Shown here: piece after piece, positions 1 to 64,000 of the stretch
Layout: every line of letters begins with the position of its first letter
Position numbering within the stretch: the stretch's first letter is position 1
Assembly: GCA_024679065.1 (NCBI GenBank)
Contig: JAGIQG010000008.1
Coordinates: 86,490,001-86,554,000, forward strand
Length of the DNA stretch: 64,000 nt
Reading direction: 5' to 3'
DNA from: Sphyrna mokarran
Lineage: Eukaryota
Notes under the pieces: model-generated
Told to the model about the DNA's origin: nothing
Seen by the model: the letters and a program-made list of their open reading frames with translations, nothing else
Database searches by the model: none
Position numbers and translations under genes: made by a program

Positions 1-529
1 CTGTTTGTATTTATAACACAATCAATCTTACAGGTTTTACTGGCAATTTGCTTAATGAAGTAATTCTCCACATTGATTAGGAGTAAATTAACGCCATGTG
101 CCTAACTCTTGAATATAGATATAAGACAAAGATAATAAGACAAATATATAAATATTTGCTTTATATAAATATCAAACTTTAATTTTCCTCAACTACTTTT
201 AGAAATGTCTTGGTTACTTTCTTACAACAACAATAGTAATGTTAAAAGGTATTCAATACAATATGAAGACTACAGCTTCTCAATTTTTAAAACTTTATAA
301 ATATAACAAAGATTTCTCTGCCGTTAAGCCTTTTGGACAACTTACTACTGGATAATGTTTAAAAAAGCATGCTATAAATGATCGAAGCATGAAGTATTTT
401 GTGTGAGACAAACAAAAATAGCATTGTTTCAGAAGATCAACTTTGGTCTATATTTAAATCCATTAATTTTGCCTTGGCTAGTTAACAACAGTCGTTGGAG
501 ATCTGTCAAAAAGCAGTGGAAGCAGAGTC

Positions 530-685
530 TTGAATGTTTTCAAGGCAGAGATAGATAGATTCTTGATAAATAAGGGGGGAAAGGTTAATTGGTGTAGGCA
601 GGACATTACAGTCAAATCAGCCATGATCTCAATGAATACTGGAGCAGGCTCAAAGGGCCAATTGTGCTCTACTTCTGCTTCTAAC
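530..685 (+). mobile_element. CR1/HER1-like LINE 3' fragment
   Basis: ttcaaggcagagatagatagattcttgata...ggagcaggctcaaagggcc...ctctacttctgcttct resembles the CR1 RT C-terminus and 3' tail as recalled. Confidence 0.65.
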
Positions 686-975
686 CGGTTTGTTTGCATA
701 TTAACCTAAGCAGCGGTACTGATTAATTTAACTAGATACTTGTGTCCCCATGCCATGTATCTCGAAAGATTCTTCATTTTGTTAAACTTAATGCACAGAA
801 GATAAGCTAGGAGAGGACAGAGCATGACTCTTATGATCTGCCTTTGCTATATGATAAAGATGCAATGAGTCAAACTTAGATGCCATGAAATACCAATTAT
901 GCCAAAATCTTCAATAAATCTCGCTGGCAAAGTAGAGAATCCCACAGAATGATGCCTGTGAGAAACCAAATTCTG

Positions 976-3111
976 CAGTGGTAACTCCAGATTAGATTAA
1001 CTTGCCTAATCTTGTCATATGACCATTCTGAGCAATCAGAATGAAGTTATACTGCACAACATAATGAAATAATGCGCACTACAAAAGCCATAATTTGACA
1101 TTGAGCTCTCCTTGTGAAAGAATATGCAAATCCTGTGAATTTGGCTAAACTTGTGGTCAAATTAAAGTGTTGTTGGTTGGAGAGAAAGTGTTGTTAATAT
1201 GCAAGTGGAAAACAGTGGCATGAAGTAAAAAAGGAGTGGGATGTTCCACCGTTAATTTTGTCCACCATGATGAAATGCAAAGCGAGCATCTCAGAACAGT
1301 TTAACAAGTAAACATCCTCTGCAGCGAGAAATAGGACGAGCATGGCAGCCAATCCAAATGTTCAAGAACCTCAGCTAATTGTTTAGGCAAAGACTGTGCC
1401 CATCTCCAGTCCAACTCTGCTGGAAAGTGGAGTGGTCCTGGCAATGAATCTGAGCACATGGAGCTCACTTGTATTGGTGATGACTGCCACCGAATCAAAA
1501 CAAGGCATGGCGTAGTCATCCATGGAGTAAGAAATGAGATCTGGGAGTGACAGATCATTGGTCTCACAGATGTGTTCAATGATGTGCATCAAGAGACATT
1601 TTGGATGCATATGGAACCAAATTGTTATACCATCTTTTGCCAATCCACTCTTTGATGTTTAGAGGTGATAGGCAGAGGAAGGAATGTGTTACTGCTGTGG
1701 TCTGAGTCAACATGGGTGGCACCAAAAAGCTGCAATTTATTATGATAGAAAAGTCCAGGAAGCTACATTTCTCTATGAATATCAAGATAACAACTGAACA
1801 GTTCAAGATTAACAAAACAAGCTGAATGAGCTTCAGCAATTTAGAGGCATGGATCAGTTTTTCAAGTTTATTTATTAATGTCACAAGTAGGCTTACATTA
1901 ACACTGCATTGAAGTTACTGTGAAAATTCCTTAGTGGTCACACTTCGGCAAATGTTTGGGTACACTGAGAGATAATTTAGCATGACAAATGCACCTAACC
2001 AGCACATCTTTTGGACTACAAGAGAAAACCGGAGCACTCTGACAAAACCCATGCAGACATGAAGAAAACATGCATAGACTTTGCACAGATAGTGACCTAA
2101 GCCGGGAATCAAATGCAGTTACTGGTACTCTGAGGCAGCTACTGCAGAATGAAAGAATCATTACAGACAATTGTCCCAAGCGCCCTGATGTTACTGGCTT
2201 CAAGCGCATCAAGCATGTTATTGCCTCCCAACACCACAGCCAAGCTCGAACCAACAAATCAGGGGGATTTTGGTACCTGAAACTTCGCTAACAATGACAC
2301 CCAATAACTCAGATTATTGAGGCCATCAGTAACATGCAGGAGTACAATCCATCTGTGCAAAAGGCATGTACATGATGAAAACACATGGAAGATGGTGTCA
2401 GAAGCTATAATTGCCAACAGCTTCCATCATGCTGGTCAAGATAGATTATGACAGCGTCGGATGTCAAGAATGTTGAGGCGCAGGGCGAGGACAACCAACC
2501 CGATAAGGCTGTTCTCACTCAGCTGCAGGAGGCCAATATTGAAATTTTAGCAGAGTTAGCCATGGAAACTCATACAGAGGTGGATGATGCCACATAATGA
2601 ACTGACAAATGGTGTCATTATTGACATAATACATTCTTCAACCAATGAGCCCAATGACTCTGAAGAGTCCGATGAATGCTTGTTTTCCCAGCCAATGCCA
2701 CAAAAGCTATAGAGATGCTCTTGGCCTTGGTACTGTAGCATAAACACACTGAAAATATGTCTGACTGAATGGATGACACTATTTCACCACATCCGAAGAC
2801 TGAGCACAAAGAAAGATTACAGAATTTTTCCAGAGCTAACTCCTGATACTTTGCAATGCAATGTTCTGGTCTTTTACAAGGTCATTGTAACATGTGAATA
2901 AACTGAATGAAGGCACACATTTTCTGCCTGACTGTGTTTTCATTTGGCATTTGAACCTATTGTTTTTGGTTTCAGACTCTATTTATAGGCATATCCAATT
3001 ACATAATAATGCATTCATGAGGAAATGAGACATCCTTAGCTATCACAAAGCTCCACTAATCATGAATTTGTGGGCTGATCTCCTGGAATTTGACTAATTG
3101 GGATTTTACTG
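976..3111 (+). mobile_element. Decayed Tigger/pogo (Tc1-mariner) DNA transposon, interrupted by a SINE
   Basis: Broken transposase motifs: RHGVVIHGVRNE (~1503), ECVTAVV*VNMGGTKKLQFIMIEKSRK (~1682), DNCPKRPDVTG (~2167) and LPPNTTAKLEPTNQG (2221-2265), matching the DDE_1 motif LPPNTTSxLQPxDQG. Ends read cagt...actg|TA, but the TIR match is weak. Confidence 0.75.
1858..2139 (-). mobile_element. tRNA-derived V-SINE (HE1-like, variant 3' tail)
   Basis: Reverse strand shows a tRNA head remnant and the V-domain (...gcatgggttttgtcagagtgctccggttttctc...). It has the same tail as the copy at 20600-20888. Confidence 0.8.
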
Positions 3112-3905
3112 TATATAATATCGATATATACAATATATTATATATAGAATAAATATATACATTACATATATTTAGTATTTTGTTTGCTAAGCATCGTCAT
3201 ACAATCCATTACTTAGAATATTTTTGTTGAGACTGCTAATCCCAATTCCTAATGTCTACTTTGTGGAATACCACACAAATTTGCTACAAATTGCAGAAAT
3301 GTGCAACTATGATTTTCTACAATACGATATTCTTATTTTAATCCCTGGGCAGGCAGCAAGTAGAACACAAAGCTTCCAATAGGGAAAAATAAGCTAACAG
3401 CTCCATAGTGATACAGTATACCATTTCCAACATGAATGGTGGGAAATCTTGTTTCTGAAAATCAATCACAGATTTCCTTTTTTGGAAACCAACATATTGA
3501 GTGGGATCAGTACCAAATCCCTGTTCAGATTACATTCAATATCTGTACATGGAACTGCAGATCAGCAAGCTCTTCAAGGTCATTGCATAAAGGAAAGAAA
3601 GATCAGAAAATGCCTCTAGCTTTTGAAAAAGGTGCTGCTGCTATAGTCTGTAAAGTTCACCATTCCTGCAGGGAAATATTTCATTATAGATGTAGTGTAT
3701 TTTTTTCTTTGCTTGTTACAATGTTTTCTTAGAGGTGAGGGAAGATCTGACAATGTGCATTGACGCAGTCTGACATTGGCTATTTCTGTGACAATTCTAA
3801 TTTGATTTTTGCTCAGAAGATATAGAATGATAACACCATTGTTCCACCATTATATATTTTGTAAACAAAATTTTGTTCTCTCCTTCCATTACTTCTTTTT
3901 CCTAG

Positions 3906-3982
3906 CAGATCAGGAAACTGATGATCATCAGCTAGCAGTGGATGCGGTGACTGAGCCAAGCATGGAGCAGAAAAAGGAACAG
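3906..3982 (+). CDS. USH1C: Harmonin exon 15 homologue (isoform-a-type exon): xDQETDDHQLAVDAVTEPSMEQKKEQ
   Basis: Long pyrimidine tract ending cctag|CAG (tandem acceptor at 3906/3909) and donor CAG|gtttga. Phase 1 in, phase 0 out. The acidic peptide matches recalled human [25 protein letters not shown] in length, phase and position just before exon A. Confidence 0.75.
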
Positions 3983-4756
3983 GTTTGATAGCCAATATTA
4001 TAGTTTAGGGTCTGCAAATGTGTGCTGCATTCAAACTCCACTTGTCAATCAAAACAAGCATTGCCAAATGTTGAGATACCATGTGTTGCAGACTCTACTG
4101 AGCAGCACAGAATTTCATTCTCCTGCCTACAAAATTTGTTCAGAACTTTCATTACGAGATGTGCCACAACTAATTTTGTTTTACATCAAATGTACCTTCT
4201 AGTTTATATCGTGTAGCTATTGTCAAAAGTTCAGGTGGATCTAATGGGAAAATCAGTTGCTTCTTGAGGACAAAATCAGAGGTATTTTAATCAAGCTTCT
4301 AAAACATGGTGACATTTTCCGTGTTTCATTAGTCAGCATCTTGTAGATGTCAATAGAAATAATGAAACTGAAATACATTCATATGACATAAAGAGCTGAA
4401 TCTTCTAAGGAGGAGGTAATCACCATTGGATCAGCAGTTAGTCCTATTTACTTATCTTACACTGGAGATTCACATTTCTTGCCCAGCATTCTGATCCAGG
4501 CCTGCCGAGAAATGTATAGCATGTTTGCACCTTAAGTCATTTTCTTGTTATGTAAGAACATCAGGAGAAGACATGCAGAAGCCCTTTATAAGGCAATAGC
4601 AGCTGTATTCCAGTAAATTTAAATGTTTGAGCCACTTTGACCAGCTAGGGAGAAAATGCAAGTGTGTAAGACAAATGGCTGAGGGAGTAGCATTTGTCAG
4701 TGATGTGGGTGGGGAAGGGGAAGTCATTGGGTGGGTTGCAAAGAGTTGGGAGGTTT

Positions 4757-5050
4757 CATAGAATCCCAATAGTGCAGAAAAAGACCATTCAGTCCATCAA
4801 ACTTGCAACAATCCATCCAGGCCCTATCCCTGTTGCCCCATGCATTCACCCTGTTAATCCCCCTGCATAAAGGACAATTTAACATAGTCAATCAACCTAA
4901 CTTGTTCATCTTCGGAGTGTGGGAGGAAACTGGAGCATCCACAAGAAACCCACACAGACATGGGGAGAACATGCAAACTTGACACACATAGTGACCTAAG
5001 GCTGGAATTAAACCTGGGACCGTGGTGAGGCAACAGTGCTAACCACTGTG
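4757..5050 (-). mobile_element. HE1-like V-SINE
   Basis: Reverse complement reads cacagtggttagcactgttgcctca...ggtttaattccagcc (A/B boxes), then V-domain and CR1-type tail ending gattctatg. Confidence 0.85.
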
Positions 5051-6009
5051 ATTGGGAAGAGGGCTGATTAGTCAGTGGTTGTTGATGGTTGTGTGGCTGA
5101 TCATCATGCAGTCATGGGGAATGGTCTGGAAGTGGGGAAATTAGTTGGAATATCAGATCAAATAGTTGGAGGTTCAAGAAAGTGGCTGGGGAAAGAGAGT
5201 TGTAGTTGGGTGAGAATAGTGGTTGAGTGTCACATGGGTAGCAAAGAATTGGGAGTGGTGGGGATATGTACTCGGAGGTGAGTCTGGACAGCAGTTTTGG
5301 GGTTGGGAATGGATTTAATCAGTGGAAATCAAGGGTGTAATTGAAGAATTTGGCAGGGTATTCAATGGAGGTAGGCGGTGAGGGAATAGCACTGAAGGTT
5401 TTCAGCAGAGGTGGGGGGGGGGTATAGTTGAAAAGTGGGAAGATAGTGAGATAGTCAGGGTGGCTGTCAGTATGGGTGACAATTGTATAGCTCCTCAGGA
5501 GTTGGAATAGGTTTTATCCTAACTTTTCCTGAGTAATTATTCTGGTAAGTAAGTCAGAACCATCCAAAATTGCCACTTTTAAATCAGGGTTTTGGAGTGT
5601 TCCAGATGAAAGATAGTTGCTGAATGAAAGTTGAAATTTCTTGGACAATTCCCAGGTAGTCAGTGTGTGGGGCCTTCTGAATAGCCCCCCAGCACATCTT
5701 TTGGTACAACCATCCAGAAAACAGAGACTGGAGCACTTATCTCAAAAAGTGAGACAATATGAGGTGGTCAGAATTCTCCAGATAAAAGGAAAACTTGCAA
5801 GGTAAGATATAGATAAAAGGTTGTTCAGCATTCCACATGGCTTAATAATTCTTTAATTCCAGTGCCTGATTCTCTGAAGAAAGTATGGCAATCCCAGGAG
5901 GAGCTGTATTCCCTCTGTATATGTGCAGACATGCCATGGGCTGCAATCCATATTGAATAATTCATGCTATGTTATACTAACAACATGATTTTTCTTCTTT
6001 CACTTATAG

Positions 6010-6059
6010 CAATTGGGTGGTTTTATCGATATGAAGGCAAATATCCAACCACCCGGAAG
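6010..6059 (+). CDS. USH1C: Harmonin-b exon A: xIGWFYRYEGKYPTTRK
   Basis: ttttcttctttcacttatag| acceptor and AAG|gtagaa donor, 50 nt, phase 1 to 0. Near-identical to recalled human SFGWFYRYDGKFPTIRK. Confidence 0.93.
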
Positions 6060-7571
6060 GTAGAAAATTTTAATAGTGTGGCTTGTGCTTTTGACTCTTT
6101 GTGTGGATTTAATTTAAATTTACTTTAGTTCTAATTCTTTTGACAATGCTGTTTGCCTTTCCGACATTTCCTGAAAATACATTTCATCACTTTGCTGTGT
6201 GATAATGACTGTCCAAAGAAAGTAGCTTGTGAATTTATGGTACGTTGTAATCAAAGTATTTGAACAATGCTTTTCACTTGCAAATAAACAAAACGAATAC
6301 CAAAAGCATGTCCATGCTCCTGAAAAGCTAGATATATCCAAAACGCAAGGACACAGCTTTACAGCACTTCAAGTACTTTGCGATACACAGCTTGCAACCT
6401 TTGTTTTGTTTCACTGCTATTCCTGTCCTGAAGGTACTGATTCAGATTCCAAAAACTTCCAGGGATATAAACAGCCCTACAGTAGCTCAATTAAGTGCCA
6501 TTATTCATTGATAATTCTTGAGAGTGAATGAATACATGTTATTCCACTGCAGGAAACATCAGAACATGCCTAGTTCTGTTCTCCAAGGCACCCATAAGCA
6601 TCATTTCCACAGGTATCACGAGATATTGGTTATGAGTGAATTCATTGCCAGGATTAATACCCTAATATCCTCCTGAATCGATATCAGCAAACTTGCTGTG
6701 TGTGGTTCAGTTCAATTATCATATAAGCAGTTGAAAAATATAGTGAGAAAAATTGTTGCTACCTTCATGTTCTCTTCAATTAGTTGACAAATATGAGCTT
6801 GCATGTTACCTTCCTAACGATAAATGTTCATAAATCCAGGTGAAAGAGAAAAATTTTAACTCTCAGCAGGAAGCCAGACGTAACTGGCAATCTTTCATTA
6901 GAGGCCTAGCAATTTTTAGCCACCGGACTACGCTTGAATGCCTCCAATCAGCTGCTTCTCCATTTCGAGCAGAAAGCAGCAGTTGACTGGTGGAGTGGGG
7001 GAGGCAAGGTAGTAACAGAGAAAACTGCAGGCAGCAAAATGAATAGGGATAGGTGGGACGGTGTTATTGAGTTGGGGTGCCCTGAGCAGCAGAATTCTAT
7101 CAACCCAGAGATGCAAAATTAGTTTTTTTTAAATAATTCTTTTTAACTCATTTCAGTGAGTAATGTTGGCTTCCTGATGACTATATTTTGTGGTGAGCTT
7201 TTGACAGCAACCCATTCAAAAGTAGTTTAAAATGTTGTCTTTGCCCTGTTTATGTCATCCAATTGCCACTTAGGAAGACAGCCCTTTAGAATCTAATGGG
7301 AGTGTCATCAATAGCTAGCAACATTAAGTGGAGGATCAATGAGAACTTGGTGGGAAATAGAATCTCTCCATTTAAACTATTTCCCCAAACCTATCCCATC
7401 AAGCTAAACCTAGACCAAACATAGAGGATCTAATCTATGAACAATTCTAGGAAAGGCTCAGAGAAATTGATGACATAAGACCATCAGCAAGGTTTAGATG
7501 ATTATGGTTGTCCCCTTGGGGATCTCTAGTCACCAGTATGCTGTAAAGTTTCCAAAAAGCATTAAAAAATG

Positions 7572-7968
7572 AAGACTTTCATTTATATAGCAACTTTCAT
7601 GGCAACAAGATGTCCCATTGTAGAACCAAGGATACACTTCTGAAGCATAGACCTATTTGTAATGTAGAAAACCTAACAGCCAATTTGCACATTACAAGCT
7701 CCCACAAGCAGCATTGTGGTAATGACCAGATTTCGGTTTTTGTCATGCAAGTGAGAAGTTAGTACTGGCTAGGCTACCAGCAATAAATCTCCTTTTCTTC
7801 CTTGAAATATGGGTCCTTGGGTTAGCATCTCACTTGGAAGTCAGCACCTCTGACAATGCAGCATTCCCTCAGTGGTACATTGGAATATCAATTTTGATTT
7901 TTGTACCTGCATCCTGAAATGAGGCTTGAATATACACTTTCAGAAGCAAGAGCTGCCAGTTGAGCTAC
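7572..7968 (-). mobile_element. DeuSINE (SacSINE1/AmnSINE1-like)
   Basis: cagcacctctgacaatgcagcattccctcagt is the reverse complement of the recalled Deu-domain actgagggagtgctgcactgtcggaggtg. An L2-type tail lies at the left end. Confidence 0.7.
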
Positions 7969-9542
7969 TGCTGTCACCATTGCAGTATATCTCCACTTAT
8001 TAGAGGTTTTAGTATATTTGTTGAGCAGGCTGATGGGAATCCCATAATCATGGGTCATAATCATAATCTTTAAATTCACATTTAAAGAGACTTTCATCTG
8101 AACTGGATGAAAACTCAATGGCTAAATCTTGCTTAAATTTATGGAAATGTCTGAGAACCCTTGAGTGAAAAGAAGTTAACAAGAGAGAAGTTAGATTATC
8201 CGCTTCATAAACATACCATTATTTTTGTTTGTAACTAGCCACATCGTTTCCTTTATACTCTTTCATGGTATATTTTTGTAATGGCACAAGGAGTGGGATT
8301 TTCTGCTGCATTTGCCCCGAAACTGGAAAATCCCATTCAAGGTCAACTGACCTCCATGGTCCACCTCTTGTTTGCTGTTGCATGATGGACGGAATAAGAA
8401 AACATCACATACATTCTGGGGATGTGAGTTTTCCCCATATTTTCCCATGTGTTGTCAGGCTTGAAGTTAATCTATAAAGTGTCCAATTTAAAATGAGCAA
8501 TGGCTGATTAGTTATTGTCTGTAGTAAATAAATCAGTGCCTTGCTGGTGACCTCTGCTGTCATTTTGTTTTTTAAATACAATGCAAACTGCATTCAAATT
8601 AGTCTTTTTAGCGAGATTGGAACCATAACTATACAGGAACACACATCCAAAAATTAGCAAATTAATAATCAGTAATTAGCAAAATTCTTGATATTTATTT
8701 GATTTTGCATAATTAATGTATTTTAAGTAACATGATCGCATTGAACAGTAAAAAATCATTAGAAGAAGAAATATGCCACAAATGTTGAACTGGTGTTGAC
8801 CATGCTAGGAATTGCAAACATACAGCATTGTTTCCACCAATGTCAACGTTGTAATGTTCAAATAGAAAAATGCTCTGCCATTTTTGCATTTAATTCAGCA
8901 TGAAAAAAATTGAATTAGGCAATGCATTGTCCAGGGTCCAATTGATGGCAAGACAAAGTGATAGACTTGATTTTAAATAAATTCCAATGGTGCAAATGCA
9001 AATATAAATAGTCAGAAATGCTGGAATAGTTTTGGGCTCAGCCATTTTTAATTAACCATTGCTCATTTTACTGTTCCTCATCCCACTTCTCACACTAGCC
9101 TCCAATCATCTTCCAAGCTCAGGAGAGTTAGAATAGTAACTGGTAAGATTGACCTCCATACTTATGATCCTAGATGGAAGCAATGTGTAGACTAAAGCTG
9201 AACACTTTTTTTGAAGAGCTGACACAAGAGCATCACTATCACTAATATCTTTTATTATGGCCTTAATCCTCTTTTATTTGCAACTGAAGCAAGGAACTAT
9301 GAAAGGAGATGCAGAAAAAGTATCTTAATTGTTCCTCTGTTAATTTGCTGTACATCTATGTGTGGTTCACTTGCGTGCTTTGAACTATGCATGTGTTGAG
9401 GAATGAGAATTTGATTTTTTTTTAGTTTGTGTATAATCTAGCATAGTTCTATTGCTGCAGTGAGTTTAATTTTTTGAGTAGTTTGGGCTGCTTGTAATTC
9501 AGGGTTTTTTCATGAATGCATCTTCATATTGAACCTTGTTAG

Positions 9543-9695
9543 AAAGGAAAGGAAAGGAAGAGATCCAAGGCTGAGCTATTATTTGACCAGAGGAAGAACA
9601 AGAAGGAGCTGGAATTTGAACAAAAGCTCGCAAAAGAAAAAGAGGAGATGTTGGAGAAAGAGAAACAGTTGAAAATAAATCGATTAGTCCAAGAG
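9543..9695 (+). CDS. USH1C: Harmonin-b exon B (CC2): KGKERKRSKAELLFDQRKNKKELEFEQKLAKEKEEMLEKEKQLKINRLVQE
   Basis: ttgttag| acceptor and GAG|gtatat donor, 153 nt, phase 0/0. RKNKKELEFEQKLxKEKEEMLEKEKQLKINRLxQE is essentially identical to mammalian harmonin b. Confidence 0.96.
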
Positions 9696-11227
9696 GTATA
9701 TAGCACTGCAGATGCAATAAATTGCTTTCAAGTAGTACTTCTGTGCAATTCCACTATTTAAATAGTACCTATGTAATAGGGAGATAACGATAATTTTTCT
9801 GATCTATGTTTTGTAAAGATATTTCTTGGGGTGAGACCGTAAATATCATAAAATACAAATCAGCCTAATTACCTATCTGTTGCTTACTAAATATAATCCT
9901 TGTAATCCTGTGGATTTTCATATAATTTTGGAATTTAGTAGACTGATGACAAATGAGAGTCATCTTTGATCATATAAGTAACAAAGAGGGAGAGGAATAT
10001 ACTGCAAGTACTTGAGAGGGAAGATTGCAGATTGCACTACAGTTGTTTAGGATGCTTATTGATAACATAATAGGGAAAAATATTGTGTGATGTGCCACAA
10101 CTGTTTGGACATGTTGTTGAGTAGCGCTCAAATTAATGAGAGAGTGCCTTGTCATGTCCCTTTTGTTGGAAAAAAAATATTCTTCTCTACGAAAGTATTT
10201 GTTACACTTTTCCTACTTGATTGCTTTCAATAGTTTGAAAGTTACATAAACTTCCCCAAAATTGAAAGATTAGTTGATGTTTACAATAAGTATATTGCTG
10301 GTTTCATAAAATTACTGAATTGAAATTTATTTGCATGTGACATGGATTATCTTAAATTTAAATTATAAAAAATGTCAATTGTATCTATCAAGCCTCCTTA
10401 ATTTATTTACTAGGTCTCCATCTCGAGTCCTAGTTCTATTATACTCAAACTCATTGTACTGAAATCTTATTTGAATGTAAACATTGTCTTCTGTAATTTA
10501 TAAAATCATTGTTCTTGATTTTGATCTTCAATCGGTAGCATTTTGTGGCCACTGTTCACAGGTTTGAATATCAACAACAAGTAGTCCACATTGAAAATAT
10601 AGGTTGAAAAACAGGTGCATAATATAAATTAAATTTTAAAAGGTATGAAGAACAATTATGTATTTCAGATTGTAACCGCCACTTCTGTAAAACCATAAGT
10701 GAAAGAAAACCTAACAGGTATTTTTTGTTCTTTCCCCCCATTATCTGCTGAAAAAAAATAAGTGTCTTAAATTACATCAATAATAGAGAGGTGCCCTGGA
10801 GTGACATTTTATGAAAAAAAAAATCACTAGCAAGATCAGGAAGACATCAGTCATTATCCTCTTGTCTGTGCTATTTTTGGTACTGGTTGATGTCAGCAAG
10901 GCAAAAGTGTAGAGAAAACTATTGACCTTTGTGGCTGTATGCTAGATTGGGTCGATCAACAAAGGTCCTTGCTCCTAACCACTGTCCAGTAATCCCTGCT
11001 GGATGTGGGAACCTATAGGCACCAAAGGTTTTCAAAAATTTATTAGGTAGGTAGTTGAGGGAAATAAACGTTCAGGGCTATGGGGTTGGAGTAGGGAAAT
11101 GGGACTGACTGGATTGTTTTACAGAGAGCTGACATGGACTTGATGGGCTGAATGTTTTCCTTTTATATTGTGATGACACTGTGACACTCACTGCCAAGTC
11201 TCGTAGCAACACGCCTCCTTGGCGAAA

Positions 11228-11530
11228 TCATAGATCATAGAATTATACAGTGCAGAAAGAGGCAATTCAGCCCATCGAGTCTGTACCAACCACAATCCCA
11301 CCCAGCCTCTATCCCCATAACACACGATTTACCCTAGCTAGTCCCCTTGACACTAAGGGGCAATTTAGCATGACCAATCTACCTAACCCACACATCTTTG
11401 GATTGAGAGGAAACCAGAGCGCCTGGAGGAAACCCATGCAGACATGGGAAGAATATGCAGACTCCACAAAGACAGTGACCCAAGCCAGGAATCGAACCCA
11501 GATCCTTGGCTCTGTGAGGCAGCACTGTGC
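11228..11530 (-). mobile_element. HE1-like V-SINE
   Basis: The B box on the reverse strand (gggttcgattcctggcttgggtcactgtc), V-domain and (ctatgat)n tail are all visible. Confidence 0.88.
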
Positions 11531-11717
11531 TGAAATGAAGAAGAACCAGGCATTCATAAAAATTATCCACACAAGGATGTCAGAACTTTTAGGAAAGCAA
11601 ATGAATAAAAATAATGGAAGGAAGATTATTTAGCAGTAAAATAATTAGAAGATACCAGAAGTTGTGATTCAGAAACCAATTTGAACCAAAATATCCTGTG
11701 AAACAGATTACTGCCTG

Positions 11718-12012
11718 ATCATAGAAGGAGAAGGAGGTTGTTCGACCCATTAAGTCTGCACTGACCACAATCCCAGCCAGGCCCTATCCCATATATTTAC
11801 CCTTGCTATACCCCTGACACTAGGAGGCAATTTACCATGGCCATTCCAGCTATCCCACACATCTTTGGATTGTGGGAGGAAACCAGAGCACCCAGAGGAA
11901 ACCCATGCGGACATGGGAAGAATAGCAGACTCTACATAGACAGTAATTCAAGCCAGGAATCAAACCCAGGTCCTGGTCATTGTGTGGCAGTAGTGCTAAC
12001 CACTGTGCCACC
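11718..12012 (-). mobile_element. HE1-like V-SINE
   Basis: Reverse complement starts ggtggcacagtggttagcactactgcc, followed by V-domain and CR1-type tail. Confidence 0.88.
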
Positions 12013-12235
12013 AGTTGCCCAGATGGGACAAAACAAACTTTTTCAGTACAACATATTTTAAAGTTGATAGAGTGTTTTTTCAACAGAAAATGGGGGCTTC
12101 TTGAAGAAAATAGTCTGCCAAGACTTGACCTTCTCTTTGAATAATATTTACCAGGCTCCAATTACAATTTATAAATCTTTATCAGTCTTTTGAAATATCT
12201 TCTGAGTGAGCTAAGCCATTGGTGCATTGCTTCAG

Positions 12236-12352
12236 GTATCTGAAACAGAGCGCGAAGATCTGGAAGAATCTGTAAAAGTTCAGCACTGGGTAGAGAGACT
12301 ATGCCAGACTCGGTTAGAGCAAATCTCATCAGCAGAGAATGAATCCCTTGAG
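12236..12352 (+). CDS. USH1C: Harmonin-b exon C: VSETEREDLEESVKVQHWVERLCQTRLEQISSAENESLE
   Basis: ttgcttcag| acceptor and GAG|gtaaat donor, 117 nt, phase 0/0. Matches recalled human VSETEREDLEESEKIQYWVERLCQTRLEQISSADNEISE. Confidence 0.96.
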
Positions 12353-14620
12353 GTAAATAGTTATTCAAGATGACTGCATGTACAGAGATCTGTGCACTGC
12401 ATGAAATATTGTTGGCACTTTATGTAATATGGCAAGTGATTTCCAATGGGGTGGGGGAATAATACAATATCCAACTAACTTATACGGCAACGTTATAGTA
12501 ATAAGTGGGTAACAAACTGTTTCAAGTATCAAATTGGCAAATAAATCTTGAACAACCAATTTTGATTTCTTTAACATAAAATGATCATACATCTCCTACT
12601 TGATTTAAAAGTATTGGGACTGTAATTGGTCTTTCGTTGTAGCACAAAACAGATGGTGATATAAAGTTAAAGTTCAATTTTATTTTTTTTTCAGATCACT
12701 TAGTTTGCTAGACTTAGTGAGAATCTAATTTTCAAAGCATTCTACCAATTTTGTCTAAGTAGCCAGAATGAAATTAGTGAATTCATTTCATTTAGTCAAT
12801 TATGAATTTAGAAGGTTTACTCAACTAATATGCTAATACCTGGGATGTTGGTGGTGGGGAGGCTGGCTATTTTACGAGGAAAGGTTGGATTGGCTGGGCC
12901 TGGATCCAGTGCAGTTTTAAACATTGAGAGCTGTTCCAAGACACCTTTCCTTTCCAAAATACTTGAATTTCTGATACCTTCCAAATAAATGCCCATTCTT
13001 CCTGCAACTTCTCCAACTTTTTTCTCAATCACCCCACTCTCCCAGTGTTGCTGGACTTTTTGTTCAATATCCAGTTTATTATGAGTCACCAATTTGCTCT
13101 GGTTGAATATTAAAAAAAAGAAAGCCATTATCTATGGTTCACAACACATAGTCTAAACCCTTGCCATCAATCCCATTTCCTTTCCCAGCCGCTGCCTCAA
13201 CATTAACAGGACATCCTGTGCATCACACAGACAGTCTACTATCATTCCCATAACATTACTCACTTATGTCCCGCTTCTGTTCCTGAAAACCTCATCCATG
13301 CTTGACTTTTTTAATTCCCTCCTCACAAACTTCTGTCACCCATGCTTCCTGAACTTAAGTTCATCTGATGTTCTGCTTCCCTTTTCCTAATCAGCTCCAA
13401 GCCCCATTTATCCAACATCTTAGTGCTTGCAGGCCTGCATCGAGTCCACCAATGGCTTGATGTAAGAATTCTTATATTAATGTTCAAATCCCTCATTCCT
13501 TCACCTCTCCATATTTCTGCCAATGATCTCCAACCTAACAACTTTCCCAAAGACGCTGTCTTCTTCCAACAAACAACAAGGAATCCTATGTTAAGTCCAG
13601 TGGAACACCATCAGAAACTATTTCCCATTCACAAAAACATCCATCCACCCTTTGTTTCCTATTGCTAAGCCAATTTTAGATCCAACTTGTAGTCTTCCCC
13701 TGTATCCCATGAAAACTGGATTGACATAATATCTGAAATGGCACACGTTTGAAACAGTGAACTATTTGTCAGTAATGTAAGTAGCAACATTTTGGAAGCT
13801 GTTGCCTCTCTTCGTGCACTTAGTGGTGCACAAGGCAGACTTTCATTTATTCACATAGTGAGGTTTATCCTGGAGCAGGTCATTAGCTTGTTGTCAAAGG
13901 CTTTTAACTTGAGGGACACCATGCCACATCAAGCATGGCTGACCAGGAATCACTCCTTCCCTCACCATTTACCATTGGCATGTTGGAATGATTTTGCAGG
14001 TTGATATTCAACCCATTGGATCTATTATGAATACACTTTCCTTGGCCACCAAGTCCTGGGATAAGACTCAAACCTGGAGCTTCTGTCTCAGGGAAAGGGC
14101 TGTGACCCAATGCCACAAAATGCCCTTTGCCTCCATTTAATACTATAAAATTAAGTGTTTTATGAATTAATGTTGACACTTTCGATTTAATACAGCCATT
14201 TCCAGTAAAAAATAATACATCAGCACATTTTGATTTGACTTCATCATTACCACTTATATTCCTTAGTTTTATACACCATATGGAATAGATGACAGCTCAT
14301 TCAGATTTTTTTGCTCAGGGTCTAACGTGTCCATATTAGTCCAAGTTTAGAAGATGAGTAAACTCATCCATACTTGGCTCCACTGGGACCGTTTTGAGTT
14401 CTATGTTTGTTTTGATGCCTACTTGCACAATATCAATAACTCAACTTTTACTGGGGATTCTCTTTTTACATTTCATTGATAGCAGTGATGTCTTGGAAAA
14501 GCATTTTCAGATGACTGTTTCTTCAGTGTTGGTTATTGATGTTGCTTGGAGTGAAAATTTTATTTTATCCTTTTAAATTGAGAATCATGCAGTTTTAAAA
14601 CCCCTATTATTCGCTCACAG

Positions 14621-15157
14621 GGGTCAAGTGCACCACCACCCCCTTCAACATCAGTACGGAAATTTGCCGGTGGCCTCCAACTGCATACCACAGATCTTGA
14701 TGACATCAACTTAGATCAATTTGATCAGCCAGCTAAGCGAATGGCACCTCCTCCACCAGCATCCCATCTTGTTCCAGCAGCACAGCCACCCAGGATGCCA
14801 TCACCAACTACCACACCATCACGGAAAAAGCCTGCCCCACCTCCACCAACTCCACGACATCCAAAACCATCTCACGTAGGCTCCAGAGCATCACCTGTAT
14901 CCCCAATTCCACTTCCTCCATGCCCTCCAGCTCCACCGCCACCCCCACCACTCCCCATTACAATGCCCGTTCATTCTATTGCCTTTACTCATTCTCAGGG
15001 TACTATTCCAGAAGCAAGGGAAAACAACTTGTCCTATTATTCCCAAGCTGGCATGGAGCCAGTTAAAGATTGGGAAGAATACAACTATAATTCAAAAGCT
15101 GGGTACAGTCCTGTATACAATCTGGCTGGTGAACGTTCATATCCAAATAATCATCAG
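14621..15157 (+). CDS. USH1C: Harmonin-b exon D (PST region, 179 aa): GSSAPPPPSTSVRKFAGGLQLHTTDLDDI...PVKDWEE...YPNNHQ
   Basis: cgctcacag| acceptor and CAG|gtattg donor, 537 nt open, in frame with ORF 14741-15265. RKFAGGLQLHTTDLDDI and PVKDWE match human RRFAGGLHLHTTDLDDI and PVEDWE. Confidence 0.93.
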
Positions 15158-18092
15158 GTATTGACTGCATGTTATGATATCTGTTACGCTTGCTGTGTCA
15201 CTTTCCTCTGGACTGCATGTCTTCTCAACTTCCAGCCTAAATCTACACAAAATTGTTTATACTAGTGTAGGCAATCCTTCAAAAAAAATACATGGCTACA
15301 TAAATGACTGCTTGGCAAACCAAGCACATTTATTATCAACTGATAAGCATAAGATATGAACTTAATTAATAAAACTCTCATCACTGCATCAGAAAACCCA
15401 ATGATATATTTATGCATGTAACCAGAATAGCACTCCAATCCAATGCTGGGAAATTGCAGCATTGCTGGAGGTGCCATTCTTTGGATGGAATGTCAACTGC
15501 CCAACAGTGCATCTCAAAAAAAATTCATTGTGTGAATAGATGGAGCTGTGAAATGCAGCAAACAGTTCAATGGTCCATTGACATCAGCGCACGGGATTAT
15601 AAAATCCCACCTCACATATTAATTAATTGGAAACAGTTATTTGATATATTTACCTTTTGATTATTTTTTTATTTCTGACAAAGGACAGCATTCTCCATAC
15701 TTTAAAAGTTGCATGTGATTGGATTGACTTATTACTATAAATATGGCTGTTTATGTAAATATGAAATGATGATTGGAAATGTGTTGTATTGTCTCAGGTT
15801 GTGAGGAACACATCTCATGCTAGTAGAGTCTCTTCTACATCCAATAATCCATTGGTACGTGACAAAAATATTATGTGTGATTACATGAGCAATTATAGGT
15901 CATTCTTGGCATCAATGATAGGCTGAAGGCAATATAGTATACATTATTAAAAGCAAACATGGAACTTACTTAAAAGGTAGACTTTCTGGGGTGAAAGAGA
16001 AAAAAAATATTGTTGGAGATGTCAGACGAGTGATTAACTGATTCCTGTATGTGCTTTACATTCAGTGAGTGGACTTGTATTTGAGTTGATACTCAGATAT
16101 ATTCAAGACCTTCATTGCCAACATAAATGAATTGGCTGATATCTGGAACATTATTACTGTTAGATCAATTCTTAAACTAAGAATTAGAATGACAACAATT
16201 CATGACAGTAGCAAAATTGAAGTATATGTGTCACATTAATGAGGGGTAGTTTCATTTCATATCCATGTGCATGCAATCTGAATCAATGATCAAAACTAAG
16301 CTGATACTGGAACAAAACGAAGTGACTCTGGAAAAGGTCAATTCACTTCATCTTTGCAACCCATTGATGCTTTTGCAAGACCTTTAGTCTCCAGGTTCAG
16401 TGAGTGTAGCTGTTTGCTCTTGCATCAATGGATATAGATGTACCATAAATACTAAATACAATTAATGTTTAAAGTCTGGTTACCTGTTATTGGATCAGTT
16501 TTCCAATTATAGAAATTTTCCGTTAATGCTAGCTGAAATGAAACTAAAATAAAATTTTAAAAATTTGTAATGTGCAATATATACTATTGAAAATAATCCA
16601 TTAAAAAATTTATTCATTCACAATAGAGATATATTTGAAAAGATTTACAGCTATTATAATTGAGAGAGTGTCACATTGACATTTCCTCTTCATTGAATCA
16701 CATCCTAATATTTATTTTAAGGTACAATGTAGACTAATTTTATGTATTTCTAATCATGACTTTGACAGAGCAATTGCTTAATTATAGTAATGTTTAGGAT
16801 TTTGAGGTATAAGAACCTTCTAATTAAAGGAGAACCTCTTTAAGGTTTGATTTTTTAATTTCTAACACTAGGATCTTCAGTTGTGTTTAAACCAAGAAGC
16901 TATAAATAACTAATATTTATGAATCAAGTAGAATTTATTGAAAAGATTTTACACAAACTTAACATGAAGCAGTGAATACAACATAGAAGTTTTTCATCTC
17001 TCAAGATCCCGGGAACACTTGGTGTTGTCAACAAAAAAATGCTCTCTTTCTTTGTCTTTGTCGTTGAAGAGATGTTAAATGTTGTCCAGAAGAGCCATGG
17101 TGTCACTGCGCCATGAGAATGATAACTTCTCAGCTTTTATCCCCAAAATTCCTATTCCTCCTTCCTCTTTTAGAGATGGTCCAAATGCACTCCTCCTAGT
17201 GGCTTTAGGATGCAATTTATCTCATATCACCCTGCCTTTGTAACAACCCTTGATTTATGGGTTGTAAGCTCTAGAAGTTTATATTCCATCACAAACAAAT
17301 GTACACTTCCTCCCAGAGGAACATAAATACTCATATGCTCTTGTCAGTATATCTTAAACCAAGCTGCACACTAAAGCTATTAAAATCAATGGTTAAGCCA
17401 ACTTCTTATAATATTGTTAGAAAAAAAAATTCCTGTCTGGTACAGTCAATTAAAGCAATGCATGGTATTGTATTTTAAAGGATAAGCTTGCAGACTACGA
17501 AGTTACAAACAAACGAAAGCTTTACTGGAAGTGTGTTTACTCTATAGACTATTAGGTCAGATTGCCTGTTTGCTTGCACAAAAGAGCTGATGATGCCATT
17601 AGGATGTCACATGATCTTGTTCCAACTAGGAACAATATGGATACACAACACTTTCTTCCAGTTTACATCAGAAGTTCTTGCAATTAAAAACAATAAACTG
17701 TTAACAATCAAAATGCTGAATATGAACAATTAATAATCACAACAGTCAATAGGTTAGATGTTTCGGAGGACGCCAATTTCTGGGTGGTTGTCAGTGAATC
17801 TCAGGCATTAGATTGTACATGTTTTCTTTAACCTCTGATGTTTTTGGTTTAGTTTGGACTTTGGTAGCCTTTATCAGAGTCGATATAGTGTTTGGAGATT
17901 GACTCAGTATTGAAGTGTTTTCAACTAGGATACTGTCTTCCCCAATTGCTTTGGACTTTGTCAGGTTCTTAGGTATGTCCAGGTTTTCACTTGGCACAGC
18001 TTGTTTGGACTTTCACTTGATTCTGTCTCTGGCAAATTGGTTCTGGTTGTCAAAAGTTGGTCTGCTTGTCTTCTCCACGTTACATCATTTCA

Positions 18093-18416
18093 GGTATGGT
18101 GGCACAGTAGATAGTACTGCTGCCTCACAGCACCAAGGACCTGGATTCGATTCCCAGCTTAGGTCACTGTCTGTGCGGAATCCACATGTTTTTCCTCTAT
18201 CTGTGTGGGTTTCCTCTGAGTGTTCTGGTTTCCTCCCACAGTCCACAATGTGGGTTAGGTGGATTGGCTGTGCTAAATTGCCCCTTTTTGTTAGGGAAAC
18301 CAGCTAGGGTAAATGCATGGGGTTATGGGGATAGAGCTTGTGTGGGATTGTGGTCAGTGCATACTCGATGGACTGAATGGCCTCCTTCCACGCTATAGGG
18401 AGTCTATGATTCTATG
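18093..18416 (+). mobile_element. Full-length HE1-like V-SINE
   Basis: ggtggcacagtagatag (A box), ggattcgattccc (B box), V-domain and 3' tail ctatgattctatg. Nested in the Gypsy element. Confidence 0.9.
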
Positions 18417-19889
18417 AAATTAGTGTAGTTAGGGGACTGCTTGTCTCTGTGCTAAGATGATGATAGGTATCATCTTCTCTGTGGTGGTACAGTTCCTTGC
18501 TAATACTTCTTGATCTTTATGAAAAACACAATGTTTAGCCACATTCTCATGTTGTATGACCTGATCTTGCTGTTCCTTCTCAACAATATCTCTTGTCTTA
18601 GTGGCTTAAGCAAAACAGGTACTGTGCATAATTGGCGTTTTATCATGAGCAATGCCAAAGAACATTGGGTTCTCAACTGTGTAGTATTCCAGTAGATCAT
18701 CAAGACTTCACTCAATCATTTAAACAATGAACTTCGTTCTCGAGTTACCTTTGACAAATGTCTGAATAAACCATTTTGCCAGTCTCTTTGTGGCAGGACA
18801 ATAACAAGTGAATTGGATATGTTGAATCCTATTCTTCTTTAAATAGTTTGTGAATTCTTACAAAATGAACTGCAGCCCATTGTTGCTCACAAGTTGATCA
18901 GAGTAACCAAATCTTCCAAAAATTTCATCCACCTTTCTACAGTTCTCACTGAGAACATTGCCTCCTTAATGTTGATTTCAAGCCACTTCAAGTATGCATC
19001 AACCACAATGAGAAACATTTGCCCATCAGATGATCCAGCATAATCTATATGAATTCTTTACTGTGGCCCATCTGGTCATTCCCTTATTGTACAGTATCAT
19101 CACACAGCCCAGTATCCCTACATGACCCAGCAAATAAATCATCAATCGGGGCAGAGAGTACCACTGTGTGTACAGTATTTAATTGATAGTGATATTAAAA
19201 TCGCCACAAATATGTACCACCTTTCTTCATTATGGGTACTACTGGTGTGGTTCAATCACAGTAATGGGTTCAAGGACTCTCATCTTGACTAGCCACTCTA
19301 ATTCTGTCACTACCTTAAGCCTGATTGCTTATGGCACTGGCTTAACTTTCATGCTTGACTTTCATCCTTATTCTTTAATTTGACTGAGATCTCCTTCATG
19401 CTTCCCAGCTCCTCATTAAAGATATTAAAATATTCAGTAGACCAGCTTCAGAATCTAACATGAGGTTGACTTTGGCCCATTTAATTTGATCTTTCCCAGC
19501 CAGATTCTCTCCATTAATTCTTTCCATTAGTGCAGGGACAAGTCTGCAATCTGTCCATTCAAATGCACATTTACATCGATACTGCATCTCAACAGAACCA
19601 CTTCTCTAGTGGAGGTTTTTAATTATTATCTTCAAGGTTTTCAAGACAATATATCATTGTTTCTCTTGGTAAAAAGTTTCTGGAACCAATGAAACTATTG
19701 CTGCAGTTTCCGCCTCCATTTTCAGCAGTTGCCAATCCAATAAAGGAGTGACCCAGCATCTGTTCATTATATCAACAATAGTCAATATGTTCAACAACCA
19801 TGTATCTTCTGACTGTGACTCTGGTCTTTTTCGCACTTTTTTTATATCGCTTGGATATTTTCCCTCTATTCAGTTCTCTACAGGATGCA

Positions 19890-20198
19890 TTTAGAGCAAC
19901 ACAGCACGGGAAACAGGCCCTTCGGCCCAACGAGCCCGCGCCGCCGTCATAACTATATAGTAGCAATTCCATTATCATAATATAAAATTAGGTTATTCCT
20001 AATATGGAAGACTCTCACTATAGGGACAATTTGTTTCCCAATCAGCCTAAGAGCGAATTTTTGGGATGTGGGAGGAAACCGGAGCACCCGGAGAAAACCC
20101 ACGCACCACGGGGAGAACGCGCAAACTCCCGCAGACACTGGCCCAATTCCAAGTGTCTGCACAGCTACAGCGATAGTCACTGAGCTGTCATGGTGCCC
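19890..20198 (-). mobile_element. Young CpG-rich V-SINE variant with CR1-type tail
   Basis: V-domain retains CpGs (rc: gcgcgttctccccgtggtgcgtgggttttctccgggtgctccggtttcc). Tail is gggctcgttgggccgaagggcctgtttcccgtgctg. Confidence 0.8.
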
Positions 20199-20599
20199 TT
20201 CAGATGGTCCAGATAAAGCACTCATTTACGACATGAAGCACCAGGCAAACCATGAATCAACATCCAAGAGCTGTCCTCGCACCACCTGCCGAATGCATGC
20301 TCCTTGTTGGTCAAGTATGGACCGAATTACCTGTGGAAAAAAAGCCATTTAGTTCTTGCTTTTTATAAATCTTGCTTGGAACTAGGTGTTTTTTTCTCTA
20401 ACAAACATGTTTGATGTGCCCCTTTCTGCCACAATTTCCACACTTTACGTCTTTGCTGCATGCCTATTTTTTGCGCATTGGTGACAAATTCAATCCAGTG
20501 TCTGGGTTCTGGTCTCAGCTGACATTTAATGGATTCTAGTGTGTGACCGTAACTGTTGAGCTTCCTTGGCTGCCATTTCTATGGAGACTGCATTTTTTT

Positions 20600-20888
20600 T
20601 TATTTCTTAATGCTGCAAGTAGGCTTACATTAACATTGCAACGAAGTTACTGTAAAAATCCCCTGTCACCACACTCTGATTACTGTTTGGGTATACTGAG
20701 GGAGAATTTTGCATGGCCAATGTACCTAACCAGCACATCTTACAGGCTGTGAGAGCAAACCAGAATACCCAGAGGAAACTCACAAAGACACGGGAGAACA
20801 TGCAAACTCTGCACCGACAGTGACCCAAGCCAGGAATTGAACGTGGGTCCTTGGCGCTGTGAGGCAGTAGGGCTAAACACTGTGTCAC
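20600..20888 (-). mobile_element. V-SINE (same variant tail as 1858-2139)
   Basis: caagtaggcttacattaaca...gaagttactg tail is shared with 1858-2139. Reverse strand shows the tRNA head. Confidence 0.82.
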
Positions 20889-22601
20889 TGTAACATAAAA
20901 CCTTCTTTATGTCAGTTTGCTTTTTGTTAACATCTTAACCCAAACACTCTAGTCATGGTGTCATTCAAGATATCCCCAAATTCACTGTATTCAGCTAATT
21001 TCTTCAAAGTAACTATGAACTGTGTGATTCATTCACCTTCTTATTGGTTGAGCTCATGGAACCTGAACATCTCGGCGGTGACCGAAAGCTAGATGAGAAG
21101 TGGCCCTGCAACATTCCTAAAGCCTCATCATCAGTTTTCAAGCTAGCCTTTTCTGACTATACCAAACTTCGCAGAAGGTTTAATTCCTACCACCCCCACC
21201 CCCCTCCATTGTACTCAGGAAAGAAATACCTAACGCAGTTTTATTTCCTTGAGCAAAGTAATCAAATCTTTCAGTATAGGAGTCTCCACCACTTGATGTT
21301 CTCATCATACAGTCCCCATGGTACCAAACATTGCCACCGTTTTTACCACGGAAAGGGTTGTGTGAGCATAATGTGCCACCAAATGTTTTAGCACTATCTC
21401 ACTTTTTTCAAACAAGGCAACCCTGAGCTCAGCCTGTTTCGTTCTAGATTTTGCAGCACCTCCAGCTCTAAACTTATTGTTGTTGGGTAATTGCGACTCA
21501 GTGCTCCCTGTACTGTTCCAGATCTTTCCATGTAAAGCACATGGATGGCAAGTATCTTTTTGATGTTGTTTCTCTGAAATCTTTGTTTACATTTCAGCTC
21601 CTTTGATAGCTGTTACTCTCTCCTCATCACCAGCTTTGCTGCAGCAATTTAACTGCTTGGGTCTTTCTGGATATCAATTTTTGATATCTGGACTAGCAAT
21701 TTTTCCACTTGTTTAACTGGATTTCTGCAATTCTTATTTTGGGTATTTGCAGTGTGAATCAACCACCTCGTCACCAGTTTTCCTTGTGGTATTTTTAAAG
21801 GATAGGCTTGCAGATCATGAAATTATATGAAGTACAAATATAACAGAGCTTTATTAGAAAGATGTTTACTCTACAGCTTTTGGAATAGACTGTCTATTTG
21901 CGCACACAAACAGCTGATGATGTTATCAGGATGTCACATGATCAGTCCTTAAAAATCTTCTTGTTCCAACTAGGAACAATTTGAATATACAGCACATTAT
22001 GAACTTAAGATGTCACTACACTATGTTTTTGTCATTTTTTTAAATTGATTTAAAAACAAACATCTAATTGTCTTGTGGCTATTAAGACTGCTTCAACTTC
22101 AGACTCAAATGAACTCCATCATGAAACAATAAAAAAATGTTTCTTTGCAAGCAGTTGGTTTTCCTGTTTCCCCAGTTACTTTGACTGTTATTTGCCCAAC
22201 AACAAGTGAAAACTGAATGACTTAATTTTAAACTGATTGCAGGATATAATCTGTAGAAATTACAGATTCTAAAAATTAATAGGTTTATCAAAATCTTACA
22301 TTATCAATAATTGATTAGGTGGAATGTGTTGTTTTTTCCATTGTAAAGTACTTCCTAGAAAGGCTTTATTGTGAATGTAAAGTTCAAAAAATATATAAGA
22401 ATTAATATGAAGAATAAAATTTTGCATTATAATTAGGTTGATGTGTTTTTTTTTTGAGTGGCAATGCTTCCAGTATATATCAAATTTATTTAAGTGAGAT
22501 AGTGAACTTAAGTGACCAAATATTTTATTTACATGTTAATTGTGCTTTCCCTTTCCATCTACTATGGATGACATGTCATCTTTTACTGCACGTAACTCCA
22601 G

Positions 22602-22718
22602 CAACTCGCCCCAAGCCCACCTATTCAAAAGCGACCCATGGGGCCGATGGCTTCCAAACCAGTCATGTTGCCCCCTAGCCCAACCCACATGCATAAGACA
22701 AGAGCTAAACTGGAATTG
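22602..22718 (+). CDS. USH1C: Harmonin-b exon E: QLAPSPPIQKRPMGPMASKPVMLPPSPTHMHKTRAKLEL
   Basis: taactccag| acceptor and strong TTG|gtaagt donor, 117 nt, phase 0/0. PSP and SKPVM align with recalled human TFCPSPQPPRGPGVSTISKPVMVHQEP... Confidence 0.88.
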
Positions 22719-23709
22719 GTAAGTTATATTTTAATGTTTTAATCTATCTAGTTCATCTTAATCTGCCTGGCTTTAATTTGTTTTCCTTTAATAGTGGAAT
22801 CGATAGTTGGAATTTTTATGTAACAGCCAACTGCTTGTGACAACCATAGGTTGCAAGTATTACCTGCAGCTCATGCCAGTCGATCAAAATTATCCTGCAG
22901 TTGAGATTCAAAGTATGTTTTATGTCTTGCAGCTACTACATTTTGTCTGCAATGTGCAAACAGCCAGAACCAGTCAAGAGGCTAAATAATTGTAGGTAAT
23001 CCAGGATTGAATGCAAGTCATCTGGCTCTGGATAAAGAAGCAGACCAAGGTTGGGGAGCTAAGATTTGGTACGAGATTGTTTTGTAACGAGTGCAGGACT
23101 GCCAGTGTAAGCTAACCACAGTATGCTCAAGGATCATGGGGAAACATGCGGGTGGCTATAGGTTGACAAATCAATGTCAAAGGTTCAATCCCCCTGCTAG
23201 TTGTGATGGTTCATGGAGTCTTGCCTCATTGCCTTGACCCTGCATGATGATAGTGCCCCTCCAGCGATATAACACCATTTGTCTCTCTCTAACAGAGATA
23301 ATGCCTCGTGAGCTATAACTAATTACTAAGACTTTAACATTAACTAACTTATAGATCTTGTTGGTAACATAAGCTGATGTTGCACATTATTAAAAATGTA
23401 CAAAGAATAACAGAAAGCTGGAAATAATTTCAAAATAATCTGAATAATTCAGATTATAAACTATAAAAGTAGAATTTGCATTGCTCTCAAATATGGTCTG
23501 AGCCTGGAGTTAGAAACTGCTGCAGAATAATTACATTTTGTAGTTGATTAAAGGTAGTTCCATTATATTTTGAATACTTACACTTCAAAACAGATTTTTA
23601 AAAAGATATCTAAAGCCAATGCATTCCATTGGTCCTTATTATAGGACAGAGGAAGGAAGGAGATTGAATCAAGAAGCAAGAAATCATGTCAGTTGTTTTC
23701 CACTGACAT

Positions 23710-24800
23710 ATGGGAATGATTCTCCCAGTCCTTTGCACTGCTTTTATAGTGCTGCGGGCTAGGAGATTTGAGCATAGGGCATTTCGCAGATTCTTCGCTA
23801 GGTGCCTCGAGTTTCCAGTGTCTGGAATTCTAGCACCATCAGCTCTGCACCAATGTTTGGTGCGGTGCTGTATAAATTACATCAATTACAATTTGAATCA
23901 TTTTTAAATATGGTTAGTGGGCCTGGGGCTGAGGCCTCCGGGCCCACTAGCTTCAACCCTGCGGTAGGAGTGGTTCATTCCAGTGGGGTTTACTGTAGCT
24001 CCCTACTTACAGAGATCGAGCTGCCCCACCCCATTGGAGTGAGGAGGGGGGATATCGAGGCCCTCTAGAGGATCGGGGATGAAGTAGTGTCCCATGGGCA
24101 TTGCCAGCTTGGCAGTGCCAACCTGGGACCCCTAGCAGTGCCCAAGCGGCAAAGTGCCAGTGCTCAGGATATTCCTTGGCAATTCCCACTGGGCATCAGG
24201 AAGTACCAAGTGGGTGAGCAAAATGAGATTGGGAACACTAAAGGGCAATCAGTGGAGGGATACCTCTGCCACTTTGCATACAGATCTCAAGCAGAGGGAG
24301 GGAGGCCAGCAATCGGAACTGGGCATCGGGGTGGGGGAACCGAAGGGGAGATTGGGAGATAATGGCTGCCTGATGGAGGGTGCAGTTGGTGGTTGGGAGT
24401 TGTGGGGTGGATCGGTGAGGTGGGTGGTGGAGAGATCCAGGCTGTTGGGGGATGGGGATTGGGAGATTGGGGCTGTTGGGGGGGGCGAGGGGGAATCAGA
24501 CTGCTCGGAGGTGGGGGATAGATCAAGGTGGCCAAAAGAGAAGAGGGGATGGTTCAGACTGGCCAGAGCCAACAATCGGGCGTTATGGGGGTCAGAAAGT
24601 CAGCAATGTGAGGTCATGAGGCTCGCCAGCAATCAAGCTGGACAGCAGTCTGGAGGCCAGAAGTGCAGGACTATTGCACATGCACTGATCTCTACTTTGA
24701 CAGATTGGCATATGCCAACCTTATGACATCAGTGAGTTTTTTGTGGCACTGGGATCAAATCCTTCTGACCACGCCCACACCATTGACCTCTTCGACCACC
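23710..24800. mobile_element. GC-rich non-autonomous DNA element (Harbinger-type MITE-like) with G-rich internal tract
   Basis: Starts gggaatgattctccc, like other ggg..attctcc-ended elements in the window. Related segments recur at ~54280-54780 and ~56270-56700. Confidence 0.45.
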
Positions 24801-25914
24801 TTCTCCCACACAGCAGAAGTTTGGCCTGTCTTCCTCCTTTTGCTAAAGATTGGCATGAGCTGAACTCCATGAAGTTGGGCATCTAGGTAGCCTCATTGAA
24901 TCTGGGGGGTGCTTTGGCTCTTGTGGTACACTTCTCCTCTCACTCCAAATGTCTGAGATTTATGTGGGAAACATAGATACTCAATGTCAAAAGATGGGAG
25001 ATTTGTTGATTTTTAAAAGTTCTGCCATCTACGATTGACATGCTTTGCAGAGATTAGCTACAATTTACCTGGCCAGACTGAAAAAAGGCCAAATCTTCTC
25101 TCTGTATAATTAATCCACTACATTGATGATATGATGGGTTACCAGACATGTCCAGTGTTAGGGGGTCTTTTTATTATGCTATCCATGACCTTGTTTCAGG
25201 TCATGGCCTGCAGCCTTAAGACTAAAGCCTTAAGATTGCCAAAGAGCAATCTTTGGGCAGAGGATTGCTCTGCCCAATCCTCCAGCACTCATTGGGTGAG
25301 ATGAATATCTACAACTGCACTTGACACTAACTGGTAGTAATTAATATATTATTGGGTGAGCATTAACAAAGAGCTCAGAAGTTGGAATACCACCAATCCC
25401 CGGGTGCGGAACCCTCTAGCAGTGTATGACTATATTATTCAGCCTATATACCTGATGTAGAAGTTTAATTGTGATCTTCCTGAATAGCTTGGTGGGTCAT
25501 GTGGCCTACACCTGGCATTTCTTACACTTAGATGTTCTTATTGTTCAGCTATGTGAGATTGTCCTCACTTCAATGTTTATACCCTTATTTATCCAGTCAC
25601 AGCCAAAGCATTTCCAGCAAAAGCTCTGATTCCTAAGCAGTTTTTCTCACAATCCCCCAATATTTATCAGTAGCCCCCTTCCCTCCCTCTGTCACATGCT
25701 ATCAATGATAAATCTTCCACAGACATGAGGCCAGCCTCCACTTGTATGTTGATAACATGATACACTGATCTTTCTCTCCATTACCTCACTTTTGTACTAT
25801 CAGATTGGTTATCCAGTACCTAGGATTGATTCAAGTGTTGAAGTCAGTCTTTAAACATTATCAACACTACCAATTCTGTATCCCTCCCAAAACACTATTC
25901 ACTGTTGCAGATTG

Positions 25915-26875
25915 AATTTGATTTGACTTATTATTGTTATGTGTATGGGATTCAGTGAAAAGTATTGTTTCATGCGCGCTTTACATATATAGAGGAGGGG
26001 AGAAGGAAAGGAAAGGGTGCAGGATATAGTGTTCCAGTTATAGATAGGGTGAAGAGGAAGATCAATTTAATACGTTGTAGGTTTATTCAAAAGTCTTATG
26101 GCAGCAGGGAAGAAGTTGTTCTTGAGTCAGTTGGTACAAATTCTCAGACTTCTGTATCTTTTTCCTGATGGAAGAAGGTGGAAAAGAGTATATTCAGGTT
26201 GCATGAGGTCCCCATGCTGGCTGCTTTTCTGAGGCAGTGGGAAGTCTAGATAGAGCCAATGAATGGGACGCTGTATCGCATGATCAACTGGGCTATGTTC
26301 AGAACCTTTAAAGTTCTTGTAGTCTTGCTCAGAGTAGGAGCTGTACCAAGAATCCAGAAAAGATGCTTTCTGTGGTGCATCTGTAAAAATTGCTAAGACT
26401 CGTGGTGAACATGCTGAATTTCCTTAACCTCCTGAGAAAGTAGAGATGTTGGTAGGCTTTTTTAACTATAGCGTCAATGTGGAGGGATCAGGACAGATTT
26501 TTGATGATCTAAACATGTATAAATTAAAGCTCTTGACCTTTTCCACTTCATCACTGTTTCAGGGGCATGTCCTCCACTATGTTTCCTGAAGTTAACGACT
26601 GTCTCCTTCATTTAATTGACATTGAGGGAGTGATTATTGCCAACGCACCATTTTACCAGATTCTCTATCTCTTCTGTACGCTGTCTTGTCATTGTTTCGG
26701 ATCCAACTCATTACGGTGGCGTCATCAGAAAACCGAAAAATATAATTGGTCAAACAGCCATAAGAGTATAAAGAGTATAGTAAAGGGCTGAGGCCACAGC
26801 CTTGGGGGCACCAGTGTTGAGAATGATCATGGAGGAGTCATTACTCACTGATTGTGATGTGAGTTAGGAAGCTGT
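25915..26875 (-). mobile_element. Rex1/Babar-like LINE 3' fragment
   Basis: (atttg)n tail at the left end. RT remnant on the minus strand (ctcaacactggtgcccccaaggctgtggcctcagccc, ~NTGAPQGC.LSP). Overlaps in sequence with the copy at 51178-51520. Confidence 0.7.
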
Positions 26876-29260
26876 ATGTCAGCCTTTGGATAAGGAACCA
26901 CATTATTTCAACCTTGGTATCATATTCAATTCCAGTCTGAATTTCTGACCTCCTATCCATTTCATTGCAAACTGTAACATATGCTTCTGAAGCACTCGTT
27001 CATGTTTTTCGTAATCTTTAGATGTGATTATTCCTATGCTGTCCTTGCTTTCTTCCCATCCATTGTAAACTGGAGCTCAACTCTGTAGCCATACCCTTCT
27101 TTGCATCAAGCATTGGTCACATATCCCTCCTGCCCTCAAAGCCCACATTGGCTCCTGGTCTACCCGTATATTTGCATTTAAAATTGCATTTAAATTAAGC
27201 TGTAATTATTTCTTTAACCACCTTGTGCCAATACCCTTTCCCTGCTCACCAACACCCCCACCCCCACCCCACTCATAATGCTGAACTCTCTCTTTTTTGG
27301 TCTGCAGCTTTTTATACATGTTTCCTTCCCTCTGTCATACTTTTGGCAGTAAGTTTGATCTCCTTTGCACTAGTTAAGCTCAGGGATCTGTGGTTCCCTT
27401 CCTAAACTATTCTACCCCTACCCCAAGCTCTCTATTCTCCTTTAAGACCTCCCTGCAAAAATGTTATCCATTCAATCAAGTTTTTTGTTTGCACTATCTT
27501 AATTTATCCAGCATCCCTCTTCCTCATGATCTTCTTCTGCACTAATGATGCAATTTAAATGAAAATTGTCTTTAGTCACTTTGGCTATGCAATGTCCGTC
27601 CTTTTTGTTAGTGACTGGAGAATTATTCCATAGGTTTAAGGAAGAGTCTTCATGATTATATTTCAATATGCTGGTTGAAGTGCCACTCATTCCAGTCTGA
27701 TAAAGGAGTTCCAATGGATATTTGATTGCCCATCACATATTGTATATCTTGTCAATGCCAAATAACTCTTGAAAATTGCAATTTTCAAGCTTGCAGTTTT
27801 ATTGTCAAAAAGGAAAACATCACTGATACGTACTCACACCAAGATTCTGTGTTTGTTGTGAGAAGTGGGCTTGATGAATGCGACAAGTTTGTCTACTAAC
27901 AGCTAATACTCAAGAAAGGCTTCAACTGAGGGACATGAATGTGTAAAAATTTGTGGTAGTATTTCTTTGATTCAATAAACAATTTACTTAGTTTGTTTTA
28001 TGCTGCTGGTGTGGAAAAGTGATGCAATAGATTAGTAATTCAGTAGGCCTAAAGATCTGGAAGCACGAGTTTAAATCCCACTTGGCAACTGGGGAATTTA
28101 AATTCAGTTAGCTAAATACACCCAGAATTAAGAAAAGCTTGTATCTGTTATAATTACAATGGATACCACCAGATTGACATAAAAACATATATAGTTCACT
28201 AATACTTCGGAAATAATATTTATCTTTCTTAGCCAGTCTGGTCTTTATATGGGCAGAGGTTCACAACAATGCAGTTGAGCCTTGGCTGTTTGCGATGTGG
28301 CCTACTAAGCTTCTCAGCTGTCCTGAAGAAGGTGGCTCACCACCATCTTCTCAGTATCAATTCAGGATTACCAATAAATGCTGACTTTACTAACAAACGC
28401 CACATCCTATGAATGAATTTAAAAAACAGATGTTCAAGCATGTTTTTTTTTGAAGTTGTTGTAGCAAATCAAAAAAAAATCAACATTTTATTACATGGAA
28501 AAAGCAAAAGAAAGTAAGTGTAAACACTCATGGTGTCCATTTCAGGAGAGCTGGACTGATTCTTTACAAAAGTGATCAATTTGATTTCTTCGATGCAGTT
28601 TGAAGGATGTTTATCTGGCTGAAATAGTATTCAGAGCAAGAAGTAGCCATTGAATCTAATAATTACAAGGACGTGAAGGAAGTGAATGCTGCATTTCGGA
28701 GAGATGTTTGATTGTAACTATTATTGTTAAAGTTTTGAGAAGGGGAAGGAAGGGGAAATATCCCTGTGTGAAAATCATATGGAAAACTTTAGCTTTTCTT
28801 GTTAATTTGCCGACAACAAAGTGATGATAGAAATAACAAACCACATTGCAGTGCTACTTTTGCACGGTGTCTTTACAAGGAGAAAAATGTCATATTAAGT
28901 TATATTTTCACCCTAAGGAAAAAGTGAAAAAAGCCCATTTGTGGTGTTGCAAGAAGCAACGCAAAATTTGTGCTGTCTGCTTATTATAATATTAGTACTA
29001 TTCAACTCAACCGTAAATGTGTTGCTGAGTGGCTGCACACCCTGGCAAGAGCTGTGAATTTGCATGAGGCAAGAACCACTTCTAAGTTAGTCTGCACTCC
29101 AAAGGAAAGTGCATTCTGTCTTCAGTACATGCTAAAATTGCTTGTAGAGGAGTCAAAAAATAAAAAATGAAAAAGATCCAGCACGGTAGAGAAGGCACCC
29201 CAAGATTGTCTGATGCATGTTGGTGGTTTTGGCACAGGAGATGAACAGAAGGAGAGAGGT

Positions 29261-29472
29261 TGAGTGGAATTCTCCACCTGCCCCTGCCATGATGGGTTTT
29301 TCCATGGTGGAGGCAGCTCATCTTTGGCTACTAGTAGGATCTTCTGCTTCTGCCAAAGTCGATGATGATTAACATTCCTCACTTGTACTGCCATCAGTGA
29401 ACCCACAGTGAGGGTGGATTTCAGTGGAACTATAAAATCCTGCCAGCGGAAAGGACTGGAGAATTCCACCCA
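29261..29472. mobile_element. MITE with 16-bp TIRs (PIF/Harbinger-like)
   Basis: tgagtggaattctcca ... tggagaattccaccca, 1 mismatch. A similar element sits at ~62023-62218. Confidence 0.7.
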
Positions 29473-30007
29473 TTGTATTCTCTTCAAGAGACCCTCCAGA
29501 TGGACATTGAGCAGGTAATGTGAAGAGGTAACTTTCAGAATCAATGAAAATAGTTAAGCTCAGTACTTAGATGCAGTGTAGAAAGAAGATCCATAACCTC
29601 ACATAACTGTCACTTACTGCATCTTCATATGTAATATCCTTGCATATCAGCAACTATCCTCACTCAGTGTTCCATTCACTAGCCCTTCACTCATCTACCA
29701 AAACTTCTATCACACATGACTCATACATATCATTTCCCACACTCTTAGCAATACTGTAAGCCTCATTTTCACATCTAGCAGCACATATATACTGTCAGCT
29801 ATTTCACTATGATGGTCAATCACTCAAATACGTTACACCACACTCCTTCTTGCAGGAGGCAACAGTACTTGACTGACAGGGAAAGGTGGTGATGTGGGGT
29901 AAATAAATGTTAAGGTTCTAGAGATTGCTGATTTGTGAGTGATAATGTGTGGTATATTGTGAGGAAGTGTATTGTGGTGGCTGTGTTATGTCACGCAACA
30001 CTGATCT

Positions 30008-30105
30008 TGACTATCCATGTAAGGTAATTGAACTTCTAGCTCTGTTGCACAATCCTCTGGGCCAGCCATTTGGAGTTGACCATCCAGGCAACCAGATTCC
30101 ATTCT
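30008..30105 (-). pseudogene. Myb/SANT-like (Harbinger accessory protein) fossil fragment
   Basis: Minus-strand translation EWNLVAWMVNSKWLAQRIVQQS*KFNYLTWIVK fits the W..VA..VN......R...QC.KKFNDL pattern. Contains an in-frame stop. Confidence 0.5.
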
Positions 30106-30648
30106 ATACTTGGGGTTTGCTTTTAGGAGTCCCAAGCTACCTTAAGAAATGTATTTTCCTCTTTTATGCCTCCTACTATCCCCAGTGTTCAAAACCTGTG
30201 AACATTCTTTGCCTGATACTCTCTTGTCCATGTATCAGTCTCTTTCCAAGTCTTTTGCAGAAGCTATGCAGCAACATCAGTACAATGAGCAGGCTGCCTT
30301 TCAAGCATGCTGTCTAGTTGAAACATGCTAACCATTCTTCATAATGTGCTCCCTATTGAGCATGCAGCCTGTCAACAGCATCTTCCATTCTCAGCTATAA
30401 GGGGAAATGTTTGACGAGAGTTGGCAACGTAAGGTCTGCATGCTGCTTGCCTCGAGAAAGACTCAGCACAGCGTAATCATAAATAGAGACCTTCATGCCC
30501 AAAATTTATCCTCATCCAATATTCCACACAAAGCTTCACATGACAGTACAGCATTCATTATACTTCCACTAGCCACATGTGGTTTGGCTGTTCCACATGG
30601 TTGTAAGCCAGTTGTTAGGTGGACAGACTTTGTCACCCAACAGCCATA

Positions 30649-32460
30649 TGTTCAAATAATGGAATGGGCTTTCCCTCCTTTAATCACAAAGAAAAATGTA
30701 TTGCAAAATCAACCAAATTAAAATGGGTCACAATTTTTGATAAGCATCGCATGACATTCCAGTACAGATAAGTAAAACAAACATTCAAGTGTCATACTAT
30801 TTTTGATTTCTTTGCAAAGAAATAATTAAAGCCATTTTGGAAAATTTAGGATCCTAATAAACTTATGTGATGTGAACAATCAGGTTCCTTCTTCTAAAAA
30901 AAAGTGTTAGGCAAACCTTTTGACGAGAAATTTTGGTTTTATACAGTTTTTAGTCTTGCCACTAGTGGGGCTGTTTTGGTTCCTAAATGATATCCTAGCG
31001 TTGTGTGCAGTATTCTGATGATTTGGTAAGGTTTGTACCATGGGTATTAGGTTTCTGTGTCACAAATAAGCAGATAGAGATCGCATTTAGCCTTGTCTGA
31101 TGTTGTAACATTAACACTGAGGAAATACCAGGCTGGAACAGGATAAATGCTTTTTGACTGCTGTGAGGAAAGCAGATACTCAACCTGCAAGAAGTGCTGA
31201 TTATGGAGGCATTCCAGCTATAAATACAGTGAATAGAACACTTTATGGTGTAGTCCATTTCTGCATTTAGATCTGACACTCACCAAGCTGTGCGTGCAGC
31301 TTGTGACACAGGGAAGCTGGTTAGCCTGGAAAAGGCACAAGTTTGCTCCACTTGCTAACCAGAGAGCAGCCAATGAGCTTCTCTCTCCAGGCATAAAGAG
31401 CACCTTCCCTTACATAGCAGTGGACAGCGGACTGGGAGATTATTAGAGATATTGCCTGGAAGAATCCCATGCAAACAAATTTAGAGCCACGGTACCTTCA
31501 CAACCACTACCAGTTTTGTCTTTCCCAAGCTGTGAGATCGTCAATAATTTTGGTTTAAGAAAAGTGCTCTTCGAAAACCACGAGGGGCTAAGGCCTCCTA
31601 CTAAGAGTTCTCCTCCCTCTTCTCCTTCTCCCTGTATGAACAGTTAGTCCTTTTTAGTGTTGTCTCTGCTTCATCTCCCTCTTGTGCTTCAGATCAAGGA
31701 GTTTAGTGTAATTATTGCAGCCATGACTAGGAGCAAGTAGTCTAACAGAAGCTTTGAAATCGAACCAAAGATGTCTCCACATACAGCACCACTCTTTATC
31801 AACTTCACCAACTTTAACCAACTCTGGAAACCACAAACACTTGTTTAAGTTCGAAACCAGTAGAAATTAATCAGCTAACATCAGAAATTGCACTGATGAT
31901 GCTATTCAGCAGCACGTTCTTGCGGCTGCATGTTTAGTTATGCCGACAAGTTTAAGAGAGGTCGTCAACTGGAGCAATGAGGTCAAAAATGTCAATGCTG
32001 GAGTTAAATCAGCATTACAGGCTAAATGGTATCACCATCTGCTTATTTGTGGCACACAATCCTAACACCCACAATACAAACCTCCCCAAATCATCAAAAT
32101 ACTGCATAATGCAAGGAAACCATTTAGAAACCAAAACAGCCCCACTGGTGGCAAGACTAAAGACTCTACAAAACCAACATCTTTAGTCAAAAGGTTTACC
32201 TAACACTTTTTTTAGAAGAAGGAACCTGATTGTTCATTTCGCATAAGTTTTTTGAGATCCTAACTTTTCCAAAATGGCTTGAATCATGCCTTTGCAAAGT
32301 AATCAAAAATAGTGCGATACTTGAACATTTGTTTTGCTTATTTATACTGGAATGTCATGCGATGCTTATCAAAAATTATGACCCATTTTAATTTGGTTGA
32401 TTTTGCAATTCTTTTTCCTTTGTGATTGAATGAGGGAAAGCCCATTCCATTATTTGAACA
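30649..32460. repeat. Long inverted repeat: ~455-bp arms, ~900-bp spacer, TGTT...AACA ends
   Basis: 30649-~31104 is the reverse complement of ~32006-32460, e.g. tgttcaaataatggaatgggctttccctc at both ends. No clean TSD. Confidence 0.9.
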
Positions 32461-33439
32461 TCTAATCTGGCTGAAGCTGTGGAGCAAAAGTGGTGTACTT
32501 TCAGAAATGCCATTCTTCAAATGAGATGTTAAAATCAAAGCCAAATCTGGTGATTAAGGTGAACATTCAAGATCTAATATCATAATTCATGATTTTTTTT
32601 TCTGGTCTCTTTGCCCTCATCCCTCCCTTGACCACCAAACAAGTGATTAATTGGTCATTGTTGTTTGAAGGATTTTGTTGTATGTCGAATGGATGCTTCT
32701 TTTGCTTAAATATAAAATATGTAAGTTTATTGTCTTGAAAGAAGTAACTATGGCTAAAGAACCAAAGGAATTTGTTTCATTAGTAATCATCCAACACCTA
32801 TTTTCATATCTGAAAGGAGGCAAAATTGCTGAGATATGTCAATAAGGTCAGACAAAAGTTTTGTTCCAAAGCCAGGTCTGGTTCTGTTAATAGCAGCAAT
32901 CACTTATCAGTTGACAGCTCTCAGATTAAATATTCTGCTCCGTTCAAGTGGCTCAACACCATATAAAAATGTGTAACATTTCCAAGTTTGGTAACGGCCA
33001 TTCTTTTCCTTCTCTGCAAAATATTCTGGAAGCATTTAATTTACAACAAAACCAATCTGACTGTGGAATTAGCTTTTTGTGTTTATATGACCATCTTAAA
33101 AATATCTAGTATAGAAAATATTAGTCATAGATGTACAACTATTCTTTTGGTGTTAACTTGAGCTCCATGGAGCTGATTGATGGGAAGTTGTTTATAAATA
33201 TACAAAGGTGGTGCTTTGGTTTGAAATGGCATATTGGGCAATTTAGAGACATTCAAGTGATATTTTAGAATACTGTGCATTGCATTTCCCATTTCCATGA
33301 CCTCTTCGTGTTCTCCTATACACGTCAGCAGATGGCTCAATGTCATGAGTGTTTAGTGCTACTTAAAGCTGTACTATGCTAATCTTGTATCATTTTTGAG
33401 TCCAAGTTGAGCTTTCATCTGCATAGCCAACCCATCATT

Positions 33440-34060
33440 AAAAGCCCCTATTTTCACATCCATAACATTCTCCAGTGCTGTGCCTCAGCTCTTCTGCTGC
33501 AAAACCATCATGTATATCTTTGTTACCTCCAGCCATGCCTATCCTAAAGCACACCTGGCTGACCATCCAAAATTCTGCTGTCAGTATCCTAATGTGCACC
33601 AAGTTTCATTCACTATCACCACTGTACTCACTGGCCTATACTGATTCCCTGTCAAACACAATCTCAAATTTAAGTGCCTCATGCTTGTTTTCAAATCCTG
33701 CACACCTTTGTTCTTCCTTATCTCTGCAACCTCCTCCAGCTGCATAATTGTCCGAGATATCTGCACTTCTCTAATTTTGGACCCTTCAGCATCATTGATT
33801 TAAATCCCTCCCCCATTGGTGACCAGACATTCAGATGTCTATAGCCATAAGCTGTTTGACATAAGTCTGTCTGCCTCTTTACCTCACTTTCCTCTTTTAA
33901 GATGCACCTTAAAATCCCATCTTGACCAATCTTTTGGTTATGATTCCTAATATCTCCTTATGTGGCTTGGTGTTATATTTTTGATTTAAAACACCTCTGT
34001 AAAGTACTTTGAAGTACTTGGTTAAGTCAAAGGCACTTTATAAATACAAGCTGTTGCAGT
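33440..34060 (+). mobile_element. L2-like LINE 3' fragment
   Basis: atcaccactgtactcactggcctatactgattccctg (~ITPVL..LHWLP) and tail aaaggcactttataaatacaagctgttg. Similar decayed pieces at ~13140-13560 and ~26960-27500. Confidence 0.6.
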
Positions 34061-34576
34061 TATAGCCTGCATCTCTTAAAGCACAGAGCACTGTAGCTGC
34101 TTGTAGTGATAAATATTGTCACAGAGTTTTACAGCACAGAAAGAGCCCCTTTGCCCCATTGTGTCTGTGCTGGCCATTAAGCATTTATTTATTCTAATCT
34201 CATTTTCCAACACTTCGTCTGTAGCCTTGTGTTCTATAGCATTTCAAGTGCTCATCTAAATACTTCTTAAATGATGAGGGCACCTTTCAGGCAGTGAATT
34301 CCAGCTTGTTTCCACTCTCTGGATGAAAAGGTTTCTTTCTTCAATTCTCCTCTAAATCTCCTGCCCTAACCTTAAATTTATGTCTCCTGGCTTTTGAACG
34401 CTCCATTGAGGGGAAACATTCCTTCCTATCTACCCCACCTATGTCCCTCATAATTTGGTACACCTCAATCAAATTTCCCCCCCCCCCCCCCCCCCCCGGC
34501 TTTCTCTGCTCTAAGGAAAACACAGTAAGAATTTAGCAACACCAATTTTAAATCCAACCAATTTATTTGATAGTAA

Positions 34577-34617
34577 ATTTGCGAGCTTTCGACACTCTGT
34601 GTCTTTGTCAGGCAAAT
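34577..34617 (-). ncRNA. Minimal type I hammerhead ribozyme copy with mutated core (CUGACAA, G8A)
   Basis: Reverse complement: AUUUGC CUGACAA A GACAC aga GUGUC GAAA GC UC GCAAAU. Stems are intact but G8 is lost. Confidence 0.65.
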
Positions 34618-34902
34618 GCAGTGTTCTGGTCTGCAATAGCACACATCAGCACAGTGAGGTTTTTTGCTAACCCAGGCAAGTTACGGGGGTTACAGATAAC
34701 TTGCCTGGGTTAGCAAAAAACCTCACTTACTGTGCTGTCTGGAGAAAATACACAATTCTCTAACCAATGCTCAGGATTCCTTTCACACACATTGTTAGCC
34801 ACTTTAACACTTGAATAGCAGGTTAGATGTAAGGATTCGCATTCTAATCAGCAATCTGTGACTGTCTGTGCTGATGTGTGCTATTGCAGACCAGAACACT
34901 GC

Positions 34903-34943
34903 ATTTGCCTGAAGAAGACACAGAGTGTCGAAAGCTCGCAAAT
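34903..34943 (+). ncRNA. Minimal type I hammerhead ribozyme (PLE-type), intact core, predicted cleavage after C34937
   Basis: Stem I AUUUGC/GCAAAU, core CUGAAGA plus one extra A, stem II GACAC-aga-GUGUC, GAAA, palindromic AGCU stem III remnant, UC cleavage site. Confidence 0.8.
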
Positions 34944-37671
34944 TTACTATCAAATAAATTGGTTGGATTTAAAATTGGTGTTGCTAAATTCTTACTGAGT
35001 TCTTACTACCCCAGTCCAACGCCGGCATCTCTACATCATGACTACTAAGGAAAACAACCAGCATATCTAGCCTCTGTGTGATGTGGCAGATTCAACAATG
35101 GCTGACTATGATAGCAAGGATGCACCATAATTTTCAAACCTCAATGTCTTGATTAGAATAGGTGAAAAGAAGGAGAGATGACCCTGTATGCTGGGAGTTA
35201 GGGAGCCAGAATCTTGCATGCTCATAAGATAGTGGGCAGATGTAGTAGTAGAAGTCAATACCAAATGCCTTAATGACCTGGATGCAATGGAAGATGAAGT
35301 TTAATGATCTCAGATGAATTGTCAATGTCGGGAATCCATTGTCAAATGTCATTTCTTGCCAACTACACGACTAGCCTCATCCACTGCTCAATTCATTATA
35401 CTTCCATCAAGCAACAATACTTTCTATTAATTAGAACATATACCTAGCACTTATGTGCTTTACCTCACACACACACTTGGCACAGTTGGAAATCTCAGTC
35501 TCATGTCTCAAAGCTTTATTCGTACTGGCAACTACTCAATCACAACAAAACACACAACTCAAACATATTATTGCATGAGACTCAATGTCAGAATTGTCTC
35601 CTCCTTGCAAGAGTTGTTGCACAACTGGAGACAACAGAAATTAAAGCGAGGCAGAAAAGCATCCTTCTATGTTTTAACCCTCATTGAGGATATAGTGCAG
35701 GCCATCATGAGAAGTGGATTTGCTGAGCACCCTTTTCTCATCTTCCTCCCCCTGTTCCACCTGCTGCCTCCCCTCTGCTGACAAAAGGAAGGCCTTCTTG
35801 GCCACCTAGTCTGTGTCCAAGCCTCTTGATCACCAATAAAAATGTTTCAGCAGCAACCAGACCATAAACTGTAGACTATTTAAACAAGTAAGGAAAAGCA
35901 CTCAAAATATTTCAATTGCAGCATAAGCCAGAAAAACTAAAAATACTTCCATTTATATAATGATTTCATGACAACTGGATGTCTCAAATGATTTTGCAGC
36001 CAGTGAAGTATAATTACAACTATAAAGTAGGAAATGCAGCAATAAATATGCTCTTGGTTAAGCTCCCACAAACAGCAATCCAACAACTAAACTTCAAAGG
36101 CAACACTGTTACATGCTGGTGACATCATGATTTGACTTCTCTGCGTGTTATTGGCATTTATTAGTTGTGTATCCACAATCCCGTTTCAAAAGTGGCATTC
36201 AAAACATTGCCTGTCTGAAGTTTCATGTCTCCTTGGACTATAGCTGAGAAAACAGATGCTACAGAGCCCAATTTCTTCCTGGTAATTTTTGTTTAATAGA
36301 CCTGGAGATGGAAATCTAATGTGACAACAATAATACAGGTGGAACTAGAGTATGATGTGTTTACATCAGCAGTTTTCACTCTGAATAAAGATGTAGAAAT
36401 TTATAATGAAAAGAATGTTGACAGGTTGGAAAAAACACTGTGTAGACTACGGTAGCAATATAACAAATGATTAAAACTATTTTTTCTTTATACATTAACA
36501 GTACCTGCAAATGTAGGTTCTATTGCAGTTGAGTGCAGTCGGATTTGTATTTCCCACTCTCCATATCAATTCATCTAAAATCATTAGTTGATAGATGCAA
36601 AGTTAAACACCAAATTTCGTTGTAATTCATCAGCTTTTTTTTGAACAATCTGAGATCACTATAGAACCATGTTGCTAGAAAGCAAGCAATTTGGAATTGT
36701 TGATGGTATTTCTAAAAGGTCACCTACCTTGATAACATATTGGAACACAGTTGGACAATGGCTCATAGCCTAGGAATCTGTTGTGTTAAATATGCACATG
36801 GCGCCAGCTGCGTGGACTGTTCAAAATATACGTGGTAGCATGAATTCTTTTGAGTTTGTCATTCACAACCAGCATTGTGTTTCTGAGCAATTAAGTTTTA
36901 AACAGATAGAAACACTTAACATGAATATGTATTGTAATTAAACAAATAAAAATAATGACATTCAATTGTAGGTCCTATGTTCTTATAGTCCCATCATTAT
37001 GCATTTATCCCACTAACGTGAATAAACTAAGTTCTACCTGGAACTATGTAAATATCATTCCATCAAAATAAATCAGTAAATATTCAAGCACAGCACTGAT
37101 ATAATCCAAATACAGTTTATTCTGAGATAATCCCAAACCTAAATGACTGCAGGATAAGCACATTTCATATCCTGTGCTTATCCCAGCATTTTCGTGTTGC
37201 TTTAATGATGTGAACGATATTGCAATCTAATCTCACTCAAATCAGCCAGGTAATTAATATTTCTTTTTTTAAAGTTCTGTTAGTACTGAATGGATTAATT
37301 GCTAGTTTCTTTGGAAGTATGAGCTCAACAGATGAGTGAATGGCTTTCCTTAGCTGCACTTTCCTCAAATACATTTATTCAAATACATTTTTACAAATCA
37401 TAAATACAAAGAAACATCAATATCCATGAAGAGAGTTTAAGTTTATATCAGTAATTAGAAAGTTGTCCTAATTTTGAAACTACTAGATCTGATCAAAATA
37501 ATTACTTTCATGTTAAAAGTAACCATTGGTCCAAAATATGTTTCAGAATGCTATTGCTTACTTTTTTACATAATTGAAAGATCTTCAGGAACATATGGAA
37601 TGACTTTTCCCTGTACTAATTGTAGTGATAATGTTGCTTTATTTCTCTTCAGTTGTTAAGAGAAATAACAG

Positions 37672-51177: not shown

Positions 51178-52975
51178 GCATGTTCTCCTTTACACTTCCT
51201 GAAGTAAGTGACAATCTTTTCATATTGTTAACATTGAGGGAGAGATTATTGTTGCTGCATCAGTTCACTAAATTTTCTATCTAATTTCAAAACTCTGTCT
51301 CATCATTGTTTGAGATCCAACCCACTATGGTTGTGTCATCAGCAAACTTGAAAATCGAATTGGACGAGGATTTGGCCACACAGTCATAGGTGTGTAAGGA
51401 ATATAGTAGGGAGCTGAGAATGCAGCCTCATAGAGCACTGTTGTTGAGAATGATCACGGAGGATTTGTTATTCTTACTGATTGCCTATCCTTACTGATTG
51501 TGGTCTGTGAGTTAGGAAGTTCAGGATTCAGTCGCAGAAGAAGATGCTGAGGCCCAGGCCATGGAGTTTGAAGATGAGTTATCTGGGAAGAATAGTATTG
51601 AAGGCTAAGCTCTAGTCAACAAGTAGGAGTCTGACATATGTGTTCTTGTTGACGAGTTGTTCCAGGATTGATTGCAGGGCCAAGGAAATGGTGTCTGCTG
51701 TAGATTTGTTGCAGCAATAGGCAAACCATAATGCATCCAGGTAGTCCGAGAGGCTGGAATTGAGTCATGCCATGAAGCATTTCGTAATGATGTCAGAGCC
51801 ATTGGCTAGTAGCTAAGGTACGCTGCTTGGTTCTTCTTAGGTACCAGGATGATGGTCATCTTCTTGAAACAGATAGGGGTCTCAGATTTTTGTAAAGAGA
51901 AGTTGAAGATGTCTGCGAATACACCCGCCAGCAGGAACTGAGTGTTCATTTGGCTATTCCATCCGGGCCAATTACTTTCTGAAGTTGACCTTCAAGAAAG
52001 CAGCTCTGACGTCTACAGTGCTGACCCCACATACGTGTTCATCCAAGGCTTGCAAGTGTTCAAAACAGGAATAGAATGCATTCAGCTCACCAACGAGGGG
52101 TGCGTTGGATGATTTTACATGCCTTCATCTTGTGGCCTGTTATGTCTTGCAGATCTTGCCATAGTCGGTAGGGGTCGGTATAGCTAGCTTGGTCCGCTAT
52201 GGTCTTCTGGTATCTTTAGTGGATCTCCTTAGATCGTATCTGGCTTTCTTGTGTAGGTCAGTGTTCACCTTACTTGAACGTCTCAGACTTGGACTTCAGC
52301 AAGCAGGGGATTTCCCTATTCGTCCATGGTTTCTGGTTGGAGAATACACGGATTTGCTTCTTTGGCACATATTCTTCTACACACTTATTAATGAAGTTAG
52401 TTACTGTAGTGATGTGCTTGTTCAGGCTGGTCACAGAGTTTTTAAATATTGACCAGTCCATTGACTTCAAGAAGCCCCGTAGGAGATCATCCAATTCCTC
52501 AGATCAACATTGCATGACTTTCTTTGATGGATTCTCTTCCTTCAGTTTTTGCATGTAAGCCAGGAGCAAAGCATAGCCTTGTGGTCTGATTTGCCAAAGT
52601 GTGGGCGGGCAATAGAGCAGTAGGCATGCGGTCTAGGATATTTGGGCCTGTAGTGGAACAGGACACGTGTTGGTGATGACTTGGTAGTGTGTTCTTGACT
52701 TTGGCTTGATTAAAGTCCCTGGCCACGATGAACAAGGCATTGGGATGTTTTACAGCAAGGCTATTCATAGTGGTGTATATTTCGCCCAGCACGATCTTCA
52801 CATCTGCATGGGGTGGGATGTAAACTGTCATCGGGATATCGGAGGTGAACTCCCGTGGTAAGTATTAGGAGCGGCGTTTTAACATCAAGTATTCTAAGTC
52901 TGGCGAGCAGAAAGTCGCCGTTGTTGTTACATCTAGGCACCACAAGGTGTTGATTAGGATGTATAGCCAGACACT
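51178..52975 (-). mobile_element. Rex1/Babar-like LINE (APE endonuclease and RT remnants)
   Basis: ORF 52499-52831(-) has VYIPPHAD...HPNALFIVARDFNQA...HQHVSCSTTG.NILD, and 52270-52494(-) has NQKPW. RT portions are frameshifted. Confidence 0.8.
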
Positions 52976-55900
52976 TTTAAATGAATTGAGTGTTTCTGCT
53001 TGCACTGTATTTTCTGGCAGTGGGGCAAGTACTGAGACAGGTGGGAGCTGGTAATAATGAGGAGTGGGAAGAGGTATTGAGTGCGGGGAAGGACGAGGTG
53101 ATCAGCGGGATAGATGGGACTGAACATAATGGAGAGGCGAAGAAGGAATTGGACACAGTGATGGGTAGGGTGAATATCAAGGCAGGCAGGAAGCAGCCAC
53201 TATTGGTGAGGGGGAACACATGGTCCATAGGTGGAAAGAGCAACAAGGTGTAATCCCTCCCTTTGTATTTTTGTTTATTTGTAATGTTTATCATTTTTTT
53301 AAATCATAACTTGTACTTGATTAAATCTTGTGTTCAACCCTAGTATGCATTTTTTCAAAATGTGTTCATTATTTTTGCATTATGTTCCATTTACATTTGC
53401 CACTTTTTCACATTGCTTGATTGATGCCCGTGTGGGTTTTGTCATTATTCATTCTTGACAAGGATTATCAGAGAACGTGAAGTTATTTCCTAACCACTTT
53501 AGGTGTAAGAAATGCTCCCACTGGGTTTCATTGAGACAAAGTCATGGCAACTAAGTTACTATTGGGAGTGGAACTCCCATAATAGATTTTTTTTCATGCT
53601 TCTCATTGAGTTTTTTTAATTTCCTATCCTGTAAAATGTGCTGTGTAATATAACTTACATTTTGTTGCATTATTTGTATGACCCTTTATGGTGAGTGTAC
53701 TCAAAAAGAATGAAGTATCTTGAAATGGTTAAATGCACAGCACTAATAACCTTGAATTTATGTAACACATTTTATATATGTGAGGTGAGCAGATGAATAT
53801 TATCGTGCTGTTTGGTGTGAAAATATGTACTGGTATGCCAACATCGTTTTGCTTCAATTAGGCAGTCTTTTAACTTAAGTCAATCCTGTTGGCTTCAACT
53901 GGTACAGTTTCTGGTCCAAATAATGATTGAAACAGTTACATGGCAACTTGCTGCAGTTAGGGCCAGATTTTATCAATTGGAGGCTAAGGACTGGTCCGGA
54001 TGTAAAATAGATCCGAGCCCGAAATTCTCATTCCAGCGCACCCATATGCTTTTTACCGGCTGCGGTCTGGTCCGCGCTGTGGGCGGGTCTTAGTGCTGCC
54101 AGAACAATCAGAGCTCTGAACTGCACATGTGCAGTTCGAAAAAAATCTGAAACAGCACGCCCGGGCACGAAAGACAAAAGACAAAACCAGCAAGAGAGAG
54201 CCAGGGGGGGGGGGGGGGATGGGAGGAGGATGAGCCACAATCAGACCCCCCGCAGGAGGCAAGCCCCCTGATTATAGGTGGGATTCTCCCAAAAAATTTC
54301 TAAATGTCAGATTTGCATAAAAACTGGAGTAAATCTTGCTGGTTCTTTCAGCAGGATTTTCAAAATGAATCTCGCATACTATGCGCATTGCTAGTGTGAA
54401 TCTCATTAAAAATTCAGGGGTGAGGCCTATTCCCACCAGAGAGGCTGGCAACATAGTGCTGAGTGGGTCACTGAGGATGCACCATCCGTCATGGTGGAGA
54501 TTGATGCATGTGCAGTAGCCCCGCACTGCCAGCCTCCTGATTGCTGGCCAGGCTCATGCCCCAATCACTGGCCCTCCCAATTCCCCAGCCTCCCCATGCC
54601 CCCACCCCAGCTCACAACACTGCTGTCCAGAGGCTTCAGTCCCAGGCCCACTAATGAAATGCAAATTTTATTAAAATCACTATTACCATAACTTATTCAG
54701 CACCATGCTGATTTCACCAGAGCTGATGGTGCCAAGAATCCAGCGGGCGGAAAAGTGACAACTAGCAGGAAGCCTGCTACATGTATGACACCAAAGGCCT
54801 AATTCTGCTTATGTTCTTAATTCTCCATTTCTCCATGAGTATAATGGCCACAGACAAACTGCTGGAGAAGGCCTTATTATGGCCCAAGTCTGCCCATATT
54901 CAAGGACCTCAACCCACCAGTAGTACACTCCTCATGCCATCCAATGTAGCTAAACCCATCATGCCAAGAAGTAACATTATCTAACATGTCCAAGGCCTGT
55001 GTCCAGCCATCCAACATCAATAAGGTTGCAAAACTATCCAAGCTGCTACTGTAGTGCAGTACAAACAATGATGCACATTGTCGAGACCACTGACTAAACT
55101 GGAAGGTAAGCTTAAAGAACTCCATCTAATCAATGATAAGGCTATTGCTTGGCTCTGTGAATATGCTAAATACATAAATAAATCTGTGCAATATTACGTG
55201 GATTCCTTACTGTTCATAAGTCTCAATGATTATTTGAGGTAATGTGCGGATAAGGAGGGAGGATGGGAACCTCCCTCTACCACAGTGGTTTCTGATAATT
55301 CAAGCATGCTTGTTAAAAGGTGAAGTAAATATAGTAATTCAGTTTCACTTTTATCACCTTTTTAATATATTCTGAAAATAGTTTGAATTTCTAAAAAGCA
55401 TCCTTCTACATCTGCTAAATAAAGCTTTCCATAGAGGTAGGGAACAATAAGAAACTGCATGTAAGAAATGTGAAGAAAGAGTTGTGCCAATAAGTCTTTC
55501 AGACATTCCAGATTCAAAGAAAATCTTATTTCAATGCAATTGAAAAATCTGGGTGATACATTTAGCAGAAAATATCCTCTCTTTTGTTGTTGATCATTTC
55601 GAACAATCACTTAAGTCCATGGAAGATGTCAAACCTAATGGAGCATGAATATCAAGGCACCAAGTTCTATTTGTTGCTCCCTAACCATGTGATCTTCCTT
55701 TAAAAAAAGTTTTATGTAGGTTAGGTTTGACACTATTATGTCACATAAGTAAGCTTGAGCTCAGTCCTCAATGTTCATTGTCGTATCACTGTGAAGGAAT
55801 ATTCTTCTCCCATAAAAATCTATAAAGTTTAATTTAATTTCAATATCTTGTTCCCATCATTGCAATTAACTACTGACTCCATTTTTATGGTCTATTTATT

Positions 55901-58787
55901 TTGATTTTCTTTGATATCAGAAGACTTGCACATATGTCTTTCAAGTGACTACGTGGCTGAAGGAGGGAAGGAGAAGAAATATTTAGGATCAGTTTGCCAA
56001 CAACATGGTACAGGACAGGTTTGATTGTCAATTCCAGCTGGTTGTCAAGTCAAGTCAGTTTGACTTGCAATGCTTTTACTGTACTGAGTATACTTTCTAC
56101 TTATAAAAAGCTTATATACATCTGTTAGATAAGAGTTACCACAGAAATGGAGAAACCAAAAAAGACCCTCTTTTAACTATTGAGGTTAAAAACTCCATTC
56201 GGAGAACACATTTTAGCAATTTACAGAACAACATTCTCTCAAAGTAATGTCAAATTATTAAAAATGCTGGCCACGATTCTCCCACCCCATTTTAGGGCAG
56301 CGGGTCAGGAGAACCTTGTGGTGGCTGAATTGTGGGGTTTGTACGGGCTTTCGGGTCCTTATTGTGTCTCCCAGCACCAGATTTCATGTGGCATCTGCTC
56401 CACACCAGAAGTTGGTGGGGAGATGTGTAAGTGACTTAAGTAACAATTTCCCTACAATTTAAATGGGATTAGCGGGCCCAGGACTGAAGTCTCCGGGCTC
56501 CTTAGCCTTTCCCACCCCACCAAAGTGTTTACTCCAGCAGGAATTAAGCCAGCTCCCTGTTTTCGGGGAGCCAGCGACCTGACCCTGCTGGACTGAAGGG
56601 GGTTGGCAATTGGGGCCTTTCAGAACATTGGGCGATCGGGGAGGCGGTGGTGTCCCCTGTGCAAGGGCTTCCTGGCACTGTCACAATAGAATCTCCTACA
56701 GCGGGACCAGTGAATCCATGTTATGTATCACAAAAATGCTTAGTGTGATAATCCTATTTTGGAAGAACAGTTGTGATTTATGAGTTTCACAGTGCAAGTT
56801 GATATGAAACACCAACCCATCATTATACTTAATTGAAATGTTAGCACAATGATGAAACAAATGCCTTTAGTTTATTCTGCTGCTATTGCAGTACTATCTC
56901 CTGTTGTATTTGGTCTCCTACTGTAAAACTGAAACAGGGCTTTAAGTTTTGGAAACTTATCATAACTGCAAGGGAGGAACAGGAGACTGTTATAATCAGT
57001 GTGGGATCGGCATATGCGAGAGAGGTCAGTTTGGTCACGCTACTTGTCAGTCACATGTAGCTGTCATTCTGTGCTTTTTTTGAATTGTTCTGTAATTGAG
57101 GACTAAAGAAAAGCAGCATACAGCGGGTTTCCAGATATGTTTTCTCAAATTCTTGGAAAGATGAAAACACAGGGGAAGCATCCCAGCATTAATGAGAAAG
57201 AGGAACAGCAGGATCACTTGCAGGTTGATAACCTGTTTTCCGAATTGGCAGGCTTTTCCAAGGCTCTTTCTCAATCTCCAACCAATCAAGGAGGGTGGAC
57301 GGGATGGTGTACTAGTTTTGTCAAAGTAAGGATTCATCCCATGATATGAGTTACATGCACTCAGTAACATTTGGGTTTTTGAGGCTGCAGCAATGACAGG
57401 AATGGAGAAGAGACGTGGCAGGTCTGTTCCCTGGAAGTTCCTGTTGCAAGACATGAGGACTGCAGTGAGGTGAGCTTTCAAAGGCTGGTAGTGGCCGTGC
57501 AGGTCAGTAGGAGGAAGACTGGCAGATAGTCCTCCTGTGACATGCACATTATCAATGCATGATTATCAGCTCCATTCAGAAAGCAATCTTGTTGAAAGAG
57601 GCTGAAGATGCTAGTAATAATCTACTGTGAGATCCTCATGTGTTGATAAAGGTAATCGTGTGCTTGCAAATCTAATGTTGGGGGTCTTGGCTCCCACCAG
57701 CCAGATCTTGCTGTTTACCCCTTTGCCTTATAAAGGACCATGTAGCTGAGGAGAAGGTACCTGGAGGTGCTGTTCTAGGTGTTGCTCCTGCTGCTGGTAC
57801 TGTCAATGCTAGTCTTGCTTCTCCTCTTGAGATGCAAGGGAGATCTGCATAAGCTGCTCACGAGCCAAGGCAAAGGCTGGTCACAGGGAAATACAGTTGA
57901 AGTTGATTCGGGTGTTCAGCAGGTGAAGTGCCTTCCAAGAAGTTGGTAATGTCAGTTTTACTGGAGAAGCTCTTTCTGCAGTACACTTGCCTCAATGACC
58001 CTGGCGAGTTGCTGACCGGTTGGAAGCAGTTGCCTTGGCTGGAAAATTCAGAATTGAGAGCTGAAACCTTTTATAATTCTAATTTTAATTACCTTAATTA
58101 GTTAATTGACAGAGTTTCTGCTCACTTTTAATACTGCCCTACAGAAACTTAGAGGGCAACAGGCATGCAAACGTGACTCCCTTTACCTGGGGTAAATTCA
58201 AAAGGCAACAAAGATATCTCAATTAAAACAAAACGGTTTGAGGGATACAAAAGAAAATTTAGAGATAGATTTGAGATCTATCGAAAATGACAAATCTGTT
58301 GGTTTAGTGATCTTTTTATTTTCCGAAGTATATTTAAATGATATTAAGGGAATACATGATTTCCTCTATCATAACCAATGCACTAATGAATTCACTTCCT
58401 TGTAAATTGCATATTTCTAACCCATGGCTTCCTACAATTTAATTACTAGGTGTTAATTACAAAGAAATGGCATTTTCAGCTTTTCATTAAGAGACTGCTT
58501 TCTGTGCTCTTTAAGTTACTCAGCCTCCATTTTTGTCTGATTATAGTTCTATAAAGCACCTTAAGACTTTTTTTATGCATGAAAGGTGCTATTTAAAATA
58601 TAAGCCGCTGCCTCAACATTATCTTGGTATAAAGAAATTTAAAAATTTTAAACCATTTTCATAAAAGGTGAATGTATCTTAAAAAAAAACTGATCAGAAT
58701 TTTAATTCCATTTCTTGACTATTCTGTAGCCACAGTATGAGCACAACATATTTTTGCTTGATTCATAATGCTTTCCTCCTTTCACAG

Positions 58788-58850
58788 CAACCAGAGATGT
58801 TGAAACGAATGGTGGTCTACAATTCATCGTTTTGTTCTAAAGGAAAGCAC
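58788..58850 (+). CDS. USH1C: Harmonin-b exon F: QPEMLKRMVVYNSSFCSKGKH
   Basis: tttcctcctttcacag| acceptor. EMLKRMVVY is identical to recalled human PQEMLKRMVVYQTAFRQ. Donor CAC|gtaaat is weaker, so the 3' boundary is less certain. Confidence 0.88.
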
Positions 58851-60139
58851 GTAAATAATCAGGAACTTTTATCATGATATCTTTGATTTTTTTGTGCATA
58901 CTCTTTTGGTGCAGACATCTTACGTGAAATAGTAACCTTTTTTGTTGCTGCTTGCACTCCATTCATTTGCCTTCTCAAATGTTTCTTGCCTCCTACCTAA
59001 CGTGTGATGTGATCTTTAGTGATTTTGCACTATTCACTAAACATCTTGAACTCAATTGCCCTTGAACATCTTGAACTCAATTGCTAGCAGCAATTTATTT
59101 TGCCCTTTTTATTATTCATTGGGATCCTGTACAACTGGATAATTTAAACACTGAGAAACAGAAATGACAAAAGCATTCTCTTATGTTTTCCACTCTGTGT
59201 GGTTCCAGAAAATAATACAACTCTGTTGAAATGCTGAAAGAGCTCTCCCACTGGTGATCCACTTATCTTCTTTCCAATGTAAAACACAAAAAACCTGCAT
59301 TTGTAAATTTCTTTCATGACCACACGATATCCAAATGTGCCACACAGCCAATTAAATACCTTTTGAAATATTGTCATTGTTATAATGTAGGAATATCAGT
59401 CTAACGTTTCATTCAATTTCCATATCTGTCAGACTCTTACAATAAATACCATTAATATATTGATTCAGATTGACAGACTTTGAAATAAACCACAACATAT
59501 AGAAAACAGCACAAACATATGGCAGAATTGTCCCATCTCATCCAAGACAGGAACTGTTATGAACAAGAACAAAAAATTTGGAGTTCCAACCTTTTGACCT
59601 CTACATCTGAAACTCCATTCATTTTCAATGCACAGGAAAATCCTAGCCATGAATAAGGATGACCATAGTAACTAACAACTGCATACTTTACTCAACTGTA
59701 ATTGAATTTTCATTGGTCTACAATGGAACAGACAAATTTGAGCGTATACTTTTTCGAGCAAATCATAGCTTTCATAATGAATTTACCTTCTACTGCAATA
59801 TCAGTAATTTGCAATCAATAAGGAAAGAGAGAAATGATAAACAGAACAAGACAGGAAAGGAAGTCAAACATATTTCTAAAAGTAACACGGCTTTCAAAAT
59901 CAAAAATTATAAAAAGATAAGACCCAAAGGTTCTGAGCAGGATTTCCTACCCCCCACCCTTCTTCCCTCAATGATATATTTTCCAGCAATTGAGGAGGTC
60001 TGCTATTGGCATTTTTTTGATCCCACTAATGTCCATGGGGTCCGCACTCGCTGCCACTGGGGAACGTGCCATAGGAGTCATCATTGGCATATCCAGAAGA
60101 TACCACCAGCAGAAAGGGCCAGAAACTTTTGACCTTTGT

Positions 60140-62815
60140 ATTCAAAACTAAAGAAATGAACTGCTAGTGCAGATAAAAATAAATAAATATGATTTGATAG
60201 CCGTTACAGAGACATGGCTACAAGATGACATAAATTGGGGCCTGAATATTGAAGGTTTCATGACATCTAGGAAGGACATGAAACAAGGAAATTTGACAGG
60301 GAGGCTCTGTTTACCAATGATGGTATTGGCATAATTAGAAAGCTATCACTTGAACTCAAGAAACGAACATGTAGAAATGATTTGGGTAAATTTGAGAAAT
60401 GATAAAGGTAAGAAGTCACTTGGAGGAGTAGTGTGCAGGCACCCTATAAGTAACTATGTAGTTGGACACAGATTAAAGAAAGAGATTGTGGGAGCTTGTT
60501 GAAAGATATAGTGATAATCATGAGGGATTTTAACCTACATGTAGACTTGAAAAATCAGATGGATGAGATGGAAGTTCACAGAATGTTTTGGGGATAGTTT
60601 CTGTAGCGGCAATCATTTTGTGATTGAATTTTACTTTCAATATGAGAGAGAAGAATGGATCCAAGACAAATATTTTAAACTTAAATAAGGGCAATTATGA
60701 AGTCATGAAGACAGAGCTCGTTAATGTAATCTGGCAATTGAAGTTAAGGGACAGGTCATTAGGGATTTGTTGGGAGACGCTTAAAGAAATATATCAGAAT
60801 ACACAGAATAGATATTTTCTAACTAAAAAGAAAATCTCCTTGAGAGGAATTCATTGTGTGCAGTTAATTAAAAAGTTAAAGATAGTATCAGACTTTGCGG
60901 TGCGGGCTCGTTGGACCGAAGGGCCTGTTTCCCGTTCTGTTTTGTTCTTTGTTGACTCAAAGAAAAATTACATAATTGTGCAAAGATAAGTGGTGGGTCA
61001 GAAAACTGGACCAAAAATAAAGAAGAGCAAACAATAACTAAATGATTGGTAAGGAGGGGAAAATTAGAATGCAAGAGAAATCTAGCTAGAAATATACATA
61101 TAATGAGGTTCTATGAATATTTAAGTGAGGTGAGTTAACAAAGTGAGCATTAGTTCTCCAGGAAGTGAGCCTGGAGAAATAATAATGGGAAATAAGGAGA
61201 TGGCAGATGAATTAAATAGGTATTTTTCATCAGTCTTCATTATAGAGGATAAATGCAATATCCCAGAAATAGCTATAAAACCATTAGCAGAGAAATTGTA
61301 CTTTGGCAAATTGTCAGAACTGGGGGCTGACAACTGGGGGCTGACAAATCCTTGGAATCTCATGGATTTCATCCAAGGATCTGAAATGGAGTAGCTAGTG
61401 AAATAGTGAATGAGTTGTTTTTAATTTTCAAATGTTCCCTCAATTCCAGGAAGGTTCCATTAGATTGGAAAATATAAAATGTAACTCATTTATTCAAAAA
61501 GGGAGGGAGACAGAAAATAAGAAACTACAGGCCATGTATTTAATATCTGTAATTGGAAAAATGTTGAACACCATCATGTAGGTAGAATCAACATGGTTTT
61601 GTGAAACGAAGATCATGTTTAACCAATTCATTGGAGTTCTTTGAATAAATCATATGTGCTGTTGCTAAAGGCAAACCAATGGACGTACTATATTTACAAT
61701 TTTAGAAAACATTTGATAAGGTGTCACATCAAAGGTTATTGAAGAAGATACAGGCTCATGATCTAAGGGGTAACTTATTGGCATAAGTAGAAGATTGGTC
61801 AGCTAACAGCAAACAGAGAGGAGGCACAAATTGATATTTTTCTTGTTGGTAGGATGTAATGAATGGTGTGCCAAAGAAATCCATGCTGGGGCCTCAACCT
61901 TTTGCAATGTATATAAATATTTTAGATGAAGGGACCGAAGGCATAGTTGCTAAATTTGTAGGTGACTCAAAGATTGGCAGGAAAGTTAGAAAGAGGACAC
62001 TTGGAGGCTGCAAAAAGATGAAGGGTGGGATTCTCTCATGTTTCTCAAAGATGGGAAGCTGTGCACTATTTGATGGCAGTGAGATTCTCTGGTCCCACTT
62101 GTGTCACTGGGACTTTTTTTGAAGCCACACTATGCTGCTGGGAAACCCACAGATAGTGTGTGTTGCCAGTGGAACAAAAAAATCCCATCATCAGTAAACG
62201 ACTGTAGAATCCTGTCCATAGATAGGTTAGTTGAGTGGGAAAATTGAACATATTTTGACAGGAAGGTTGAAAAAGGATCTTGTTAACTAAATGGTGTGAG
62301 ATTGCAGAGCTCTGAAATGTAGAGAGATCTGGGTATCATAGTGTATGAATCACAAAAGACTTGTATGCAGTTATAACAAGTAACTAGGAAAGCTAGTAGA
62401 ACGTTATTGCTTATTGTGAGGAGAATTTAATATTTAAGTATGGATGTTGTGCTTCTATTTTACAGGACACTAGTGAGACCATATTTGGAATAATGTACAT
62501 AGTATTGGGCTCAGTATTAGTTGAGAATGATGTAAATGCATTAGAAACAGTTCAGGGATGGTTTACAGGGCTAATACCTGAATTAGTATTAGGCAGATTG
62601 TCTTATGAGGAATGTTTGGACAGGTTAGGTTTCATTGGACTTTAGAAGAATAAGAGATACGTCAATTGAAACATTAAAAACTTGTCTTGATAGGATGGAC
62701 ATGGTAGAATCTAGTACTACGGGTTATTGTTTGAGAATTAGTCAACCATTTAAGACAGAGACAAGCAGAAATATTTACTTTCAAAGAGTAGTGAACCTTT
62801 GGTATTCTTTTCCTT
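60140..62815 (+). mobile_element. Decayed CR1/HER1-like LINE ORF2 (APE and RT)
   Basis: YDLIAVTETWLQD (60188), NKEMADELNRYFSSVF (61192), GVPKKSMLGPQPFAMYINILDEG...KFVGDSKIG (61865). Many stops and deletions, with small insertions at 60895 and ~62023. Confidence 0.88.
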
Positions 62816-62929
62816 AAAACACAGATTTTGGCTGGGTTTTTCCACTCCCATTTAAGTAAGCAGGTTTGAAGATGCAAGTGGAAAATACCTTAAGAAGGCT
62901 AAAGTCACATTTCACTTCAGTGTATAAGT

Positions 62930-63205
62930 AAGAAGTTAAAGCAAGGTTTAAAGAAGATGTACAAGGCAAATTTTTACACAGAGGGTGGTGAGTGCCTGGA
63001 ACTCGTTGCCAGGGGAGGCAGTGGGAGTAGATACAGTAGTGAATTTTAAGTTCTTCTTGATAAATACATGAATAGGTTGGGAATAGAGAGAAATGGTCCT
63101 CAAAAGGGTAGAATGTTTTAGTCAAGTCAGGCAGCATGGTTGGTGCAGGCTTGGTGGGCCGAAGGACCTATTCCTGTGCTGTAATTTTCTTTGTTCTTTG
63201 TTCTA
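62930..63205 (+). mobile_element. CR1-like 3' end fragment
   Basis: ttttttacacagagggtggtgagtgcctggaactcgttgccag-like RT end, then ggcttggtgggccgaaggacctattcctgtgctgt and (ttctttg)n tail. Confidence 0.8.
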
Positions 63206-63737
63206 ATAGTAATTCAGAAAAACAATAATAATCGTAACAACCCTGAAAGCAGGAGCAATTCTAAACACTTTCTTGCAGATTGAAAAGCCCCCAAAAACCC
63301 CATACATGCTAATGAACTTGGACACAGAGCATCTTCAGCCATAGTGTTCACCTCATCCAGAACCTTCAGCTACATCATTTTCCCGAAGCCCTATCCTTGA
63401 TTTCAACCTTTACATCTTTTGCATACTGCTTCTTGTTTATATCATCTGCAGATTGCATTTAGCTTCCACATGTATGCTGATAACATTCAGTTCTACCTTT
63501 CCACCAGCTCTATTAACTGTTCCTTTGCCTTTGTAATATCAGACAACACATCCAACATCTAACCAAATAAGAAATAATAATTCACGCCAGTATTCTTATT
63601 TCCCAGTTTGTACTGGTCTTCCATTTTAAGGTATACAAGATCAATTTGGACTATTAATCTTACTTCTCCATTTTTACTGTGCTTATCTCCTTTTGAAGTC
63701 ATGATTTTTCTTCATTAACAGATTAGGAAGACTGATG

Positions 63738-63843
63738 CAAAAGTAAAATACTGCAAATGCTGAAAACCTGAAATGAAAACAGAAAATGCTAGAAATACTC
63801 AGTAGGCTTAGCAGCATCTGTGAAGAGAGAAACAGAGTTAACG
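63738..63843 (-). mobile_element. Terminal fragment of a second probable Penelope-like repeat family, truncated
   Basis: aaaacagaaaatgctagaaatactcagtaggcttagcagcatctgtgaagagagaaacagagttaacg matches a recalled common shark repeat that normally continues into tttc...tcatcag (reverse-strand hammerhead). Here it is cut by a MITE. Confidence 0.5.
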
Positions 63844-64000
63844 GGTCCTATTTTACCACTTTGATCCTAAGTGCTGGGTGGACTTGAAACTGAGAGTGTT
63901 TCAGATCCAGTTTTAGACCTGTTCTCAGGTGACCCCAAAAGCACTTTGCCTGAAAAACTAGCAGCAATTCTGAATCTTGCTGCAGAAGCCTGTGGGCAAG

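Follow-up and report, generated by a model that had tools for sequence, protein, structure and literature searches.

Background

The nearest described relatives of the elements treated here are the EN+ Penelope-like elements (PLEs) of the Neptune clade. In the available portions of PMC8557442 and PMC3846280, these elements have a reverse transcriptase (RT) followed by a CX2-5CxxC linker and GIY-YIG, and they show 5' truncation, partial tandems, an inverted 5' copy, a one-sided tail of 30-40 bp and a short duplication, all of which recur in the Sphyrna mokarran family described below. As to the target, the same portions report microsatellites or no bias, without a palindromic CTG-N16/17-CAG, whereas the Sphyrna family has a tail offset of 39.5 nt on average and duplications mostly of 12-13 bp. 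How PLEs produce inverted copies and a one-sided tail is left open in the accessible parts of PMC3846280, PMC8557442 and PMC11167929.

PAc, the Poseidon element of Anolis carolinensis, offers a biochemical comparison. According to the available text of PMC11167929, it resembles the Sphyrna family in having a tail bounded by two internal RT start sites, cutting and extension of both strands, a predicted dimer and a hammerhead in the pLTR. The same text describes for PAc a preference for ATT, priming without homology inside the ORF (+111-118) and no strand difference; the Sphyrna ends, in contrast, flank the ATG, show microhomology and occur as one of each kind per insertion.

Minimal hammerheads of metazoan PLEs, as presented in the consulted portion of PMC4209133, share with ours a type I core, an extra base after A9, G10.1-C11.1, a palindromic AGCU stem III and high variability, and pairs of them on opposite strands, 100-700 bp apart, are already noted there. 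The Sphyrna hammerhead, known from its sequence, differs in that stem I keeps about two firm pairs in younger subfamilies. Finally, the non-LTR retrozymes of bioRxiv 10.64898/2026.07.22.740005 have in common with our insertion an origin from a PLE pLTR, a type I hammerhead and the lack of a protein; in the part of that preprint available, they are tandem monomers in families, whereas the insertion is single-copy and head-to-head.

Structure of the insertion

The window is a stretch of 64,000 nucleotides of Sphyrna mokarran DNA, and its features of interest are collected in Table 1. An initial annotation had proposed a 522-bp insertion with a perfect 12-bp duplication and near-identical 132-bp inverted arms. 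Both proposals hold: the duplication is exact, and comparing the arms (34523-34654 with 34866-34997) gives 2 mismatches in 132 positions, each of them within the region of the hammerhead core. The inverted part proves to be a single copy that is truncated and contains, between near-direct repeats, a skip of about 138 nt. Its inner piece, overlooked in that annotation, forms a 31-bp inner hairpin. Splicing was considered as the source of the skip and rejected, as GT-AG bounds are found on neither strand. The inner junction is near-palindromic with a 15-nt loop, and the whole 522-nt insertion is predicted to fold into one long hairpin (-316 kcal/mol).

Table 1. Features of the insertion and its surroundings, in window positions
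Feature	Position	Strand	Remark
Frame with likely USH1C coiled-coil exon	9543..9758	+	upstream of the insertion
Old CR1-like fragment	34250..34522, resuming at 35045 for about 31 nt past the insertion	-	72-83% to other copies
Left half (CTG) of palindromic target CTG-N16-CAG	34506..34508	+	
Target-site duplication, left copy, 12 bp	34511..34522	+	exact repeat of 35045-35056
Inverted tailless copy of pLTR 3' part (left arm)	34523..34654	-	end about 40 nt before start codon
Minimal hammerhead copy, left arm	34577..34617	-	G8 to A at 34606; predicted inactive
Inverted piece: last ORF codons, stop, first 31 nt of 3' UTR	34653..34698	-	joined to left arm via skip of about 138 nt
Direct copy of 3' UTR/pLTR of Neptune-type PLE	34697..35047	+	95-98% identity to 39 other top places
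Minimal type I hammerhead, right arm	34903..34943	+	CUGAAGA, extra A, stem II GACAC/GUGUC, GAAA-GC-UC; predicted cut after C34937
One-sided tail	34998..35047	+	last part = first 10 nt of ORF (ATG at 35038)
Target-site duplication, right copy, 12 bp	35045..35056	+	first 3 nt (CTA) also match the element (microhomology)
Right half (CAG) of palindromic target CTG-N16-CAG	35059..35061	+	

Contigs of one DNA run mostly end at 35039-35040. Among the 15 listed of 266 joints (contigs from four runs) no empty-site joint across the insertion was found and no listed piece spans the locus; the sole run with both flanks is possibly the source sample.

Parent element

The insertion has 2,107 candidate relatives in the genome, of which 40 were scored, and all 39 other top places match the direct part alone (34697 to about 35045). 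Sister copies, fetched at 29 loci, continue upstream by anything from 0 to more than 1,500 nt, into a frame whose end reads GLNRDLGFMTHYL. The parent ORF matches the RVT_1 profile above its cut-off (E 3e-10) and GIY-YIG at E 2.6e-4, with 21.7 bits against a Pfam cut-off of 22.6; a search of solved structures with this ORF gave no match. One locus (L127) retains an uninterrupted 893-codon frame with RT and, at its C-terminus, GIY-YIG, the type of parent that the initial annotation had suggested looking for. This frame contains a DKG motif (ADKGG), a CX4CxxC linker (PCHSNLCKTC) and two Cys within the GIY-YIG core; the Neptune criteria in the available text of PMC8557442 are a CX2-5CxxC linker, CCHH in the EN and the DKG motif. 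We ascribe to the parent the Neptune/Nematis architecture of that text, and we assume Neptune rather than Nematis from the host group. In a partial tandem (L046/L082) the pLTR runs into the ATG, so that the pLTR holds the ORF start, which explains why the direct copy in the window ends 10 nt into the ORF.

The insertion is thus almost certainly a truncated PLE insertion. Of the two origins first envisaged for it, a heavily truncated PLE with an inverted copy is the one supported by the RT and GIY-YIG parent, the variable upstream extents and the unique junctions. As for recent activity, it is borne out for the family, whose youngest subfamily is 100% identical over 196 nt at 40/40 scored places, but not for the 522-bp copy, whose arms lie near the median identity of the sample (97.8%) and do not place it among the youngest. 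The locus itself is ordinary transposon debris.

Ends and duplications across the family

We tested 53 outward-facing end pairs from a first set of 78 loci; loci were top BLAST hits rather than a random sample, and several lie at homologous points within the same repeats. In 48/53 pairs (47 loci) there is a duplication of 11-18 bp, measuring 12-13 bp in 33 of these 48. The five pairs without one comprise four cross-pairings of separate insertions and one fold-back (L006). In all 48 fold-backs, one end falls at -2 to +14 and the other at -44 to -30 relative to the ATG, with a mean offset of 39.5.

Five predictions were then fixed before a held-out set of 59 new loci was surveyed. It yielded 34 pairs with and 4 without duplication, one of the latter (L245) having two tailless ends; two rows, one cross-pairing and one nested duplicate, were left out, giving n = 32. 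Ends fall in the stated windows in 29/32, the remaining three short ends lying at -28, -61 and -63. Across all 80 insertions, one end lies close to the start codon and the other further upstream, by about 40 nt (two near 60). Fold-back sizes form a continuum from 269 to 7,926 bp. Loci without a paired fold-back end comprise 20 tail and 8 tailless ends, and tailless ends cluster in a 15-nt window. At one locus (L175/L223; G000:C557, about 76.307 Mb), a single insertion contains a segment of about 79 nt from the start of the 3' UTR in four short tandem copies.

A palindromic target

When the empty sites were rebuilt, CTG-N16-CAG was found perfect in 13/48 and matched at 5/6 or more positions in 31/48, compared with 0.17% and 2.6% for control positions; none of the remaining spacings between 10 and 22 rose above 13/48. 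With N16 or N17 allowed, N17 having been added after the first set was seen, the figures are 18/48 and 41/48, against 0.3% and 5% of controls. The held-out set confirms the broader motif, with 15/32 sites perfect and 28/32 at 5/6 or more. Among the other 31 loci, 12/15 sites fit it (N16 or N17), these sites having been chosen for a found duplication. The site in the window is a perfect CTG-N16-CAG. Several groups of insertions (L026, L108, L121, L217 and L238; L120 and L201; L213 and L221; L088 and L097), independent of one another, occupy homologous places in other repeats that match the target motif.

Layout, tail and hammerhead have already been published for PLEs. As to the target motif, we found no paper that states a palindromic CTG-N16/17-CAG target for a PLE in the literature searched, although older work on Drosophila Penelope, or Repbase, may state preferences.

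The hammerhead motif

The initial annotation placed a hammerhead fold in each arm. In the right arm the core is intact on the + strand, with the stems, GAAA-GC-UC and predicted cleavage site as described there, plus an extra A between A9 and stem II; the left arm has lost G8, reading CUGACAA on the - strand. A motif scan of the window accordingly returns a single CUGANGA hammerhead, at 34909 (+). None of the 9 Rfam matches at E<=10 was a hammerhead; they were hairpin-driven miRNA-type and chance matches.

Across the family, between 88 and 94 of the 94 arms retain any given core base, and the core is fully intact in 79/94. Of the 11 polymorphic columns, 8 lie within the 41 hammerhead columns of 129, in line with the variable minimal hammerheads of PMC4209133. 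The first pair of stem II is G-C in 51 and G-U in 43 of the 94 arms, a two-sided change being seen in one locus (L015), and pairs 3-5 of stem I hold in 64, 41 and 23 arms. Stem covariation among copies appears weak. While the core stays fixed, the 3' strand of stem I (34938-34943) differs between subfamilies, so that about two firm pairs are left in the youngest. The minimum of a two-copy fold of the motif lacks the AGCU stem III. Tail arms seemed at first to favour A at hammerhead position 7 (7 vs 0), but in loci retrieved by a query lacking the hammerhead the difference was gone (G/A 4, A/G 2), and we discarded it as ascertainment. By eye, we noted what may be a short pLTR intron immediately ahead of the hammerhead (34820-34890, +), with donor-like sites at about 34822 and 34830 and an acceptor-like site at about 34889.

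Priming and integration

Where the motif fixes the cut (30 insertions), we compared the first five duplication bases with the element's continuation, using 500 shuffles. Matches number 91/150 at the tail end against 40, and 82/150 at the tailless end against 44, values that 0/500 shuffles reach; held-out loci give 75/135 against 41 and 85/130 against 36. Tailless-end microhomology could come from end joining. The two arms of the same insertion agree at 91-100% for ten of eleven polymorphic columns and at 68% for N7, compared with 29-78% between insertions. Nonetheless, at least 7/80 insertions carry arms of two different multi-site haplotypes (L034, L092 and L100, and in the held-out set L214, L223, L229 and L235). 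Inner junctions mostly share 0-4 bases. The longer arm may be either one, and inner breakpoints are mostly unrelated.

These genomic scars, from which all of the mechanism is reconstructed, make us fairly confident that the window holds a single head-to-head insertion, truncated at the 5' end, of a Neptune-type PLE that is abundant in the genome, likely made by a dimeric enzyme that nicks both strands and by RT from both cut ends. Target, end positions and microhomology together suggest that the cut is staggered and symmetric and that both of its ends prime. A dimeric enzyme would nick both strands of CTG-NN-(N12)-NN-CAG, each endonuclease subunit cutting its own strand 2 nt 5' of CAG and leaving 12-13-nt 3' overhangs. 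Each overhang would then pair with the pLTR RNA by 3-5 imperfect bases, one close to the start codon, the other about 40 nt upstream; the tail would be one-sided because the priming sites lie about 40 nt apart. The two cDNAs would stop independently and be joined head to head through 0-4 matching bases, and in the 522-bp copy both may have stopped near the stop codon of the ORF. We give roughly even credence to the fullest form of this model: CTG-N16/17-CAG would be recognised by a dimer of GIY-YIG and cut with a stagger of 12-13 nt, and each of the overhangs would start a cDNA of its own from one of two set positions 40 nt apart, sometimes with two different RNA molecules as templates. If true, such two-fold symmetric integration would explain inverted copies, one-sided tail and duplication across PLEs at one stroke, and a two-RNA complex would supply the partner for a hammerhead active only as a dimer. 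Counting against the mechanism, the available part of Frangieh et al. reports that the Anolis Poseidon element primes without homology and prefers ATT; the pair with two tailless ends (L245) and the three held-out short ends outside the window also weigh against it.

The same element and target could also give rise to the inverted arm by self-priming. In this scheme, put forward for Adineta Penelope in the accessible text of PMC3846280, one cDNA (or an antisense template) turns back to serve as its own template, and end joining closes the far end. Besides this published precedent, it draws support from observations that weigh against double-ended priming: most arms share a haplotype, and in 8/49 inner junctions the starts lie within 40 nt of each other, a near-palindromic arrangement that includes the 522-bp copy. 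Self-copying cannot, on the other hand, give arms of two haplotypes, so that the discordant insertions favour priming from two ends; nor does it sit well with the symmetry of the target or with tailless ends that keep to their 15-nt window even where an inverted partner is lacking. We consider self-priming rather unlikely and lean towards double-ended priming. The defined target, the stagger and the two mapped priming windows provide a direct substrate for the existing in vitro assay of the Anolis element, and they separate the two models.

Two further readings concern the fold-back as a unit and its effect on the host. A distinct non-autonomous, retrozyme-like family of 522-bp fold-backs, envisaged in the initial annotation, is extremely unlikely: both internal junctions occur once each in the genome (exact-pattern search), so that the 522-bp structure does not recur in that form, fold-back sizes are continuous, and we found no tandem monomers in the window. 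That annotation had itself named variable truncations of a PLE as the observation that would count against such a family, and this is what the other copies are. One other fold-back junction does suggest that copying of a fold-back as a unit may happen occasionally. This inner junction is shared to the base by two fold-backs (L036 and L107; G000:C838, about 42.26 and 42.78 Mb) lying 526 kb from each other, and it occurs exactly twice in the genome, yet their duplications, ends and flanks differ; the two are only 98.4% identical and may reflect local re-copying or gene conversion. It is likewise very improbable that the + strand hammerhead would cleave USH1C pre-mRNA and so affect the host gene. 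Its core is intact on the sense strand of USH1C, but stem III needs a second hammerhead, and in the predicted fold of a transcript across the locus the arms pair, the upstream one over the whole motif, and bury it, which makes cleavage unlikely. Moreover, in the available parts of the respective papers, cleavage was not seen with single minimal motifs (PMC4209133), and that of Anolis required its protein (PMC11167929). We regard the hammerhead as cargo, predicted to be locked in a hairpin in USH1C pre-mRNA.

Host context

The repeat on the left flank has 1,843 candidate matches in the genome, and other copies encode a CR1-type RT. That the insertion splits a CR1 fragment, as originally proposed, is corroborated by one CR1 copy that carries the 12-mer unbroken and by the continuation on the right flank, whose first 31 nt are matched in 4/9 compared copies. 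A run of about 22 C (34477-34498) lies in the CR1 fragment directly left of the insertion and is absent in the CR1 copies compared.

The proposed location in a USH1C intron is also upheld: USH1C_N exons are found about 74 kb ahead of the window and those for PDZ3 beyond it, all on the + strand, and one exon matches harmonin structures (E 1e-12). An atlas look-up of the likely coiled-coil exon (9543..9758) gave no match; we take its frame to resemble the harmonin coiled coil. A proline-rich frame (14582-15265, +), for which a Pfam scan gave no match, presumably resembles the PST exon of harmonin isoform b and likely holds it.
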